A stretch of 64,000 nucleotides of DNA, taken from an uncultured Clostridia bacterium. GTDB taxonomy: Bacteria; Bacillota; Clostridia; TANB77; CAG-508. The position numbers were made by a program, and so were the translations under genes. Below are positions 1-64,000 of the stretch, in pieces. Numbering within the stretch: the first letter of the stretch is position 1; each line of letters starts with the position of its first letter. The stretch spans positions 15,495 to 79,494 of the forward strand of contig CANQXY010000001.1 in NCBI GenBank assembly GCA_947627935.1, written 5' to 3'. The notes below the pieces were generated by a model. The model did not search any database and was not told where the DNA came from. It saw nothing but the letters and a program-made list of their open reading frames with translations.

Positions 1-9790: not shown

Positions 9791-11113
9791 ATGCCAAAAA
9801 GTGATATACCTAAAAATGTAAAATGTTCTTTTTGTGGAAAGTCACAAGAAAATGTTAAAAGAATTGTTGCTGGACCAGGTGTATATATTTGTGATGAATG
9901 TATTGAACTATGTAATAGCATTATAGAAAATGAAATATATGAAGAAGAAAATGAAAGTTATACACTAAATGGACTAGATAAAATTCCTAGTCCAAAAGAA
10001 ATAAAAGCAACTTTAGATGAATATGTAATAGGACAAGAAAATGCTAAAAAGACTTTATCAGTTGCGGTATATAATCATTATAAAAGAGTGGCACATGAAG
10101 AAGAATCAGATAAAGATGATGTAGAAATACAAAAAAGTAACATATTACTTTTAGGACCTACAGGATGTGGTAAAACTCTTCTTGCAAGTACTTTAGCTAG
10201 AATATTAAATGTACCATTTGCAATTGCTGATGCAACAACATTAACAGAAGCAGGATACGTTGGTGAAGATGTTGAAAATATTTTATTAAAACTTATTCAA
10301 GCAGCTGATGGTGATATACAAAAAGCACAAAAAGGTATAATATATATAGATGAAATAGATAAAATAACAAGAAAATCAGAAAATCCATCAATAACTAGAG
10401 ATGTAAGTGGAGAAGGTGTTCAACAAGCATTACTTAAAATTGTAGAAGGAACAATAGCTTCAGTACCACCACAAGGAGGTAGAAAACATCCACATCAAGA
10501 ATTATTACAGATAAATACAGAAAATATATTATTTATTTGTGGAGGAGCATTTGAAGGATTAGAAGATATTATAAAAGAAAGAACAGGAAAAAAATCAATA
10601 GGATTTGGAACTCAAATAGAAAGTTTAAAAGAAGTTGGAAGATATGAAGTATTTGAACAACTATTACCACAAGATTTATTAAAATTTGGTTTAATTCCTG
10701 AATTTATAGGAAGATTACCAATTATTGCAACATTAAAAGAATTAGATAAAGAAGCATTAAATAAAATATTGGTAGAGCCAAAAAATGCATTAGTAAAACA
10801 ATATAAAAAATTATTTGAAATTGATAATGTAGAACTTGAGTTTAAACAAGAAGCTATAAATGCTATAGTAGAAAAAGCAATTGAAAGGAAGACAGGAGCT
10901 AGGGGCCTACGTTCAATAATAGAAGATATTATGAGAGATATAATGTTTGAAATACCTTCAAATCCTAATATTGAGAAATGTATAATTACAGAAAAAACAG
11001 TTTTAGAAAATTCTGGACCAGAAGTAATCATAAATGAAAATAAAGAAAATAAAACAGCAATAAGGAAAGGTAAAAGACAAATTCCTGAAAAAAATAATAG
11101 AGAAACAGCTTAA
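9791..11113 (+). CDS. clpX: ATP-dependent Clp protease ATP-binding subunit ClpX
   Basis: It has an N-terminal C4 zinc finger (CSFCGK...CDEC), a Walker A (GPTGCGKT) and a GYVG pore loop. The start is set at MPKSD, 7 nt after aaaggag. Confidence 0.95.
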
Positions 11114-11161
11114 AACAAATGATTTTAAAATTTTAATATAAAAATATAGGAGGTAATAGAT

Positions 11162-11701
11162 ATGGAATTAAAAGGATCACAAACAGAAAAAAATTTAATG
11201 GAGGCATTTGCTGGAGAATCACAAGCAAGAAATAAATACACATATTATGCAAGCAAAGCAAAAAAAGATGGATATGAGCAAATAGCAGCAATATTTGAAG
11301 AAACAGCTTTAAATGAAAAAGAACATGCAAAAATATGGTTTAAATTATTACATGATGGTGCAGTTCCATCAACAATAGAAAATTTAAAAGATGCAGCTAG
11401 TGGAGAAAATTATGAATGGACAGATATGTATGATGGATTTGCTAAGACAGCAAAAGAAGAAGGATTTGATCATATAGCATATTTATTTGAAGAAGTGGGA
11501 AAAATAGAAAAAGAGCATGAAGAAAGATATAAAAAATTATTAGCAAATATTGAAGATGGATTAGTATTTAGCAAAGATGGAGATAAAATATGGAAATGTA
11601 GAAATTGTGGACATATTGTTATAGGAAAAGAAGCTCCAGAAGTTTGCCCAGTATGTAATCATCCACAAGCATATTTTGAAATAAAGGCAGAAAATTATTA
11701 A
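11162..11701 (+). CDS. rbr: Rubrerythrin (ferritin-like diiron domain plus C-terminal rubredoxin-like CxxC...CxxC)
   Basis: The sequence is [16 protein letters not shown]...EKEHAKIW...CRNCGH...CPVCNHP. Confidence 0.9.
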
Positions 11702-11703
11702 TA

Positions 11704-11733
11704 AAAGGCACATATATATGTGCTTTTTTATTA
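11704..11733 (+). terminator. Intrinsic terminator of rbr
   Basis: The hairpin aaaaggcacatatatatgtgcctttt is followed by a T-run. Confidence 0.5.
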
Positions 11734-11779
11734 TGTATGGTTAATATTTCTAGTGATTATATAATTAATAATAGTTTAT

Positions 11780-11930
11780 GGGGGTGTAATGGTTTCGACA
11801 TTATACTAGAAATATAAATAGCGAGTAGTGGATATTTACAAAGCTATATTTAATTTGAGTATGTTTGTTTATGCAAATTAATGGAAGGTATAGTGGACAG
11901 GAGTTCTATTCTCCTCACTTTCATCAATGA
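11780..11930 (+). pseudogene. ssrA': Internally deleted tmRNA (ssrA) remnant: about 57 nt of the 5' end joined to about 90 nt of the 3' end, with a degenerate acceptor end
   Basis: The 5' segment ggggtgtaatggtttcgacattatactagaaatataaatagcgagtagtgga is identical to 12908-12960. The 3' segment ...ggacaggagttctattctcctcactttcatcaa matches 13128-13259 with substitutions. The tag ORF and pseudoknot region are absent. The upstream promoter region is also partly duplicated or deleted. Confidence 0.55.
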
Positions 11931-12024
11931 GGTATCTGTTCAAACTTTTTTTAGTTGTTGAGGCTATTCCGATTATAGATAAATTGTACAAATGTTCAAA
12001 ATATATTGAAAAATAAATAAACAA

Positions 12025-12058
12025 TGGCACACATATAAAAATGTGTGCCATTGTTTTA
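12025..12058. terminator. Bidirectional hairpin terminator (aatggcacacatataaaaatgtgtgccatt) downstream of the reverse-strand Cys-cluster gene
   Basis: A perfect 13-bp stem is flanked by T and A runs. Confidence 0.45.
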
Positions 12059-12124
12059 TCCATTAGTAAGGATTATGCTCAGTAGAGCTCCTCTTTCTGA
12101 TAAGATAATGTAACTTACATCATC

Positions 12125-12721
12125 TTATAATGAACATGGAATTTCTTTGTCATTGAAGTATTCTGCCAAATCGTGTAACAGTCTTTGATGAGATTTCCAC
12201 TCATAACAGCATTTATCAATACTATAATTAGAATTACATCTCCTTTCTGGTACTCCAAATACAGAATTACATTCATTTGATGGAATTAAGAGTCTTCCAC
12301 CAGTTGGCCTGTGCTCGTAATCAAGTTTGCATCCTTTTTCTGTTAGTAAAATACAAGGACTTCTTTCATATCCGCAATCTACAATAGGAGCATTTTGATT
12401 TCGTGCTCTAAGAATATAAATACCAAAATCTTCATAAATCATTTCTCCATCAACAAAGTCAATAGAAATATATCCTTTTTCTAACTCCTTTTTCAAAAAA
12501 TCGAAAGAAATTTCTTCAAAGTCGTCAGGGCTAAAATGACAGCCGCAGCGTTTACAGCATTTGCCACCACATTCAGCACAAATTTCGGTATTAACATTTT
12601 TAGATACAGAATAGTCTTTGCTTATACTCCGATAAGGCAATGTAGGATACATTAATTCTTCAAACCATCTGTGAAATTCATCTTCATTCATACCAAAAGC
12701 ATTCATAGTGTAGTCCTCCAA
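12125..12721 (-). CDS. YkgJ-family cysteine-cluster protein (CxxCGxCC putative zinc/iron-chelating domain), nested between the ssrA remnant and intact ssrA
   Basis: The 198-aa ORF has the CAECGGKCCKRCGCH motif plus further Cys pairs, and nearby hairpin terminators. There is no obvious link to neighbouring functions. Confidence 0.5.
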   Translation of the reverse strand: MEDYTMNAFGMNEDEFHRWFEELMYPTLPYRSISKDYSVSKNVNTEICAECGGKCCKRCGCHFSPDDFEEISFDFLKKELEKGYISIDFVDGEMIYEDFGIYILRARNQNAPIVDCGYERSPCILLTEKGCKLDYEHRPTGGRLLIPSNECNSVFGVPERRCNSNYSIDKCCYEWKSHQRLLHDLAEYFNDKEIPCSL

Positions 12722-12864
12722 TTCATTGTTTATTTGCTATTCACATGTTTCGTATTTATTATACTAAATTTTACATAAAATTGCAAATTTAATTTGCTAT
12801 TAACAATATGTTTTCTTAAAGTCTTGTTCATGAACATTATTATTATCTATGGTTAATATTTCTA

Positions 12865-12893
12865 TTGATAAAAAATATTAGATGTAGTATAAT
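12865..12893 (+). promoter_or_regulatory. Sigma-A-type promoter of ssrA (TTGATA-17-TATAAT)
   Basis: The promoter is visible in the sequence, about 15 nt upstream of the mature tmRNA 5' end. Confidence 0.45.
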
Positions 12894-12907
12894 TAATAAT
12901 AGTTTAT

Positions 12908-13259
12908 GGGGGTGTAATGGTTTCGACATTATACTAGAAATATAAATAGCGAGTAGTGGATTCTCGTTGGCCACTTTAATAAACGGGAAAATAAATATAA
13001 ACGCTGATAAACAAGAATTAGCATTTGCTGCCTAAGAGCGGCAACGTCTTACTAGATGTCCCACACATTTAGTAAAGGCGATTATTTAGTGGGAAACAAA
13101 GCTACTTTTGCTTTAGGAGTAGTGGGTATTTATAAAGATATATTTAATTTGAGTATGTTTGTTTACGCAAATTAAATGAAAATAAATAACAAACTGCACT
13201 CGGAGAATTTTATATGGAAGGTATAGTGGACAGGAGTTCGATTCTCCTCACTTCCACCA
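12908..13259 (+). ncRNA. ssrA: tmRNA (transfer-messenger RNA, SsrA)
   Basis: The 5' GGGGGUG pairs with the 3' CACUUCC-A-CCA in a tRNA-Ala-like acceptor stem with G3:U70. A T-arm GGACAGGAGTTCGATTCTCC is present. An internal tag ORF ends ...GATAAACAAGAATTAGCATTTGCTGCCTAA (…DKQELAFAA*). The length is 352 nt. Confidence 0.9.
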
Positions 13260-13417
13260 ACAACGTATCTGTTCGAACTAATAGAACAGGATATATAAAT
13301 ACCACTCTGAAAAAGGGTGGTATTTTTTAGTTTTATTTTCAGTATGTATTACGTCATCCCCGAGTTTTGTATCATTGGTCAAAACTCATAGGGGGTTAGG
13401 ACTTTTGTCAGATTAAA
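13260..13417 (+). repeat. About 160-nt repeat (copy A) immediately 3' of ssrA: terminator hairpin plus a conserved inverted-repeat box GAGTTTTG-N10-CAAAACTC
   Basis: It is roughly 85% identical to 21445..21608, which follows tRNA-Thr. A partial copy is found at 14690..14768. Confidence 0.6.
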
Positions 13418-13595
13418 AAGCCCTTTATATAAAAAATAAATTTGTCTATTTTTTTACTTTAACATAAATTTTATTTCCTATTATAAAGAAAAAACAATAA
13501 TTTTCAAAGTATAAAACTCTTTAATTATCCTTAATAAATTGCAATAATTACATTTATATGTTAAAATAATAGCAATTAAAAAATAAGGAGAAATT

Positions 13596-14600
13596 ATGCA
13601 AGAAAAAAATATAGGAAAAATTACTACTGAAAGTTGGACATATCTTGATGGAGTACTTATTGAACATAAAGAAAAAGGAACACGTCAATCTGAATGGAAA
13701 TTAGCTGAACGTGAAACTGAAAATATTAGCATTGGTATGATAAATCCTGCTTATATAGAGATTAATGAGATTCAAGATAAGGATGATGAGTACAAAAAAA
13801 TTAAAAAATTCTTAAATAAATATGTAGAAAGATATGCAGAAAAAAATAGTATTCCAATTGAAGATTTAAGTATTGAATTTATAAATTATGGTAAAACTCA
13901 ACTTGTATATGTATTATCTGAAAGAAATGGTAAAAGAGTTACTTTACTAGTTAAGCAACCTGCTGTTCAATTAGGCAAAGTTCATCAAGAGGCTCAAAAT
14001 CTATGTGCTTTAAAAAAGAAGGATAAAAATGTTGTTGCACCAATAGATTATTTTCAACTTGGAGACCAAGAATTATATACAACTCGATATATTAATCAAG
14101 CTAGATGTATTGCTAGTTATGGCTCTTGGGGAATGTATGTTCCAGAACCATATTATAGATTTGAGCCATTTACACCAGAACAAGAAAAAATTGTTAATTC
14201 TTGTATGATTGCTAAACTTGTTAGCTTGTATGATTTTGAAAATCAAGAAGGAATAAGTTCTTGTAAATTAGGTGGTGGAGATTTCATGTTACCTAAAGGA
14301 TGGGAAAAAGAACCTCTAACTTTTGAAAATATTTTTAATAAATTGTATTTAACAGCTGCTAGAGAGAAAATAAAGTGTTCTTATGATGAATATATATCAA
14401 TTATAAGAGATGAATTTTCAAGAGCGACAATATCTGAAAATCAAAAAAATTTAATTATAAATTTAAGAGGTAGAGTTCCAATTAAAATTGAAAACATTAA
14501 CTCTGGAATTCAATTAGGACAAGCAATTATACATAGCAAGAAATATTGTCATTTAGAAAATAAACTTACAGGAAGAAAAGAAGATGATTTTGAACGTTAA
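13596..14600 (+). CDS. Hypothetical protein (334 aa), cargo of the ssrA-associated mini-element; weak protein-kinase-like features (Gly-rich loop NYGKTQLVY, VTLLVK)
   Basis: A long ORF with a good RBS (aaggag). It lies between repeat copy A and the right-end remnant. No confident family assignment can be made from the sequence alone. Confidence 0.6.
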   Translation: MQEKNIGKITTESWTYLDGVLIEHKEKGTRQSEWKLAERETENISIGMINPAYIEINEIQDKDDEYKKIKKFLNKYVERYAEKNSIPIEDLSIEFINYGKTQLVYVLSERNGKRVTLLVKQPAVQLGKVHQEAQNLCALKKKDKNVVAPIDYFQLGDQELYTTRYINQARCIASYGSWGMYVPEPYYRFEPFTPEQEKIVNSCMIAKLVSLYDFENQEGISSCKLGGGDFMLPKGWEKEPLTFENIFNKLYLTAAREKIKCSYDEYISIIRDEFSRATISENQKNLIINLRGRVPIKIENINSGIQLGQAIIHSKKYCHLENKLTGRKEDDFER

Positions 14601-14659
14601 AATTTATCTATAATTTTTGATATATTATAATAGGGATTTAGTGGTAAGATTGTATGATA

Positions 14660-14768
14660 AATTGTGAAGTTGTAAATATCTACGTCGTTGGCACCAATAA
14701 TTTATCTATTCTAACTATAGAACAGATAACTAGAAATATCATCCTGAAAAACTAATATTTTTAATTAT
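14660..14768 (+). repeat. Right-end remnant of the ssrA-associated element: the conserved motif AAGTTGTAAATATCTACGTCGTTGGCACCA followed by a degenerate copy of the first ~75 nt of the 160-nt repeat
   Basis: Hand alignment: 24 of 30 nt match 22101..22130. The following ATAATTTATCTATTCTAACTATAGAACAGATAACTAGAAATATCATCCTGAAAAAC aligns with 13263-13330 and 21448-21515. Confidence 0.45.
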
Positions 14769-14779
14769 TTGATATAAAT

Positions 14780-14808
14780 TTGAAATATTATGTCGAATAT
14801 GCTATAAT
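14780..14808 (+). promoter_or_regulatory. Sigma-A-type promoter (TTGAAA-17-TGcTATAAT) for the 155-aa hypothetical gene
   Basis: The promoter is visible in the sequence. The implied transcription start site excludes the ATG at 14811 and supports a start at 14874. Confidence 0.4.
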
Positions 14809-14873
14809 ATATGGACAAGGCAAGTCTTATGCATATAAATTACCTAGAAATAACTTTTTGGGAGGTATATAAT

Positions 14874-15341
14874 ATGGAATGGTTAAAAAGAATTTTATCA
14901 AAAAAAGAATCAACAAATGATTCAAATCAAGATAAACGGATAGATGTTTATCATGACTATGGAACAAGCTTGTTGGAATATGTACTAAAAAGTGGAGACT
15001 TTGAAGAACGTATTAGAGGAAGCCAAAAAAAGTATATTCTTACTAATGTTGAGGAATGTAAAAACAAGGTTTCCATCTTTGGACTTGTAACATCTTGGAA
15101 AGGAACTGGTCACATGGAGTGGGAATATCTTCTTGCTGCTTATTTTGCTGATACTCTAATGGAAGCTCTTAATAAACATCAGGAAGAGGCAGATATTACT
15201 TGTCTTTTTGATAAAGATTTAATGTCGAAAGATGGCAGTAAAGTTTTTAAACAGGAAGACATATATGCTCACTTAATTGATTGGTTTAATGTTGAATCAG
15301 AAACAGATTATGAAGTACGAGTTTCTCTAAAATTCAAGTAA
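14874..15341 (+). CDS. Hypothetical protein (155 aa)
   Basis: The ORF follows the RBS gggagg 8 nt upstream. Local GC is visibly higher than in the surroundings. There are no recognisable motifs. Confidence 0.55.
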   Translation: MEWLKRILSKKESTNDSNQDKRIDVYHDYGTSLLEYVLKSGDFEERIRGSQKKYILTNVEECKNKVSIFGLVTSWKGTGHMEWEYLLAAYFADTLMEALNKHQEEADITCLFDKDLMSKDGSKVFKQEDIYAHLIDWFNVESETDYEVRVSLKFK

Positions 15342-15347
15342 ATCCAT

Positions 15348-15378
15348 TTAAAAAAGCTCCCTGTTTAAGGGAGTTTTT
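15348..15378. terminator. Bidirectional terminator (aaaaaagctccctgtttaagggagtttttt)
   Basis: A perfect hairpin sits between convergent genes. Confidence 0.5.
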
Positions 15379-17765
15379 TATATTAATTTATTTAAATTAC
15401 CATTAGTATATTTTATTCCTTCTAATCTTGAATTAGATTTTACAATATTTATAATATCATTTATTTCATCAATAGATTCATCTAATATATCAATTCTAAC
15501 TGAATTTGCATTAAAATCTGTATGTGAAATGGAAGTTATTTTAGAATTATATATTGTTGTAGTATTACAAATATTATCAGGAATAAATCTAAAATTAAGA
15601 CCTAATCTATCTTTTAGATAGTATTTTTTATCTGTATTACAATTTTTAGAACATTTTTCATAGCATTTATTACTTTCACCTAAAAGACAATAATTTATTG
15701 TCATAAGTGGTACTTTACCATATACAATAAGTTCAATTGGTATATCATAGTTACATATATCAATTATTGAAGACTTATCTAATTCAGGAGATATTGTAAT
15801 TAAATCAAAATTTAGTTTTTTTAGTTCAGTTAAAGTATAATTATTAAATACATTAAAAGTATAGTTTGCCACGTATTTTAGATTATTTGTACTTAATTTA
15901 TCTAATAATTTTATTTGTGAAATATTTGATAATATTAGTCCTTTAATATTAAATTTATTTAAAGATAAATTTAATATATTTATTAAGCTTTCAATATTTT
16001 TTTGTCTTATAATATTAGGCAATAAAACATAAGTATCAAACTTATTAGAAAGAATATTAATTATATTTTTATATTTTGTATTATATAAATATTTAATTGG
16101 AATATATAAATTGTCAACATCATTTAATTTTGAATAATCAAAACTTAAATTTAATTCGTTTAAAAGTAATGAAATATTTTTTTTACCTATATTTTGCTTT
16201 TTGTTTTTATTAGGTGTAGGCAATTTAACATTATTATTTTTCTTAAATGAATTAATTATTTTACTTTCAATATCTAATAAAGTATTTCTTCTTAAGTCAT
16301 TTAAAACAGAAACAGGTAAAAATAAGCCATCATCTAAAGTAATATTTATGTTTTTAAATTCGAAAGGAGTTTCTGTAGTTTTTGAAAATTGTAGTATTAT
16401 TTTTTCTTTATCTAAAGGTTTATTTTCAGCAATTAGTGGAATATATTCATATATAGTAGAACTTTGTATATTATTTTCTAAACATATTGTTTTAATTTCA
16501 ATATATTTGTTTTTTAAAATAGAAATATCACAATCTAAATGTAATTTTTTAAATTCTTTACTAAAGCTATCTAATGCTTTTTGTTTTAAAGACTTACTTG
16601 TGATTTTATATATTTTATCTCCAATATTAATATTTCCTTTCATCCTTCCAATTGTAACTATTTGATTTATTTTACCAAATTTTATATTTTTATCTTTTTC
16701 CATTAATTCAGATATTGTATAAGTAGACATTTCTTTTTCTACACATATTGAATCACCAATTTCAAGTGTACTTTCTAACTCTAAAGTTATTAATCCTTTA
16801 TTTCTATTAAATTTTTTAACTTTTCCTAGATAAATTCCCATGTTATTTTGTTTATCTTTGTATACTAATTGTTTGTTAGGAGTATTTAAAAGGTGACCTG
16901 TAGAAAATCCACCTCTATTAAATACCTGTAACAAATCATTTTTATCTTGTTCATCAATTATATAAGGGTTGTTTGAGATTGCTAAATCAATATATTTTCT
17001 ATAAATTCTAGTAACAGTTGCAACATATTCTGGACTTTTCATTCTTCCTTCAATTTTTAAACATTTTACACCAGCTTTAATTAAAGTAGGAATATATTCT
17101 AGGCCACATAAGTCCTTGGTACTTAACAAATAACCTTTGTTAAATTCTTTATCATTTTCTAATAATTCATATGGAAGTCTACAAGGTTGAGCACATTTTC
17201 CACGATTTCCAGATCTACCACCAATCATACTAGAAAATAAGCATTGTCCAGAATAAGATATACAAAGAGCACCATGGATAAATACTTCTATTTCAACATT
17301 TGAATTTTTACATATGTATTCAATTTCATCTAGTGAAAGTTCTCTAGAAAGAACAATTCTTTTAAATCCAAGTTTTTCTAAAGCTAATACACCGTCTAGA
17401 TTATGAGTAGTCATCTGTGTGCTTGCATGTATAGGAAGATCAGGAAAAGCATTAATTAATTTAATAGCTAATCCTAAATCTTGTACAATTATTGCATCAA
17501 TCCCATATTCATAAGCTTTTTTAGCAAGTTCAAATGCTTCTTCAAATTCATTATTTTTTATTAATGTATTTAATGTTAAATTTGTTTTTACACCACGTAA
17601 TTTAGCATAATTGATAGCTTGCTCTAAATTATCATTAATATCAAAATTTGTTGTAAAAGCTCTAGCACTAAAAAGATTGCTACCAAAATATACTGAATCA
17701 GCACCATTTTGAACAGCAGCTTTTAATGATTCAAAGCTACCAACTGGTGATAATAATTCAATCAT
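15378..17765 (-). CDS. Peptidase U32 family protein (collagenase-like, YhbU/PrtC type) with long C-terminal extension
   Basis: The N-terminus MIELLSPVGSFESLKAAVQNGADSVYFG and the motif E..ASTQM...GRMK are typical of U32. The ORF is 795 aa and the RBS is aggag. Confidence 0.85.
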   Translation of the reverse strand: MIELLSPVGSFESLKAAVQNGADSVYFGSNLFSARAFTTNFDINDNLEQAINYAKLRGVKTNLTLNTLIKNNEFEEAFELAKKAYEYGIDAIIVQDLGLAIKLINAFPDLPIHASTQMTTHNLDGVLALEKLGFKRIVLSRELSLDEIEYICKNSNVEIEVFIHGALCISYSGQCLFSSMIGGRSGNRGKCAQPCRLPYELLENDKEFNKGYLLSTKDLCGLEYIPTLIKAGVKCLKIEGRMKSPEYVATVTRIYRKYIDLAISNNPYIIDEQDKNDLLQVFNRGGFSTGHLLNTPNKQLVYKDKQNNMGIYLGKVKKFNRNKGLITLELESTLEIGDSICVEKEMSTYTISELMEKDKNIKFGKINQIVTIGRMKGNINIGDKIYKITSKSLKQKALDSFSKEFKKLHLDCDISILKNKYIEIKTICLENNIQSSTIYEYIPLIAENKPLDKEKIILQFSKTTETPFEFKNINITLDDGLFLPVSVLNDLRRNTLLDIESKIINSFKKNNNVKLPTPNKNKKQNIGKKNISLLLNELNLSFDYSKLNDVDNLYIPIKYLYNTKYKNIINILSNKFDTYVLLPNIIRQKNIESLINILNLSLNKFNIKGLILSNISQIKLLDKLSTNNLKYVANYTFNVFNNYTLTELKKLNFDLITISPELDKSSIIDICNYDIPIELIVYGKVPLMTINYCLLGESNKCYEKCSKNCNTDKKYYLKDRLGLNFRFIPDNICNTTTIYNSKITSISHTDFNANSVRIDILDESIDEINDIINIVKSNSRLEGIKYTNGNLNKLI

Positions 17766-17866
17766 TTTATTCTCCTAAATTTATTTTAAATTTTTATTAT
17801 AAATATTGTAACACAAAAATAATAATTTGCATATTATAACGTAATAAAATAAAAAGGAGGTAGTAA

Positions 17867-18010
17867 TATGCCAGAAGAAAATAGAAATTTTAATAATGGA
17901 GGCTTATTTGGAAATGATGGAACAATTTTATTTTTCATAATCATTTTCTTATTACTATTTACAAATTTTGGCTGCGGTTGTGGTTGTGGCTGTGGCTGTG
18001 GAAATAACTA
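17867..18010 (+). CDS. YjcZ-like small sporulation peptide with C-terminal (Gly-Cys)n repeat; the frame is broken by an extra A in an A-run at 17877-17881
   Basis: The RBS aaaaggagg lies 7 nt before the ATG at 17867. The intended translation, MPEENRNFNNGGLFGNDGTILFFIIIFLLLFTNFGCGCGCGCGCGNN, needs 4 rather than 5 A's after GAAGAA; as written, the ATG frame reads MPEEK*. A sigma-K-like promoter (AC-N16-CATATTATA) lies upstream at about 17800-17838. Confidence 0.35.
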
Positions 18011-18232
18011 ACATATTTAAAATTCATACTTATTTAATATAAAAAGGGGATAATAGATTAATATTATTCTCTTTTTTGTAATATTTTTGTTACAAACTGG
18101 TAATGAAAAAGTAATGAAAATAGGCGGTTAATTTATTGACTAAAAAATATTGTAATGATATACTTATTCTGATAAAAATTGACAAAAAATACTATAGAAA
18201 AAATATAATAATTAACAAAAGAGGTGGAAACT

Positions 18233-19981
18233 TTGAAATTAAATAAATTAATATCAATAACAATAATCTTTACAATTTTTTCAAGTATTATTTTTAATTT
18301 AATAATAAGTTCCAATACTTATGCTGTAACTCAAAATATAAGCACAAGCATTGATAAAATCGATGATAAAAAATATCCAGGAGTAAAGAAACTAATAAAA
18401 GAATTACAAAAAAATCATCCAAAATGGAAGTTTAAAGTATTATATACAAATTTGAGTTGGAATACTGTAATTGCAAATGAATATGTTGGGCATGGAAAGT
18501 CTCCAAAAAATCTATCACCAGCTAATATGAATAATTATTCAGGAGATTGGATTTGCTCTATTTGTGGAAATAGAAAGTATGATAGTGGTAGTTGGGTATG
18601 TGCATCAGAATCTGCAATAAAATATATGATGGATCCTAGAAATTCATTAAATGAGTTAGATATATTTCAATTTCAAGAATTAACATATGATAATTATAAT
18701 GAAAAAACTATAAAATCAATGGTAAAAGAAACTTTTATAGATAATACAGAATGTATAAAAGCAATAAAAGATGCTTCAAAAACATATAATGTAAGTCCTT
18801 ATTATATAGTTGCTAGAATATTACAAGAACAAGGAAAATCTGGATCAGTATTGACAAAAGGTAAAGGTTATAATGGAAAATATAAAGGCGTATATAATAT
18901 ATTTAATATAGGTGCAAATGGAAATGGAAAAAGTAGTGTTATTGAAAATGGATTAAAAACAGCGCAAAAAAACAAATGGACAAGTTTAGCACTATCAATA
19001 AAAGGTGGAGTTGAATTTATTTCAAAAGATTATATCAAAAAAGGACAAAATACATTATATTTCCAAAAATTTGATGTAGAAAATTCTGATAATAGTTTAT
19101 ATTGGCATCAATATATGCAAAACATATTAGCTGCTCAAGAAGAAGGAGAAAATTTAAGAGAAACATATCTAAATATAGATGAAACACTAAATAGTGAATA
19201 TACATTTATTATACCTTTATATGAAGATATGCCAAATATAGCATGTGCTAGACCTTCTACTACATCTTCAGTGGTTTCTACTGATTTAGTTAGAGTAAAT
19301 GTAAATACTAATATAAAATTAAGAAAAGAACCTAATGGAAGTTCAATTAATGAATATTTATATAAAGACGAAATAGTTACAAGATTAGAAAAAGCAACTA
19401 AAAAAGTAGGTGGAACATACTGGGATAAAATTATGAAATCAAATGGAATAGTTGGATATGTTGCTAGACAAACAGATGAAAATGAAAAGTATAAATTATA
19501 TTTAGTTCCTATAAATGATGAAACAAATGAAAACAATGAGGAAAATAATTCAAATAATGAAATTAATAATAACTCAAATGGAAATAATGCAATTAGTAAT
19601 AAAAAGGTTAAATTAGATAAAGATACAAGTATTGTTACTATAATCCCTGGAACTAAAGTATCTGATATTATAGAATTACTTGGAAAAGATACAGTTATAG
19701 TTGATGCAAATAAAAACAAATTATCTTCATCAAAAATAGCTGGAACTGGATGTAGGGTAGATGATAAATATACAATTGCTATGCTTGGAGATTTAAATGG
19801 AGATGCAACAATAAATTCAGGTGATTTACTACTAATGAAAAAATATTTGTTAGGAACTCATAAATTTACAAAAGTTTCTGAAAATGTTGCTATAGATGTT
19901 AATAATGATGGAAATGTAAATTCAGGTGATTTATTAATGATAAAGAAACAATTATTAGGAACTTCTAAAATCTCACTATAA
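18233..19981 (+). CDS. Secreted cell-wall hydrolase: GH73-like N-acetylglucosaminidase domain + SH3b domain + C-terminal type-I dockerin (two Ca-binding repeats)
   Basis: A TTG start lies 5 nt after the RBS agaggtgg, followed by a signal peptide (...NTYA). The glucosaminidase-like region is YYIVARILQEQGKSG...YNIFNIGANG. The SH3b region is KLRKEPNGSS...GYVA. The dockerin repeats are DLNGDATINSGDLLLMKKYLLG and DVNNDGNVNSGDLLMIKKQLLG. Confidence 0.7.
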   Translation: MKLNKLISITIIFTIFSSIIFNLIISSNTYAVTQNISTSIDKIDDKKYPGVKKLIKELQKNHPKWKFKVLYTNLSWNTVIANEYVGHGKSPKNLSPANMNNYSGDWICSICGNRKYDSGSWVCASESAIKYMMDPRNSLNELDIFQFQELTYDNYNEKTIKSMVKETFIDNTECIKAIKDASKTYNVSPYYIVARILQEQGKSGSVLTKGKGYNGKYKGVYNIFNIGANGNGKSSVIENGLKTAQKNKWTSLALSIKGGVEFISKDYIKKGQNTLYFQKFDVENSDNSLYWHQYMQNILAAQEEGENLRETYLNIDETLNSEYTFIIPLYEDMPNIACARPSTTSSVVSTDLVRVNVNTNIKLRKEPNGSSINEYLYKDEIVTRLEKATKKVGGTYWDKIMKSNGIVGYVARQTDENEKYKLYLVPINDETNENNEENNSNNEINNNSNGNNAISNKKVKLDKDTSIVTIIPGTKVSDIIELLGKDTVIVDANKNKLSSSKIAGTGCRVDDKYTIAMLGDLNGDATINSGDLLLMKKYLLGTHKFTKVSENVAIDVNNDGNVNSGDLLMIKKQLLGTSKISL

Positions 19982-19996
19982 AGTAGGGAGGAAAAA

Positions 19997-21331
19997 ATGA
20001 AAAAAAGTATAAAAATATTATTAATTTTAATTTTTGCATTCGCTTTTTTATCAATTATATCAAGAGTAGAAGCGGCAAGTGCATCAATAAGTGCAAGCAA
20101 GTCTACTGCCACAGTAGGAGATAGTGTTACTATAAATATATCTTTTAATGCTGCTGCATGGAATTTAACAGTTAGTGGTGCAGGATTATCTAGTTCTTAT
20201 GCAGATGTTACTTCAAATGGAGAAAATGCAAAAACATCTAAATCATTTAAATTAAATACATCGTCTACTGGAACAAAAACAGTTAAATTAACAGGAGATG
20301 TAACAGATGGTAAAACAGGTGTTACAACACAAGTAAACAAATCTGTTACTGTAACTATAAATAAAAAAGAGACAAATAACAACAATAACAACAATAACAA
20401 TAATAATAATAATAATAACGGCAATGCATCTAATCAATCAGAAAATAATACACCTACAACTCCTGAACCAACATTTACATCTGTTAATGAAACTGTTTAT
20501 GCATTAAGTAAAGCAAATGTAAGAAGTTCATATAGTACAAGTTCTTCAATAGTAGGATCATTAAAAGTAGGAGATAGTGTTACAAGAACTGGAATTGGAA
20601 GTAATGGTTGGAGTAAAATAACATATAATGGAACTACTGCATATGTAAGTAGTGGTTTAATAACAAAAACAAAACCAAAAGAAGAAGAACCACAAGAAAA
20701 CGAGAATAATGACGATGAGAACGAAGAAAATGAAAAAACTAAACTAGTATTAAGTTCATTAAAAATAGAAAACTATGATTTAAATCCAGAATTTTCTAAA
20801 GATATATATGAGTATGAAGTAAATATAGAAAATGATGTAGATGATTTAAAAATAGATGCCATATCAGATGACACTGATGTTACAATTGAAATTGATGGAA
20901 ATAAAAATTTAAAAGTTGGAGAAAATAATATAACTATAACAATTTCAAAAGAAAAAACAAAAGAAGAAACAATATATAAAATAAAAGCAATCAAAGAAGA
21001 AAGTAATAATGTAGAAGTTGTTGCAAAAATAAATCAAGATTTATTAAATGAAGAAATAGATAGAACAAATAGCAATTTAAAAGTAAGAGAATGGACAATA
21101 AGAGGAATAATTATATTTGTAACAATACTAATTATAATAATATTTATATTAAGATTTTTTACAACAAGAGAAGATAATCAAGATTATGAATATAATTATG
21201 TTAATATTAAAGAAAAATTTAATGAATTAAATGATGACTCAGAAGTTAAAGATGAAAATGAAAATCAAAGATTTGATTATGAAGAAGAAAGTCCAAAAAT
21301 AAATAAAAGAAATAAAGGTAAACATTTTTAA
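19997..21331 (+). CDS. Surface protein: signal peptide, Ig-like domain, 15-residue poly-Asn tract, SH3b domain, cadherin-like beta-sandwich domain, C-terminal TM anchor
   Basis: The RBS is gggagg. The poly-Asn tract is NNNNNNNNNNNNNNNGN (about 20374-20422). The cadherin-like region is LSSLKIENYDLNPEFSKDIYEYEV. The C-terminal anchor is IIIFVTILIIIIFIL. Confidence 0.65.
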   Translation: MKKSIKILLILIFAFAFLSIISRVEAASASISASKSTATVGDSVTINISFNAAAWNLTVSGAGLSSSYADVTSNGENAKTSKSFKLNTSSTGTKTVKLTGDVTDGKTGVTTQVNKSVTVTINKKETNNNNNNNNNNNNNNNGNASNQSENNTPTTPEPTFTSVNETVYALSKANVRSSYSTSSSIVGSLKVGDSVTRTGIGSNGWSKITYNGTTAYVSSGLITKTKPKEEEPQENENNDDENEENEKTKLVLSSLKIENYDLNPEFSKDIYEYEVNIENDVDDLKIDAISDDTDVTIEIDGNKNLKVGENNITITISKEKTKEETIYKIKAIKEESNNVEVVAKINQDLLNEEIDRTNSNLKVREWTIRGIIIFVTILIIIIFILRFFTTREDNQDYEYNYVNIKEKFNELNDDSEVKDENENQRFDYEEESPKINKRNKGKHF

Positions 21332-21335
21332 AAAA

Positions 21336-21360
21336 GTAAGAAAGATTTTTCTTTCTTACT
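21336..21360 (+). terminator. Hairpin terminator after the surface-protein gene (agtaagaaagatttttctttcttact)
   Basis: A perfect 9-bp stem with a weak T tract lies immediately upstream of tRNA-Thr. Confidence 0.4.
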
Positions 21361-21368
21361 CTTTATAT

Positions 21369-21444
21369 GCTATTATAGCTCAGTTGGTAGAGCAACAGAT
21401 TCGTAACCTGTAGGTCGGCGGTTCGATTCCGCCTAATAGCTCCA
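21369..21444 (+). tRNA. tRNA-Thr (anticodon CGT)
   Basis: Hand-folded cloverleaf: acceptor GCTATTA/TAATAGC, D-arm GCTC-AGTTGGTA-GAGC, anticodon loop TTCGTAA, T-arm GGCGG-TTCGATT-CCGCC, discriminator T and an encoded CCA. Confidence 0.9.
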
Positions 21445-21608
21445 ACAACGAATTCGTTTGAACTTTATAGAACAGATATATAAATATCATTCTGAAAAAG
21501 AATGGTATTTTTTTATTATTTTTATTTTCAGTATGAATTACATCGTCCTCGAGTTTTGAACATTGGTCAAAACTCATAGTGGGTTAGGACTTGTGACGAG
21601 ATCAAAGT
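21445..21608 (+). repeat. About 160-nt repeat (copy B) immediately 3' of tRNA-Thr, homologous to the sequence 3' of ssrA
   Basis: It is about 85% identical to 13260..13417, including the terminator hairpin (tcattctgaaaaagaatgg + T-run) and the GAGTTTTGAACATTGGTCAAAACTC box. Confidence 0.6.
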
Positions 21609-21819
21609 TTGTATCTGGCGAAAAAATATAAAATTACTTTGAAAAATTTTATCAAATATAAATTTGTAGTGTTTACAATTGAAGAAATTGAGAGAAATAA
21701 AATTGAATTGTATTTATTCAATAGTGTAAAAATAAATATTATAAATTTCAAAGAAAAAACACTATTTTTTGTCAAAAAAAGAGAGAGCTTTAATAAAAAC
21801 TCTCTCTGTTCCTATCTTG

Positions 21820-21966
21820 CTAAAAGCCATATTCATCGTGCTTCTTTTTTCTTGCTTCAAATGGGTCTTTTTTCTGTTTTTGAGTCTCTTTCATCCACTT
21901 TTGGTATTTCTCCCAATCTTTTTGTCTTTCTTCTGCTCTACGATTTCTTGGTAAATTGACTTTCAT
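21820..21966 (-). CDS. Small highly basic protein (48 aa: MKVNLPRNRRAEERQKDWEKYQKWMKETQKQKKDPFEARKKKHDEYGF)
   Basis: Hand translation of the reverse strand. The RBS aggagg lies 6 nt upstream. A perfect terminator hairpin (aaaaagagagagcttt-attaaag-ctctctcttttt) lies directly downstream. The overlapping forward ORFs 21609..21959 and 21769..21954 are considered spurious. Confidence 0.4.
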   Translation of the reverse strand: MKVNLPRNRRAEERQKDWEKYQKWMKETQKQKKDPFEARKKKHDEYGF

Positions 21967-22087
21967 GATGGAACCTCCTTAATTTTATTTTCCTTATTGG
22001 GAATATATATATAATACCATATATTTAATATATTTACAACTTTTGTTAGAAATAATACCCATAAAATGATTTATATTTGTATAAATT

Positions 22088-22140
22088 CACTAAAAGAGAA
22101 AAGTTGTAGATAACTACGACGTCCGCTCCATTAAGTAAAA
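22088..22140 (+). repeat. Putative right-end remnant of the tRNA-Thr-associated mini-element (AAGTTGTAGATAACTACGACGTCCGCTCCA), related to 14660..14700
   Basis: 24 of 30 nt are identical to the ssrA-side motif. Upstream it shares TGTATAAATT/TGTATGATAAATT. GCTCCA resembles the tRNA-Thr 3' end (AGCTCCA). Confidence 0.35.
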
Positions 22141-22556
22141 TCGTTGGACTTTGGCAAAAGTATTGATAAATCAACTGTAAAGGGTTGTTTTTTTGATGCC
22201 TTTAATTTTAAACGAAAGGATTGTGTGAGATGATTACTGTAATCAAAAAGGAAATTGAGTTAGAATTGAACAAAGAAAAACCAAAATTGATTAAATTAGT
22301 TGCAGTAAAAAGTGATAAAAATTTTTCAATAACTAAACAAGAAAATTATAAAAGTGGTGCAATAATAAATAAAGAAAAATGAAAAAATAATAGGAAAATT
22401 TCTGTTCAAAATGATTTTTGTATTCCATTGGTACTCTATCAAGCACTGAATTTTCCTCTATAGTCAAAATAATAAACGAATAAAAAAATATTTTATGGTT
22501 TAAATATTATGAAATAAATTAAAGATAACCGGCAACAACATTGCCGGTTTAGAGGT

Positions 22557-22850
22557 TCATTCCACATCAACTTTGTGATTAAGAAACCATCCAGTTATTT
22601 TAGCTCCACCTTCATCCCTTACAATAACATATGCCTGCATTATAGAAGCAAAATCTGTAAAGATGCTGAAATCAGAGCAATCTTCTGGATACAAAAGAGT
22701 AATATTATCTATTTCACCATCATAATCTTTTGACCGTTCTAGCAATTTGTTAGATAAATTAATGAGACCAATTTGATGTTGTTGAGATAAATTCTTACTC
22801 TCTTTCCAAAATTGTTGATAACTTAAAAGTTCTTTGGAATTTAATTTCAT
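22557..22850 (-). CDS. Hypothetical protein (97 aa)
   Basis: A strong RBS (ggagg, 6 nt spacing) is present. A hairpin terminator aaccggcaatgttgttgccggtt lies downstream. No motif was recognised. Confidence 0.55.
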   Translation of the reverse strand: MKLNSKELLSYQQFWKESKNLSQQHQIGLINLSNKLLERSKDYDGEIDNITLLYPEDCSDFSIFTDFASIMQAYVIVRDEGGAKITGWFLNHKVDVE

Positions 22851-23207
22851 AAATGTACCTCCATTTAATATTGAAATACTACTGAGTGCAATAAAATTAT
22901 ATCACATTATATTATATAATACAATGAAAAGATAATATAAACTGTACATACTCAAAATAATTTTTCTTCATTCTGTCCTTAATATAATATATTTTATAAA
23001 TATAGGTTTACAATAGATATGTCACACTAAGATATAAAAAAAGAAATACCAATATGATATAATGTTTTTAACCACAAAAACTAATATTGAAAGAAAATAT
23101 TTCCTATGAATAGTATAACATAAGCAATTAATTAAAAGATAAGAGCTAAAATAGCCTAATTTTAAGCTATTTTAGCTCCAAAAGTAATCATACTATCGAT
23201 TTTTATT

Positions 23208-23774
23208 TTAATTATCATTAATTTCAGCCAATTTAGTAGAAAGATTATCTAAATTAACTATATATGTTATATAATCATCTTCTGTTGAAATTACTAGAGT
23301 GTTATCATCTTTTGATACATTTGCATATGTAACATAATTATCTACATTAGTATCATCTATATTAAGTTTTTCTAACTTGGCATCTAATTTTTTTAATATA
23401 TTCTCAAATCTATCAACTATATATAAATTTTTTTCAGCATCTATTGCTATAAAATACATAGATTCAGCTCCTGCAATTTCTGTCACCCATTTTTTAGTAC
23501 TAAAATTATATAGACTTTGCTCATCACTTATATTGATTTCTTTAATAATATATAAAGAATTATTAGATAAAGTATTTTTTGTGTTATCTTCTAATTCATT
23601 TATAGTTTCATTTAAACCATTTACTTGAGCTTGAAGGTCTGCGAATTTTTGAATTTCTGTTGTCTTATCACTGTTAAGTTTATAAATAAATATTCCCATT
23701 ATTATTATTGTAATTATTGATAGTAGTAGAAGAAATATTGATAAATTTATTTTTGTAAATTTTTTTTCTTCCAT
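23208..23774 (-). CDS. Hypothetical membrane-anchored protein (N-terminal TM, coiled-coil, beta-rich C-terminal domain)
   Basis: The 188-aa ORF has the hydrophobic segment INLSIFLLLLSIITIIIMGIFIY near the N-terminus. Confidence 0.55.
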   Translation of the reverse strand: MEEKKFTKINLSIFLLLLSIITIIIMGIFIYKLNSDKTTEIQKFADLQAQVNGLNETINELEDNTKNTLSNNSLYIIKEINISDEQSLYNFSTKKWVTEIAGAESMYFIAIDAEKNLYIVDRFENILKKLDAKLEKLNIDDTNVDNYVTYANVSKDDNTLVISTEDDYITYIVNLDNLSTKLAEINDN

Positions 23775-23952
23775 TTTTACACCAACTTTCTTTTTTAAAA
23801 TAACTTATACAACTGAACTATATCATATATTTTATTTTGTTGTCAATTATATTTAAAATTCACTAAAATTGACTTTAAATAAAAAATATTATATAATATA
23901 TTCATGTTTTTTAAACATTTCAAACATGCATTGAAAGGGGAGTTGCATCATT

Positions 23953-24156
23953 ATGAAGAAATTTAAAAAAATATGTCGGAGCATTATTGTTTTTCTATTA
24001 ATAATTGGCATAAGTATAGTGCCTACGCTGATTTTTAGAACAAGAGATGAAGTGAAAATTCTATTTCGGAAACCTGAATATTGGGCCATTAGTATACTTA
24101 TCTCTGTAATTATCACATGGCAAGTTGTACAGGATATGAACAACTCTAAAAAGTAA
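23953..24156 (+). CDS. Small membrane protein (67 aa, two TM)
   Basis: The RBS is aaagggga. The terminator hairpin aagtgcaaccatgcttctcttgtagagaagcatggt follows. Confidence 0.4.
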   Translation: MKKFKKICRSIIVFLLIIGISIVPTLIFRTRDEVKILFRKPEYWAISILISVIITWQVVQDMNNSKK

Positions 24157-24384
24157 GTGCAACCATGCTTCTCTTGTAGAGAAGCATGGTAATTTTATTT
24201 AAAAATGTTAAATTTTATTGTAATAGATAAAAGTAAAATAATTCAAAAAGTAAATTTTTCTATATTCTTTAATTTAAACTTAAAATATTGAAAAAAACTA
24301 AAACTTATGTTAAAGTAAAAATAATAGTGAAGATCAGTTATAAATTATAACAAAAATATAAAATAAATTAATTTGGAGGTTGTA

Positions 24385-24996
24385 ATGTTAGAAGAATTAA
24401 AAGCAGTTGTTGGTTCTAATGAAAAAATTTTATATGAAGGTAAACCTAATAAAAAATGTTATATTTTTGAAAGTATTTTTAATCCATTATTACCTTTTGC
24501 ATTAATATGGGCATTTGTTGATTTCTTTATTATAGGTTTTTCTTTTTTTATAGAAGGTGATAGAGAAGTATTATTTTTTGCCATTCCTTTTATGTTGATA
24601 CATTTAATGCCTGTTTGGATTTATTTAGGTGGTATTTTATTTGTTGTTAAAAAGTATAAAAATACAGCATATATTGTTACAGATAAAGCTATATATGTAT
24701 CAAGTGGAGTACTTACAGTAAATATTAATACTAAACCTTTTGCTGAATTATCTCATATAGATTTATATAGAGGTATTTTTGATCAAATGTTTAATGTAGG
24801 AGATATAGTAGCAACATCTAATCAGCTAAAACAAAATGGAACAAATACTACTATAGTTATTAATAGTATTTCAGATTATCTAGATGTCTATAATTTAGTA
24901 AAAAAATTACAAATTGATATTTATAGTGATGTAATGTATCCTAATGATAAAAGACCACCAGAAAATCATGGATATAACACACAATATAAAGGATAG
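24385..24996 (+). CDS. Membrane protein with bacterial PH-like domain (YdbS/YdbT, DUF304-like)
   Basis: The RBS ggagg lies 5 nt before the ATG at 24385. There are two N-terminal TM helices, then a ...AYIVTDKAIYVSSG... PH-like region. A terminator lies at about 25011-25045. Confidence 0.6.
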   Translation: MLEELKAVVGSNEKILYEGKPNKKCYIFESIFNPLLPFALIWAFVDFFIIGFSFFIEGDREVLFFAIPFMLIHLMPVWIYLGGILFVVKKYKNTAYIVTDKAIYVSSGVLTVNINTKPFAELSHIDLYRGIFDQMFNVGDIVATSNQLKQNGTNTTIVINSISDYLDVYNLVKKLQIDIYSDVMYPNDKRPPENHGYNTQYKG

Positions 24997-25225
24997 TAAA
25001 TTCTAATATTTTAAACTAAAAGGTACTTGTGCATACAAGTGCCTTAGTTTTTGCAAAACGAAAATACATTGTTTTATTAAAAATATAAAGTAGAATTGTT
25101 TTTAATAACAAAATATGTTATAATAAAAATACGCATTGTACTTTACACAGCAAGTACAGAAAAATTAATAATTTTTTCTGGAGGAGCTGTGTAAGACCTC
25201 CAGAAAATTTTAAGGAGGAAATAGT

Positions 25226-25525
25226 ATGGGTGTTTTTAATTTATTTTCTAAGGATTTTAAGTGTACACATAATGATGAATATCCTCGGTATGAAAAGAAT
25301 ACTAGTCACATTAAATTGGTTGAGCCAAGTGTAGGAAGAATTGTTGAACTTCAGATAACTGAAGAGGATGTACGCTTTGAAAAAATATATAGGAATTCTT
25401 TAAATACCTATGTAAAATGTCTTATGCGGTATGGCGTACAATCTGAAGTAACTGATAAAGGAGTTCGACTTACATTTCCTAATGATGATATAGCAGAGGA
25501 TACACGTAAGATTTGGAGAAAATAA
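25226..25525 (+). CDS. Hypothetical protein (99 aa)
   Basis: A strong RBS (aaggagg) is present. Two tandem hairpins lie in the 5' UTR. No motif was recognised. Confidence 0.5.
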   Translation: MGVFNLFSKDFKCTHNDEYPRYEKNTSHIKLVEPSVGRIVELQITEEDVRFEKIYRNSLNTYVKCLMRYGVQSEVTDKGVRLTFPNDDIAEDTRKIWRK

Positions 25526-25668
25526 TTTAACACAATTATAGTGAGAGGGCTTTAAATGCCTTCTCATTATTTTTTATTTTAGATATTCCTAAAATAACGA
25601 AATAAATAATTAAAACATATAATAAAATATAGCAGTATTATGTTATTACATAGAAAGGAGGTAATAAC

Positions 25669-26154
25669 ATGAGAAATATAAAATGCATTATAATAATTGT
25701 TTTATTAATATTAACAATGGCAGTAGGATATTCAGCATTTGCAACACAGTTAAATGTAAGTGGAACAGCTGAAATTATAGGAGAATGGAATGTAAGGATT
25801 ATTAATATAGAAGCAAAAAATGTTTCTGAAGGTTGTAATCCTGGAGAGCCGCAATATACTAATACAAGTGCAACATTTGAAGCTAAGCTAATAAAACCAG
25901 GAGATTCAATAACATATCTAATAACAATTGAAAATTCTGGAACTATTGATGCAACTTTAGATGATGTAATTTTTAAAGAAGAAGAAAATGGATCAGAAGC
26001 TATTAAATTTACAACGACAGGGATTGCTCCTACTTTAGAACCAGGTGCTCAAACTACATTAAATGTAAAAATTGAATATGATTCAAAAACTACTGAAGTT
26101 CCATCAATAAAAACGAAAACAATAACTGGTATTATAAATTATGTACAAAAATAA
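25669..26154 (+). CDS. Secreted protein with SipW-cognate-type signal peptide (TasA/camelysin-like small beta-sandwich protein)
   Basis: The N-terminus MRNIKCIIIIVLLILTMAVGYSAFATQLNVSGTAEI resembles SipW-dependent signal peptides. The protein is 161 aa and beta-rich. It lies directly upstream of a SipW-type peptidase gene. The RBS is aaaggagg. Confidence 0.55.
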   Translation: MRNIKCIIIIVLLILTMAVGYSAFATQLNVSGTAEIIGEWNVRIINIEAKNVSEGCNPGEPQYTNTSATFEAKLIKPGDSITYLITIENSGTIDATLDDVIFKEEENGSEAIKFTTTGIAPTLEPGAQTTLNVKIEYDSKTTEVPSIKTKTITGIINYVQK

Positions 26155-27368
26155 TGGGAAAAATTTTATTTCCCATTATTTTTAAAACTGGAGGTACAAA
26201 GATTAAAAACATGAAAAATAAAAATATATTACTTATTATAGTTTTTTATCTATTTATAATAATTATATTAAATATTACAAATTATATATTTTATAATGCA
26301 GTAAATACGTTATTTTGGATGCTTATGCTAATTTATTTAATATGGGATATAAAAAATTCATATATAAGATTTAAAAATAATATAAAGTATATTACATATA
26401 TGATTATAATTTCAGCCATTCATATTATTATATATTTATACATTGGATTTTTATTAGGATTTTCAAAGAGTCCATATAGTCATCAAATATTAACAATACT
26501 AATAAATATTTTGCCTAAAATAATTATTATTTTTGGTATTGAAATAACAAGAACAGTAATTGTATTAAGAAATAAAAATAATAAAAAATTATTAGTAGTT
26601 ATAACAATACTACTTATATTAGCAGAAGTAAATTTTAATATGTTAATTACTACATTTCCAGATAAAGAATTACTATTCAAATATATTTGTTCTACAATAA
26701 TACCATTAATAACTTGTAATGTTTTATATACATACTTAACATTAAATTGTTCTTATTTAATAGTAATAATTTATCGATTATGTAAGGAATTAACAGTTTT
26801 TTTATTACCAATTTTACCTAATACAGATTGGTTTGTAACAGGCAGTTTTGAAACATTATTATCAGCAATAATTTATTTTATTTTTAAATATAAATTTTTT
26901 AAAGAGAAAAATCATGTTAAAGAAAAAATGAAAAATTTTTTTGAAGAAATGAGTTATATAATAACATTTATTTTATTATTTTCTTTAATATGTTTTATGT
27001 TAGGGTTATTTAAATACGAATCAATATCAATTCTTTCAAACAGTATGGCTCCTTATTTTAACAGAGGAGATGTTGTTATTTTCAAAAAAATTAATGATAG
27101 TGATTTAAGAAATATTCCCAAAAATTCTATTATTATTTATAGTATAGGAGATAAAAATATTGCTCATCGTATTGTAGACAAAATAGAAAAAAACAATAAT
27201 GTATTGTATCAAACAAAAGGTGATAACAATAATATTTCAGATATGAAATTAGTAAAAATAAATCAAATTAAAGGAGTATATGTTTTTCACATTAAATATA
27301 TTGGGTTTCCATCGATCTGGTTATATGAGTATTTTAATAATGAAAAAGCAGAAGTAAAAATAAAATAA
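26154..27368 (+). CDS. Signal peptidase I (S26, SipW/archaeal-ER type Ser-His) fused to a ~300-aa N-terminal polytopic membrane domain
   Basis: The C-terminal region carries ILSNSMAPYFNRGDVVIFKK (box B Ser), IAHRIVDK (His general base) and TKGDNN (box E). The N-terminal 300 residues are highly hydrophobic with about 8 predicted TM helices. The start may instead be the ATG at 26211. Confidence 0.65.
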   Translation: MGKILFPIIFKTGGTKIKNMKNKNILLIIVFYLFIIIILNITNYIFYNAVNTLFWMLMLIYLIWDIKNSYIRFKNNIKYITYMIIISAIHIIIYLYIGFLLGFSKSPYSHQILTILINILPKIIIIFGIEITRTVIVLRNKNNKKLLVVITILLILAEVNFNMLITTFPDKELLFKYICSTIIPLITCNVLYTYLTLNCSYLIVIIYRLCKELTVFLLPILPNTDWFVTGSFETLLSAIIYFIFKYKFFKEKNHVKEKMKNFFEEMSYIITFILLFSLICFMLGLFKYESISILSNSMAPYFNRGDVVIFKKINDSDLRNIPKNSIIIYSIGDKNIAHRIVDKIEKNNNVLYQTKGDNNNISDMKLVKINQIKGVYVFHIKYIGFPSIWLYEYFNNEKAEVKIK

Positions 27369-27380
27369 GGAGGAAATTTT

Positions 27381-28403
27381 ATGAAAAATGATAAAAAATA
27401 TATTAATATTTTTATTATTAATATAATTATGTGTATAATTGGTATTTCTTGTATAGTATATAATTTTTATATTAATAAAAATAAAGTATCTATTTATAAT
27501 TATAAAATACAAAAAAGTGATGATTATGAGGTTTTATTAAAACCAAATAATTTTTATGAAACAGAAACACTTAAATCTGGTTCTTATTATGCTTCAAATT
27601 CTATTAATAGTTATATTATAAATTTAAAACATGATTTTTTAGGAGATAAAAAAGCTAATTTAGAATATGATTATAATATTGATGCCTATTTAATTGGGGT
27701 TGTAAAAGATAATGATAATCAAGATAAAGAAGTTTGGAATAGAAAGTTTATTCTTAAAGACAAAACTCATGATAAAAAAGATAATATAGATAAAAACTCT
27801 ATCAATCAACAAGTAACTATAGATTATGAGTATTATAATAATTTAGTACGCTCATATGAAAAAACATATGGAATTACAATAGACAGTGTTCTAAAAGTAA
27901 GATTCGATATTTCTTATATTATTAATTTAGATAAATATACTGATAAAGTAGAAGATTTTATAGAATTAGAAATACCAATAACTAGTACAATAACTGAAAT
28001 AAAAGAAAATTATGAAAAGGATACAAATGGAGAAATTATAAAAGAGCAAGAAAGTAAAAAAATAAAAGAAATTTTACTGTATGTTATTGGAGGAATAATT
28101 TTTATAATATCATCAATAATTATTGTATTTATTATAATAAAATATATAAAAATTAAAGAAAAACAATATGATTGGAAATTAAGACGAATTTTGAGATATT
28201 ATAAAGATATAATAATTACTATTAGTAATGAACCAAATTTAGATAATTTAAAAGTAATAAATATATCTGTCTTTGAGGATTTGATTGATTTAGCTGAACA
28301 AACTCAAAAAAGTATTTTATATTATAAAAGTATTAATAGAGAGGAAAGTAAATTTTTTGTTATCATCGATAACTATGTATATGTTTATTTATTAAAAACA
28401 TAG
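27381..28403 (+). CDS. Hypothetical two-TM membrane protein (N-terminal anchor, ~190-aa extracytoplasmic domain, second TM, ~100-aa cytoplasmic tail)
   Basis: The RBS is aaggagg. TM segments are at residues ~10-30 and ~218-243. It appears to be in an operon with the SipW fusion. Confidence 0.55.
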   Translation: MKNDKKYINIFIINIIMCIIGISCIVYNFYINKNKVSIYNYKIQKSDDYEVLLKPNNFYETETLKSGSYYASNSINSYIINLKHDFLGDKKANLEYDYNIDAYLIGVVKDNDNQDKEVWNRKFILKDKTHDKKDNIDKNSINQQVTIDYEYYNNLVRSYEKTYGITIDSVLKVRFDISYIINLDKYTDKVEDFIELEIPITSTITEIKENYEKDTNGEIIKEQESKKIKEILLYVIGGIIFIISSIIIVFIIIKYIKIKEKQYDWKLRRILRYYKDIIITISNEPNLDNLKVINISVFEDLIDLAEQTQKSILYYKSINREESKFFVIIDNYVYVYLLKT

Positions 28404-28415
28404 TAAGGAGAAAAT

Positions 28416-29375
28416 ATGATTGATTGTCATTATGATTTATTAACATATATTTTAATAAAAAAAGATGAAAAAGAATTTCTTAGAAATTATTGTAAAAATG
28501 TTTATAAAAAAGATAATATTACTGGTGGAATTTTTAATTTGTTTTATATGACAGAGCAAGAAATGAAAGAAGAATTAGGAATAGAAAAAAATCAAATTAA
28601 TTTAATAGAAAATTTAAAAGAAGTAAAAGAATATATTAGATTAAATAAAATTATACCAGATAATATAAATTATATATTTGGTATTGAAGGATTAGATTAT
28701 TTAGAAAAAATAGATGATATTGATATTTTGTATTCCTTAGGATTAAGATCTACAAATCCAGTATGGAGTAATAAAAATAAATTTGGAGGAGGGGTAAGAG
28801 CAAATAATAAAGAAGGTTTAACAAAATTAGGCAAAATATTAATTAAAAAATTAGTTAATAAAAAAATTGCAATAGATTTATCTCATGCAAATGAAACTAC
28901 ATTTTTTGATATTATAAATATATGCAAAAAAATGAAAAAAGAGGGAAAAGATCCAATTGTATTTGCATCACATTCAAACGCAAAAAAAGTATGCAATGTA
29001 CCAAGAAATTTAACAGATGAACAAATACTAGCCATAAAAGAATTAGGAGGAATAATAGGAGTTGTATCAATTAAAAATTTTTGTATTGATACAAATGATA
29101 TTTGCAATAAAAATATAGATTATGAGCAGAAATATATTGAAAATATAACTTATATAAAAAATATACTAGGTGGAGTAGATAATATAGCTGTAGCGACAGA
29201 TGATATGAAATATTATTTTATTGATCCAGAGTATTATCAAAACATAAATATATATCCTCATTTTAATGTTAAAGAAAAATTAAAAAAAGCATTAGAAAAA
29301 AATGATTATAATGAAATACAAATAAAAAAGATATTAGAAGATAATTTTAAAGAAAAAATATTGAAAAGGTTATAA
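28416..29375 (+). CDS. Peptidase M19 (renal-dipeptidase family) metallo-dipeptidase
   Basis: M19 signature positions are present: an N-terminal IDCHYDL (HxD), GIEGLD, IAIDLSHAN and FASHSNAKKVCNVPRNLTDEQILAIKELGGIIGV. The RBS is aaggag. The terminator agatgagtaaattactcatctttttt follows. Confidence 0.7.
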   Translation: MIDCHYDLLTYILIKKDEKEFLRNYCKNVYKKDNITGGIFNLFYMTEQEMKEELGIEKNQINLIENLKEVKEYIRLNKIIPDNINYIFGIEGLDYLEKIDDIDILYSLGLRSTNPVWSNKNKFGGGVRANNKEGLTKLGKILIKKLVNKKIAIDLSHANETTFFDIINICKKMKKEGKDPIVFASHSNAKKVCNVPRNLTDEQILAIKELGGIIGVVSIKNFCIDTNDICNKNIDYEQKYIENITYIKNILGGVDNIAVATDDMKYYFIDPEYYQNINIYPHFNVKEKLKKALEKNDYNEIQIKKILEDNFKEKILKRL

Positions 29376-29510
29376 AAAGATGAGTAAATTACTCATCTTT
29401 TTTGATAATTTATATTATTATACTATAAAATTAATAAAATAATGGAAATTTATTTAAAAGTATGATAAAATATCGTATGAAATTATAAAAATAAAAAATA
29501 GGAGATAGTA

Positions 29511-30416
29511 ATGGGCTTTTTTGATAAATTAAAAAGTGGATTAAGTAAAACAAAAAATTCATTTGATGAAAAGATTAATAATGTATTTAGTACATTTAGA
29601 AAAGTAGATGAAGAGTTTCTAGAAGAATTAGAAGAAATATTAATAATGTCAGATATAGGTATGGATACATCATTAAAAATAATAGATAGTTTAAGACAAA
29701 GAATAAAAAAAGAAAATATACAAGATGAAGAAGAAGTTAAAAAAGTTTTAAGAGAAGAAATAATAAAGATATTTGACCAGACAGATACTAGTTTAGTATT
29801 AGACACAAAACCATCTGTTATATTAGTTGTTGGAGTAAATGGTGTTGGAAAAACTACATCAATTGGCAAAATAGCAAATAGATTAGTAAAGGATGGTAAA
29901 AAAGTAGTAGTTGCAGCAGCAGATACATTTAGAGCAGCAGCTGTAGAACAATTAGAAATATGGGCAAATAGAGCAGGATCTGATATAGTAAAAAGAGAAG
30001 AAGGAGTAGATCCAGCATCAGTTGTATATGATGCAATAAAGAAAACAATAGAAACAAATGCAGATGTTTTAATTGTAGATACAGCAGGAAGATTGCATAA
30101 TAAAAAATATTTAATGGATGAATTAAATAAAATACAAAAAGTAATAAACAAAGAAATGCCAGAAGCTAGAAAAGAAGTTTTATTAGTAATTGATGGAACA
30201 ACAGGACAAAATGCAATTGCTCAAGTAAAAGCATTTAAACAAGAAGCAGATATAACTGGATTAGTTCTTACAAAATTAGACGGTACGGCTAAAGGCGGAG
30301 TTGTTATTGGAATTGTAGATGAAAATAAAATACCAGTTAAATTTATTGGTGTTGGTGAACAAATTGATGATATGGAAATATTTAATAAAGAGGACTTTGT
30401 TAATGCAATAATATAG
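29511..30416 (+). CDS. ftsY: Signal recognition particle receptor FtsY
   Basis: An NG domain is present: GVNGVGKTTSIGK, DTAGR, TKLDGTAKGG. Confidence 0.9.
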   Translation: MGFFDKLKSGLSKTKNSFDEKINNVFSTFRKVDEEFLEELEEILIMSDIGMDTSLKIIDSLRQRIKKENIQDEEEVKKVLREEIIKIFDQTDTSLVLDTKPSVILVVGVNGVGKTTSIGKIANRLVKDGKKVVVAAADTFRAAAVEQLEIWANRAGSDIVKREEGVDPASVVYDAIKKTIETNADVLIVDTAGRLHNKKYLMDELNKIQKVINKEMPEARKEVLLVIDGTTGQNAIAQVKAFKQEADITGLVLTKLDGTAKGGVVIGIVDENKIPVKFIGVGEQIDDMEIFNKEDFVNAII

Positions 30417-30427
30417 GAGGATTATTA

Positions 30428-33244
30428 ATGGAAGAAGTAAAAAATGAAAATAAAACTCTAAAGAAAAAAAGTAAAACTAGAATGATATTAGTAATTTTAT
30501 TTATAATAGTGTTCGCCTTATTTAATTATATATCATTAAGAGGTAACTTCTTAGAATATAAGGAATTAGGTGAAGAATACATTAATATATTTAAAACTAA
30601 TTTAGAATATAAGTACAATATAATGGGAGTAAGTTTTATTTTACTATATATAATAATGTATTTTACAAATAGAGGAATAAAAAAAGGACTAAAGGATTTC
30701 TTTGAACAAGAAAAAAAGGAAATGCCAAAACTTTTGAATAAATCAATTTCTTTAGTTGTTGCAGCTATAGGTAGTGTTATTGTTTCAAATGTATTGTTAA
30801 ACAAAATAATTTTATTTGCAAATAATACTTCGTTTGAAATATCTGATCCTATATTTAATATGGATATATCATATTATATGTTTATTAAACCTGTAATTGA
30901 AATATTTATACTTTGTTTAATAATCTTAATTGTAGGACTAACTATATATATGGCTTTATATTATATTATAGTATTTAATATGCATTTTGATGGAATAGAT
31001 AGAAAAACATTAAAAGAAAGTAAATTAATGAAAAAAGCTATTAGAAACTTAAAATTAGTAACAGTTGCAATAGCATTATTAACATTAATAAATACGCAAA
31101 ATATCGTTTTACAAAAATTCTTAAGCTTGGAAGATGAAATAGAATTAATTGGAGCAGGATTTACAGAAGCAACAATTAAATTATGGGGATATAGAATATT
31201 TTCTGTTTTAATTGTTGTAGCTATATTTATGGCAATAAAATATTTTAAATCATCAGATACTAAAAAAGTATTAATTAGTTTAGCTACATTACCAGCATAT
31301 TTGGTTTGTCTATTTATTGTTATGGTAACATTTGACTTAATTTTTGTTAATTCTAATGAATTGGATAAAGAAAAAAAATACATAGCATATAATATTGAAA
31401 ACACAAAAAATGCATATGGAATAAATATACAAGAAGAAAATTTAGATTATTCAGGTACAATAACTGTTGATGAAACCGAAGATAATCAGGAAGTATTAGA
31501 TAATATTACAATAATAAGTAAAGATGCAGTTTTAAAAACATTAGAAGATAGTCAAACAAATACAGGTTATTATACTTATAGAAATGCAACTATTGGAAAA
31601 TATAGTATAGATGGAAAAGATAAACTTGTATATGTTTCACCAAGAGAAATTGTAAGTGGTGCAGATAGAACATATAATAATAAAACATATGAATATACTC
31701 ATGGATATGGACAAGTAATAACTTTAGCAACTAATAGCACAGAATTAGGAAGTATAGAATATATTCAAAAGGGTGTAACAAATAATAAAATAAAAACTAC
31801 ACAACCTAGAATTTATTTTGGATTAAAGACAGATGATACTATTGTAACAAATACAAAAAATAAATCAGAATATGATTACACTGATGATAATGGAACAGAT
31901 CATGAATATACATATACAGGAAAAGCAGGGTTAAATCTAGACTTCATGGATAGAATTGTTTTAGCATTAAAACAGGGAAACATAAATTTAGCATTTTCTT
32001 CATCTATAACAAATGAAAGTAAAATACTAATAAATAGAAATATAAGAGATAGAACAAAAAAAGCATTACCATATTTATTATATGATGAAAATCCATATAC
32101 TGTAGTAGATGATAATGGAAATATAATATGGGTATTAGATGCATATACAGTATCTAGCAATTATCCTTATTCATCATATAGCAATATAATATATGAAGGT
32201 TCAAAACAAAAAATTAATTATATAAGAAATTCAGTAAAAGTTTTAATAAATAGCTATGATGGTACAATGAAATTTTATATAACAGATAGAACAGACCCAA
32301 TCGCAATGGCATATAGAAATACATATAAAACTTTATTTGAAGATATAGATAGTAAAATACCTGAAGATATATCAAGAAACTTTATATATCCAGAATATTT
32401 ATATAATATTCAAGCAAATATGCTTACACTATATCATAATGTAAAAACAGATGTATTATATAGAAGTGATGATATATGGGAATTAGCAAAATACAATACT
32501 ACACAAACAACAAAATCAACAGGAACAATACTTTTACCATATTATACAATGGTAAAAACAATAGATTCAGATAAAGAAGTTTTAGGATTAGTACAAGCAT
32601 TTACTCCAAATGAGAAACAAAATATAATATCATATTTAGTAGGTTCATATAATGATGGAAATAGCAAATTAAAATTATACAAATTCCCATCAGATAGCAA
32701 TATATTAGGACCAATGCAACTTGATACACAAATAATGCAAGATGAAACAATATCAAAAGAACTAGAAACTTTAAATATTACTGGAACAAAAATAACAAAA
32801 CAAATGATAATTGTTCCAATTAAAAATACTCTTTTATATGTAGAACCAATATATCAAACAATGATTAATGAATCTGATGTTCCAATACTTAAGAAAATTA
32901 TTGTTGCATCAGGAAATAAAGTTGCAATAGGAAATAATCTAGATGAAGCATTAAAGAATTTACTTTCTCAAGATGCTGTCGATATAGAAGTAGAAAATAC
33001 AGATGATATTGAAGGATTAATAGAGGCAATAATAAAAGCAAATAATAATTTAACACAATCAAATAAAAATAATGATTGGGAAATGATGGGATCTGATTTA
33101 CAAAAACTTCAAACTTTAATAAATTCTTTAGAAGATTTAAAAGAAAAAGAACAAGAAGAAAATAATACAACTAATAATCAAACAAATACTATAAGTAATA
33201 ATACTATAGATGAAAATGATGTTAATGAAAATTATTATGAATAA
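30428..33244 (+). CDS. UPF0182 family large membrane protein
   Basis: The 938-aa protein has a multi-TM N-terminal region and a long extracytoplasmic domain. The size and organisation are typical of UPF0182. An Asn/Thr-rich low-complexity C-terminus is present. The terminator at 33250..33287 follows. Confidence 0.7.
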   Translation: MEEVKNENKTLKKKSKTRMILVILFIIVFALFNYISLRGNFLEYKELGEEYINIFKTNLEYKYNIMGVSFILLYIIMYFTNRGIKKGLKDFFEQEKKEMPKLLNKSISLVVAAIGSVIVSNVLLNKIILFANNTSFEISDPIFNMDISYYMFIKPVIEIFILCLIILIVGLTIYMALYYIIVFNMHFDGIDRKTLKESKLMKKAIRNLKLVTVAIALLTLINTQNIVLQKFLSLEDEIELIGAGFTEATIKLWGYRIFSVLIVVAIFMAIKYFKSSDTKKVLISLATLPAYLVCLFIVMVTFDLIFVNSNELDKEKKYIAYNIENTKNAYGINIQEENLDYSGTITVDETEDNQEVLDNITIISKDAVLKTLEDSQTNTGYYTYRNATIGKYSIDGKDKLVYVSPREIVSGADRTYNNKTYEYTHGYGQVITLATNSTELGSIEYIQKGVTNNKIKTTQPRIYFGLKTDDTIVTNTKNKSEYDYTDDNGTDHEYTYTGKAGLNLDFMDRIVLALKQGNINLAFSSSITNESKILINRNIRDRTKKALPYLLYDENPYTVVDDNGNIIWVLDAYTVSSNYPYSSYSNIIYEGSKQKINYIRNSVKVLINSYDGTMKFYITDRTDPIAMAYRNTYKTLFEDIDSKIPEDISRNFIYPEYLYNIQANMLTLYHNVKTDVLYRSDDIWELAKYNTTQTTKSTGTILLPYYTMVKTIDSDKEVLGLVQAFTPNEKQNIISYLVGSYNDGNSKLKLYKFPSDSNILGPMQLDTQIMQDETISKELETLNITGTKITKQMIIVPIKNTLLYVEPIYQTMINESDVPILKKIIVASGNKVAIGNNLDEALKNLLSQDAVDIEVENTDDIEGLIEAIIKANNNLTQSNKNNDWEMMGSDLQKLQTLINSLEDLKEKEQEENNTTNNQTNTISNNTIDENDVNENYYE

Positions 33245-33277
33245 AACATAAAAAAAAATCCACCCTAATTTTAAAGG

Positions 33278-33571
33278 GTGGATTTAATTGTGTTTAAAAA
33301 AAGAAAAATTTTAAGTAAAAGTATAGAAAAATTAAGTAATATGCTTGAAGAAATGAATATAAGTGAACTTATATATATATTAGGAAGTAGAAAAGAAATA
33401 ATATTAAGAAATTTATATGCTGGAATATTTAGAGGAGTAGGAATAGGAATAGGTGTTACTATTATTTCTGCTATCTTAATTATTATTTTAAGAAAGATAG
33501 TTACATTAAATATACCAATAATTGGTGAATATATTGCAGATATAGTTGATATTGTTCAAAATAGTAGATAA
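33278..33571 (+). CDS. Small membrane protein (DUF5665-like); the true start is probably an internal ATG (33341)
   Basis: The Gly-rich TM segment is GIFRGVGIGIGVTIISAILIIIL. The annotated GTG start lies inside the upstream terminator hairpin. Confidence 0.4.
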   Translation: MDLIVFKKRKILSKSIEKLSNMLEEMNISELIYILGSRKEIILRNLYAGIFRGVGIGIGVTIISAILIIILRKIVTLNIPIIGEYIADIVDIVQNSR

Positions 33572-33596
33572 AAAAATAAAATGTGAAAATCACATT

Positions 33597-34811
33597 TTAT
33601 TTTTCTAATTTATGAAATACTTTTTTACCTTTTTTTAATATTGCATATCCATCTTTAAAATCTTGACTAGATAATTTATATGATATATCAGTTATTTTTA
33701 TATCATTTAAAGATATACCACCTTGAGAAATTAAAGTTTTTGCTTGACCTTTTGAAGGAGCAATACCTGATAAAACAATTGCATCAACAATAGAAATGTC
33801 TATAGATTCTAATTTAGTAGAAGGCATACTATCTAAATCACCTTGACCTTCAAATAATGCATTAGATGCTTCTTCTGCTTTTTTTGCTTCTTCTTCACCA
33901 TGAACTAGTTTAGTTATTTCATATGCTGCAATTTTTTTAGCTTTATTAATTTCTTCACCAGGTAGTAAAGAAAGTCTTTTTACTTCTTCCATAGGTATAA
34001 ATGTAAGCATACGTAAAACATCATAAACTTCATTATCTTGAATATTTCTCCAGTATTGATAAAATTCATATGGAGAAGTTTTTTTAGGATCTAACCATAA
34101 AGCTCCACTAACAGTTTTACCCATTTTTTTGCCTTCAGCATTTAAAAGAAGAGGACATGTGACACAAAAACTTCCATTTTTATGAATTTTACGAATTAAA
34201 TCAACTCCAGCAAGCATATTTGACCATTGATCGTCTCCACCAATTTCTACTTTACATCCTTTTTCTTCAAATAAATGTAAAAAGTCATAACTTTGCATAA
34301 GCATATAATTTAATTCAAAAAAAGTAAGACCTTTTTCCATACGTTGTTTAAAACATTCTGCATCAAGCATATGATTTACATTAAAGTAAATACCATATGT
34401 ACGTATAAATTCCATATAATTTAAATCTAAAATCCAATCACCATTATTTACTATTATTGCAGCATTTTCACCTTCGAAAGAAATGAATTTACTAACTTGT
34501 TTTATTATATTATCAACATTATGAGAAATATCTTCTTTAGAAAGCATTTTTCTCATATCAGTTTTACCACTAGGATCTCCAATAAAAGCAGTACCACCAC
34601 CAATTAAAATAATTGGGCGATGTCCACATTTTTGAAAATATGACATCATCATAAGGGGAATAAAGTGACCAATATGAATACTATCTGCAGTAGGATCAAT
34701 TCCCAAATAAACTGAAAATTTTTCTTCTTGAGCTAGTTTTTTAAATTCTTCCTCATATGTGATTTGCTTAATTAAATCTCTTTGTTTTAATACATCAAAT
34801 ACATTTTCCAT
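33597..34811 (-). CDS. tyrS: Tyrosyl-tRNA synthetase
   Basis: The HIGH motif is IHIGHFIPL. The KMSKS-type motif is KMGKT. A C-terminal S4-like domain is present. Confidence 0.9.
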   Translation of the reverse strand: MENVFDVLKQRDLIKQITYEEEFKKLAQEEKFSVYLGIDPTADSIHIGHFIPLMMMSYFQKCGHRPIILIGGGTAFIGDPSGKTDMRKMLSKEDISHNVDNIIKQVSKFISFEGENAAIIVNNGDWILDLNYMEFIRTYGIYFNVNHMLDAECFKQRMEKGLTFFELNYMLMQSYDFLHLFEEKGCKVEIGGDDQWSNMLAGVDLIRKIHKNGSFCVTCPLLLNAEGKKMGKTVSGALWLDPKKTSPYEFYQYWRNIQDNEVYDVLRMLTFIPMEEVKRLSLLPGEEINKAKKIAAYEITKLVHGEEEAKKAEEASNALFEGQGDLDSMPSTKLESIDISIVDAIVLSGIAPSKGQAKTLISQGGISLNDIKITDISYKLSSQDFKDGYAILKKGKKVFHKLEK

Positions 34812-34876
34812 AAAATCCTCCAGTTAATATAAAAGTAGCCATATATTCATGGCTATTTATAAATATATTAGACTAA

Positions 34877-35158
34877 TTAATTAAAAATTATTCCGTTATT
34901 TCCTTCTTTATTATTAATTTTATTATTTAAATTTTCTCCATATTCTTTAATACCATCATATCCTAGAAATCTATTTAGATTTTTTTCAGATATACCAGTT
35001 TCAGAAGAAATAGTTCCAAGTGAATTATTAAATCCATTTTCTTCTATATAATTTTTAAATGTAGAAAATTCTAAATTATCTTTAGCAGTACATTTTGGAC
35101 ATACATTACCACTAGAAATATAAAAATTACCACAACGACTACATTTACTAAATTCCAT
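34877..35158 (-). CDS. Hypothetical zinc-ribbon protein (CxxC...CxxC)
   Basis: MEFSKCSRCGNFYISSGNVCPKC. The RBS ggagg lies upstream of the ATG at 35158. The terminator hairpin agccatgaatatatggct lies between this gene and tyrS. Confidence 0.5.
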   Translation of the reverse strand: MEFSKCSRCGNFYISSGNVCPKCTAKDNLEFSTFKNYIEENGFNNSLGTISSETGISEKNLNRFLGYDGIKEYGENLNNKINNKEGNNGIIFN

Positions 35159-35315
35159 AATAATTCCTCCTAAAATTTTATCTTTTGACAATATATTCTT
35201 TAAACTTACAACATTGTAACATAAATATAAAAAAAGATAAAGGATTTTTTAAAAATTACTTGACAAAATTTTATTAGAATATATAATTATCACAGAAAAT
35301 TAAGGAGGTAATATT

Positions 35316-35864
35316 ATGAAAGCTTATGTTTGTAAAGTATGCGGATATATTCATTTTGGTGAAGAAGCACCAGAAAGATGTCCACAATGTGGAGCAGGTA
35401 AAGATAAATTTGAAGAAAAGAAAGAATCAGCAGAGAAAAATTATGCAGATGAACATGTAATTGGAGTAGCAAAAGGATTAGATGAAGAAGTTGTAAAAGG
35501 ATTAAAAGATAATTTTATGGGAGAATGTACAGAAGTAGGTATGTATCTAGCAATGAGCAGACAAGCAGATAGAGATGGATATCCTGAAGTTGCAGAAGCA
35601 TTTAAAAGATATGCTTGGGAAGAAGCAGAACATGCTGCTAAATTTGCAGAATTGTTAGGAGAAGTAGTTTACCCAGATACAAAGAAAAATCTTACATTAA
35701 GAGCAGAAGCTGAGTGTGGAGCTTGTATGGGTAAAAAGGAATTAGCAACTAGAGCTAAAGAATTAGGATATGATGCAATACATGATACAGTTCATGAAAT
35801 GTGTAAAGATGAAGCAAGACATGGAAGAGGATTTGACGGACTATTAAAAAGATATTTTAATTAA
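35316..35864 (+). CDS. Reverse rubrerythrin (N-terminal rubredoxin domain + ferritin-like diiron domain)
   Basis: The rubredoxin domain is [21 protein letters not shown]. The diiron domain has E...EEAEH and EARH motifs. A TTGACA-17-TATAAT promoter lies at about 35258-35290. Confidence 0.8.
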
Positions 35865-35885
35865 AAATAAAGGTGTAAGATTTTC

Positions 35886-36305
35886 TTACACCTTTTCTAA
35901 TACATTTATTAATTTGTTATATCCATCTTCATTATATTTTTTTAAATTAATTGGTTTTAAAGAATTATTTGTAAAACAATGTTTAGTTTCAGCTGTCATT
36001 ATTAATTCATTTGTTTTCTTATTTATAAGTTCATAATTTACAATCATTCTAACACCTGTAAATGTAGTTATTTTACATTTTATAAGTATTATATCATCAA
36101 AAGTTACATGTTTTTTATAGTCACATTTTACTCCTAAAACAGGAATCATAATTCCCAATTCTTCTAATCTAGAATATTGTAAATCAATATAACTTAAAAA
36201 TTCACATCTAGCTTCTTCTAAGAATCTAATATAATTTGAATGATGTACAATTCCCATTTTATCTGTTTCATAATAATTTATTTTTCTTTCAAATACATAT
36301 TCCAT
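35886..36305 (-). CDS. Acyl-CoA thioesterase (hotdog fold, YbgC/4HBT-like)
   Basis: The sequence YETDKMGIVHHSNYIRFLEEAR is typical of the 4HBT family. Confidence 0.7.
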   Translation of the reverse strand: MEYVFERKINYYETDKMGIVHHSNYIRFLEEARCEFLSYIDLQYSRLEELGIMIPVLGVKCDYKKHVTFDDIILIKCKITTFTGVRMIVNYELINKKTNELIMTAETKHCFTNNSLKPINLKKYNEDGYNKLINVLEKV

Positions 36306-36571
36306 AAATATTCATCCTTTCAAAAATGTATTATATAGCTTGTTTAAAAAAATGTCAAATGTCATAAAATGTCGAAAAATATAAATATATTGTAGATAAT
36401 AAAAATGTTAATATGTATTGATTTTTATATATTTATATGTTTAAATATAAGTATAATTTTATTTATGAGTATATATTTTCAACTTAGTACTACAAAATTA
36501 ATTTTTTAAATCTAAAAATTAAAATCTAAAATTCAGCAAGAAATATAAAATTTAATATAAGGAGTGATACT

Positions 36572-37057
36572 ATGCAAGAAAAAGGTATTAGTGATTTTTT
36601 AAAACATGCTTATGAGCTTGGAAGGGTAAAAGATGTCACAGAAGCTTTTGATGAGTTTGATACAGAAGAAGAAATACATAAAGGTGATGTAGATTTTTTT
36701 CTAAAAGAAAGTAAAGAAAGTTATAGTTATTATGAAATAGGAGATATTGTTTTTGTAAAAAAATATAGATATGCTGATGAACGTGTTGGAAGAAATCATT
36801 TATTTGTAATAATAGAACAAAATAATTTTGCAGTTCCAATAGAAAATTTTGGAATGATAATATCTTCAAAAATAGAAAAATTAATATATAAGCAGAATAA
36901 ATTTTTAAAGAAGGATAGTGTAAATAATTTAAAAAAAGATAGTATAGTTAAAACTGATGTTATATATATAATTTCTAATGATCAAATTTTATTCAAAATA
37001 GGTAAAGTAGATTTAGATAAAATAGAATATTACAAAATGTGTTATTTAGATAATTAA
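36572..37057 (+). CDS. PemK/MazF-like endoribonuclease-domain protein with ~55-aa N-terminal extension (solo; no adjacent antitoxin gene)
   Basis: The region YEIGDIVFVKKYRYADERVGRNHLFVIIEQNN...AVPI...KTDVIYIISNDQILFKIGKV matches the conserved blocks of the MazF/CcdB fold. The RBS is aaggag. Confidence 0.45.
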   Translation: MQEKGISDFLKHAYELGRVKDVTEAFDEFDTEEEIHKGDVDFFLKESKESYSYYEIGDIVFVKKYRYADERVGRNHLFVIIEQNNFAVPIENFGMIISSKIEKLIYKQNKFLKKDSVNNLKKDSIVKTDVIYIISNDQILFKIGKVDLDKIEYYKMCYLDN

Positions 37058-37113
37058 TTTTCTTGAAAAGAGTATAATAACATGATATAATCTCTTGCAA
37101 AGGAGAAAGAAAA

Positions 37114-40100
37114 ATGTCAGATTTTGTACACTTACATATACATAGTGAATTTAGCTTGCTTGATGGAGCAAATAGAATAAAAGATTTACCAGTAAGAGCA
37201 AAAGAGCTTGGAATGAATGCCATAGCTCTAACTGATCATGGAGTTATGTATGGTGTCATTGATTTTTATAAAGCTTGTAAAAAAGAAGGAATAAAACCAA
37301 TAATTGGTTGTGAGGTATATGTTGCACCAAGAAGTCGTTTTGATAAAGAACCTAACATAGATAATAAATATAATCATCTTATTTTACTTGCAAAAGACAA
37401 TCAAGGGTATAAAAATTTAAGTAAATTAGTATCTATAGGCTTTTTAGATGGATATTATTACAAACCACGTATTGATTTAGAAGTTTTAAAACAATATCAT
37501 GAAGGATTAATAGCTTTAAGTGGTTGTTTAGCAGGAAGTTTAAATCAAGCACTTTTAAATGGAGAAGAAAAAAAAGCAGAAGAAATTGCTTTATGGCATA
37601 AAAATGTATTTGGAGAAGATTATTATATAGAAATACAAAATAATGGAATAGAAGAACAAGTTTTAGCAAATCAAAAACTGATAGCTTTGGCTAGAAAATT
37701 AAATATTCCACTTGTTGCAACAACAGATAGTCATTATTTAAAAAGAGAAGATGCATATAATCATGAGGTTTTACTTTGTATTCAAACAGGAAAAAGAATG
37801 AGCGATACTGATAGAATGAGGTTTGATACAGATGAATTATATGTAAAATCACCAGAAGAAATGTCTGAATATTTTAAAAATTTTCCAGATGCAATAGAAA
37901 ATACAGTAAAAATTGCTGAAAAATGTAATGTAGAATTTGAATTTGGAAATACAATATTGCCTAATTATGATGTACCAGAAGAATTTGCAACACATTATGA
38001 TTATTTAAAATATTTATGTGATAAAGGAATAAAAGATAGATATGGAGAAAATCCATCTGAGGAAATATTAAAAAGAGCAGAATATGAAATTGGCGTTGTT
38101 AAAGAGATGGGATATGTTGATTATTTCTTAATAGTTTGGGATTTTATTCATTATGCTAAAGAAAATGATATACCTGTAGGACCAGGAAGAGGTTCTGGTG
38201 CAGGTTCTATTTTAGCATATGCTATTGGAATAACTGATATAGACCCAATAAAATATGGACTAATTTTTGAAAGATTCTTAAATCCAGAAAGAGTTAGTAT
38301 GCCAGATTTTGATGTTGACTTTTGTTATGAACGTAGACAAGATGTAATTGATTATGTTTCTAGAAAATATGGACATGATCATGTTTCACAGATTATTACA
38401 TTTGGTACAATGTCTGCAAGAATGGTAATAAGAGATGTAGCAAGAGTGTTAGATGTTCCTTATGCAGAAGCGGATAAACTTGCTAAAATGATACCAAATG
38501 AAATTCATATTACAATTAAAAAAGCATTAGAACAAAATATAGAATTAAAACAATTATATGAAAATGATGAATCAATAAAAAAATTATTAGATATAGCTAT
38601 GGGATTAGAAGGTATGCCAAGGCAGGCATCAACACATGCGTGTGGTATAGTTATAACAAAAGAACCAGTTGATACTTATGTTCCTTTATATGTAAGAGAT
38701 AATCAAATATCAACACAATATATAATGACAACATTAGAAGAACTAGGACTTTTAAAAATGGACTTTTTAGGTTTAAGAACATTGACAGTTATCAAAGATA
38801 CAATTGATTTAGTTAAAGAAAATAAAGGAATTACAGTAGAATTTGATAAAGAAATGTCTGATCCAAATGTATATAAATTATGGCAAGAAGGAAAATCTTG
38901 TGGGATATTCCAATTTGAATCACAAGGTATGACAAACTTTATGAAAGAATTAAAACCAGATTGTTTGGAAGATATAATAGCAGGTGTTTCACTTTATAGA
39001 CCTGGTCCTATGGATCAAATACCTAGATATATAAAGGGAAAATTAAATCCAGGTCACAATGAGTATACACATCCAAGATTAGAGCCAATATTAAATGTAA
39101 CATATGGTTGTATGGTTTATCAAGAACAAGTTATGCAGATAGTAAGAGATTTAGCAGGATATTCTCTTCGGAAGAGCGGATTTAGTAAGACGTGCTATGG
39201 GTAAGAAAAAACTAGATGTTATGGCAAAAGAAAGAGAAATATTTATAAATGGACAAGTAGATGAAAATGGAAATATAATTGTTCCAGGGTGTGTTAGAAA
39301 TGGAATAGATAGTGATTCTGCAAATAAAATATTTGATGAGATGGCTGAATTTGCTAAATATGCATTTAATAAATCACATGCTGCATGTTATGCAGTTATA
39401 GCATATCAAACAGCATATCTAAAAACATATTATCCTGCAGAATTTATGGCAGCTACTTTAAATAGTTTTTTGGGAAATTTAGATAAAATTCCACAATATA
39501 TTGATGAGTGTAAATCATTAGGAATAGAAATATTAAAACCAGATATAAATAAAAGTAGCACCAAATTTACTGTTGAAGATGGAAAAATTAGATTTGGTTT
39601 AGGAAGCATAAAAAATGTTGGTATAGCTCCTATAGATAATATTATTAAAGATAGAAAAGAAAATGGAGAATTTAAAAGCTTTACAGATTTTTGCGAAAGA
39701 ATATCAGGTGAAGCTGTTAATAAAAAATGTATAGAAAGTTTAATTAAAGCTGGAACTTTTGAAAAATTTCCAGAAACTAGAGCAACTCTTCTTGCTTCTT
39801 TTGAAATAATTATAGATACTATTCAATCTAGTAATAAAAAAGGACTAGATGGACAAGTTTCTATGTTTGATTTAGGAAAACAAGAAGATGAAGAAAAATT
39901 AAATAGTATTAAATATACATTTATAGAAAAACAAGAATTTACAGATAGAGAATTATTATCTATGGAAAAAGAAATGCTTGGAATATATATATCAGGACAT
40001 CCTTTAGAAAATATAAGACATCAAATAGAAAATCAAACTAATATAAATACAATGCAGTTAAGAGAAATAGATGAGGAAATGGCAAAAGAAGAACAAACTA

Positions 40101-40600
40101 TTAATTTACAATTTAAAGATGGACAAAATGTGAAATATGCAGGAATAATTACATCTGTAAAGAAAAAGTATACTAAAAATAATAAAATTATGGCATTTGT
40201 AACAATTGAAGATTTATATGGTCAAGCAGAAATAATAGTATTTGAAAATGCATATTTAAGTTCACAAACAAGTTTAGTTGAAGATAATATAGTCATAGTA
40301 GAAGGAAGGCTAAGCATAAGAGAAGATGAGGCTACAAAAATAGTAGCAAAAGAAATAAGAAATTTTGGTGTAAAAAAACAGAAAAGTTTAATTTTAGATA
40401 TAACAGAAACAGAAGAAGAAATTAAATCAAAATTAAGAGGTGCTATTAAATATTTTTCTGGTGATATGAATAATATTAGTGTTCAAATAAAAGTAGATAA
40501 TGATTTAAAATCATGTGGTGCTATTTATATTACTGATGAGATATTAAAAGTGTTTGAAGATATTTTAGGAAAAGATAGAGTGCAAATAGAAGAAATTTAA
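37114..40600 (+). CDS. dnaE: DNA polymerase III alpha subunit DnaE (PHP + polymerase + OB); the reading frame is broken by a 1-nt insertion near nt 39169
   Basis: The two ORFs of 696 aa and 467 aa together give a canonical ~1160-aa DnaE (N-terminus HLHIHSEFSLLDGA). The junction reads ...GYSLRKSGFSKTCYG* in place of the conserved GYSLG(E/R)ADLVRRAMGKKK. Deleting C39169 restores the frame. Confidence 0.85.
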
Positions 40601-40805
40601 TAATTTTGTAGTAAATCTTGAAAATAAATAAAAAAATATTGCAAAAATAAAAAAATATAGATATACTTATGTAAGAAAGAGTAAACCAAAGAGGAGTATA
40701 TATGAAAAATAAAAAAATTATAAAGTTAATACAACAGTATTGTGCCAATTTTTAAATTGGTTAATACTGTTGTTTTTTAAAAAGATATTATAGGAGGAAT
40801 ATTAA

Positions 40806-42503
40806 ATGAAAAAGTCTAATAAAGGTATAACTTTGGTAACATTAGCTATAACAATAATTGTAATTCTAATATTAGCAGGAATATCAGTAAGCATGATAGT
40901 TGGAGAAAATGGAATAATACATAGAGCACATAGTGCTAGAGCTGAAAATGAAAAAGCTGATGCAGATGAACAATTAAATGTAGCTGTACTTTCATCAAGA
41001 ATGAACAGTAGTGATGATGCTGAAATTGATTTAAGCAAATTACAAAAACAACTTAATAAATTAAAAAAAGACAAAGTTATTGATGATTATAGCCCAAGCG
41101 ATAATTTTTCTTTACCAGTTATAGCAGAAAAGGGAAACTATAAGTTTAAAATTGATGGAGAAGGAAATGTAAAACAAATAGTAAGTACTCAAGAAGATGA
41201 AGATATACAAATAGCTAATTGGCAAAAACCAACAAGTGATGAAGAAAGATATATATACAGCTATGGGGGAGATGAAGTAAATGCTCCAAAATTGAAAGGA
41301 AATATGAAACTAATAGAATATACAGGTGATTTAAGTAATGAATCAAATATATGGGCAAATGCAATCACATCAGATGGAAGTATGTGGGTATGGATACCAA
41401 GATATGCATATAAAATAACATCTGGATACACTAAAACAAAGATACATCAATCTAATAAGGTAGGTACTGACAATGAATTAGTAGAAGGTACTATAGATGT
41501 AAAATTTATAGATACTGAAAATAATTTCTTAGATGGAACAAAAGAAGAATTAGTAACTAATCCAGCTAGCATTACTTATGATGCAAATGGAAGACAAAAT
41601 GAGTGGCTAGTACATCCAGCATTTACTTCTGATACAGTAAATGGAGGATGGGATTCTGAACTTGAAGGAATATGGGTAGCAAAGTTTGAAGCAACTGGAA
41701 CATATGATTCTTTAAGTGTAAAACCAGGAGTTGCAAGTTTAAGAAATATAAAAATAAATGATGCATATAAATTAGCAAAATCAAGTACATTTGGAGAAAA
41801 ACTTTCAGCAGAAGAACTAGGAAGTCATATGGCAAAAAATAGTGAATGGGGAGCAGTTGCATATTTGGCACATAGTAAATATGGAAGAAACGGAAAATTA
41901 ATAGGTAAAAATACAAGTGAATATCATTATACAGGAGGAAGCGATTCTCAAGATGCAATATACACAGAAAATAGTAACCAGAGTACAACAGGAAATGCAA
42001 CAGGGATATATGATATGAATGGTGGTGCTTGGGAATTTGTAGCAATGTATGTAAATTATAGAAATGGAAAGACTAGTGACTCATATAAAGCTTGGTATCC
42101 AAATAATGGAGGGGAATGTATATTAGTAAAAAATGGTGGTGGAACTTCTAGTGATTTATATGGTGGTGATCAAACTACTAGAACTACAAGTACGAAATAT
42201 AAAACAGTATATGCTTCAGATGGACAGAGTAATTCAGAAGCAATGATACTAAGTTATAAAGCGAATAGCGATAAAAAAGGTGATGCAATATATGAAACAT
42301 CATCAGGAACAGGAAAAAATGCAAGTGAAGCTAATACCACAAATTCATGGTTTAAACAACTTTCAATTTATACCAATTATGGACACCCATTTTTAAAACG
42401 TGGAGGTAACTGGGATTCTGATTCTACTGGAATTTTCTTCTTTAATAATGCAACAGGAGAAGAAGATATGGCTGGATCTTTTAGACCAATATTGGCATTT
42501 TAA
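40806..42503 (+). CDS. Protein with prepilin-like N-terminal anchor (KG-ITLVTLAITIIVILILAG, lacking Glu+5) and C-terminal FGE/SUMF1-type (sulfatase-modifying-factor-like) domain
   Basis: The N-terminus is MKKSNKGITLVTLAITIIVILILAGISVSMIVGENGII. The C-terminal blocks SEWGAVAYLAHSKYG, GIYDMNGGAWEFVA, KRGGNWDSDS and GSFRPILAF match FGE-sulfatase family signatures (tEAEWEyAaRGG, GlYDMsGNvWEW, RGGSW, GFRca). The RBS is aggagg. Confidence 0.6.
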   Translation: MKKSNKGITLVTLAITIIVILILAGISVSMIVGENGIIHRAHSARAENEKADADEQLNVAVLSSRMNSSDDAEIDLSKLQKQLNKLKKDKVIDDYSPSDNFSLPVIAEKGNYKFKIDGEGNVKQIVSTQEDEDIQIANWQKPTSDEERYIYSYGGDEVNAPKLKGNMKLIEYTGDLSNESNIWANAITSDGSMWVWIPRYAYKITSGYTKTKIHQSNKVGTDNELVEGTIDVKFIDTENNFLDGTKEELVTNPASITYDANGRQNEWLVHPAFTSDTVNGGWDSELEGIWVAKFEATGTYDSLSVKPGVASLRNIKINDAYKLAKSSTFGEKLSAEELGSHMAKNSEWGAVAYLAHSKYGRNGKLIGKNTSEYHYTGGSDSQDAIYTENSNQSTTGNATGIYDMNGGAWEFVAMYVNYRNGKTSDSYKAWYPNNGGECILVKNGGGTSSDLYGGDQTTRTTSTKYKTVYASDGQSNSEAMILSYKANSDKKGDAIYETSSGTGKNASEANTTNSWFKQLSIYTNYGHPFLKRGGNWDSDSTGIFFFNNATGEEDMAGSFRPILAF

Positions 42504-42670
42504 TAATTAAAAATTAAAGAATACTTTATAAAAGGAAAGAAACATATTGTTTCTTTCCTTTTTATAGTATAAATTGACAATTTATAGTAAAATTGATATA
42601 ATTTTAAATGTACTTTTAAAAAAAATCATAGTTTATATGATTTAAGAATCTTAAAGGAGGGATTTTACTT

Positions 42671-42886
42671 ATGTCAAATGTCAATGAACAAAAAATTAAT
42701 CTACTAAGGAAATTAAAAGACAATGATGAAGAAGCAGAGCAGTTATTTGATATAATATGCTTGTGGTATCCTATGTTGTTAGATGATCCAAAATCAGCAA
42801 CAACAGAAATGGTAAATGGATATAATCGGCTTGTTAAATGTAATATCAGCAATGCTGAAATCCGAAGCAAACTGCTTATTTCTTAA
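42671..42886 (+). CDS. Hypothetical small protein (71 aa)
   Basis: The RBS is aaaggaggg. The bidirectional terminator agtccctcttttgaggggct lies downstream. Confidence 0.35.
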   Translation: MSNVNEQKINLLRKLKDNDEEAEQLFDIICLWYPMLLDDPKSATTEMVNGYNRLVKCNISNAEIRSKLLIS

Positions 42887-42887
42887 A

Positions 42888-42915
42888 AAAAGTCCCTCTT
42901 TTGAGGGGCTTCTTT
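42888..42915. terminator. Bidirectional terminator between the 71-aa ORF (+) and mgtA (-)
   Basis: The hairpin aaaaagtccctcttttgaggggcttcttt. Confidence 0.5.
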
Positions 42916-45523
42916 AAATCCATTCACCAAATTTCTTAATATAGAATTTTTTAGCAAATATAGCGACGATACAATATAAAATAGGAACTCCAAGTATAAT
43001 TGCTAAATCTATTATTGGTAATGAAACTAATCCTATCATATGTCCAAAGCCTGTATATGGTACTAATATACCTATAAGACTAAGTAATATTGATGAGAAA
43101 TAAACCATTTTATTAGCATTACTTTGTATAAAAGGCATTTTTGCAGTTCTTATTATGTGCATTCCTATAAGGTTTGAAACTATACTATAGCTAAACCAAA
43201 TTGTTTGGAAAGTAGGTGGGTCAGATATTTTAAATATTACTAATATAAATACAAAAACTACCATATCAAATAAAGAACTTAAAGGTCCCATAAATAGCAT
43301 AAACTTCTTTAAACTATTAATATCTAATTTTCTAGGCTTTTGTAAATATTCTTTATCTACATTATCAAAAGGTAATGTTAATTGTCCAAAATCATATAAT
43401 AGACCTTCTACTAATAATTGTATAGGAGTTTCAGGAAGAAATGGTAATAATACGCTTGCTATAATTACTGAAACAACTTCACCAAAGTTAAAACTTACTG
43501 CCATTTTTATATATTTCATTAAATTTGCAAAAGTTCTTCTTCCTTCTGTTACACCATCTAATAAAACATTTAAATCTTTTTCTAACAATATTATATCTGC
43601 GGATTCTTTAGCAATATCAACAGCAGTATCTACTGATATTCCAATATCTGAGTTTGTAAGTGAAGGACTATCATTTATACCATCACCCATATATCCAACA
43701 ATATTTCCAGATTCTTTTAAAAGTCTTACTACTCTTGCTTTTTGAATAGGAGAAAGTTTAGCAAATATATTAGTTGATCGTAATAACCTAATAACTCCAA
43801 AATCTGCTAATTTATCAATTTCACTTCCTGTAACTATTCTTTTGGAATTAATACCAACTTTATTACAGATACATCTTGTTACTTCTACATTGTCTCCTGT
43901 TAAAACAATTACTCTAATTCCAGATTTATTTAGCTTTTCTATAGATTCTTTAGCACTTTCTTTTGGAGGATCTAAAAATCCTATAAATCCTAGTAAAATC
44001 ATATTTTTTTCGTCACTGATACTAAAATCAGTTATATCATTAATATCATTTTTTTGACAAACGGCTATAACACGTAAACCATCTTTATTTAAGTTTTTAC
44101 TAATTCTTCTAATATTTTCTTTAATATCATTCGTAAGCTTTGATACTTCACCTTTATAATCAACAGATGTACATATACTTAAAATTTCTTCTACAGCACC
44201 TTTTGTAATCATTTGTTTTTTAGTTCCATCTGTTATGACTATTGAAAGTCTTCTTCTTGTAAAATCAAAAGGTATTTCATCTACCTTTTTATAAATAGAT
44301 GTATATTTACTCATATCATTTTTTAAAGCTCTATTTATAACTGCTTCATCAATATTTCCTTTTAGACCTGTTTGAAAATAAGAATTTAAAAATGCATGTT
44401 TTAAAATTCTTATATCTTCATCACCATTAATATCTAAATATTTTTCTAAAACTATTTTATCTTCAGTTAAAGTTCCGGTTTTATCAGTACATAAAATATT
44501 CATGCCACCAAAACTTTGAATAGAGTCTAATCTTTTAACAATAGTCTTTTTCTTAGACATACGTACAGCACCTTTAGATAAGCTAGATGATAAAATAACA
44601 GGAAGAAGTAGAGGAGTAATACCAATTGCAATTGCTACTGCAAATGTAAAAGCTGTTATAATATCATGTTTCCAAAAGTTTAAAATAAATACTAAAGGTA
44701 TCATAAATATCATAAATCTTATTAACAATTTACTTATATTTTCTATACCTTTTTGAAAAGCAGTTTTTGGTTTTCCATTAGATAAAGTGTGAGCTACTTT
44801 TCCAAAATATGTGTTATCAGCAGTTTTTATAACAACACATTTTGCACTACCACTTATTACATTTGTTCCCATAAAACAAATTGTATCTAAATCTGAAATA
44901 CTATCTATTTCATCTAATACAATTTCAGATTCTATTAATTTTTTTACTGCATCAGATTCACCTGTTAAAGATGACTGACTAACATATAAATCTTTAGATT
45001 CTAAAACTCTTAAGTCAGCAGGTATCATGTCACCTGCTGATAACAAAACAATATCTCCAATTGTAATTTCTTTAATAGGTAATTTTATTTTATTTCCATT
45101 TCTTATAACTGTTGCAGTAGTTGCAACTAGTTCTTTTAGCTTTTCAGCTGCTTTATTAGATCTATATTCTTCAAAAAATTCTAAAAAAGTACTTGCTAAT
45201 ACTAAAATAGCAATTACTATTATGTTAGCATAACTTGGCTTCTCAGGAAGAAAGACATCTGTATATATTAATAATAGTGATATACCTATTAATATACTAT
45301 TAAATGGGCTAAATAAACTTTGAAAAAAGTAATTATACCATTTTTTAGGCTTTCCTTGAGATATTTCATTTAAGCCATATTTATGTATTTTTTCTTTTGC
45401 TTCAACTTCAGATAATCCATCTAAATTTACATTATATTTTTTTATGAATTCATCTTTTGATAAAGTACATTCAGTTCCATACATTTTATAAAAATCAACA
45501 TCTTCTTTTTTTACATTAGACAT
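42914..45523 (-). CDS. mgtA: Magnesium-translocating P-type ATPase
   Basis: The 869-aa protein has the phosphorylation motif CTDKTGTLT and TGD and GDGINDSP motifs. Its N-terminus is typical of MgtA (…LSKDEFIKKYNVNLDGLSEVEAKEKIHKYGLNE). Confidence 0.85.
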   Translation of the reverse strand: MSNVKKEDVDFYKMYGTECTLSKDEFIKKYNVNLDGLSEVEAKEKIHKYGLNEISQGKPKKWYNYFFQSLFSPFNSILIGISLLLIYTDVFLPEKPSYANIIVIAILVLASTFLEFFEEYRSNKAAEKLKELVATTATVIRNGNKIKLPIKEITIGDIVLLSAGDMIPADLRVLESKDLYVSQSSLTGESDAVKKLIESEIVLDEIDSISDLDTICFMGTNVISGSAKCVVIKTADNTYFGKVAHTLSNGKPKTAFQKGIENISKLLIRFMIFMIPLVFILNFWKHDIITAFTFAVAIAIGITPLLLPVILSSSLSKGAVRMSKKKTIVKRLDSIQSFGGMNILCTDKTGTLTEDKIVLEKYLDINGDEDIRILKHAFLNSYFQTGLKGNIDEAVINRALKNDMSKYTSIYKKVDEIPFDFTRRRLSIVITDGTKKQMITKGAVEEILSICTSVDYKGEVSKLTNDIKENIRRISKNLNKDGLRVIAVCQKNDINDITDFSISDEKNMILLGFIGFLDPPKESAKESIEKLNKSGIRVIVLTGDNVEVTRCICNKVGINSKRIVTGSEIDKLADFGVIRLLRSTNIFAKLSPIQKARVVRLLKESGNIVGYMGDGINDSPSLTNSDIGISVDTAVDIAKESADIILLEKDLNVLLDGVTEGRRTFANLMKYIKMAVSFNFGEVVSVIIASVLLPFLPETPIQLLVEGLLYDFGQLTLPFDNVDKEYLQKPRKLDINSLKKFMLFMGPLSSLFDMVVFVFILVIFKISDPPTFQTIWFSYSIVSNLIGMHIIRTAKMPFIQSNANKMVYFSSILLSLIGILVPYTGFGHMIGLVSLPIIDLAIILGVPILYCIVAIFAKKFYIKKFGEWI

Positions 45524-45897
45524 ATTTATACCTTCTTTCGTAATATCTTTTTAAATTATACCACTATATTAATAAATTAAAACAATTTATCTCAAAATAT
45601 ATAAAAATTTTAAATAGTATTTACAAAAAGCATTAAAGGTGATATAAATAGTTTATTCTATTTAGCACTTTTAGTGCTTTTAAAGATTTTTTTAAATCAA
45701 TATTAATTTTAATCAAAAATTTTAAATTCAAAAATTTAAATCAAAAAAATCCAAAACAATTAATTAAAAATCAAAAAAAGGAGGTGAGTATTTTTTATTT
45801 ATAAAAAAGCACTAAAAAACAAAATAGTAAATATTTACAAAATATATATCAAAATGCTTGTAAGGGGGAAATCAAATTGATATAATAAAGGAGGAAA

Positions 45898-46734
45898 ATG
45901 AATAATACTATAAAATTAAATCTAAAAAATGATGTAATATTTAAAACATTTTTTAGTAGAAAAGGAAATGAAGAATATCTAATTGATTTTTTAAATGCAT
46001 TACTAAAAATAGAAATAGAAAAAATAGATATAAAAGAAGAGGTAAACTTAGAAAAATTAGGTCAAGAAGAAAAAGGAGGAAGGTTAGATTTACAAGCAAA
46101 ACTAAACAATGGAATAATAGTAAATATAGAGATGCAAATAAGAAATAAAAAAGATATAGAAAAAAGGACAATGGTATATGCAGGAAAAACGATATCAAGA
46201 GAGACAAAAAAAGGAGGAGAATACAAAGAAATAAAGCAAGTAATAATGATAAATATATTAGACTATGAATTTTTAGGATTTGATGAATATATATCAGAGA
46301 CAGTAACAGTATTAGATAAGCATAGAGAATATGAAATGATGAAAGATATAAAGTGGTATTTTATAGAGTTACCGAAATTTAGAAAAGCAAATCCAGACAT
46401 GAATGAGAAGATAAATCAATGGTTAGCATTTATAGATGATTATGATAGGGGGTTAGTAAATATGGCAGAGAAGAAAAATAAGACATTAGAAAAAGCAAGA
46501 ATAGAAATGAATTATTTAACAGGGGATGAAGAAGTAAAAAGATTAGTAGAGTTAAGAGAGAAATGGGAGATGGACTATAATAGTGAGATAGGATATGCGA
46601 AAGAAGAAGGAATAGAAGAAGGGAAAAAAGAAAAAGCCATTGAGACAGCTAGGAAAATGAAAGATAAAAAAATGCCAATCGAATTAATTATTGAAATAAC
46701 TGAATTAACACAAGAAGAAATAGAAAAAATATAA
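45898..46734 (+). CDS. Rpn-family recombination-promoting nuclease / putative transposase (PD-(D/E)XK, YhgA-like)
   Basis: The N-terminus NDVIFKTFF...FLNALL is typical of this family. The conserved core G(R/K)LDL...E(M)Q is present (GGRLDLQAKLNNGIIVNIEMQ). A C-terminal tail with repeated charged helices is present (…IEEGKKEKAIETARKM…). Confidence 0.7.
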   Translation: MNNTIKLNLKNDVIFKTFFSRKGNEEYLIDFLNALLKIEIEKIDIKEEVNLEKLGQEEKGGRLDLQAKLNNGIIVNIEMQIRNKKDIEKRTMVYAGKTISRETKKGGEYKEIKQVIMINILDYEFLGFDEYISETVTVLDKHREYEMMKDIKWYFIELPKFRKANPDMNEKINQWLAFIDDYDRGLVNMAEKKNKTLEKARIEMNYLTGDEEVKRLVELREKWEMDYNSEIGYAKEEGIEEGKKEKAIETARKMKDKKMPIELIIEITELTQEEIEKI

Positions 46735-46813
46735 ATATTACATTTGTATTACAACTATTGAAATGACAAATAGATTAATATATACTATAAAAAACTAAAG
46801 AGGAGGAATTTAT

Positions 46814-48091
46814 ATGAATAAAAGATTAAAACCATATAAAGGAATAACATTAATAGCACTAGTAATAACAATTATAGTTCTTTTAATTTTAGCAGGAGTA
46901 AGTATAGTAATGCTAACAGGAGAAAATGGAATATTAAATAGAGCAGTATCAGCAAGAGAAGAAGCATCACATACAGAAGTAAAAGAACAAGTATTGTTAG
47001 CAATAGCTGAATATGAATTAGAAAAGAAGACACCAGAAGGAAGTAAAGCTGAAACAATAATTGATTATTTAGGACAAAATGGATATTTAACAGAATATGA
47101 TTCAGGAAATCCAAAAGAAAGTTATGTAATACAAAAAGCAAAATTAGGAGAGGCAACATTAGGAAAAGGAACATCAAAAGAAACAGGAGATGTATATGTA
47201 ATAGAAAAAGCAAACTTAAAAGCAGCAAGTATAACAAAACTAGCCTCAACACAAGAAGTAGGTATAAAAATAGCAGAAGCAAGTACAGATAATAATTGGG
47301 CATTAAAATATTATAAAACAAGTAATGATGAAAATCCAAAAGTTTTACTTGATTTTCCAATATCAAAAAATAGTAGTCCATCAAAACCAAAACAAATTGC
47401 AACAAACACATCAGAACTAGTAGCAGGAGACTATATAGATTACGTATATGAAAAAGAAGATGGAACAAAAGAAAAAATACCTTGTATAGTTTTATATGAT
47501 AAAAGTGATGAAGAATTGGCTGATGTACAAGATGGAATTCAAATTATAACTGCTAAATGTTTAGGTAATAAAATATTACAAGATTATGATGAATACGTAA
47601 AAGTAGTTAATGATTATGATAATCCTTTGTTATGTCAAAAATTCAGTTCAGGTAATATGACTAGAGTTGTTGGTTCGAATTCTAAAACGGGACTTGAAAT
47701 TGAATTGTCTGATATAATTGGTACTCAACTTGAGGGGGGTTGGAGTGATTTTGACACTTATTACAAAGATTTAGAAGATTGGGTTGATTATAAAAGATTA
47801 TCACAAAAAAACATTTTAAAATTAGATAATAGTTATTGGTATAATGTTAAGATGTCTTATCCAGGAGAATATACAGGATATGGTTTATTAGAAGTTGGAA
47901 CAGATGGTGATTTGTGCGTTAAAGTACTTCAAGAACAACAGGGGTGGACAACAGGAAATGGAGATGATGCACCACCTTATCTTGGTGGTGAGTCAGGATT
48001 AAGATTAGTTTTTAAATTAAAAGACGAATTACCTATAATAGGTGGAACTGGAGAAGTAGGAGAAGCATACCAATTAGTAGAGACAGAATAA
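46814..48091 (+). CDS. Paralog of the 40806 gene: same prepilin-like N-terminal anchor (KG-ITLIALVITIIVLLILAG...GENGIL.RA) with a different, unassigned C-terminal domain
   Basis: The N-terminal ~45 residues are nearly identical in pattern to 40806..42503. The rest has no recognisable motifs. The RBS is gaggagg. A TTGAAA-17-TATACT promoter lies upstream. Confidence 0.55.
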   Translation: MNKRLKPYKGITLIALVITIIVLLILAGVSIVMLTGENGILNRAVSAREEASHTEVKEQVLLAIAEYELEKKTPEGSKAETIIDYLGQNGYLTEYDSGNPKESYVIQKAKLGEATLGKGTSKETGDVYVIEKANLKAASITKLASTQEVGIKIAEASTDNNWALKYYKTSNDENPKVLLDFPISKNSSPSKPKQIATNTSELVAGDYIDYVYEKEDGTKEKIPCIVLYDKSDEELADVQDGIQIITAKCLGNKILQDYDEYVKVVNDYDNPLLCQKFSSGNMTRVVGSNSKTGLEIELSDIIGTQLEGGWSDFDTYYKDLEDWVDYKRLSQKNILKLDNSYWYNVKMSYPGEYTGYGLLEVGTDGDLCVKVLQEQQGWTTGNGDDAPPYLGGESGLRLVFKLKDELPIIGGTGEVGEAYQLVETE

Positions 48092-48260
48092 ATTAAAATT
48101 ACTTAAAAATATTTTAATATTAAAAAATATAGATATAATATGTATAACGGGAGATAAAACATATAAAGTTTTATCTCTTTTTTATAAATTAAAATAATAT
48201 ATTGTAATTTTTATAAAAAAATAATATAATACTTTAAGTTTATTTATAAGGAGAAAATAT

Positions 48261-48698
48261 ATGGATAGAATTAGGTTAGCAGGAATTGTACCAATGGAAG
48301 ATGGATTTGTTTTTATGCATAGAGTTGGTGTTAAAAATCATCCAATTGGTAATTATTATACTTTTCCAGGAGGAGGAAAAGAAGAAAATGAAACATTAGA
48401 AGAAGGTGTAATAAGAGAAATAAAAGAAGAATTTGGAATAGATGTAAAAGTTATAAAAAAATTATATGAATTAGAAAATGGAGAAATAAATAAAAAAGAA
48501 TATTTTTATTTATGCGAATATATTGGAGGAAAGTTTGGAACAGGTGATGGACCTGAATTTTCAAATGATCCAAAATATATTGATAGAGGTAAATATATAC
48601 CTGAAATAGTATCTAGAAAAGATGTAGAAAATATTTGTTTATTACCAACGTCAATTAGAGATAAATTTATAGAAGATGTAAAAAATAATAAATTCTAA
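48261..48698 (+). CDS. NUDIX hydrolase
   Basis: The Nudix box is GGGKEENETLEEGVIREIKEEFGI (Gx5Ex7REUxEExGU). Confidence 0.75.
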   Translation: MDRIRLAGIVPMEDGFVFMHRVGVKNHPIGNYYTFPGGGKEENETLEEGVIREIKEEFGIDVKVIKKLYELENGEINKKEYFYLCEYIGGKFGTGDGPEFSNDPKYIDRGKYIPEIVSRKDVENICLLPTSIRDKFIEDVKNNKF

Positions 48699-48713
48699 AT
48701 ATAAGGAGGAAAT

Positions 48714-51065
48714 ATGTTAGAATTAAAAAATATAAAGAAAAGCTATAAAATAGGTGACATAGAAACAAAAGCCTTAGATGGTGTAAGCGTATCATTTAGA
48801 AAAAAGGAATTTGTATCTATTTTAGGACCAAGTGGATCTGGAAAAAGTACCTGTCTTAATATAATAGGAGGATTAGATAGATACGATTCTGGAGATTTAA
48901 TAATAAAAGGTAAAAAAACTAAGGATTTTAAAGATAAAGATTGGGATGCCTATAGAAATAATTCAATAGGATTTGTTTTTCAAAATTATAATTTAATATC
49001 ACATATAAGTATAGTATCTAATGTAGAATTAGGTATGACTTTAAGTGGTGTAAAAGCAAAAGAAAAAAAGAAAAGAGCAATTGAAGTCTTAGAAAAAGTT
49101 GGATTAAAAGAACATATGCATAAAAAACCAAACCAATTATCTGGTGGACAAATGCAAAGAGTTGCAATTGCAAGAGCATTAGTTAATGATCCAGAAATTC
49201 TTTTATGTGATGAGCCAACAGGAGCATTAGATACAGTAACAAGTGTTCAAATAATGGATTTAATAAAAGAAATATCTAAAGATAAATTAGTTATTATGGT
49301 TACACATAATCCTGAATTAGCAAAAAAATATTCAGATAGAATTATAGAATTTAAAGATGGAAAAATTTTATCAGATTCAAATCCTAATGATGAAAAAGAA
49401 CAAGAACAAGAATTTAAATTAAAGAAAACAAGTATGAACTTTTTTACAGCACTTCATTTGTCTTTTAACAATATAAGAACAAAAAAAGGAAGGACTTTTT
49501 TAACTGCATTTGCTTCAAGCATAGGAATAATTGGAATAGCTGTAATATTAAGCTTATCTACTGGATTCCAAACAAAAATTGATGGGTATATAAAAGATAC
49601 AATGGATCAATTTCCTATAATAATAAATCAATCATCAATGGAATTAGATGAAAGTCAAATAACAGACACACAAAATGAAATGTCAGATTTAGTAAAAGGA
49701 ACAAGAGAGTATGCAGATACTGATGAAATGTATTTATATGATACAAGTTTAACAAGTAAAATGCACATTAATAAATTAACAGATGAATATATAGATTACT
49801 TATCAAAAACAGACAAAGAAATATGTACAACAATTGGATATATTGGTTTAACAAATCTAAATTTATTAAGAAAAGATAAAGATAAAATTATTCCTATAAA
49901 AGTTGAAGGAGGAGTAAATCAATCAGCAAGTTCTGACTCAAGAGGTATGAGCTCAATAAATGCAACAACATATCCAAAAATGTTAGATGAAAATAGAGAT
50001 TATTTAAAGGAATATTATGATGTCTTAGAAGGAGAATATCCAAATGAACCTACAGATGTTGTTTTAGTTGTAGATTACAAAAATAGAATTTCTATAGATA
50101 CTATGAAAAACTTAGGATATGATACCGAAAATTTAGAAAGTATGAAATTTAAAGATATTGTTGGAACTGAGTTAAAATTAATTGATAATGATGATTATTA
50201 TGTAAAAACACCATATGGTACATATACTTTTGGTACTGATTATGAGAAAATGTATAATTCAAAAAATAGTATGACATTAAAAATATCTGCAGTAGTAAGA
50301 GCAAAAGAAAATGTGAAGATTTCATTATTAGCAGATGGAATTGCATATAGTAGTGATTTAAATGACTTAGTTGAAGAACGTGCTAAGGATTCTAATATAG
50401 TAAAAGATCAAAAAGATGTAGATTATAATATTTTAACAAAACAGAATTTTGAAAATGAAGCAGAAAAAATGCAAATTATGTCATATTTAGGAGGAAGTGA
50501 AATACCTTTATTTGCAATATTATATCCAACTTCATTTGAAAATAAAGATAAATTATGTGAGTATTTAGATAAATATAATGAAGGTAAATCAGATGATGAT
50601 AAAATTATTTATCAAGATTTATCAGAAACTATTACAGAAATGACAGCAGGTATAATGGATGGAATAACAATAGTATTAATAGCATTTGCAGCAATATCAT
50701 TAATTGTAAGCTTAATAATGATTTGTATAATAACATATACATCAGTATTAGAAAGAACAAAAGAAATAGGAATCCTAAAGGCTTTAGGTGCTAGAAAGAA
50801 AGATATTACAAGAGTATTTAATGCAGAAACTTTTATACTTGGAATCTTCTCAGGAACATTAGGTATATGTATAGCATATTTACTTACAATTCCTATAAAT
50901 AAAATTATTTTAGAAATGTCTGAATTAGAAAATGTAGCAAATTTACAAATAAATCATGCAATAATTTTAGTATTAATAAGTACTATAATTACAATGATTG
51001 GTGGATATGTTCCTGCTAAAATTGCTGCTAAAAAAGATGCCGTAGATGCATTAAGAACAGAATAA
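48714..51065 (+). CDS. ABC transporter, fused ATP-binding and FtsX-like permease domains (MacB-like)
   Basis: The Walker A is GPSGSGKST, the signature is LSGGQ and the Walker B is LLCDEPT. The C-terminal 4-TM FtsX-type permease has a large extracytoplasmic loop. Confidence 0.8.
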   Translation: MLELKNIKKSYKIGDIETKALDGVSVSFRKKEFVSILGPSGSGKSTCLNIIGGLDRYDSGDLIIKGKKTKDFKDKDWDAYRNNSIGFVFQNYNLISHISIVSNVELGMTLSGVKAKEKKKRAIEVLEKVGLKEHMHKKPNQLSGGQMQRVAIARALVNDPEILLCDEPTGALDTVTSVQIMDLIKEISKDKLVIMVTHNPELAKKYSDRIIEFKDGKILSDSNPNDEKEQEQEFKLKKTSMNFFTALHLSFNNIRTKKGRTFLTAFASSIGIIGIAVILSLSTGFQTKIDGYIKDTMDQFPIIINQSSMELDESQITDTQNEMSDLVKGTREYADTDEMYLYDTSLTSKMHINKLTDEYIDYLSKTDKEICTTIGYIGLTNLNLLRKDKDKIIPIKVEGGVNQSASSDSRGMSSINATTYPKMLDENRDYLKEYYDVLEGEYPNEPTDVVLVVDYKNRISIDTMKNLGYDTENLESMKFKDIVGTELKLIDNDDYYVKTPYGTYTFGTDYEKMYNSKNSMTLKISAVVRAKENVKISLLADGIAYSSDLNDLVEERAKDSNIVKDQKDVDYNILTKQNFENEAEKMQIMSYLGGSEIPLFAILYPTSFENKDKLCEYLDKYNEGKSDDDKIIYQDLSETITEMTAGIMDGITIVLIAFAAISLIVSLIMICIITYTSVLERTKEIGILKALGARKKDITRVFNAETFILGIFSGTLGICIAYLLTIPINKIILEMSELENVANLQINHAIILVLISTIITMIGGYVPAKIAAKKDAVDALRTE

Positions 51066-51092
51066 GGCCAAATAAAAATCTTTAAAAAAATA

Positions 51093-51224
51093 GTTGACAA
51101 TAAAAATAATAAATGATAAAATAGATAACTGTAATCCGCTTAGTCAAGGTACATAAAAGTCAATTAAGTTTGTCTACCTTTTTTTAAGGATTAGCGAGTA
51201 TACAAATAAGGAGGTGCATTTTAA
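51093..51224 (+). promoter_or_regulatory. rplU promoter (TTGACA-17-GATAAAAT) and structured leader with terminator-like hairpin (candidate L21 leader attenuator)
   Basis: The hairpin aggtacataaaagtcaattaagtttgtctacct is followed by TTTTTTT just upstream of the RBS. L21 leaders are known in Firmicutes. Confidence 0.35.
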
Positions 51225-51593
51225 ATGTACGCAATAATTGAAAGTTGTGGAAAACAATACAAAGTAGCAGAAGGTGATGTTGTATTTTTTGAAAAATTAG
51301 ATGCAGAAGAAGGTAAAAAAGTAACTTTTTCAAATGTTATATTAGTATCTGATGATAAAAAAGTACAAGTTGGAAATCCTTATGTTAAAGATGTAAAAGT
51401 TGAAGGTAAAGTAGTTTCACACGGTAAAGGTAAAAAGATAATTGTTTTCAAAATGAAAGCTAAAAAGAATTACAGAAGAAAACAAGGACATAGACAACCT
51501 TACACAAAAGTTGAAATTACAGCTATAAAAACTGCAGCTAAAAAAACAACTAAAGCAGCAGAAACAGAAGCTCAAGAAAAAGTAGAAGCTTAA
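51225..51593 (+). CDS. rplU: 50S ribosomal protein L21 with short Lys/Ala/Thr-rich C-terminal tail
   Basis: The N-terminus [20 protein letters not shown] is typical of L21. Confidence 0.9.
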
Positions 51594-51649
51594 TTTAAAT
51601 TAGAATTTAGTAAAAAGATATATATAAAAACCGAAAGGAGTGAGATATC

Positions 51650-52081
51650 ATGGCTCATAAAAAAGGTCAAGGTAGTAGCCATAATGGTAGAGAGAGTGAA
51701 TCAAAAAGACTTGGTGTAAAAAGAGCAGATGGACAATTTGTTCTTGCAGGTAATATATTAATGAGACAAAGAGGAACAAAAATGCATCCAGGAACTAATG
51801 TTGGTAAAGGTAGTGATGATACATTATTTGCATTAGTAGATGGAATAGTTAAATTTGAAAGAAAAGGTAGAGATAAAAAACAAGTTAGTGTTTATCCAGT
51901 AGAAGCAGTTGAAACTGCAAAAAAAGCAGTTGCTGAAAAAGTAACAGCTAAAAAGACAGAAACTAAAAAACCAGTAGCTAAAAAGACAGAAACTGAAAAG
52001 CCAGCTGCTAAGAAAACAACAACAAAAAAACCAGCTGCTAAAAAGACAACAACTAAAAAAGCAGTTGCTAAAGAAGCATAG
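51650..52081 (+). CDS. rpmA: 50S ribosomal protein L27 lacking the Firmicutes N-terminal propeptide, with ~60-aa Lys/Ala/Thr-rich histone-H1-like C-terminal extension
   Basis: The protein starts [31 protein letters not shown] with no Prp-cleavable leader. The tail carries [38 protein letters not shown] repeats. No prp gene lies between rplU and rpmA. Confidence 0.9.
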
Positions 52082-52170
52082 AAATTTATTGAAACAACTC
52101 TAGAAATAGAGTTGCTTTTTTATTTTAAAATATAGTATAATAACATAGAATAATAAAGAAGGTGAAAATT

Positions 52171-53187
52171 ATGAGTAAAAAGAGAATATTAACTGGAGAT
52201 AGACCAACAGGAAAATTACATATAGGTCACTATTTTGGATCACTTCAAAATAGAGTAAAATTACAAGAAGATGAAAATTATGAACAATATATTTTAATTG
52301 CTGATGTGCAAGCACTAACTGATAATTTTAATAATCCAGAAAAGGTAAGAAAAAATGTAAGAGAAGTTGCAATGGATTATTTATCTGTTGGAATAGACCC
52401 TAAAAAAACAACTATATATATACAATCAATGATACCAGAAGTTGCAGAACTTACAGTTTTCTATTCTAATTTAGTAACAATATCAAGACTTCAAAGAAAT
52501 CCAACTGTAAAAACAGAAATAGCACAAAAAAAGGATTTATTTGGAGAAAGTGTTACATATGGATTTTTAGGATACCCAGTAAGTCAAGCAGCAGATATTA
52601 CATGTTTTGAAGGTGAATTAGTTCCAGTAGGGGAAGATCAATTACCTTTAATAGAACAATGTAGAGAAATAGTAAGAAAATTCAATAGTATATATGGAGA
52701 TATATTAGTAGAACCAAAAGAAATATTATCATCTCAAAAAAGAATAAAAGGTTTAGATGGAAATGAAAAAATGGGTAAATCATTAGGAAATGCTATATAT
52801 CTATCAGATTCAGACGAAGAAATTACAAAAAAAGTTATGAGTGCAGTTACAGATCCTAATAGAATAAAAAAAGATGATTTAGGTAATCCTGATATATGTA
52901 TGGTAGCATATTATCATAATTTATTTACTAAACTAGAAGATGTAAAAACAGTATGTGAGGAATGTAAAGGTGGAAAAAGAGGCTGTGTTGCTTGTAAAAA
53001 ACAATTAGCACAAAATATTATAGATTATTTAAAACCAATAAAGGAAAAAAGAAAATATTATGAAGAAAATCCTCAATTAGTAGATGAAATATTATTAGAT
53101 GGAACTAAAAGAGCACAAAAAGTAGCAAAAGAAACTATGAAAAAAGTAAAAAAAGCAATGAAGTTAGATTATTTTGAAGGAGAATAA
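52171..53187 (+). CDS. trpS: Tryptophanyl-tRNA synthetase
   Basis: The N-terminus RILTGDRPTGKLHIGHYFGS carries a HIGH motif. The KMSKS motif is KMGKS. The protein is about 339 aa. The ATG at 52171 follows aaggtg. Confidence 0.85.
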   Translation: MSKKRILTGDRPTGKLHIGHYFGSLQNRVKLQEDENYEQYILIADVQALTDNFNNPEKVRKNVREVAMDYLSVGIDPKKTTIYIQSMIPEVAELTVFYSNLVTISRLQRNPTVKTEIAQKKDLFGESVTYGFLGYPVSQAADITCFEGELVPVGEDQLPLIEQCREIVRKFNSIYGDILVEPKEILSSQKRIKGLDGNEKMGKSLGNAIYLSDSDEEITKKVMSAVTDPNRIKKDDLGNPDICMVAYYHNLFTKLEDVKTVCEECKGGKRGCVACKKQLAQNIIDYLKPIKEKRKYYEENPQLVDEILLDGTKRAQKVAKETMKKVKKAMKLDYFEGE

Positions 53188-53189
53188 TT

Positions 53190-53540
53190 ATGAGCTATAT
53201 TAAGAATTTACCTAGCAATCCATCATTTATACAAAAAGGATTAAGTGGCTATAATTTTGAATTAAATAATAAAGAAATAAGTATATCATTTGAAGATTGT
53301 TTCAAAGGACATGACAAATATCATACAAATATAAACAGTTCAAAAATATATTACATATTAGATGGTAAAGGAAAGTTCAAAATAAATAATGAAATTTTTG
53401 ATGTAAAAAAAGACGACTTAGTTGAAATACCGCCAAATACAGAATTTGTTTTTGCTGGAAAAATGAAATTGTTATTAATTATGTCTCCAGCATTTAGAAT
53501 ACAAGATGGAATTGATGGAAAAGATAATGATTTATATTAA
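53190..53540 (+). CDS. Cupin-domain protein (hypothetical)
   Basis: A small beta-barrel-like ORF (…ILDGKGKFKINNEIFDVKKDDLVEIPPNTEF…). Confidence 0.5.
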   Translation: MSYIKNLPSNPSFIQKGLSGYNFELNNKEISISFEDCFKGHDKYHTNINSSKIYYILDGKGKFKINNEIFDVKKDDLVEIPPNTEFVFAGKMKLLLIMSPAFRIQDGIDGKDNDLY

Positions 53541-53552
53541 AAGGAGAAAAAA

Positions 53553-54236
53553 ATGAGTATATTATCAGCATTTATAGTATTTGATATATTAATAATTGGT
53601 TATGAATTAATAATAGAAGTCTTTTCAGCAATATATGAATTAAGTGGACTAACAAAAGAACAAGCTAGATTTCAAGTAACATCTTTATTAACTGGTACTG
53701 GGTTTACTACATCAGAAAGTGAAAAAATGTTAGATACCCAAAAAAGAAAAATGGTTACAAGAGATATTATGATAGTAAGTTATATATTTAATATATCAAT
53801 AATATCTACTTTAGTTACATTATTGACATCAACACAAAATTCAAATTGGTATGAATTAGTAATAGGATTTATATTATCAATTATAGTAATTATTTTATTA
53901 TTTTTCTCTAGAAAAGTAAATAAAGTAAGAAAAGGTATAGATAGAGTAATGCTATATATTGCATCACATACTTTTTATAAAAAACAAAATGAAATTATTA
54001 TATATGAATATCATAATAAAAAGATTTTAGCAGAAATAAAATTAAATAATTTATCTAACAAATTAAAAGATAAGACTATAGGAGAATTAAAATTAGAGGA
54101 AAAATATAATATTAATATATTATATATAAAAAGAAAAAACCAACTTATTATTAAAACAAAAGATACTAAACTTAATGATAAAGATTTAATATTAGTTATA
54201 GGTGGTAAAAAAATAATTTATAATTTATTTAAATAA
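53553..54236 (+). CDS. Membrane protein with C-terminal TrkA-C (RCK_C)-like domain
   Basis: Two to three TM helices are followed by a K-rich RCK_C-like segment (…[40 protein letters not shown]…). Confidence 0.5.
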
Positions 54237-54268
54237 TAAAAGATTTATATAAAGTTAAGGAGAAAAAA

Positions 54269-55544
<1,276 letters not shown>

Positions 55545-55639
55545 AAAATAAAAAATGTTAAATAAAATCAAAATTTTGTTTGACATTTTTTTGTTTGTAT
55601 GATATTATTTATAAAAATAATAAATAGGAGTGATTTATT

Positions 55640-56290
55640 ATGGCAAAAAACAAACCAGAAATTAATAAAAGAGAAAAAGCAATTTTAAAATTTATTGAAA
55701 AACAAATAATGACAGATGGATATCCACCATCAGTTAGAGAAATAGGAAAAGCTGTAGGATTAAGTTCAACTGCAACAGTACATGGATATTTAGCAAAACT
55801 AGAAGAAAAAGGTTATATTAAAAAAGAAGATAAAAAAGGTAGAACACTAAAATTATTAAAAGGTGGTTCAGGAGAGCCTATAATGAAATCAAGTAAAGAT
55901 TTCTATACTCAAAAAGAATTAGTTGAAGTTCCAATTATAGGAAAAATAACAGCAGGAGAACCAATTTTAGCTGTAGAAAATGTTACAGATACTTTCCCAA
56001 TTCCAATTGATTTTGTTGGTAATTCTGAAAGCTTTATGCTAACAGTTAGAGGAGAAAGTATGATAGAAGCAGGAATACTAGATGGAGATTATATCTTAGT
56101 AAAAAAACAAAATACTGCAAGAAATGGAGAAATTGTTGTAGCTTTAATAGGAGATGAAGCAACTGTTAAAACTTTTTATAAAGAAACTGATCATATTCGT
56201 CTTCAACCAGAAAATTCTACAATGGATCCAATAATAGTTCCAACTTGTGAAATATTAGGAAAGGTCGCAGGAGTATTTAGAAAAATGTAA
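55640..56290 (+). CDS. lexA: LexA repressor
   Basis: It has an N-terminal winged HTH ([25 protein letters not shown]), and the S24 peptidase Ser-Lys dyad context (VRGESM...LVKK). Confidence 0.9.
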
Positions 56291-56410
56291 TTAGAAGTTT
56301 CGGAAAATCCGAAACTTTTTAAAATTTTATAAAAAAATCAAAATACTATTTTATAAATTTTAAATATATGTTATAGTAATAATACAAACTTTTTTAGATT
56401 GGAGATAATA

Positions 56411-58081
56411 ATGGAAGAAGAAATAGTAAAAAATAAACTAAACATAAAAAAAGTAGTAATAATTGCAATTATATTAATAGCAATTGTTATATTATTTTTT
56501 GTTTTAAGTGCTATTTTTAAAAATAGAGCAAATGACAAAACTAATTTAGTAATAAATAATAATAATGTAACATCAAGATTGAAAAATGACATAATTATAG
56601 AAGATGATATAATATATTTATCTAGACAAGATATACAAAACTTTTTTGATAAATATATTTATGAAGATGAAAAGTATAATCAGATAATAACAACATCTGA
56701 TAAAAAAATAGCATCTATACCATTTGATGAAAAAATAATAGAAATAAATGGAGCAAAAAAACAATTAAATGCAACAATAAAAAAGGTAGATGATACAATA
56801 TATTTACCAATATCAGAAATGCATGATGTATATGATATAGAAATTACATATATTAAAGATTCAAATACAATTACAATGGATTCTTTAGATAGAGAACAAA
56901 AAAAGGCATATGCTGTAAAAAATATATCTATAAAAGCAAAACCTAGTGCATTTTCCATGACAGTAGATAAAGTAAAAAAAGGTAATTGGCTTATATATAT
57001 ATCAACAGATGAAAAAGGATGGGCAAAAGTAAGAACAGAACAAGGAAAAGTAGGATTTGTAAAAGAAAGTAAATTAACGAATTTTGTTACAATAAGAGAT
57101 TCTATGGAAGATAAAAGTATTATAGAAGGAAAAGTAAATCTTTCTTGGGATTACTTTTCTGAATATGCAAAAGCACCAGATAGAACTAATACAACAATTC
57201 AAGGAGTAAATGTTGTATCACCATCATTTTTCTATATTGATAAAAATGGAGATTTTAAAGAAAATGTTGGTGATCAAGGGGAAAAATATATAAAATGGGC
57301 TAATTCAAATGGATATAAGGTATGGCCAATGATATCTAATACTATAGCCGGAATTGATACAACATCAAAAATAATGAATGATTATAAATTAAGAAAAGAT
57401 TTAATAGAAAAAATTGTAAATGTTTGTGTTAAATACAATTTAGATGGAATTAATGTAGATTTCGAAAATATGAAAAAAGAAGATATAGATTTGTATTCAA
57501 GATTTATTATAGAGTTAACTCCAAGAATTAAAGAAATTGGACTAGCTATATCTGTAGATGTTACAGCACCAGATGGGGCTGATAATTGGTCTATGTGTTT
57601 TGATAGAAATGTAATAGGAAATGTTGCAGATTATATAGTGTTTATGGCATATGATCAATATGGTGTAGGAAGTAATAAACCAGGAACAACAGCAGGATAT
57701 AATTGGGTAGAAACAAGTTTAAAGAAATTTGTAACAACAGAAGAAATAGATTCAAATAAAGTTATTTTAGGAATACCATTTTATACAAGATTATGGTCAG
57801 AAAAAGATGATAAAGTATTAAGTAAAGTTGTTGATATGAACGAAATAGACGAAACAATTCCAAAAGATGTAGAAAGAAAATGGAATGATACATTAAAACA
57901 ATACTATGTTGAATATGAAGATGAATTATACACAAGAAAAATGTGGATAGAAGATATAAATTCTTTAAAAGAAAAATTATCATTAGTAAAGAAATATAAT
58001 ATAGGTGGAGTTGCTTCATGGGAGAAAGATAAAGAAATACCTGATGTTTGGAAAGTAATTGAAGAAGAATTAAATAATTAG
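56411..58081 (+). CDS. Membrane-anchored glycoside hydrolase family 18 (chitinase-like / spore-cortex-type) protein with N-terminal beta-rich domain
   Basis: An N-terminal TM is present. The GH18 catalytic motif is LDGINVDFENM (DxxDxDxE). The ATG at 56411 follows ggaga. Confidence 0.7.
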   Translation: MEEEIVKNKLNIKKVVIIAIILIAIVILFFVLSAIFKNRANDKTNLVINNNNVTSRLKNDIIIEDDIIYLSRQDIQNFFDKYIYEDEKYNQIITTSDKKIASIPFDEKIIEINGAKKQLNATIKKVDDTIYLPISEMHDVYDIEITYIKDSNTITMDSLDREQKKAYAVKNISIKAKPSAFSMTVDKVKKGNWLIYISTDEKGWAKVRTEQGKVGFVKESKLTNFVTIRDSMEDKSIIEGKVNLSWDYFSEYAKAPDRTNTTIQGVNVVSPSFFYIDKNGDFKENVGDQGEKYIKWANSNGYKVWPMISNTIAGIDTTSKIMNDYKLRKDLIEKIVNVCVKYNLDGINVDFENMKKEDIDLYSRFIIELTPRIKEIGLAISVDVTAPDGADNWSMCFDRNVIGNVADYIVFMAYDQYGVGSNKPGTTAGYNWVETSLKKFVTTEEIDSNKVILGIPFYTRLWSEKDDKVLSKVVDMNEIDETIPKDVERKWNDTLKQYYVEYEDELYTRKMWIEDINSLKEKLSLVKKYNIGGVASWEKDKEIPDVWKVIEEELNN

Positions 58082-58114
58082 TAAAGGAGTAGATTTAATC
58101 TACTCTTTCTTTTT

Positions 58115-58357
58115 TTAATTATTTGATGGTAATTCAATATATATTGTATCTAGTTTTGCTGGATCTTCAAATTTAACTATACATCCTGCTTTTTCTAGTG
58201 CTTCATTTATACTAACCAAGTTAGAAGTAGCTTCAGAATAAGAGTTTAAAAACTCACGTGCAGTATTTCTCATATCAAAATATAAATATGTCATTATTAT
58301 TAGAGCAATTACAAGTATTATAATAATACTTAAAAATATTTTACTTAATTTATTCAT
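58115..58357 (-). CDS. Small membrane-anchored protein (hypothetical)
   Basis: MNKLSKIFLSIIIILVIALIIMTYLY... The RBS aggtgg lies 8 nt upstream of the ATG at 58357. Confidence 0.45.
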   Translation of the reverse strand: MNKLSKIFLSIIIILVIALIIMTYLYFDMRNTAREFLNSYSEATSNLVSINEALEKAGCIVKFEDPAKLDTIYIELPSNN

Positions 58358-58710
58358 AATAATCACCACCTACCTTACATTATAATTTATTTTAAATTTT
58401 TAGTCAAATAAGAGTATATAATATAATATTTAGAAAATTAGATGTAAGGCATCCTTAAAGAGAACGCTTTACATTCTTGTTGTTGAATTGTGTCTTAGGA
58501 GATGCTAAATAATTATTATGTGTTTACATTAATTCAAATTTCCAAATGAAATTGTAAAATATTTTTCAAAAGTTCTAAAAATCGTAATATATAATATACA
58601 TTACTAAAAAGGACAAGAAGGTGATTTGAATAAATACATATTATATTCAAGAAAATGATAATATAAATTTCTTTGATAAATTTATACCAGTAAAAATTAA
58701 AAATGAAAAT

Positions 58711-59460
58711 ATGTTTTTAAATTTTGATGTTTCACAATTAAGCAATAAAATGATAAACAAAATAATAAAAAAAATCTTGAAGCATAATGTTAAAAATGTT
58801 GTACTTAGTAAAAAGCTACAGGAAGATGAAAATTTTATAAATATAGCAAATAGTAATAATATAAATATATTTGATGGAAGATGGCTTGAAAAATATTTAG
58901 CTTATGAAATAATAGAATATGTGCTAAATAAAAAAAATATGAAAAAAGAGGAAACAGAACTTGCTGTATTAATAAATCAAATAGATGATGCTTCTATAGA
59001 AAATATAAAGGTTTTTGCTAAAGAATTTAAAATAGTAAATATAGTAACTAATCATATAAATAAATTCAAAAAAATAGAAGAAGATATGTATAATAATTTA
59101 GGTACAATGATTACTATTACAAATAATAAGAAAAAAAGTTTAAGAAATTCAAAAATTATCTTAAATGTGGATTTTGTAAATGAAATTATAAATAAATATA
59201 ATATATATGATGAGGCTATAATTATAAATTTAGATGGAGATGTAAAGATAAATAGAAAAAGATTTAATGGCATAAATATAAATAACTATGAAATACAGTT
59301 TGATGACAATAACAATAATGGTAAATTTTATTCTAAAGATATATATGAATCTATGATATATAAAAAATTACCTTTTAATAATATAAGAGAACAAATAAAA
59401 AAATCAAATGTTAAAATAAGCAATTTAATAGGAAATAACGGTAAAATAAAATTTAACTAA
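58711..59460 (+). CDS. Hypothetical protein (249 aa, Asn/Lys/Ile-rich)
   Basis: A long ORF preceded by about 330 nt of non-coding sequence. No recognisable motif or clear RBS was found. Confidence 0.45.
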   Translation: MFLNFDVSQLSNKMINKIIKKILKHNVKNVVLSKKLQEDENFINIANSNNINIFDGRWLEKYLAYEIIEYVLNKKNMKKEETELAVLINQIDDASIENIKVFAKEFKIVNIVTNHINKFKKIEEDMYNNLGTMITITNNKKKSLRNSKIILNVDFVNEIINKYNIYDEAIIINLDGDVKINRKRFNGININNYEIQFDDNNNNGKFYSKDIYESMIYKKLPFNNIREQIKKSNVKISNLIGNNGKIKFN

Positions 59461-59531
59461 AAAACAATAAAAAATGCTTTTCTTTTTTTATAAAGTATAC
59501 TATAATATATGAAGCAAGGAGGTATATGTAT

Positions 59532-64000: not shown

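Follow-up and report, generated by a model that had tools for sequence, protein, structure and literature searches.

The window analyzed here, 64,000 nucleotides of DNA from an uncultured Clostridia bacterium, contains one intact tmRNA gene (ssrA) and, upstream of it, a shortened copy that is probably a non-functional, decaying duplicate (pseudogene) of this gene. We infer that no useful RNA is made from this remnant. In the reading that we consider most likely, it is a dead remainder of a duplication that took place where foreign DNA was repeatedly inserted, and as such it is fairly ordinary.

Results

Layout of the two ssrA copies

ARAGORN called a single tmRNA in the window, at 12908-13259 of the forward strand with the tag ADKQELAFAA*, which confirmed the intact gene described in the earlier note; its Rfam score is 170.9 bits. 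Rfam reported a second tmRNA match, the remnant (11780-11926, forward strand, 147 nt, 55.0 bits, E 7e-19), above the RF00023 gathering score of 47 bits. The ssrA transcription unit, from promoter to terminator T-tract, spans 494 nt (12837-13330) and is repeated in 232 nt (11725-11956). The duplicated unit begins ~50 nt upstream of the -35 box, and both copies are in direct orientation with an oppositely transcribed, unrelated Cys-rich gene between them. The duplication had been called tandem; it is indeed direct, although the term is loose, since an unrelated transcription unit separates the copies.

Based on blastn, nhmmer and exact comparison, 11725-11752 corresponds to 12837-12864 (2 substitutions in 28 nt), 11760-11833 to 12888-12961 (0 in 74), 11834-11880 to 13128-13174 (3 in 47) and 11881-11946 to 13214-13279 (7 in 66), while 11947-11956 and 13321-13330 (TTTTTTAGTT) probably form a further homology block. 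The blocks, with E-values of 5e-37, 5e-22 and 7e-21, are far beyond chance, and the partial duplication of the ssrA locus claimed in the earlier note is real. The 5′ stretch that it described as identical is so over 54 nt (11780-11833 = 12908-12961), not as far as 11836, and on the upstream side it reaches back to 11760, -10 box included; the T-arm GGACAGGAGTTCTATTCTCC and the degenerate acceptor end CACTTTCATCAA were quoted correctly. The features of the locus are listed in Table 1.

Table 1. Features of the ssrA locus, in window coordinates
Feature	Position	Strand	Details
Relic of ssrA upstream/promoter region	11725-11759	+	11725-11752 matches 12837-12864; remaining 7 nt are GTGATTA
Substitution-free block	11760-11833	+	-10 box (11760-11765), leader and first 54 nt of the tmRNA
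Probable ssrA pseudogene proper	11780-11926	+	147 nt against 352 nt; Rfam RF00023, 55 bits; aligned to 24 relatives
Retained PK4 hairpin block	11834-11880	+	Corresponds to 13128-13174; 3 substitutions
P2a 3′ strand, T-arm, acceptor 3′ strand	11881-11926	+	Corresponds to 13214-13259; 39-nt deletion immediately upstream
3′ trailer relic and terminator T-tract	11927-11956	+	Trailer relic 20 nt, 4 substitutions; T-tract TTTTTTAGTT; hairpin (41 nt) deleted
Transcription unit of the Cys-rich protein (193 aa from the likelier start)	12000-12796	-	Gene 12125-12706; terminator 12019-12056; promoter 12758-12787
Upstream region, promoter and leader of intact ssrA	12837-12907	+	-35 box 12865-12870; -10 box 12888-12893; 11/12 match
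Intact tmRNA gene	12908-13259	+	352 nt; ARAGORN and Rfam; tag ORF 13003-13035 (ADKQELAFAA*)
3′ module	13260-13420	+	Conserved trailer with inverted repeat 13266-13292; terminator 13297-13325; hairpin and CTCATAGGGGGTTAGGACTT
Degenerate third copy of CACCA, trailer and terminator	14692-14770	+	74% over 82 nt; downstream of orf334

Anatomy of the remnant

Four deletions, of 16, 166, 39 and 41 nt, separate the remnant from the intact unit, and the sum of lengths is exact: 494 - (16+166+39+41) = 232 nt, with 262 of the 494 nt lost. The 16-nt deletion collapsed the spacer between the -35 and -10 boxes, cutting the 23 nt before the -10 box to 7. The promoter scan called no sigma-70-like site in the remnant, against an 11/12 match (TTGATA-17-TATAAT) in the intact copy, which bears out the earlier statement that the promoter region is duplicated and that its first copy lacks the -35 element. 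The 166-nt deletion removed the counterpart of 12962-13127 and the tag ORF with it, and is flanked by an imperfect 11-nt direct repeat, GAGTAGTGGAT / GAGTAGTGGGT; the junction of the 5′ and PK4 blocks falls within this repeat, GAGTAGTGG(A/G)T, as the mark of the deletion. The two largest deletions are bounded by direct repeats, of 11 and 3 nt. Together, the 166- and 39-nt deletions take out PK1, the tag ORF, PK2, PK3 and the conserved P2 strand, while the 41-nt deletion amounts to the loss of the terminator hairpin.

The 54 nt of tmRNA within the substitution-free block comprise the acceptor 5′ strand, GGTTTCGAC and the P2a 5′ strand. As the earlier note had it, the tag ORF (13003-13035 in the intact copy) and pseudoknots are missing, here PK1-PK3 together with the resume codon and the conserved P2 3′ strand; the PK4 hairpin stays. 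The substitutions in the 3′ part of the gene are a T-loop G->T (11907), an acceptor C->T (11921) and a C->T in the CCA (11924). A recombinase crossover at the center of the trailer inverted repeat was considered for the 3′ break at 11946 but is not our main reading, since the lengths add up to the nucleotide if a 41-nt deletion precedes TTTTTTAGTT.

State of the remnant as a tmRNA gene

The Rfam alignment of the remnant matched both ends of the model and skipped 269 of its 374 positions internally, so that the RF00023 threshold is reached through the two ends only; ARAGORN did not call the remnant as a tmRNA. The mRNA-like domain has neither a resume codon nor a tag frame. The tRNA-like domain (TLD) keeps G3-U70, but G2-C71 is changed to G-U, the T-loop purine to U and ACCA to AUCA. 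From the set of PK1-PK4 and a long P2, PK1-PK3 and the conserved ACUGCACUCGGAGAA strand are gone, leaving P2a and the PK4 hairpin, and the remnant lacks a promoter and terminator of its own.

In an alignment of 24 distinct related tmRNAs, three of the six in-gene substitutions fall at invariant columns (acceptor C71, a CCA base and one PK4 base) and a fourth changes to T a T-loop base that is a purine in all 24 relatives. The substitutions show no bias toward variable columns (Fisher p = 0.29), and half of them (3/6) are C->T. Five of the six are unique to the remnant and are not states of other lineages; thus, the divergence looks like decay rather than foreign origin. The minimum-free-energy fold of the remnant is unremarkable against shuffled sequences (z = -0.84) and does not form the tRNA-like domain. 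The -10 box, the leader, P2a, the T-stem and all 7 acceptor pairs (three of them G-U, including G3-U70) survive; because of them, the remnant may still be weakly transcribed as a tRNA-like RNA. In principle, RNase Z together with the CCA-adding enzyme could trim and mend an AUCA 3′ end.

Divergence between the copies is uneven, with 0/74 substitutions in the 5′ block and 10/113 elsewhere (Fisher p = 0.0067). This contrast suggests that later gene conversion between the copies, or the original crossover, lies behind the identical block, although selection rather than conversion could be the cause.

The gene between the copies

The earlier note placed a 198-aa YkgJ-type gene on the opposite strand between the copies. 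The ORF is there and has 198 aa from a TTG start, although an ATG after GGAGG, giving 193 aa (12125-12706, reverse strand), is the more likely start. The family assignment proved weak: the motif is C43-xx-C46-xxx-C50-C51 (CxxCxxxCC), not CxxCxxCC, the protein matched no Pfam family even at E<=1 and no NCBIfam family, and PF03692 was matched by 3/27 of its homologues, with a best E of 1.6e-5. Judged from these matches, the protein is weakly YkgJ-like, and a distant relationship to the YkgJ family (PF03692) is possible.

The DNA of this unit is 85-87% identical to units in two other loci (L002 and L004), both in unrelated contexts. All homologues of the Cys-rich gene and of orf334 lie in unrelated neighborhoods without a tmRNA; thus, a conserved ssrA-linked operon is not supported, and in relatives both act as single, floating transcription units. 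Exact-protein look-ups of orf334 and rubrerythrin returned no match. At the bounds of segment 11957-12836, we found no recombinase, relaxase or att-type short repeats.

Downstream module and probable mobile-element scars

We interpret the module that follows the intact gene as remains, devoid of genes, of an integrative mobilizable element. It matched no known RNA family in Rfam at E<=5, and nhmmer found it again behind tRNA-Thr (E 2e-26). In IMG/VR contigs, a gene for a 545-aa large serine recombinase interrupts the module, and a gene for a Mob_Pre relaxase comes after the module; L061-L068 carry intact versions of the element. Recombinase and relaxase queries from L062/L063 had no match in the window (tblastn), and no integrase, recombinase or transposase domains were found in the ORFs scanned between 4.9 and 27.4 kb. 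The module in the window thus consists of non-coding parts only and is a relic, not a member, of the integrative mobilizable elements. Comparison of L048 with L045 showed that the module starts within ~10 nt of the ssrA 3′ end, which is consistent with insertion at that end. The degenerate third copy downstream of orf334 scored 32 against a noise ceiling of 18; it was missed by nhmmer, and no tRNA pseudogene was detected ahead of it.

Locus context and assembly

Synteny with a sibling species (ClpX 91%; 86.7% DNA identity) extends over 4537-11703 and ends at the rubrerythrin stop codon, and the remnant is located where it ends. None of the sibling's genes downstream of rubrerythrin was found in the window, and the sibling has no ssrA or ssrA relic after rubrerythrin. 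That the duplication coincides with a synteny breakpoint and with mobile-element scars was invisible from the letters of the locus alone.

A search for the ancestral arrangement with the 27-mer GGGGGTGTAATGGTTTCGACATTATAC retrieved 13 metagenome and 15 GTDB loci, each with a single tmRNA, 75-83% identical and without synteny. No genome with that arrangement was among them, and they are unable to polarize the event because the window's own species is absent from the set. Matches in the phage and plasmid collections were limited to the conserved 3′ TLD of ssrA; therefore, the segment is no known plasmid or phage. A 20-mer search of viral contigs returned only unrelated tmRNAs but uncovered TLD-only phage genes.

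The layout recurs in L001, a 2656-bp contig from another assembly and the only strain-level relative carrying the locus, which is near-identical to the window: it equals 10287-12942 at 99.6%, with zero differences from 11471 onward, and has the same order of rubrerythrin, remnant, Cys-rich gene, a distinct second promoter and the ssrA 5′ end. Its end lies precisely 55 nt inside the second repeat, where an assembler run at k=55 would be expected to stop. Mis-assembly, including the assembly collapse that the earlier note had left as an alternative, is unlikely because the remnant has substitutions of its own and a second assembly reproduces the layout.

Discussion

The most likely course of events starts from the ssrA locus as a rearrangement breakpoint relative to the sibling, marked also by scars of serine-recombinase/MobV-type integrative mobilizable elements. 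Extra DNA would have recombined at this locus, producing the duplication either in situ or by Campbell-type insertion of a circle carrying ssrA and the Cys-rich gene; with two copies present, one would have been free to decay.

That the remnant is an artefact, either a chimeric or mis-joined piece or a variant ssrA fragment placed here by a strain mixture in a metagenome-assembled genome, is highly unlikely. The DNA evidently comes from a metagenome-assembled contig, the 74-nt exact repeat common to both copies is difficult for short-read assemblers, and the sample behind L001 is possibly non-independent; nevertheless, the remnant's own substitutions and four clean deletions must be present in the reads, a collapse would merge the copies instead of yielding a diverged, shortened one, and L001 joins the parts from rubrerythrin to the ssrA 5′ end alike. 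A similarly low probability attaches to a functional mini-tmRNA, a message-less TLD RNA that would be expressed, bind SmpB and modulate or inhibit trans-translation in the manner of TLD-only phage molecules. P2a, the T-stem, the two gene ends and the seven acceptor pairs with G3-U70 are still present, the two big deletions strip the message and pseudoknots only, the 5′ block with -10 box and leader matches the intact copy perfectly, eight IMG/VR contigs contain intact 77-nt TLD-only genes, and mycobacteriophage DS6A has a TLD-only tmRNA, a similar molecule being an inhibitor of tmRNA (PMC4131195). Against this, the T-loop purine, acceptor C71 and the CCA base, unvarying in 24 relatives, are mutated, usable -35 spacing and a terminator are missing, the fold is no better than that of shuffled sequences, the shorter phage versions reach 68-71 bits and the remnant 55, and the leftover PK4 hairpin and ragged microhomology junctions resemble decay, not design. 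Read from sequence features, a chromosomal TLD-only "anti-tmRNA", that is, a weakly expressed ~150-nt RNA docking on SmpB or the ribosome and tuning trans-translation as a counterpart of the phage genes, is extremely improbable; if it were true, the perfect -10 box, leader and 5′ half would reflect selection. An active TLD-only RNA would amount to chromosomal regulation of ribosome rescue; the evidence points the other way.

Replacement of the gene in situ is a variant of the preferred explanation with the direction of events fixed: the second ssrA copy and the Cys-rich gene would have come on a mobile or foreign circle or fragment with its own ssrA and recombined, and the resident first copy would have decayed. 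We consider it unlikely, although it has points in its favor. The first copy is contiguous with the conserved tig-clpP-clpX-rubrerythrin block, while nothing to the right of this copy is syntenic with the sibling; in relatives, orf334 and the Cys-rich unit float; element-type DNA follows the second copy; and a crossover in the 5′ block would account for 0/74 substitutions beside ~9% divergence. However, the sibling has no ssrA or relic after rubrerythrin, so the first copy is not demonstrably at home either, 5/6 in-gene differences unique to it resemble decay, and segment 11957-12836 has no bounding recombinase, relaxase or att-type short repeats. The least probable reading is a classical att-site duplication, in which a genomic island would have entered ssrA by integrase-mediated insertion and left the remnant behind as a fragment of the gene. 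The gene is reportedly an integration hotspot whose 3′ fragments flank islands, and element scars are present at the locus, as is the third, degenerate copy of 3′ end plus trailer (14692-14770). Typical fragments, however, derive from the 3′ part of the gene and mark the distal end of the island, downstream of the intact copy, whereas the remnant retains the promoter region together with the 5′ end, sits upstream and encloses with the intact gene only a 1.1-kb segment without an integrase. The earlier note's preference for a duplication followed by internal deletion over an integrase-generated 3′ fragment holds: the promoter, 5′ end, 3′ end and start of the 3′ flank are kept, the remnant lies upstream, the lengths are exact, a deletion falls at a direct repeat and no integrase was found in the ORFs scanned between 4.9 and 27.4 kb.

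Comparison with known systems

Pseudogenes and fragments of tmRNA genes are recognized in genome surveys, and the tmRNA Website survey of Hudson, Lau & Williams (2014) describes pseudogenes as "missing one gene end" (PMC4131195). As in those cases, a second, defective ssrA lies beside one good gene, and Rfam/Infernal detects it while stricter criteria reject it; unlike them, the remnant keeps both ends and flanks and has lost its middle. It thus represents an unusual type of pseudogene, which retains both ends and has lost its middle via repeat-mediated deletions, and adds to the types with one end missing and with a 3′ fragment. Because Rfam scores the remnant above the gathering threshold, automated pipelines may report two tmRNA genes where there are one gene and one pseudogene.

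Reduced forms of tmRNA include the TLD-only tmRNA of mycobacteriophage DS6A (PMC4131195), the reduced tmRNA of jakobid mitochondria (PMC3590771) and the TLD-only 77-nt genes that we found in eight IMG/VR contigs (among L010-L023; 68-71 bits). The remnant resembles TLD-only tmRNAs in keeping the acceptor stem and T-arm without an mRNA-like domain; in contrast to these compact, intact molecules, it shows mutations at invariant bases, still contains the PK4 hairpin and has neither promoter spacing nor a terminator. Permuted or two-piece tmRNAs (RF04321 and relatives) had no match in the window, and the blocks of the remnant are colinear with the intact gene.

With the 3′ ssrA fragments that flank islands, the locus shares a direct ssrA repeat at an integration hotspot and a degenerate repeat of the 3′ end and trailer downstream (14692-14770); the remnant differs in its promoter region and 5′ end, its upstream position and the lack of an integrase. 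Decay and tandem accretion of integrated elements are documented (CIMEs; Pavlovic 2004 and Bellanger 2011, reviewed in PMC5704250). The gene-less, non-coding element ends downstream of ssrA and tRNA-Thr, and the single cargo genes between repeated end sequences, are reminiscent of CIMEs and of Tn4451-type IMEs, which have a large serine recombinase and a MobV relaxase. Accretion, however, duplicates short att sites or gene 3′ ends and not a whole RNA gene from promoter to terminator; a link between element accretion and the ssrA duplication itself is putative. The remnant singles out the ssrA locus of this uncultured gut Clostridia lineage as a site of rearrangement, of repeated element insertion and of shuffled whole transcription units, ssrA itself included.

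A second, shortened copy of the ssrA unit

ARAGORN calls a single tmRNA in the window, at 12908-13259 with the tag ADKQELAFAA*; Rfam scores this intact ssrA gene at 170.9 bits. The earlier note had reported a remnant of ssrA upstream and had proposed a tmRNA search and a pairwise alignment. The remnant (11780-11926) is not among the ARAGORN calls and is matched by Rfam alone (55.0 bits, gathering score 47); being above threshold, it could wrongly be annotated as an additional tmRNA. Pairwise blastn, nhmmer and base-by-base comparison placed the two copies in colinear homologous blocks. The intact unit (12837-13330) is 494 nt long and the remnant 232 nt, and the gaps between blocks (16 + 166 + 39 + 41 nt) total exactly 262 nt; thus, the remnant corresponds to the whole ssrA transcription unit minus four deletions. 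As judged by this alignment, it is a copy of the full unit, starting before the -35 box and reaching the T-tract of the terminator, and the colinear blocks and four deletions bear out the duplication followed by internal deletion that the note had read here.

Features of the ssrA copies and related sequences
Feature	Position	Extent or change	Remark
Block 1	11725-11752 = 12837-12864	28 nt	2 substitutions
Block 2	11760-11833 = 12888-12961	74 nt	0 substitutions
Block 3	11834-11880 = 13128-13174	47 nt	3 substitutions
Block 4	11881-11946 = 13214-13279	66 nt	7 substitutions
Extra match TTTTTTAGTT	11947-11956 = 13321-13330	10 nt	
Deletion 1		net 16 nt	TTGATA-17 nt-TATAAT becomes GTGATTA directly abutting TATAAT
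Deletion 2	12962-13127 of the intact copy	166 nt	between GAGTAGTGGAT and GAGTAGTGGGT
Deletion 3	13175-13213	39 nt	bounded by ATG...ATG
Deletion 4	13280-13320	41 nt	terminator hairpin lost
Substitution	11872	C to T	PK4 hairpin; column invariant in 24/24 relatives
Substitution	11921	C to T	acceptor position 71; column invariant in 24 relatives
Substitution	11924	C to T	CCA end; column invariant in 24 relatives
Substitution	11907	G to T	T-loop position, always purine in relatives
Substitutions	11839, 11844		positions variable, or unmatched, among 24 relatives
Degenerate partial module copy	14692-14770	74% over 82 nt	CACCA, trailer and terminator
Module, contig L048	1622-1831		3′ of ssrA
Module, contig L052	283-358		3′ of ssrA
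Module, contig L004	4536-4568		3′ of a tRNA
Module, viral contig L067	~2408-2468		3′ of tRNA-Leu(TAG)
Split module, IMG/VR contig L062	7172-9891		
Split module, IMG/VR contig L063	3332-4204		
TLD-only gene, IMG/VR contig L010	4615-4691		also in L012, L014, L017, L018, L020, L021, L023

Probable decay of the remnant

The promoter region is present in both copies and, as the note had stated, the -35 element is lost from the first; a promoter scan scored the intact copy 11/12 and called no site in the remnant. Deletion 2, flanked by an 11-nt direct repeat inside ssrA (GAGTAGTGGAT and GAGTAGTGGGT), removed three pseudoknots (PK1, PK2 and PK3) together with the resume codon and the tag ORF (13003-13035), while deletion 3 took out the P2 strand ACTGCACTCGGAGAA, a sequence that hardly varies among relatives. 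The parts that survive are the acceptor stem, GGTTTCGAC, P2a, the PK4 hairpin and the T-arm, so that the loss of the tag ORF and pseudoknots claimed from the first reading holds for all but PK4.

Six in-gene substitutions were identified by aligning the remnant with 24 distinct tmRNAs of related uncultured Clostridia. They are not concentrated in variable columns (Fisher p = 0.29), as neutral decay predicts. Half of the point mutations are C to T, in a genome of 25% G+C. The predicted fold of the remnant is no better than that of shuffled sequence (z = -0.84), and the tRNA-like domain (TLD) is not formed.

Divergence between the copies is uneven, with 0 substitutions in 74 nt of the 5′ block and 10 in 113 nt of the other blocks (Fisher p = 0.0067; p = 0.009 if the latter are counted as 12/141). 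The 5′ identity reported for 11780-11836 is real and its coordinates were right within 3 nt, the actual end being 11833; upstream, it reaches past the -10 box to 11760. This tract is limited by the promoter deletion at its left and the 166-nt deletion at its right; thus, it fills one entire uninterrupted homology block. The simplest reading of this pattern is that gene conversion between the copies may have followed the deletions, or that the crossover of the duplication may have occurred there. Selection on the 5′ half of the remnant is an alternative that would also preserve identity, but the same domain is damaged in its 3′ half.

Neighboring genes and the synteny breakpoint

Upstream of the remnant lie tig, clpP, clpX and the rubrerythrin gene. 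A sibling species (ClpX 91% amino acid identity) shares 86.7% DNA identity over 4537-11703, and this homology stops exactly at the rubrerythrin stop codon (11703); thus, the remnant begins 22 nt beyond the synteny breakpoint. The next genes of the sibling (Wzy_C, VanW, an IS200-type transposase, MiaB-like and MutS) are all absent from the window, and no ssrA-like sequence follows its rubrerythrin gene.

Between the two copies, a Cys-rich protein of 193 aa is encoded on the minus strand (12125-12706), with its own promoter and terminator. It belongs to a widespread and well-conserved family (188 homologues; 44 invariant columns among 27 aligned) with an invariant CxxCxxxCCxxCxC motif and five further invariant Cys, and its AlphaFold model is confident (pLDDT 84). 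The assignment of this gene as YkgJ-type reduces to a distant relationship at best, since searches of Pfam, NCBIfam, PDB sequences and PDB folds returned nothing for the protein, PF03692 is touched by only 3 of 27 homologues, and the Cys motif reads CxxCxxxCC, not CxxCxxCC. Its transcription unit (12000-12796) has counterparts with 85-87% DNA identity in two comparison contigs, L002 and L004, where homology is confined to the promoter-terminator span and the neighbors are entirely different. The gene downstream of ssrA, orf334 (13579-14618), shows the same pattern, and one of its homologues adjoins TnpV and NikA-like genes. Together, both genes have copies elsewhere at 80-87% DNA identity (L002, L004, L005, L053-L056), with little or no homologous flank and a different neighborhood every time; they look like floating one-gene units. 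Directly after the terminator of the Cys-rich gene in L002, a piece at 1220-1265 resembles the terminator part of the 3′ module described below (39/47 identical to 13287-13333, with paired stem changes), which hints that this gene may travel with the same kind of element.

Probable mobile-element sequences 3′ of ssrA

Approximately 165 nt located 3′ of the intact ssrA (13257-13420) are repeated 3′ of tRNA-Thr (21442-21606), directly after the CCA end in both cases, at 82-85% identity (nhmmer E 2e-26). This module, which matches no Rfam family, has three parts: a conserved trailer containing the inverted repeat CTGTTC-N9-GAACAG, then a terminator, and lastly another hairpin that precedes CTCATAGGGGGTTAGGACTT. 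A degenerate copy between orf334 and orf176, missed by nhmmer, is the third-best match in the window (score 32, noise ceiling 18). Repeated end sequences would thus bracket orf334, as in a gene-less cis-mobilizable relic.

In L045 (4247-4650) and L048 (1817-2220, minus strand), two contigs with a common upstream polA and 90% identical ssrA, homology stops approximately 10 nt beyond the ssrA 3′ end. There, L048 carries the module and a 498-aa unknown ORF, and L045, as also L036 and L046, a terminator of its own together with an ORF of common N-terminus. This arrangement fits an insertion of the module in L048, the other option being its loss in L045. In seven IMG/VR viral-collection contigs (L061-L066, L068), a 545-aa large serine recombinase gene separates the module halves, and the second half adjoins a Mob_Pre (MobV) relaxase gene just upstream, from which we infer that this half, with its hairpin motif, is an oriT-like site. 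In viral-collection contigs, the serine recombinase/Mob_Pre element adjoins a tRNA-Leu(TAG) 3′ fragment. Tn4451-type integrative mobilizable elements have the same make-up, and integrative mobilizable elements decay to gene-less relics and accrete in tandem (PMC5704250). The window holds no homologue of this recombinase or relaxase, and the ORFs scanned at 4.9-27.4 kb contain no integrase, recombinase or transposase domain; thus, the locus holds scars, not a live element. The remnant terminates with the first 20 nt of the module trailer, indicating that it was copied from an ssrA already backed by element DNA.

Origin of the remnant

We consider it probable that the remnant is a pseudogene, a redundant duplicate of the ssrA unit in the process of loss. 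Once redundant, the duplicate would have been shrinking through repeat-mediated deletions and point mutations. Two scenarios fit the duplication itself: in situ duplication, after which the Cys-rich unit was inserted or retained, and Campbell-type insertion into a resident ssrA of DNA carrying ssrA and the Cys-rich gene. The latter would make the intact copy the newcomer, a possibility nested within the pseudogene reading to which we give limited weight. Of the six in-gene differences, five occur in the remnant alone and are not states of other lineages, which favors decay over a foreign origin of the diverged blocks.

Assembly collapse merges repeats, and the note had offered it as a cause; an artefact is much less likely than decay, since collapse would not make a shortened copy bearing its own substitutions. 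Furthermore, L001, a 2656-bp contig of an ENA assembly that may not be an independent sample, matches 10287-12942 at 99.6%, with all ten differences left of 11471, and repeats the order of rubrerythrin, remnant, Cys-rich gene, distinct second promoter and start of the intact gene. Its sequence breaks off after exactly 55 nt of the second occurrence of the exact repeat, as we infer a k=55 de Bruijn assembler would do. A functional TLD-only RNA is just as improbable. Rfam recognizes the remnant, but it does not qualify as a functional tmRNA, having no message, promoter or terminator and a damaged TLD. Least likely of all is a classical integrase att fragment; the remnant is neither an integrase-type 3′ fragment, in agreement with the first reading, nor a TLD-only gene or a permuted tmRNA.

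Comparison with known tmRNA variants

The finding is real, was correctly read by the earlier note and is biologically modest; reshuffling around ssrA driven by elements is well illustrated by this locus. Occasional second or third ssrA alleles have been reported, as has a TLD-only tmRNA in phage DS6A, and there is evidence for inhibition of tmRNA by a TLD-like molecule, perhaps via SmpB titration (Hudson, Lau and Williams, PMC4131195). The remnant is another tmRNA pseudogene, of a form in which both ends are retained, the middle is gone and the position is upstream of the good gene. Separately, a 77-nt tmRNA-like gene consisting of the TLD only is conserved in eight IMG/VR contigs (Rfam 68-71 bits; ARAGORN silent), and it resembles the TLD-only gene of mycobacteriophage DS6A.

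Follow-up and report, generated by a model that had tools for sequence, protein, structure and literature searches.

The ssrA and tRNA-Thr loci

The window is the whole stretch of DNA analysed here, 64 kb from an uncultured Clostridia bacterium, and all coordinates refer to it. The tmRNA gene ssrA (12908..13259, + strand; ARAGORN, Rfam score of 170.9 bits) is the target of a 1.4-kb mini-element, 13257-14693, located exactly at the tip of the gene, so that the CCA completing ssrA is element-borne. On the + strand, the segment begins with the element-side half-site (P') of attL (13257..13292), made of CCAACAACGTATCTGTTCGAAC and a hairpin, ATCTGTTC...GAACAGGAT, at 13267-13292. It continues with an intrinsic terminator detected by a terminator scan (13297..13328), which replaces the native ssrA terminator, a putative origin of transfer (oriT, 13358..13425) and a cargo gene encoding a 334-aa protein (13596..14600). 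It ends within an attR (14669..14696) composed of the P half-site GTTGTAAATATCTACGTCGTTGG, the centre CA at 14692-93 and the displaced original CCA. The original prediction, an integrase-less element bounded by a left repeat and a right-end motif and holding a single 334-aa gene, is borne out in these respects: the terminator hairpin of the repeat lies at 13297-13325 and the 334-aa gene is the only ORF of the segment. Neither an LSR (large serine recombinase) gene nor a relaxase gene was found within the 64-kb window.

The sequence following ssrA (13260-13417) recurs after tRNA-Thr (21445-21608), as had been claimed, with a measured identity of 82.5% (137 of 166 aligned columns in a pairwise alignment) instead of about 85%; a repeat search recovered the same blocks at 84-88%. 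The right-end motif AAGTTGTARATAWCTACGWCGT, announced about 1.4 kb downstream, is present exactly twice in 64 kb (14667-14688 and 22101-22122), with a chance expectation of 0.01 and two matches reached in none of 100 shuffles. Its 28-nt form ending in CCA is restricted within the window to 14669-14696 and 22103-22130. The two copies extend to G-CA-CCA (end 14696) and G-CT-CCA (end 22130), endings which agree with the tip of the respective upstream gene, and the coordinate of the displaced CCA at ssrA was corrected to 14694-14696. The right end of the ssrA element equals the consensus right end and is also identical in L022 and L035. A tRNA-like origin of this motif was considered and rejected, as it contains no T-arm.

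The second target, identified by gene calls and dyad analysis, is tRNA-Thr(cgt) (21369..21444, + strand), with a centre CT at 21440-41. It is followed by a 686-bp mini-element (21442..22127, + strand) consisting of a left end, a terminator-like hairpin, an oriT-like site (inverted repeat 21551-58/21568-75, ATAGTGGG, with a predicted nick at G21583/T21584), a cargo ORF for a basic 48-aa protein on the - strand (21820-21966) with its own terminator (21780-21807), and a right end (22103-22127). The 28-nt right end is identical at 28 of 28 positions to that of L009, an element bearing both a recombinase and a relaxase. Beyond it, the displaced CCA is followed by what looks like the native tRNA-Thr trailer, with a short hairpin and a T-run (22128..22200, + strand). 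This flank (from 22131) shows no likeness to the element left end, its alignment score lying within those of shuffled sequences. The sole contig related to the Thr locus stops 23 nt past the flanking gene; the empty-site comparisons cover ssrA and tRNA-Leu.

The 334-aa protein has no match in Pfam or PADLOC and no meaningful match in NCBIfam. Its AF2 model (pLDDT of 86) retrieved kinase domains in a Foldseek search against the PDB (E about 1e-5, TM 0.29-0.36), hence the cargo is, according to the model, a protein of kinase-like fold and not a recombinase. Its lack of a family assignment, together with 363 homologues in varied contexts and often beside tRNA genes, might suggest a novel mobility enzyme that would render the element autonomous. 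This is very improbable given the predicted fold, the absence of the gene from the Thr element and from eight other mini-elements with the same ends, and the location of the L005 homologue among ordinary genes with no tRNA nearby.

Relatives of the ssrA locus were reached via cluster members of the U32 peptidase; exact-protein look-ups with the 334-aa protein and the rubrerythrin gave no match, and a scan with the 32-mer of the ssrA 3′ end matched only unrelated taxa with native terminators. The ssrA site is filled in L007 and L037, which are 99-100% identical to the window, and empty in L008, a relative with flanks 91-94% identical. Because all three same-species contigs are filled and the only empty site belongs to the 91-94% relative, recent movement at ssrA is not demonstrated. 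In L008, ssrA is followed by the native trailer CAAATTGCTAAATTTATTTAGCAATTTTTTT, which is unlike 14697-14767, and homology with the window picks up again at TTGATA, around 14768. Hence, an empty site exists in a relative, as anticipated, but it is not followed by sequence of the 14700-14768 type, and 14697-14767 can no longer be regarded as the displaced original sequence distal to ssrA. The resemblance of this stretch to the start of the repeat, which had also been noticed, was reproduced by an aligner: 14697-14767 and 13260-13335 are 70.5% identical, with a score of 25 (z = 7), whereas 1000 shuffled sequences averaged -6.7 and never exceeded 11. Judged by its sequence, 14697..14767 (+ strand; P' plus a degenerate terminator) is a left end, now decayed, from an element copy inserted earlier, and it occupies the place of the native ssrA trailer. 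Further upstream, a decayed ssrA duplicate with a promoter and three internal deletions (11737..11946, + strand) has a third decayed left end, TCAATGAGGTATCTGTTCAAAC (11924-11946, + strand), after the pseudo-ssrA, and both are the trace of yet another integration. The scrambled state of the ssrA locus is thus explained: it has accumulated left ends of three generations besides a pseudo-ssrA duplicate.

Full-length relatives and their attachment sites

A genome scan with a 24-mer from the inverted-repeat box identified 27 loci in 22 MAGs, and in 9 of the 27 the box is flanked by an LSR gene on one side and a relaxase gene on the other. These full-length elements are about 5.5-6.2 kb long, belong to uncultured low-GC gut Clostridia and directly follow tRNA or tmRNA genes, with the gene order small ORF, LSR, oriT, MobV relaxase and cargo. 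The LSR of L028 (2130-4058) matches the Pfam families Resolvase (1.9e-32) and Recombinase (6.4e-19), and the best NCBIfam match of the LSR is CcrB, far under its cut-off. The relaxase matches Mob_Pre at 3.4e-13, carries the motif HFDETSPHMH, reaches 29 bits against NCBIfam MobV (cut-off of 100) and had no match in a sequence search against the PDB. The left ends read CCA|ACGACGTATCTGTTCGAAC plus the terminator, right after tRNA-Leu(tag), tRNA-Leu(caa) or tmRNA, while the right ends are the same 28-nt motif as in the window elements, with which L012, L017 and L028 close; L012 and L028 encode their own recombinase. Near-identical elements (83-89% nt identity) were found at tRNA-Leu(tag) and at a non-tRNA tandem site; other copies built in the same way follow tRNA-Leu(caa) and tmRNA. 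Plasmid and phage collections contain no close relative of the full-length element: the search returned a single 78-nt match in a Mycoplasma Pre gene, the best protein matches in phage records (integrases) are 28% identical, and plasmids gave none. Similarly, an IMG/VR scan for the box gave 0 matches.

The 160-nt repeat might instead be a vertically inherited tRNA trailer, processing signal or small RNA, since it always follows tRNA-like genes and its terminator stem shows compensatory changes between copies that are visible in the alignment. However, neither ssrA in L008 nor tRNA-Leu in L025 and L026 is followed by it, and it is physically part of recombinase- and relaxase-bearing elements, also follows non-tRNA sequence in tandem arrays, and has no match in Rfam, which makes a non-mobile origin hardly credible.

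The same left end was found after 10 tRNA species and tmRNA, at 31 junctions. Joining the consensus right and left ends yields TACGTCGTTGG-CA-CCAACGACGTA, in which the P arm matches the reverse complement of the P' arm at 11 of 11 positions beside the centre, with one mismatch in the ssrA copy of the window. The centre is CA at 25 of the 31 left junctions and at 13 of 16 right junctions. A CT centre is found at the four left junctions following GCTCCA, of which three belong to intact tRNA-Thr genes and one, in L029, to a non-tRNA upstream flank, and at two right ends (the window Thr element and L009). The dinucleotide is the same in attL and attR, namely CA/CA at ssrA and CT/CT at tRNA-Thr. 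The empty tRNA-Leu(tag) site of L026 reads CCGCACCA|GTCTGGATGTTTTTATAGGATTT and the attR flank of L028 at the same tRNA reads GGCACCA|GTATAAGTGTTCTTATGGGATTT; attL, attR and empty sites have only G-CA-CCA in common. On this evidence, the sites are built like those of serine recombinases, with a 2-bp centre inside an 11-bp dyad, and the joined ends probably represent an attP whose central dinucleotide corresponds to tRNA positions 72-73. At ssrA, the predicted crossover dinucleotide is CA 13255-13256, the last acceptor-stem base and the discriminator.

According to the mechanism proposed here, the LSR would recombine the end of a tRNA-like gene with attP (GTTGTAAATATCTACGTCGTTGG-CA-CCAACGACGTATCTGTTCGAAC). 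Strand exchange would fall on the two central base pairs, which are the final base of the acceptor stem and the discriminator (CA, or CT for tRNA-Thr). The gene would then be completed by the CCA of the element and terminated by the element-borne terminator, and its original CCA and trailer would be moved beyond the right end. Excision would be expected to produce a circle with the junction ...CTACGTCGTTGG-CA-CCAACAACGTATCTG... and a repaired ssrA-CCA|ATAATTTATCT; the circular (attP) junction had 0 matches in JGI metagenomes. Recombination of the attP x attL type, which canonical phage LSRs are not known to perform, is implied by the tandem arrays of L016 and L027 and by the remnant at 14697.

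The original prediction saw the classic layout of integration into a tRNA-like gene, of which the element-borne left end is retained and the long rebuilt gene end is not, only the CCA being rebuilt. The layout it had in mind would be that of a tyrosine-integrase island remnant, in which a long 3′ portion of ssrA is rebuilt and attL and attR have the direct repeats as their core. The 3′ end of tmRNA and tRNA genes is a typical location for tyrosine integrases (PMC5704250), and an imperfect repeat of about 70 nt follows both CCA ends at the ssrA locus. Such an origin is nevertheless very unlikely, as the recommended search for an integrase associated with more copies of the repeat led to an LSR in the full-length relatives and to no tyrosine integrase in any copy. 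Furthermore, attL, attR and empty sites share no more than G-CA-CCA, the joined ends form a dyad around 2 bp, and the 70-nt repeat has no counterpart at the Thr locus and differs from the native ssrA trailer. An IS200/IS605-type PATE, a hairpin-ended derivative of a single-strand transposon inserting 3′ of NCCA, would also account for the subterminal hairpin of each end and for an insertion point immediately behind a short target motif. It is highly implausible here, because the hairpins of the two ends share no sequence similarity and no copy contains TnpA or TnpB, whereas the full-length copies carry the LSR.

The oriT-like box and the enzyme-less copies

The inverted-repeat box with a 10-nt spacer is present after ssrA as described (GAGTTTTG-N10-CAAAACTC, 13362-13387), with a spacer of N9 in the Thr copy (21551-21575). 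In the ssrA copy, CCCC (13358-61) precedes the left arm GAGTTTTG (13362-69), and the right arm CAAAACTC (13380-87) is followed by an ATA bulge (13388-90), GGGGG (13391-95) and a predicted nick at G13395/T13396. The consensus fold consists of an 8-bp hairpin, the 3-nt ATA bulge and a 3-bp CCC:GGG extension, followed by ATAGGGGG/TTA, so that the predicted nick lies 8 nt past the hairpin (GAGTTTTG...CAAAACTCATAGGGGG/TTAGG). In full-length elements, the box is directly upstream of the Mob_Pre/MobV gene. In the oriT of pMV158, AAGtaTAGTGTG/TTATAC, there is likewise an ATA bulge, and the nick follows IR1 at a distance of 8 nt (PMC5863519). Both systems have in common the hairpin IR1, the G/T nick at +8 (predicted in this family), the ATA bulge, ATAG-G-G/TTA and a position just upstream of the mob gene, with the differences that the stem is GAGTTTTG here and ACTTTAT in pMV158, and that the MOBV1 relaxase MobM is distant from the relaxase of this family. 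Hence, by sequence and position, the MOBV1-type layout (hairpin, predicted G/T nick 8 nt on, upstream of a MobV gene) is found, and the box is probably a pMV158-type origin of transfer, a function that the original prediction had not proposed. A role of the box as an RNA leader was considered and rejected.

The window elements have the oriT-like site and no relaxase gene. A second inverted repeat, which shows no clean covariation, follows the box and is degenerate in both window copies, whose P' dyad also carries a mismatch; the window copies may no longer be competent.

Nine complete mini-elements of 0.69-1.75 kb have neither a recombinase nor a relaxase ORF, and their cargo is diverse (a methyltransferase, Bro-N and unknowns). 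A tenth LSR-less copy, L017, carries a GNAT gene and has kept a fragment of the recombinase gene. Sixteen aligned copies, termed class A, have in common a 27-nt spacer between terminator and oriT that full-length elements lack; a 17th copy, L030, is truncated where its locus ends. Class A copies occur in many host species, behind tmRNA genes and those of eight different tRNAs, and their P' arm, terminator and oriT are at least 90% conserved across species, the neighbouring DNA not. The class A spacer is found together with a relaxase gene in L025, and class A may have its own autonomous form.

These observations bear on whether the mini-element is an inert fossil, that is, a full-length element which decayed in place at ssrA and never moved as a mini, its conserved sites being merely young. 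Independent deletion derivatives with differing junctions do exist (L015, L016 and L017), no class A MAG has a full-length copy by a 24-mer probe, these MAGs being fragmentary, and both window copies have a degenerate second oriT repeat. However, decay in situ is disfavoured because independent decay would give different junctions, whereas the 16 class A copies have a single spacer junction at all their targets. Moreover, homologous Bro-N cargo is found at two different tRNAs, tRNA-Met (L011) and tRNA-Leu(caa) (L027), and only the att and oriT segments are conserved. A fossil is therefore unlikely, though less so than the other alternatives.

The favoured reading, to which we assign a probability of roughly 80%, is that 13257-14693 is a non-autonomous miniature derivative of an LSR/MobV family of integrative mobilizable elements (IMEs) in uncultured low-GC gut Clostridia. 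Both enzyme genes would have been lost from the ssrA copy, leaving a pair of half-sites with the terminator, the oriT and a single cargo gene between them. The copy encodes no integrase or recombinase of its own, which a strict IME would, and is flanked by attL and attR of LSR/MobV elements without recombination and transfer genes, as are CIMEs; it is classed as a decayed IME, or CIME-like. Mobilisation together with or by an incoming related element, as for CIMEs, would find indirect support in the deletion junction common to many targets and in the tandem arrays. Its excision, re-integration and conjugative transfer would be possible only with an LSR, a MobV relaxase and a conjugative pore acting in trans, the first two presumably supplied by a full-length relative. 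A broader proposal is offered more tentatively, namely that the LSR is generic for acceptor/discriminator-CCA tips and that one-gene minis parasitise the recombinase and relaxase, hop between tRNA genes and cells in the manner of cassettes, and form arrays behind tRNA and tmRNA genes.

Comparison with known systems

Tn4451 and Tn4453 are small elements of clostridial hosts combining an LSR acting on a 2-bp identity with a MobV/Pre relaxase and an oriT (PMC5704250). The full-length relatives have the same module set. However, Tn4451 inserts with low target specificity and not at tRNA genes, unlike these relatives, the proteins are distant, and the window elements are devoid of both enzymes. CIMEs (cis-mobilizable elements) are deletion derivatives of ICEs or IMEs which are flanked by attL and attR, have lost the genes for integration and transfer and can accumulate in tandem at the target (PMC5704250, PMC12084326). 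The CIMEs on record come for the most part from tyrosine-integrase elements, usually as isolated relics, in contrast with the one enzyme-less, oriT-keeping lineage found here in many species and at many targets, a recurrence which suggests spread as a mini-element.

Serine recombinases integrating at tRNA genes are stated to be rare, examples being the phage phiRSM at tRNA-Ser and the Mycobacterium AICEs at tRNA-Leu (PMC3218068). Each of these uses one tRNA, and the phiRSM enzyme is small and resolvase-like, whereas near-identical elements of the present family occupy tRNA-Leu(tag) and a non-tRNA tandem site, and its LSR appears to target the 3′ tips of many tRNA genes. If so, an LSR using the near-universal tRNA tip, with the gene kept functional by the CCA and terminator, would be an attractive broad-host integration tool. 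The likeness to integron gene cassettes is functional only (one-gene enzyme-less units and arrays), and this identity was rejected, as the half-sites at the ends are of LSR type and IntI is absent.

In SCCmec, a conserved gene receives cassettes at its 3′ end through the serine recombinases CcrAB/C and stays active. SCC arrays include ccr-less cassettes with the same bounding repeats, movable by Ccr in trans. The SCC target is the protein-coding rlmH, and the cassettes are not known to have an oriT/relaxase module and are much larger; the likeness to the present LSR extends to its sub-threshold CcrB match. Taken together, these elements form a previously undescribed mobile-element family of gut Clostridia in which accessory genes appear to travel as minimal att plus oriT units. 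If this holds, the minis would hitch-hike doubly, on a recombinase and on a relaxase, in parallel with pseudo-SCC cassettes and oriT-only plasmids.

Anatomy and history of the ssrA insertion

The two mini-elements occupy 13257-14693, behind ssrA (12908-13259, encoding the tmRNA), and 21442-22127, behind tRNA-Thr(cgt) (21369-21444), both genes being placed by ARAGORN and Rfam. The original prediction that the ~160 nts following ssrA recur after tRNA-Thr was borne out with small coordinate corrections, pairwise alignment of the 158 nts past ssrA with the 164 nts past tRNA-Thr giving 82.5% identity (137 of 166 columns) rather than the ~85% claimed, while a repeat search returned blocks of 84-88% identity. 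Both left repeats start with ACAACG(T/A)AT directly after CCA and contain a hairpin (ATCTGTTC...GAACAGGAT), an intrinsic terminator (13297-13325 in the ssrA copy, from a terminator scan), a 27-nt spacer after this terminator, and an inverted repeat, GAGTTTTG-N9/10-CAAAACTC, followed by ATAG(G/T)GGGTTAGGACTT.

At the right ends, the 22-mer AAGTTGTARATAWCTACGWCGT occurs in the window only at positions 14667 and 22101, for a chance expectation of 0.01. Both copies run on into CCA (14694-14696 on the ssrA side, 22128-22130 on the Thr side), and their last 5-6 nts equal the tip of the upstream gene, CACCA for ssrA and GCTCCA for tRNA-Thr. The right-end motif ~1.4 kb downstream of ssrA had been described as followed by a degenerate repeat copy, and alignment reproduced it: 14697-14767, after the ssrA-side CCA, matches the first 75 nts of the repeat at 70.5% identity (z = 7, 1000 shuffles). 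The same alignment-versus-shuffle comparison detected no copy of the repeat in the Thr-locus flank after the right-end CCA.

Four ENA contigs were reached via 90% cluster members of the neighbouring U32 peptidase. The ssrA-site insert is also present in L007 (99.97-100% identical to the window) and L037 (99.1%), while L036 stops short of the insertion site. The sole empty ssrA site comes from a 91-94% relative, contig L008, whose flanks have this identity and whose ssrA is 97.6% identical to that of the window. Its order is rubrerythrin, terminator, ssrA promoter, ssrA, ...CTTCCACCA|CAAATTGCTAAATTTATTTAGCAATTTTTTT... and the promoter of the next gene. Homology with the window picks up again at TTGATA, ~14768, therefore L008 lacks everything from 13260 to ~14767, and in place of the window's degenerate repeat it carries a terminator of its own. 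Hence an empty ssrA was found as anticipated, but not one followed directly by 14700-14768-type sequence. The proposal that 14697-14767 is the displaced native ssrA trailer is refuted, because the empty site bears a different trailer and terminator; this segment is the remnant of an earlier copy of the element's left end.

A pattern search located a third left end at 11924-11946, joined to a decayed ssrA copy (11737-11927) that keeps its promoter and both termini, has three internal deletions, with the tag reading frame among the losses, and occupies the ancestral position directly past the rubrerythrin terminator. The intact gene is 1.1 kb further downstream, past a Cys-rich 198-aa ORF (12125-12721, minus strand). 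This ORF is absent from L008, has no match in Pfam, PADLOC or NCBIfam, and is probably the cargo of an earlier insertion. One promoter base is common to both window ssrA copies and different in L008, therefore the duplication arose within the window lineage. Three left ends and a duplicate ssrA therefore imply at least three integrations and one duplication.

Elsewhere in the window, a small ORF (17869-18011) encodes a 47-aa peptide ending in a Gly-Cys repeat (GCGCGCGCGCG), and at this place 132 nts (17857-17988) are missing from the near-identical contig L007. The product of 18224-19981 contains a dockerin type I domain. The genome is 25% G+C, and the host is from a low-GC lineage of uncultured Clostridia found in animal guts.

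Full-length relatives and recombination sites

Scanning the probe GGTCAAAACTCATAGNGGGTTAGG against 185,579 species-representative genomes gave 27 loci carrying the inverted-repeat box, every one of them in a MAG whose title names uncultured Clostridia or Clostridium; the sampling series included those from rabbit and mouse. Orientation and alignment separated two contexts, class A (the mini type of the window) and class B. In the nine class B loci (L009, L012, L017, L018, L021, L023, L028, L032 and L034), the box is flanked by two genes. The first encodes a protein of ~640 aa with an N-terminal YMRVSTEDQ and Pfam matches to Resolvase (1.9e-32) and Recombinase (6.4e-19), identified by its sequence as a large serine recombinase (LSR). 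The second product, which has a Mob_Pre match (3.4e-13), the motif HFDETSPHMH and an NCBIfam MobV match under its cut-off, is classified on these matches as a MobV-type relaxase. Class B elements begin immediately 3′ of a tRNA or tmRNA gene (CCA|ACGACGTATCTGTTCGAAC...GAACAG, then a terminator), namely tRNA-Leu(tag) in L028 and L021, tRNA-Leu(caa) in L032, tmRNA in L018 and tRNA-Arg(tct) in L017. Their right ends read GTTGTARATATCTACGTC....GCACCA in L012, L017 and L028 and GTTGTAGATAACTACGACGTCCGCTCCA in L009, the latter being identical to the window Thr right end at 28/28 positions. Two copies are complete end to end, L028 (6.2 kb) and L012 (5.55 kb), and a search of plasmid and phage collections returned no close relative of the full-length element. 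In L018 (oriented 4582-5826), the LSR gene is split by an ORF beginning like a group II intron reverse transcriptase/maturase.

Comparison of 31 left and 16 right junctions gave the consensus ...AGTTGTAaATAtCTACGTCgttgG for the P arm (right end) and CCAAcGACGTATCTGTTCGAACT for the P′ arm (left end). P and the reverse complement of P′ are identical at 11/11 centre-adjacent positions and join as TACGTCGTTGG-CA-CCAACGACGTA. An imperfect dyad about a 2-bp centre typifies serine-recombinase att sites. Tn4451 is a cited case of this att-site build (PMC5704250). The 2-bp centre falls on tRNA position 72 and the discriminator, and is CA at 25 of the 31 left and 13 of the 16 right junctions. It is CT at four left junctions after GCTCCA, three behind intact tRNA-Thr genes (L013, L020 and the window) and one behind a non-tRNA flank (L029), and at two right ends, those of the window Thr element and of L009, whose contig begins inside the element with the target out of view.

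In L026, tRNA-Leu(tag) is unoccupied and reads CCGCACCA|GTCTGGATGTTTTTATAGGATTT, and the occupied one in L028 has attL CCGCACCA|ACGACG and attR GGCACCA|GTATAAGTGTTCTTATGGGATTT; therefore, the native trailer returns straight after the attR CCA. All four sites compared have only G-CA-CCA in common, and we infer a crossover at the CA dinucleotide. Such a crossover would make the CCA completing ssrA (13257-13259) and the terminator element DNA, and would put the original ssrA CCA at 14694-14696.

The targets seen were the genes for tmRNA and for tRNA-Leu(tag, caa, taa), Met, Thr(ggt, cgt) and Arg(acg, tct, cct). DNA identity is 83-89% among the full-length elements at tRNA-Leu(tag) (L021 and L028), at a non-tRNA tandem site (L012) and at the unseen target of L009, and copies of the same architecture sit at tRNA-Leu(caa) (L032) and tmRNA (L018). 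Because similar elements are found at different targets, the recombinase appears to be specific for a generic tRNA tip and not for one gene. Serine-recombinase integration at tRNA genes has been called rare (PMC3218068), and serine-recombinase IMEs were reported to integrate within genes (PMC5704250).

Some left ends are preceded by no tRNA and instead by TTCGCA[AT]A...G-C[AT]-CCA (oriented L012 2184-2211, L024 1565-1592, L029 783-810 and L035 247-274), possibly the right end of a second, tandem element family. At oriented 7317-7575 of L025, tRNA-Leu(caa) is intact and has its own terminator, and ~150 nts further on comes a 23-nt tRNA 3′-end copy fused to an element left end; the old 3′ end seems to have been displaced by another, now tiny, insertion.

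Mini-elements, their putative origin of transfer and their proposed spread

Class A elements have the same left end, with the box within 120 nts and no recombinase gene, and the right-end motif follows 0.6-1.6 kb further on wherever the locus is long enough. Nine are complete (0.69-1.75 kb): both window copies, L016, L022, L024, L026, L027, L033 and L035. Mini cargo is diverse, with a Bro-N protein, several unknowns and a SAM methyltransferase in the L030/L031 copy, whose two ends fall in separate loci; L017 carries a GNAT acetyltransferase. In the Thr element the cargo is limited to a basic 48-aa ORF, which has a strong ribosome-binding site and a terminator of its own.

The 334-aa protein of the ssrA copy has no match in Pfam or PADLOC and one NCBIfam match, far below threshold. 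Its 363 homologues (56-80% identity) have varying neighbourhoods, often with adjacent tRNA genes; one lies beside a left end of the same element family at tRNA-Thr(ggt) (L002), and a 73% homologue in L001 is flanked by two tRNA-Gly genes and has TnpV and NikA genes close by. The AlphaFold model (pLDDT 86, pTM 0.77) gave 580 PDB matches at E <= 1e-3, to protein-kinase domains (best 1e-5; TM 0.29-0.36 among the top ones), and points to a passenger protein of kinase-like fold rather than a recombinase. The claim that the ssrA insertion is integrase-less therefore holds, both window elements being enzyme-less. In L001, the flanking tRNA-Gly(tcc) genes (5680-5840 and 7180-7332) are different, each has a terminator and the repeat ACTATTCACTATTAACTATTCATTTTTCACTATTC behind it, and the site, with its TnpV and NikA-like genes, belongs to another family of tRNA-linked islands.

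In class B, the box is directly upstream of the relaxase gene. RNAalifold on the 27 box copies revealed an invariant 8-bp hairpin, a 3-nt ATA bulge and a 3-bp CCC:GGG extension, with GG/TTAGG next; the left arm of the hairpin is invariant although it lay outside the search pattern. Further downstream lies a second inverted repeat, which both window copies have in degenerate form. The box has the same build as the oriT of pMV158, in which the IR1 stem has 7 bp, the G/T nick lies 8 nts downstream, an ATA bulge lies within the extended hairpin IR3 and MobM contacts AAGtaTAGTGTG, beside TGTG/TTATAC (PMC5863519). Aligning the post-hairpin sequences (ATAGGGGG/TTA and, in the Thr copy, ATAGTGGG/TTA) to this layout predicts nick sites at G13395/T13396 and G21583/T21584. 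This comparison makes an origin of transfer the most likely identity of the box. In L014 (~5257-5420), part of it is inverted relative to the left end and tRNA-Leu(taa) adjoins on the other strand, an arrangement suggesting that an inversion took place between the arms of the inverted repeat.

The recombinase was lost several times, with distinct deletion junctions in L015, L016 and L017, the last keeping a fragment of the gene. The other class A copies differ from these: the terminator-oriT spacer TTATTTTCAGTATGTATTACATCATCC is common to all 16 of them that were alignable, including both in the window, and is at least 90% conserved among them; the 17th copy, L030, is cut at the locus edge and stayed outside the alignment. 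This spacer has no counterpart in the full-length elements compared. Copies sharing it are found behind eight tRNA species and tmRNA in many MAG species, and homologous Bro-N cargo (83% nt identity) is present in minis at tRNA-Met (L011) and tRNA-Leu(caa) (L027). Conservation in the class A alignment covers the P′ arm, the oriT and the terminator, whose stem changes are compensatory, and the DNA beyond is unalignable. The simplest account of these sequences would be one enzyme-less lineage that spread as such, with recombinase and relaxase acting in trans. Neither the window nor any class A MAG showed a helper element, and JGI data yielded no circular junction. An unseen autonomous form of class A may exist, since in L025 the spacer of class A occurs together with a relaxase gene.

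Relation to known mobile elements

The full-length elements resemble Tn4451-type IMEs in their serine recombinase, MobV relaxase and oriT but differ by their apparent tRNA-tip specificity. The window elements fall outside the definition of an IME and within that of a CIME or decayed IME, being att-flanked and enzyme-less. Trans-mobilisation and generic tRNA-tip targeting, if true, would raise the interest of the find. Functionally, the window elements are similar to pseudo-SCC cassettes and, more loosely, to integron cassettes.

Follow-up and report, generated by a model that had tools for sequence, protein, structure and literature searches.

What is the short segment of ~690 bp that lies directly downstream of the tRNA-Thr(CGT) gene in the 64-kb stretch of DNA analysed here (hereafter, the window)? 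The first-pass annotation took it for a bounded, non-autonomous derivative of a mobile element with kin on the ssrA side, and this reading is borne out by the left (L) and right (R) modules that the two segments share (Table 1). The origin of these modules, the enzyme that would have acted on them and the state of the element today were addressed by comparison with related loci.

Table 1. Features of the tRNA-Thr element, its ssrA-side sister and the adjoining DNA, in window coordinates
Feature	Position	Strand	Basis or remark
Target gene, tRNA-Thr(CGT)	21369..21444	+	ARAGORN; Rfam tRNA, 70 bits
Putative crossover centre C72-T73 in the tRNA-Thr tail	21440-21441		placed from attP symmetry and attL/attR comparison
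CCA of tRNA-Thr	21442-21444		
Window element (~690 bp)	21442-22127		L1, L2, 48-aa cargo, R; without LSR and relaxase genes
L1, element-derived half of attL	21442..21515	+	nhmmer, profile positions 3-82
P' arm of L1, CCAACAACGAATTCGTTTGAACT	21442-21464		~4 mismatches to family consensus
Replacement tRNA terminator in L1	~21482-21510		stem-loop, then T run
L1-L2 deletion junction	between ~21548 and 21549		
L2, MOBV1-type oriT-like module	21546..21600	+	position before mob in relatives, layout, folds
Inner inverted repeat of L2	21551-21558 / 21568-21575		followed by ATA bulge and GTGGG/TTAGGAC
Predicted nick in L2	between 21583 and 21584		
Cargo expression unit, self-contained	21780..22039	-	ORF call, promoter and terminator scan
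TG-extended promoter-like site	22039-22011	-	
48-aa Lys/Arg-rich protein ORF	21966-21820	-	AAGGAGG ribosome-binding site, read from sequence
Terminator of the 48-aa ORF	21807-21780	-	
R module, attR	22059..22130	+	nhmmer, E 5e-13
P arm of R, ...GTTGTAGATAACTACGACGTCCG	ends at 22125		
Centre CT of R	22126-22127		
CCA at R	22128-22130		
Left end of second, older element (L092-type subfamily)	22128..22382	+	alignment to L092
Terminator of second element	~22173-22195		
Truncated small ORF of second element (50 aa)	22230-22382		
Sister mini-element at ssrA, including partial L1 beyond R	13254..14757	+	
Sister L1 and L2	13254-13420		left-repeat profile, E 7e-52
Sister 334-aa cargo ORF	13596-14600		
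Sister R	14606-14696		R-module profile, E 7e-11
Sister centres, CA	13255-13256 and 14692-14693		
Partial L1 beyond sister R	14690-14757		left-repeat profile

The left repeat extends for ~165 nt directly 3' of tRNA-Thr, and its three gapless blocks are 84-88% identical to the ssrA-side copy (blastn of 21421-21783 against 13236-13572, E 1e-40), in line with the original report of a left repeat common to the two sites. The profile built from 18 related copies matches the window at 21439-21609 (E 3e-41), at the ssrA side and in a partial third copy, and all 21 aligned copies begin exactly after CCA. The "160-nt repeat" of the first-pass annotation does recur, but it is composite: a 2.6-kb deletion has brought an attL half-site with a terminator (L1) next to an oriT-like hairpin of the MOBV type (L2). 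L1 holds a degenerate hairpin 1 and the replacement tRNA terminator; in the fold of 21445-21515, the 12-bp terminator hairpin is present and hairpin 1 is absent. The terminator stem shows compensatory changes between the ssrA copy (copy A) and the Thr copy (copy B). Neither the repeat nor the right motif matched an Rfam family, at the gathering threshold or at a relaxed E-value, and the 57 matches of the 15-mer core in viral contigs (18-19 nt) were all due to chance.

The proposed resemblance of 22101-22130 to the right end of the ssrA element holds at 24 of 30 positions, with the correction that the partner is 14667-14696 rather than 14671-14700, a shift of 4 nt. In simulated first-order Markov DNA of the window's composition, two of 2x10^7 positions reached at least 22/30 and none 23/30; on both strands of the window, the two motifs are each other's only match at 23/30 or above. 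The right end of the L062 locus matches at 27/30. The upstream strings TGTATAAATT and TGTATGATAAATT, also reported as shared, do match, and both fall within the longer conserved right module, which includes the hairpin GATTTATA-TTTG-TATAAATT and the P arm. The outward promoter present in R of the relatives has decayed in the window copy.

When R is joined to L1, a palindrome, TACGTCGTTGG-CA-CCAATGACGTA, is formed, and its centre coincides with tRNA positions 72-73 (CA; CT for tRNA-Thr). This attP symmetry is clear for the CA consensus and weak for the CT-type arms of the window copy. The att centres were located with a script anchored on the GTTCGAAC motif; 19 of the 20 complete elements have the identical centre dinucleotide in attL and attR (CT at both in the window copy), and the shared identity comprises only 5-7 nt. 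From these comparisons, we infer a crossover at tRNA positions 72-73. The earlier suggestion that GCTCCA mimics the tRNA end is right in that this is the putative crossover region common with the tRNA 3' end; however, attL and attR agree over no more than 5-7 nt about the 2-bp centre, too short a stretch for a long mimic. The 23 nt that precede the R centre are conserved whichever tRNA gene is occupied and thus represent element DNA, not a copy of a tRNA. Given that the ssrA copy carries CA and the Thr copy CT, the two are not interchangeable at one site.

The family is abundant in the gut metagenomes of humans and animals, with at least 120 loci, and occurs at 19 loci in species-representative genomes; a lack of further copies, named at first pass as a refutation, is thus not what was seen. 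An L repeat begins behind the CCA of tmRNA genes and of tRNA genes for Leu, Arg, Thr, Met, Lys, Cys and Tyr, and the trailers of tRNA genes left unoccupied in these loci are unrelated to it. In 11 of the 19 genome loci, the L core is followed on the same strand, after 0.6-1.6 kb, by R. The full-length order is tRNA/tmRNA, L1, small ORF, ~640-aa serine recombinase (LSR), L2, ~470-aa Mob_Pre relaxase, cargo, R. In the metagenome loci, the interval between L1 and L2 contains the small ORF and the gene for a 643-aa protein in which Resolvase (PF00239, 2e-32) and Recombinase (PF07508, 5e-20) domains were recognised, and a Mob_Pre protein (6e-13) is encoded after L2; no zinc-ribbon domain was detected by Pfam in the 643-aa recombinase. 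A Resolvase/Recombinase-domain gene occupies the attL-proximal position in more than 100 relatives. Thus, intact recombinase-bearing relatives exist, and the view of a mini-element served by a recombinase encoded elsewhere is supported, except that the enzyme is a serine recombinase, not a tyrosine integrase of the kind usual at tRNA genes. The idea of a single recombinase for different tRNA-like genes is supported too: LSRs that are 100% identical occur at tRNA-Arg and tRNA-Leu, and one cluster of at least 90% identity also spans a tmRNA site. Clusters of LSRs are sorted according to N72-N73. On plasmids, the best relatives show 25-29% identity to the family LSR and 36-38% to the relaxase domain.

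Mapped against the L082, L087 and L177 loci, the L1-L2 junction of the mini-elements relative to the autonomous copies joins ...ATCATCC to CCCGAG..., and this same junction is common to the window element and ~25 other mini-elements, which occupy a wide range of tRNA genes. Intermediates in which the LSR or MOB gene is truncated also occur (L191, L123 and L071), and part of the mini-element cargo is homologous to autonomous-element cargo. Because one junction is combined with different cargo, extra steps are needed, namely, recombination with autonomous relatives followed by loss of mob; these steps are only partly documented, in L071.

Of the 119 unfused copies of L2, the second part of the left repeat, among the relatives, 91 immediately precede a Mob_Pre gene of the same orientation, with a median gap of 2 nt. 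In the window, the mob gene is deleted and none follows. The copy A L2 folds into a 4-bp outer stem, an ATA bulge and an 8-bp inner stem (z = -4.1), and in copy B the outer stem is broken. The oriT of pMV158, with MobM the MOBV1 prototype, consists of a hairpin, the 8 nt ATAGTGTG, a G/T nick and an ATA bulge (PMC5863519). L2 has the same succession of hairpin, 8 nt and (predicted) G/T nick site, an outer stem that is likewise longer and bulges by 3 nt, ATA, in its right arm and, in the relatives, the position immediately upstream of the mob gene. The known or predicted nick-site sequences are ATAGTGTG/TTATAC in pMV158, ATAGGGGG/TTAGGAC in the family consensus and ATAGTGGG/TTAGGAC in window copy B. 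Unlike the pMV158 site, L2 has unrelated stem sequences and a loop of 9-10 nt instead of 4 nt, and the window site is not followed by a mob gene. By position and layout, L2 is a putative oriT of the MOBV1 type.

The cargo of the window element is its sole credible ORF. The Lys/Arg-rich 48-aa reading frame and its terminator, both called at first pass, were confirmed, and the unit has its own promoter-like and ribosome-binding sites. The protein belongs to no Pfam family, and a search among 5.8 billion proteins returned no homologue besides the protein itself. At the level of the locus, the 48-aa and 50-aa proteins were found only on same-strain contigs of at most 1.5 kb, and the upstream 444-aa protein is not on record. 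No pair of empty and occupied sites was recovered for this exact tRNA-Thr locus, the organism being rare in databases. The one empty-site-like observation comes from another species: in L072, the trailer behind a tRNA-Leu gene without an insertion is similar to the R flank of L070 (79% over 63 nt).

The DNA just past the window element is the left end of an older element, which makes the arrangement a tandem accretion. The flank after R aligns with the sequence that follows tRNA-Thr in L092 and runs into a recombinase gene there (score 95 versus 26 +/- 4.8 for shuffles, z = 14), and contains a P'-like arm, CCATTAAGTAAAATCGTTGGAC, a terminator, a ribosome-binding site and a truncated small ORF. 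The protein-level matches of this ORF to the small ORFs of other elements are weak, and the evidence for the second element is the DNA-level alignment. Neither an inverted-arm guess nor a copy of a second R family yielded a right end for it within the window. On the ssrA side, the partial L1 beyond R belongs to an earlier insertion. The site was also described as the entry to accessory DNA that extends to ftsY; indeed, ~7.3 kb (to ~29430) is absent between tRNA-Thr and ftsY in relatives, where ftsY lies 0.2-0.4 kb from attR or the tRNA flank (L191, L129 and L068).

The architecture, homology, deletion junction and att symmetry documented here make it quite likely that the window element is a non-autonomous deletion derivative of a family of gut-Clostridia IMEs. 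It fits the definition of a CIME, with attL and attR kept, the genes for integration and transfer gone and an origin by deletion, and yet it retains an oriT-like site; an integrase of its own, the mark of an autonomous IME, is encoded in the relatives only. The whole account is drawn from comparative sequence. The LSR would recombine a near-palindromic attP (...CTACGTCGTTGG-CA-CCAATGACGTATC...) with the 3'-terminal bases of tRNA and tmRNA genes through a 2-bp crossover at positions 72-73, so that the element would hand the tRNA a new CCA and terminator, and the original CCA with the native trailer would be displaced to attR. In attB, the enzyme probably recognises the universal T-loop sequence GTTCGA, always 19 nt away from the centre, and such recognition would explain the use of many tRNA genes by one enzyme, with the central dinucleotide (CA, CT or AG) sorting the elements among tRNAs. 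The 2.6-kb deletion removed the small ORF and the LSR gene and a second loss the relaxase gene, which left attL, the terminator, the oriT-like hairpin, the orphan 48-aa gene and attR. The window copy appears to have entered the attL of the older resident element, generating the tandem. Excision is predicted to give the circle junction GACGTCCG-CT-CCAACAACGAATTCG and the restored site CCTAATAG-CT-CCATTAAGTAAAATCG, and further movement would require an LSR, a relaxase and a conjugative pore in trans. Several sites of the window copy are degenerate, so it is probably inert now.

Whether the mini-elements as a group are equally inert is a separate matter. The same family could still be active, with protein-less carriers of attL, oriT, one gene and attR that proliferate with LSR and relaxase supplied in trans. 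Such a MITE-like or cassette-like mode would account for the recurrence of one junction in at least 15 species-level MAGs, next to tmRNA as well as to tRNA genes for Leu, Arg, Thr, Met, Lys and Tyr, for four copies in one MAG and two to three in this window, and for a different gene in every copy, in either orientation; furthermore, both att half-sites and the oriT core are kept at 84-88% identity or better, and the compensatory changes preserve the pairing of the terminator stem. Against this, neither an excised circle nor an empty site was seen, the distribution could instead stem from old vertical spread with homologous recombination among copies, and in the window's Thr copy the P' arm is degenerate, hairpin 1 is lost and the outer oriT stem is broken. 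Moreover, there is no LSR or MOB gene in the 19 mini-element loci from rabbit MAGs (at most 8 kb available per locus), and no homologue of either in the window element or anywhere in the 64-kb window. We consider current activity possible but doubtful. An origin of the segment as a classical tRNA islet of a tyrosine integrase, with the right motif as a displaced tRNA 3' end, as the first-pass annotation implied, is far less probable and, in our view, very unlikely. The position at tRNA and tmRNA 3' ends and the tandem arrays are typical of such islets (Islander; PMC4383910). The right end also closes with (G)CTCCA, as the tRNA does. Displaced tRNA fragments, however, are usually at least 15 nt long; here, the direct repeat is only 5-7 nt, falling to the 2-4 nt of G-CT-C in L062, which occupies a non-tRNA site. 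The likeness of the 23 nt before the R centre across elements at different tRNAs, the symmetry of attP about a dinucleotide and the Resolvase/Recombinase gene next to attL in the relatives speak against this origin as well.

The remaining alternative dispenses with an integrating element of this kind: a non-mobile tRNA trailer and terminator would evolve in concert next to an unrelated right site, or the segment would belong to the PATE, IS110 or attC class. A terminator that looks functional sits exactly where the tRNA requires one, the conserved hairpins show compensatory changes, and the single-gene units resemble cassettes. Nevertheless, whatever the cargo, it is consistently enclosed by one L and one R, these modules also border the LSR and relaxase genes, unoccupied tRNA genes have unrelated trailers, no Rfam family matches, and the 15-mer core gave chance matches only in viral contigs. 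There is no conserved ORF of the size of a Y1, TnpB or DEDD transposase, the conserved ORFs being the LSR and the MOB relaxase, so that none of the enzymes that would go with attC (IntI), subterminal hairpins (Y1 TnpA) or a bridge RNA (DEDD recombinase) is seen; the non-coding conserved module maps to the region upstream of mob. Either form of this alternative conflicts with the architecture of the relatives and is very unlikely. From the mini-elements alone, a tRNA-like minihelix RNA at R, an IS200/IS605 PATE, an IS110 bridge RNA, an integron attC and Xer/dif had all been considered, and these were dropped because in the full-length relatives the modules flank the LSR and Mob_Pre genes.

The preferred reading, decay of an IME, explains the puzzling repeat as attL, terminator and oriT-like site and makes the islets at tRNA-Thr and ssrA decay products of one IME family, a kind of decay that is already known. 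Within the window, the consequences are small, namely, an orphan 48-aa gene and the marker of a tandem insertion hotspot upstream of ftsY. The family appears to be undescribed: a literature search turned up no account of IMEs with a serine recombinase that occupy tRNA gene 3' ends. The identical recombinases at different tRNA genes bear on site choice by serine integrases and on the build-up of accessory genes beside tRNA genes in gut Clostridia. Two linked readings can be offered only tentatively, that the mini-elements are living, protein-free att-oriT-one gene-att carriers and that the family LSR is a T-loop-reading "pan-tRNA" serine integrase. If true, an LSR and a MobV relaxase acting in trans would move single genes among essentially any tRNA or tmRNA gene of gut Clostridia, a MITE-like or integron-like layer atop the IMEs; with the T-loop at a fixed distance and the dinucleotide 72-73 free, two bases alone would set site choice.

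In Tn4451, the oriT (RS_A) is located just upstream of the relaxase TnpZ, and the recombinase promoter forms across the joint of the circular intermediate; the outward promoter at R of the present family may be analogous to this joint promoter. Tn4451 is an IME that combines an LSR with a MobV relaxase; for this classification, and for the terms IME, CIME and accretion, we follow Guedon et al. 2017 (PMC5704250). Compared by description, Tn4451 and Tn4453 of Clostridium perfringens and C. difficile resemble the family in their Clostridia hosts and in the pairing of LSR and MobV relaxase (PMC5704250), as well as in recombination between 2-bp identical sequences, without long direct repeats. Unlike the family, Tn4451 inserts with low target specificity and not at tRNA genes, and, unlike Tn4451, the window copy encodes neither recombinase nor relaxase. 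Among the CIMEs and accretion tandems of Firmicute ICEs and IMEs, the tRNA-site IMEs described use tyrosine integrases (PMC5704250), whereas the parent family here has a serine recombinase; the window derivative differs from those CIMEs also in its oriT-like site and in the same-junction copies at many tRNA genes. The Dehalococcoides ssrA islands (DsiB) have in common with the family a serine recombinase, the tmRNA site, tandem arrays and gene-less CIME-like units, but they insert in the T-loop with a 20-bp direct repeat, encode a CcrB-like and a second small recombinase, have no relaxase or oriT and use ssrA only (PMC3146451). With the tyrosine-integrase islands of Islander (PMC4383910), the family shares insertion at the tRNA or tmRNA 3' end, regeneration of the gene by the element and tandem stacking; it differs from them in relying on a serine recombinase and in having, in place of a displaced tRNA fragment, a shared block of 5-7 nt around a 2-bp centre.

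One common repeat trails both the ssrA and the tRNA-Thr(CGT) genes of the window (G+C content of 25%), as the first-pass annotation had claimed. The copy after ssrA (copy A) and that after tRNA-Thr (copy B) are 84-88% identical in three gapless blocks (blastn E 1e-40); in a global alignment, the similarity begins in the T-arm, peaks from the CCA onwards, and is gone after ~165 nt. The claimed similarity of the right ends is real as well, although the ssrA-side coordinates had been off by 4 nt: the motifs at 22101-22130 and 14667-14696, each the sole strong match for the other within the window, are identical at 24 of 30 positions, and Markov sequence matched in composition did not reach 23/30 once in 2x10^7 positions. 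The cargo of the mini-element at tRNA-Thr (the window element), a 48-aa protein, has neither a Pfam family nor a homologue in Pfam and protein homologue searches. The sister element at ssrA carries a 334-aa ORF.

Upstream of the real ssrA, the region 11720-12721 contains an internally deleted pseudo-ssrA, in which the ssrA promoter region is copied too, with an attL-type remnant, ATGAGGTATCTGTTCAAACT, directly after it; a Cys-rich 198-aa ORF lies between the pseudo-copy and the real gene. Such an upstream-side pseudo-copy is not expected from simple integration.

Further copies are numerous. A 21-base core pattern, searched against a single genome for each species, yielded 19 loci, every one in uncultured Clostridia MAGs of rabbit gut, and a metagenome scan added at least 120, many of them from human gut. 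In the genome-scan loci, the repeat begins exactly 3' of the tRNA CCA, at a wide variety of genes (Leu-TAG, Leu-CAA, Leu-TAA, Met, Thr-GGT, Thr-CGT, Arg-ACG, and Arg-CCT), and a same-strand right motif follows 0.6-1.6 kb 3' of the repeat in 11 of the 19 loci, the flank being mostly too short to judge in the remaining 8. Each of these loci has one gene between the ends, different each time and in either orientation. Many right ends are directly followed by another left end, often partial, forming tandem arrays (14667-14757 in the window).

A profile search divides the left repeat into L1, an attL half-site with a terminator (profile positions 3-82), and the oriT-like L2 (109-174), which are 0.7-2.7 kb apart in most metagenome loci. 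With all 139 loci mapped, the canonical order is tRNA or tmRNA gene, L1, small ORF, large serine recombinase (LSR), L2, Mob_Pre relaxase (MOB), cargo, and the attR module R. Intact relatives with a recombinase, which the first-pass annotation had proposed to look for, exist, for example, L082; L177 (5.4 kb) and L191, at tRNA-Thr(CGT), also have the canonical architecture. The family proteins are only distantly related to those of known plasmids (25-38% identity).

Features of the window and of related loci
Locus	Feature	Position (nt) or order	Strand	Details
Window	pseudo-ssrA	11780-11926		Rfam tmRNA, 55 bits
Window	198-aa ORF	12125-12721	minus	no Pfam match
Window	tmRNA gene (ssrA)	12908-13259		ARAGORN + Rfam
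Window	ssrA element	13254-14757		
Window	334-aa ORF	13596-14600		no Pfam match
Window	tRNA-Thr(CGT)	21369-21444		ARAGORN + Rfam
Window	window element	21442-22127		
Window	48-aa ORF	21820-21966	minus	promoter-like site + 12-bp terminator
L082	tRNA-Leu	1		target gene
L082	L1	2		first part of left module
L082	small ORF	3		94 aa
L082	recombinase	4		643 aa; Resolvase 2e-32, Recombinase 5e-20
L082	L2	5		second part of left module
L082	relaxase	6		472 aa; Mob_Pre 6e-13
L191	tRNA-Thr(CGT)	703-778		compared at base 73
L084	tRNA-Thr(CGT)	4415-4490		compared at base 73
L115	tRNA-Thr(CGT)	2176-2251		compared at base 73
L078	R with promoter	2767-2862		
L070	R with promoter	5418-5517	minus	
L191	R with promoter	3611-3713		

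Alignment of the mini-elements to autonomous copies reveals one junction, common to all fused copies including both in the window: the left side extends through the terminator to ...ATCATCC, just 5' of the ribosome-binding site of the small ORF, and is joined directly to CCCGAGTTTTG, the beginning of L2. Of the 119 unfused L2 copies, 91 have a same-strand relaxase gene directly 3' of them (median gap, 2 nt); of the 21 fused copies with sufficient flank, none has one as a neighbour. Intermediates with truncated recombinase or relaxase genes exist (L191, L123, L133, L071), and certain mini-element cargo genes are also found as cargo of autonomous elements. Copy B is more degenerate than copy A, with ~4 mismatches to the consensus in the P' arm, hairpin 1 gone, and the outer oriT stem broken. 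Judged by sequence, the window element is a cis-mobilizable element (CIME) or a decayed integrative mobilizable element (IME). The core of the original proposal, a mini-element of a family with the recombinase encoded elsewhere, holds, with the enzyme class (LSR) and the anatomy corrected.

The L2 sequence, CCCC-GAGTTTTG-loop-CAAAACTC-ATA-GGGGG/TTAGGAC, follows the arrangement published for the pMV158 oriT, which has a hairpin, then ATAGTGTG/TTATAC nicked at G/T, and also a longer stem whose right arm bears a 3-nt ATA bulge (PMC5863519). Copy A folds into exactly this type of layout (z = -4.1), and from the two together we infer that L2 is a MOBV1-type oriT.

Reading across abutting R and L1 in the arrays, we rebuilt attP, ...ATCTACGTCGTTGG-CA-CCAATGACGTATCT..., an inverted repeat of 11-12 bp with CA at the centre. 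The central dinucleotide, which is tRNA position 72-73 in attL, is identical in attL and attR in 19 of 20 complete elements, and only 5-7 nt are common to the ends; L062, at a non-tRNA site, pins the crossover position because its ends have only G-CT-C in common. The dinucleotide is CT in the window element (21440-21441, 22126-22127) and CA in the ssrA element. The element would provide the CCA and the terminator to the occupied tRNA, and the original CCA with the native trailer would end up right of attR; between copies A and B, pairing in the terminator stem is kept by compensatory changes.

Both tRNA-Arg(ACG) and tRNA-Leu(TAG) are occupied by recombinases with 100% identity to each other, and one cluster (at least 90% identity) spans tmRNA genes as well as Leu and Arg sites; further clusters associate with ends in CT (Gly, Thr) or in AG (Gln, Asn). 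The identity of the tRNA matters little to these enzymes. Both attP arms carry a distal GTTCGAA/GTTGTAA motif 22-23 nt from the centre, and in every tRNA the T-loop GTTCGA and the centre are 19 nt apart; a GTTCGA-type motif may be the recognition element. In serine integrases, the zinc-ribbon-domain motif is offset between attP and attB half-sites, and such a role of GTTCGA would fit this offset. The discriminator base, the second of the inferred crossover dinucleotide, differs among closely related tRNA-Thr(CGT) genes (A73 in L191 and L115; T73 in L084 and the window), and might occasionally be rewritten by integration.

The segment 22128-22260, which adjoins attR on the right, can be aligned to the post-tRNA-Thr region of L092 (score 95 vs 26 +/- 4.8 for shuffles, z = 14) across the P'-like arm, terminator, ribosome-binding site, and first codons of the small ORF, which in L092 precedes the recombinase. 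This homology to a left end indicates that an older element, from another subfamily, was already resident and that the mini-element entered its attL. The gene ftsY is only 0.2-0.4 kb from attR or the tRNA-Thr flank in L191, L129, and L068; the window has ~7.3 kb extra before ftsY (22131 to ~29430), plausibly the body of the older element, and this stretch contains no LSR, MOB, or recognisable right end. Clustered within it, at 25669-28403, are DUF7507 (Ig-like), an S26 signal-peptidase-like protein (weak match), and DUF5305; its 99-aa ORF at 25226-25525 has a 38%-identical homologue in the cargo region of the L176 element.

In L068 (787-2100), tRNA-Thr(CGT) and the mini-element are inverted relative to ftsY, unlike in the window and L191, which may reflect a recombinase-mediated inversion. 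A head-to-head pair of truncated L2 copies beside tRNA-Leu(TAA) in L064 (5248-5420) suggests rearrangement between elements. A second right-end family, TTTTTTCGCATACCTGYTYCGTAATCG-CT-CCA (L113, L117, L129, L135, L172, L196, L197; for example, L129 at 3431-3462), occupies tmRNA genes and Gly, Thr, Gln, and Asn tRNA genes and accompanies the left-arm types CCA-TAATGCGTTTTCGTCGAAC and CCA-AAAGGTAAAATCGTCGCAC; the superfamily is accordingly broader than the L/R pair of the window.

R also carries an outward-facing promoter-like site (TTGTAT/TTGCAA, 15-17 nt, TGaTATAAT), decayed in the window (22030-22100), from which transcription would cross attR or attP and run into the next terminator. A hairpin in R, GATTGATA-TTTG-TATCAATC, covaries (L072 and window copy B have GATTTATA/TATAAATC), as does a second stem (GCTAAC/GTTGGC, GCTGAC/GTTAGC, GCCAGC/GTTGGC).

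IMEs with a serine recombinase and a MobV relaxase, with Tn4451 as the prototype, are established, as are CIMEs, which keep att sites and lose genes, and tandem accretion at tRNA genes (PMC5704250; PMC12084326); Dehalococcoides has serine-recombinase islands at ssrA (PMC3146451). For the outward promoter of R, a possible counterpart is the joint promoter of Tn4451. The greater interest is in the family rather than in the locus, with possible pan-tRNA targeting and possibly trans-mobilised mini-elements. Three features appear novel for the family as a whole: a serine recombinase that targets the final bases of a wide range of tRNA genes, a central dinucleotide that sorts elements among tRNAs, and a widespread lineage of gene-less derivatives retaining an oriT-like site. 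According to the 2017 review (PMC5704250), IMEs with a site-specific serine recombinase generally disrupt dispensable genes, whereas the family described here appears to use tRNA ends and to leave the genes undisrupted.

Follow-up and report, generated by a model that had tools for sequence, protein, structure and literature searches.

In haloarchaea, the pilins TafA and TafE of the tat-fimbriae (Tafi) are encoded beside an S26 peptidase, TafD, and a DUF5305 protein, TafG, and deletion of TafD blocks both pilin processing and fibre formation (PMC11821415, PMC12337348). A role for DUF5305 as accessory to the signal peptidase dedicated to the fibre has been proposed in the literature. The abpX loci, which occur in bacteria as well as archaea, encode a ten-TM signal peptidase I together with a DUF5305 accessory (10.64898/2026.01.04.697558, a January 2026 preprint). 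According to that preprint, AbpX has a pI of about 4.0 and an Asp+Glu content of 14.6%, its donor extension is unstructured in the monomer, and an acidic residue at strand position 4, strongly conserved among AbpX-like proteins, takes part in calcium coordination. For TasA, assembly of the fibre by donor-strand exchange has been described (Bohning 2022), and the Phe at P2′ of TasA is reported to need SipW (PMC10269814).

The locus described here lies in a stretch of 64,000 nucleotides from an uncultured Clostridia bacterium that was analysed as a whole (the window). Synteny, conserved sequence motifs and predicted folds suggest, with a probability that we put at roughly 0.7, that its genes A, B and C form a self-contained cassette that makes an extracellular fibre of the TasA superfamily (AbpX/Tafi-like) on the cells of low-GC gut Clostridia. 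The first-pass annotation had proposed a system not previously described. That claim is wrong, since clusters of signal peptidase, DUF5305 and TasA-superfamily genes are known (PMC11821415, PMC12337348, 10.64898/2026.01.04.697558), and the cassette represents a bacterial version of a system that was described recently. What is new here is the assignment of a CPBP fold to the membrane domain of B, the invariant Glu/Arg pair within that domain, and the carbohydrate-binding second subunits present in relatives.

Layout of the locus and its relatives

Table 1. Features of the locus, with positions counted from the first nucleotide of the window
Feature	Position	Strand	Basis or remark
Terminator-like hairpin and T-run	25538..25570	+	Consensus scan: 13-bp stem, then TTTTTATTTT; 5′ boundary of the probable transcription unit
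Gene A, putative fibre subunit precursor, 161 aa	25669..26154	+	ORF; AGGAGG 7 nt before ATG
A residues 1-22, signal peptide closing on the M-A-V-G-Y-S box	25669..25734	+	Model helix, 74 homologs, hhalign
A residues 23-40 (AFATQLNVSGTAEIIGEW), putative N-terminal donor strand	25735..25788	+	Conservation; register with AbpX
Gene B, CPBP/Rce1-like 8-TM domain and SipW/archaeal-type signal peptidase I, 404 aa	26154..27368	+	ORF, profiles, model
B residues 20-254, predicted 8-TM CPBP/Rce1-like domain	26211..26915	+	Glu130 26541-26543, Arg133 26550-26552, both in TM4
B residues 255-404, anchor helix (TM9) plus extracytoplasmic Ser/His peptidase	26916..27368	+	Ser297 27042-27044, His338 27165-27167
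Gene C, DUF5305 protein, 340 aa, two TM helices	27381..28403	+	PF17231 E=5.4e-21; GGAGG RBS
Gene D, M19-family dipeptidase, 319 aa	28416..29375	+	PF01244 E=2.9e-46; RBS AAGGAG
Intrinsic-terminator-like hairpin and U-run	29374..29404	+	13-bp stem; 3′ boundary of the probable unit, before ftsY

All four open reading frames reported in the first-pass annotation were found at the positions and lengths given there (Table 1). Genes B and C are 12 nucleotides apart, as are C and D, with GGAGG/AAGGAG ribosome-binding sites, and the hairpin downstream of gene D has a dG of -13.4 kcal/mol with a z of -5.14, and none of 200 shuffled sequences folds equally well. Because terminator-like hairpins bracket the start of gene A and the end of gene D, the four genes probably make up one transcription unit in this genome. 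To that extent the four-gene operon of the first-pass annotation stands, but the functional module is confined to genes A, B and C. The length of B is 385-404 aa depending on the start codon. Its true start is probably Met20 (ATG at 26211), because most homologs begin there and the sole Shine-Dalgarno-like sequence, a GGAGG at 26190, lies upstream of this ATG; the overlap between genes A and B is therefore probably not real.

The locus had also been placed in a tRNA-Thr island. This placement is unsupported: the 3′ end of the tRNA is not repeated in the window, the ORFs scanned between the tRNA and the cassette gave no match to a mobile-element gene family, and at one related locus (L050) the genes flanking the cassette are the same on both sides.

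Among 80 related loci, gene A is present in 76, B in 80 and C in 75, and the co-localisation that the first-pass annotation had wished to see checked was thus found for this trio. Gene A lies directly upstream of B or X3 in 76 of the 80, and C adjoins B in 75, a DUF5305 neighbour being found in distant relatives as well. The trio is retained where the identity of B is only 25-33%, the genes that flank it vary from locus to locus, and the cassette is a common feature of uncultured Clostridia from the gut. In the related loci it has no conserved cell-wall anchor, sortase or regulator gene as a neighbour. A second, CBM_2-like subunit that carries the A-type N-terminal motif occurs in 22 loci, and the motif is also found on large surface proteins of distant loci; the additional motif-bearing proteins of relatives are CBM_2-like (~295 aa) or of LRR/PARCEL or Hint/Ig type (~770 aa).

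The putative fibre subunit

The view that a TasA-like substrate stands next to a dedicated peptidase is supported, in that A is likely to be such a substrate adjoining B, although the SipW-cognate signal TIGR04088 that had been anticipated in A gave no match at E<=0.1. The leader of A is of the ordinary Sec type, without a twin-arginine motif, and forms a helix at residues 4-17 in the AF2 model. In 74 homologs the box that closes the leader (positions -6 to -1) has Met in 74/74, Gly or Ala at -3, Tyr in 73/74 at -2 and Ser or Ala at -1, and we infer from the sequence that cleavage takes place after Ser22. Residues 18-41 are unstructured in the monomer model, as the donor extension of AbpX is, and residues 17-40 are the best-conserved part of the protein (mean pairwise identity 68%, versus 55% for the core). 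If cleavage after Ser22 is assumed, strand position 2 is Phe in 66 and Leu in 8 of the 74 homologs, positions 6, 8 and 14 are hydrophobic, and position 4, which aligns with E4 of AbpX, is Thr in 69 and Ser in 5. In the putative donor strand of the window protein F2, L6, V8, A12 and I14 share one face, with Thr at position 4.

The core of A is an acidic Ig-like beta-sandwich (core pLDDT ~90 in the AF2 model), and the mature protein has a pI of 4.50 and 13.7% Asp+Glu (family medians 4.34 and 13.7%). In Pfam it matches DUF7507/CLIPPER_2 (PF24346) at 30.3 bits (cutoff 27), a partial match that covers profile positions 13-74 of 105; PF24346 comprises Ig-like domains with an intramolecular Lys-Asn isopeptide bond, and in the first core strand the window protein has Arg where many homologs have Lys. 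There are weak matches to DUF11, CARDB and M73 as well, the last (Peptidase_M73, PF12389) at 13 bits and E 0.093, below the cutoff of 22.5. Sequence searches with A gave no link above noise, be it with TasA, AbpX or a PDB chain. Comparison of the A family with AbpX by hhalign gave a probability of 66% (E 5.5e-5, 125 columns), a score that the hydrophobic leader included in it may inflate. This alignment pairs Y21-S22 of A with the Y-A of AbpX at -2/-1, F24 with W2, L28 with L6 and V30 with L8, and it also pairs the core PGD...N-G-T-I-x-A motif. The best fold matches of the A model include the TasA fibre (rank 4), the Saci_0406 thread, AbpA and chaperone-usher pilins. The C-terminus (...GIINYVQK) is without a C-terminal TM sorting signal.

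A signal peptidase fused to a membrane domain

Residues 266-388 of B match TIGR02228, the archaeal/SipW-type signal peptidase I family (E=1.9e-21, 76.6 bits, cutoff 51.85), which supports the S26 Ser/His peptidase of SipW type recognised in the first-pass annotation. All of 117 diverse relatives share residues S297, H338, R339, G356, D357 and D363, and the SNSM, AHR and TKGDNN motifs fall on such columns (S297, H338, R339, G356, D357). Against the SipW equivalog NF046067, B reaches 62.1 bits where the cutoff is 190, and SipW itself, at ~190 aa with one or two TM helices, has no 8-TM domain. The fusion of the 8-TM domain with the peptidase is a real, conserved architecture that is found in 1,210 cluster representatives, the complete ones being ~370-400 aa long. 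While the earlier description of B as fused to an 8-TM domain holds, its count of TM helices has to be corrected to nine, as the model has eight helices plus the peptidase anchor helix, and a short C-terminal helix in addition. The neighbouring protein C is the two-TM protein that had been described (helices at about residues 9-30 and 228-253) and belongs to DUF5305.

The first ~260 residues of B have no match in Pfam or NCBIfam, and 0 of 28 diverse members of the family match PF02517 at E<=10. In the predicted structure, residues 20-254 have a CPBP/Rce1-like 8-TM fold and constitute a sequence family of their own. The fold comparison that the first-pass annotation had recommended thus points to CPBP/Rce1 and not to exosortase/archaeosortase; the latter identity was rejected because the domain has no conserved Cys-Arg-His set, A is without a sorting signal, and no exosortase is among the fold matches. 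The closest structural match is SpdC/LyrA (6u0o), a non-catalytic scaffold. Among 117 representatives Glu130 is invariant (100%) and Arg133 is conserved in 99%, which equals the conservation of the catalytic Ser and His. The E130-x-x-R133 pair lies in the fourth helix, and Rce1 and myxosortase carry their EExxxR motif at that place, in TM4; B has a single Glu, and its spacing is one residue shorter. CPBP motifs 2 (FxxxH) and 3 (HxxxN) are absent from the domain, no position has His or Cys as the majority residue in the 117 representatives (H110 in 51/117, C179 in 29/117), and no conserved His, Asn-His or Cys occurs anywhere in it.

Proposed mechanism, alternatives and comparison with known systems

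In the model that we favour, the precursor of A would pass through Sec, with its signal peptide keeping it in the membrane. The Ser/His domain of B would then cut after the G-Y-S box (Ser22), where the aromatic residue at P2′ would make a site that LepB-type peptidases handle poorly. Cleavage would release the amphipathic strand AFATQLNVSGTAEI, which would enter the beta-sandwich of the following subunit, and such donor-strand complementation would give a non-covalent polymer. The 8-TM CPBP-like domain of B, together with C, may act as a membrane platform that holds or recognises the signal anchor and couples cleavage to assembly, in a manner that can be likened to the accessory subunits of the eukaryotic signal peptidase complex. 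The CBM_2-like, LRR/PARCEL or Hint/Ig proteins of relatives that bear the motif could join the fibre as adhesive subunits.

An alternate explanation is that A does not polymerise and is a secreted or surface Ig-like adhesin or envelope protein (CLIPPER_2/DUF11-type), with B as its private peptidase and C as a membrane helper. The conserved N-terminus of A would then be a recognition element for the peptidase only, but the conservation runs 18 residues past the putative cleavage site, alternating hydrophobic and in the donor register of AbpX, and a recognition element needs no such stretch. Multidomain proteins of the same loci that are otherwise unrelated carry this N-terminal segment too, as is expected if they co-assemble, and the combination of signal peptidase and DUF5305 has so far been reported for donor-strand fibres. 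We therefore consider both this function for A and this role for its N-terminus unlikely. The proposal of a single module, specialised in secretion, maturation or peptide processing, that takes in the M19 dipeptidase D as well as A, B and C is very improbable. It draws on the tight spacing, the separate ribosome-binding site of each gene, the hairpins at both ends and the recurrence of the A-D arrangement in a second assembly (L086). However, protein A of L086 is identical in sequence, so this assembly probably stems from the same organism or one almost identical to it and does not count as independent evidence. The membership of D in Peptidase_M19 was confirmed (Table 1), but an M19 dipeptidase gene accompanies the cassette in only 1 of the 80 related loci and does not do so even in the closest relative (L001, B 74% identical), so that a co-localisation test set beforehand came out negative for the fourth gene. 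D also has no signal peptide, so its activity would be cytoplasmic and separated from the substrate that is exported. The peptide-processing reading found no support, and D appears to be an unrelated cytoplasmic enzyme that shares the transcript here without belonging to the conserved cassette.

The membrane domain of B could also be a second enzyme, either an atypical Glu-dependent intramembrane protease that removes or degrades the signal peptide once it has been cut off, or else a transferase that acts on the new N-terminus; this would be a variant of the fibre model and not an alternative to it. We regard it as rather doubtful. The conserved His, Asn-His and Cys residues and motifs 2 and 3 are missing, the single Glu has the shorter spacing, no family member matches the Pfam CPBP model, and the closest structural match is itself a non-catalytic scaffold. 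In its favour are the conservation of Glu130 and Arg133 at the level of the peptidase Ser and His, their place in the fourth TM helix, and the fact that the CPBP fold is known from the sorting protease myxosortase (PMC11980579) and from LnsB, the CPBP-type part of the LnsAB N-acyl transferase of lipoprotein N-acylation (PMC7387801, PMC13559823). The membrane-embedded Glu130/Arg133 site (with Asn118 and Tyr194) might make the domain an active partner and not a scaffold, one that binds the signal anchor laterally and passes the cleavage site to the peptidase, and that might also clear the cleaved peptide or modify the new N-terminus, a role that seems likewise rather doubtful. If this were true, B would be a 'pilin maturase' with two sites, controlling donor-strand polymerisation at the membrane. 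It would then represent a new functional class in the CPBP/APH-1 superfamily and the bacterial counterpart of the eukaryotic signal peptidase complex with its several subunits. No fusion of a CPBP-like domain with a signal peptidase was found in the literature searched.

The tapA-sipW-tasA operon of Bacillus subtilis resembles the cassette in having a dedicated archaeal-type Ser/His signal peptidase for its subunit. TasA is cleaved in the context T-W-A/A-F-N-D, and G-Y-S/A-F-A-T of A has the same order of small, aromatic and small residues followed by x-Phe. The accessory protein is TapA there and DUF5305 here, A is far smaller than TasA, and SipW has no counterpart of the membrane domain of B. 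The CPBP relatives of that domain are SpdC/LyrA, myxosortase and LnsB, with APH-1 more distant; it differs from CPBP/Rce1 proteins in having no PF02517 match, a single-Glu E-x-x-R and neither FxxxH nor HxxxN, and in always being fused to a signal peptidase. The partners of eukaryotic SEC11, SPCS1/2/3, are unrelated to those of the B peptidase in sequence and fold, and the B system is dedicated to its substrate and not general. The Tafi loci share with the cassette a gene for a subunit of donor-strand type (putatively so for A) beside a dedicated S26 peptidase and DUF5305, but they are archaeal, their pilins use the Tat pathway whereas A has a Sec-type leader, and TafD has 4 TM helices and an N-terminal peptidase domain without a CPBP-like domain.

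The cassette differs from the abpX loci in lacking LPXTG/SLH anchor, sortase, histidine kinase and c-di-GMP genes. Mature A is shorter than AbpX (139 versus 163 aa), its sequence relationship is at the level of hhalign only (66%), and its position 4 is Thr or Ser (74/74) and not Asp or Glu, so the calcium-bridged strand docking of AbpX is not expected. The extra TM domain was left without identity in the abpX preprint. Both kinds of locus nevertheless encode a small acidic subunit with a leader and an amphipathic strand whose position 2 is aromatic, adjoining genes for DUF5305 and for a signal peptidase I of about ten TM helices (8+1 and a short helix in B, matched by description only), and in many loci extra subunit-like and tip proteins, and abpX loci are reported from Bacillota as well as archaea.

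Gene organisation and the extent of the conserved unit

The first-pass annotation had proposed a four-gene operon forming a specialised module, and the four open reading frames were recovered exactly as described, with the expected S26 signal peptidase and M19 dipeptidase domains. They encode a secreted putative fibre subunit (A), the fusion peptidase (B), a DUF5305 protein (C) and the dipeptidase (D), none of which carries a name in the public annotation. In this genome A-B-C-D look like one transcription unit, which is made likely by the terminator-like hairpins that flank the four genes together with their tight spacing, the gaps between B and C and between C and D being 12 nt each with good ribosome-binding sites. 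The hairpin after D, beyond which lie ftsY and then a UPF0182 gene, was not picked up by the consensus terminator scan, and a promoter scan of the AT-rich window DNA was uninformative (64 sites versus 56 expected). A, B and C are each single-copy in the window.

Features of the window and their positions
Feature	Position	Strand	Description
tmRNA gene	12908-13259		tag peptide ADKQELAFAA
Two secreted-type proteins	18224-21331		just upstream of tRNA-Thr; one with a type I dockerin (E 1.7e-16), the other with SH3_3 and a cadherin-like domain
tRNA-Thr to cassette	21445-25540		about 4 kb; small ORFs on both strands without family match, except the bPH_2 protein
bPH_2-domain membrane protein	24373-24996		
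Terminator-like hairpin	25538-25570	+	upstream of A
A	25669-26154	+	161 aa; strong AGGAGG 7 nt 5' of ATG
B	26154-27368	+	404 aa as called; residues 266-388 match TIGR02228 (S26), E 1.9e-21, above cutoff
First 19 codons of called B	26154-26210		MGKILFPIIFKTGGTKIKN
GGAGG	26190		Shine-Dalgarno-like
ATG of B Met20	26211		probable true start
B loop G98...G102-F (residues 98-105)	26445-26468		conserved, extracytoplasmic
B loop P219-I-x-P222	26808-26819		conserved, extracytoplasmic
C	27381-28403	+	340 aa; DUF5305, E 5.4e-21
D	28416-29375	+	319 aa; Peptidase_M19 dipeptidase, E 2.9e-46
Terminator hairpin	29374-29404	+	after D; stable, AT-rich; dG -13.4 kcal/mol, z -5.1

Comparison with other genomes narrows the module. 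A scan for the fusion protein in one genome per species gave 80 loci, nearly all of them in metagenome-assembled genomes of uncultured Clostridia, Bacilli or 'Tenericutes', the majority from rabbit gut. When these loci were searched with the window's proteins, all 80 had B, 76 had A and 75 had C; the genes invariably lie on the same strand and run A-B-C, and the cases that lack A or C are mostly contig ends or divergent or split genes. The M19 dipeptidase, in contrast, lies near the cassette in only one of the 80 loci. The conserved unit is thus the three genes A-B-C and not four; the part of the proposal that joined a fusion peptidase to a cognate substrate and a two-TM partner stands, whereas the dipeptidase appears to be a passenger. 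Additional copies of the A gene occur in tandem in two loci (L036 and L052) and on the opposite strand in two others (L020 and L041), which suggests subunit diversification.

The placement of the genes in a tRNA-Thr island found no support. No repeat of the tRNA-Thr 3' end was found within the window, no integrase was found in the stretch between the tRNA and the cassette, and none of the ORFs scanned there matched a mobile-element family. The GC content of the cassette (18-20%, versus about 25% for the source organism) represents a small drop that can be explained by membrane proteins rich in Ile, Leu, Phe, Lys and Asn. Clustering of all neighbouring ORFs across the 80 loci showed that the flanks are variable: ftsY/UPF0182 lie downstream in about 11 loci with differing genes in between, and one locus (L050) shares both its upstream and its downstream neighbours with the window.

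The membrane domain of the fusion peptidase

The true start of B is probably Met20, because most homologs start there and the sole Shine-Dalgarno-like GGAGG precedes that codon. The 19 codons before it are missing from most homologs, and residues 1-18 have a pLDDT below 50 in the AlphaFold2 model; it is nevertheless the long form that is annotated in public assemblies. Full-length homologs, about 380 aa in size, number at least 327, and a profile of the 8-TM N-terminal part alone (the N-domain) reaches relatives down to 25-30% identity, the complete ones being about 375-390 aa and many of them carrying S26. An exhaustive HMMER search over 1.84 billion cluster representatives (clusters at 50% identity) returned 1,210 at E<=0.001, of which 712 also pass E<=1e-10, and the fusion family thus comprises at least 1,210 clusters. 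The matches listed are mostly about 370-400 aa with the N-domain at the extreme N-terminus, and the shorter ones resemble gene fragments. That the relatives are so many and mostly of full size argues that the fusion of a CPBP-like domain to S26 is an old, stable architecture.

The N-terminal 261 residues searched alone against Pfam and NCBIfam gave no family match, the N-domains of 28 diverse full-length members gave none in Pfam either, and a PDB sequence search with the N-domain profile returned nothing above noise. The AlphaFold2 model of B has eight helices plus the anchor helix of the peptidase, with a pLDDT of 80-93 in the N-domain, and the loop charges are consistent with an N-in topology that leaves the peptidase outside. 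Structural matches to the model included SipA and SEC11A, which match its peptidase part, along with APH-1 and TMEM147, two proteins that have been linked to the CPBP family (Pei et al. 2011). By its predicted fold the N-domain is thus placed as a divergent member of the CPBP/Rce1 superfamily, one of the two folds with which the first-pass annotation had proposed comparing it. The other, an exosortase-like reading, is rejected, since no Cys or His is conserved at any position of the N-domain among 117 full-length representatives sharing less than 50% identity with one another. C179 and H110 had seemed possible catalytic residues when only close relatives were compared, and their conservation does not extend to distant members.

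In the same 117 representatives Glu130 (100%) and Arg133 (99%) match the catalytic residues Ser297 and His338 of the peptidase in conservation, and Gly98, Asn118, Tyr194, Pro219 and Pro222 are each conserved above 90%. Such strict conservation of the Glu/Arg pair argues for a specific function. The pair forms E130-x-x-R133 in helix four, the helix that bears EExxxR in Rce1 and myxosortase, whereas the histidine motifs FxxxH and HxxxN of the CPBP/Rce1 type are absent from B, a pattern closer to that of the non-catalytic SpdC than to that of active Rce1. In the model the two conserved extracytoplasmic loops also pair into a small sheet of two strands, which lies on the outer face near the peptidase domain and could be a docking surface. 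The Rce1/CPBP-like fold and the Glu/Arg pair provide concrete mutational targets.

The putative fibre subunit and other proteins that share its leader

In the model of A, a signal helix spans residues 4-17 and is followed by an unstructured segment (18-41) and a confident beta-sandwich (42-160). In 74 A homologs the box M-A-V-G-Y-S followed by A-F-A-T-Q-L-x-I/L-N-G-T-A-E-I-x-G-E-W is nearly invariant; residues 17-40 have a mean pairwise identity of 68% versus 55% for the core, above that of every 24-residue core window. A does not reach the thresholds of TIGR04088, for which a signal had been expected, or of Peptidase_M73, and PDB sequence searches with A and with the A-family profile gave nothing above noise. 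Sequence searches linked A to neither TasA nor AbpX, the archaeal TasA-superfamily fibre protein. The fold matches of A are mainly generic Ig-like domains, with the TasA fibre, the Saci_0406 thread, AbpA and chaperone-usher pilins at weak scores only; the AbpX structures, which are present among PDB sequences but may be missing from the fold libraries, are not among the fold matches listed.

An hhalign comparison of the A family with AbpX (...LTAIGLTYA|QWSETLSLSATI...) gave a probability of 66% and an E-value of 5.5e-5 over 125 columns. It pairs Y21, S22, F24, T26, L28 and V30 of A with Y(-2), A(-1), W2, E4, L6 and L8 of AbpX, as well as the core motif PGD...N-G-T-I-x-A. From this register we infer that A is cleaved after Ser22 and that a putative donor strand starts AFATQL. 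The acidic composition of mature A (pI 4.5, 13.7% Asp+Glu), which is like that of AbpX, supports this, as does the Phe at P2', a feature to which one study attributes the dependence of TasA on SipW rather than LepB (PMC10269814). In the AbpX fibril W2, L6, L8, A10 and I12 dock in the neighbouring subunit, while calcium is bound by E4 (10.64898/2026.01.04.697558). Position 4 of the putative donor strand of A is Thr or Ser in 74 of 74 homologs, so a calcium bridge is not expected, which suggests that A would assemble by a calcium-independent variant of AbpX-like assembly.

Within the window a motif scan found the N-terminal leader/strand motif in protein A only. An additional gene of about 295 aa, X3, is absent from the window and lies between A and B in 22 loci (for example L006:5109-5996 and L048:4994-5899); its N-terminus shares the motif (...M-A-N-G-Y-S|I-L-K-T-K-L-N-I-S-G) and it carries a CBM_2-like module (30.8 bits in L048 versus a cutoff of 24). 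Distant loci have proteins of about 770 aa next to the DUF5305 gene that also carry the motif. One of 762 aa, downstream of DUF5305 (L081:8171-10459; ...I-G-Y-A|S-Y-T-Q-N-I-N-T-T-G), has Ig-like domains and a Hint/intein-N-terminal-like module (TIGR01445, 25.7 bits versus a cutoff of 24.5); it may be a tip protein that processes itself. Another, a 784-aa PARCEL/DUF285/LRR surface protein (L083:2874-5228; ...I-N-I-A|F-S-A-V-N-A-N-L-S-I-S-G), belongs to a locus with the differing order DUF5305, large protein, small subunit, fusion peptidase. A leader and strand common to unrelated passenger domains would be expected if these proteins enter one shared fibre as tip or adhesin subunits, as the preprint likewise predicts for abpX loci (10.64898/2026.01.04.697558). 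The CBM_2-like second subunits, found in about a quarter of the related loci, suggest that the fibres attach gut bacteria to plant material. The dockerin and SH3_3 pair upstream of tRNA-Thr points to a gut Clostridia organism that degrades fibre in the cellulosome manner, in keeping with these CBM_2-like subunits of related loci.

Relation to known fibre systems

TasA-type donor-strand fibres are major biofilm scaffolds whose processing and assembly do not involve a chaperone-usher machine. The cassette offers a simple system in which to test the roles of the multi-TM peptidase and of DUF5305. Several elements are new here: the CPBP/Rce1-fold assignment, by model, of the N-domain with its invariant Glu/Arg pair; the extent of the fusion family and its occurrence in the gut; a donor strand that is likely calcium-independent; and the CBM_2-like second subunits. 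No description of a CPBP-signal peptidase fusion was found in the literature searched.

The first-pass annotation had regarded the system as undescribed; its type has, however, recently been described, in a bioRxiv preprint of January 2026. In the literature searched, the four papers that mention DUF5305 all concern TasA-superfamily fibres. In the tat-fimbriae (Tafi) of Haloarcula, pilins are not processed and fibres do not form once the S26 peptidase TafD is deleted, and TafG, a DUF5305 protein, has been proposed to be a helper of TafD (PMC11821415, PMC12337348). The preprint reports abpX loci of bacteria and archaea that encode an SPase I with ten TM helices and commonly also tip proteins, minor subunits resembling AbpX and a DUF5305 'SPase accessory', which combines a beta-sandwich outside the cell with two TM helices and a domain in the cytoplasm (10.64898/2026.01.04.697558). 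Its text does not identify the extra TM domain of the SPase and nowhere uses the terms CPBP, CAAX or Rce1. The layout of those loci fits the A-B-C cassette described here. Because position 4 of the donor strand is not acidic and the subunit homology is only moderately supported, we class the cassette as a bacterial variant of the fibre biogenesis cassettes of AbpX/Tafi type and not as a member of the AbpX family: a compact three-gene bacterial version that is common among the low-GC Clostridia and Bacilli of the gut that have not been cultured.
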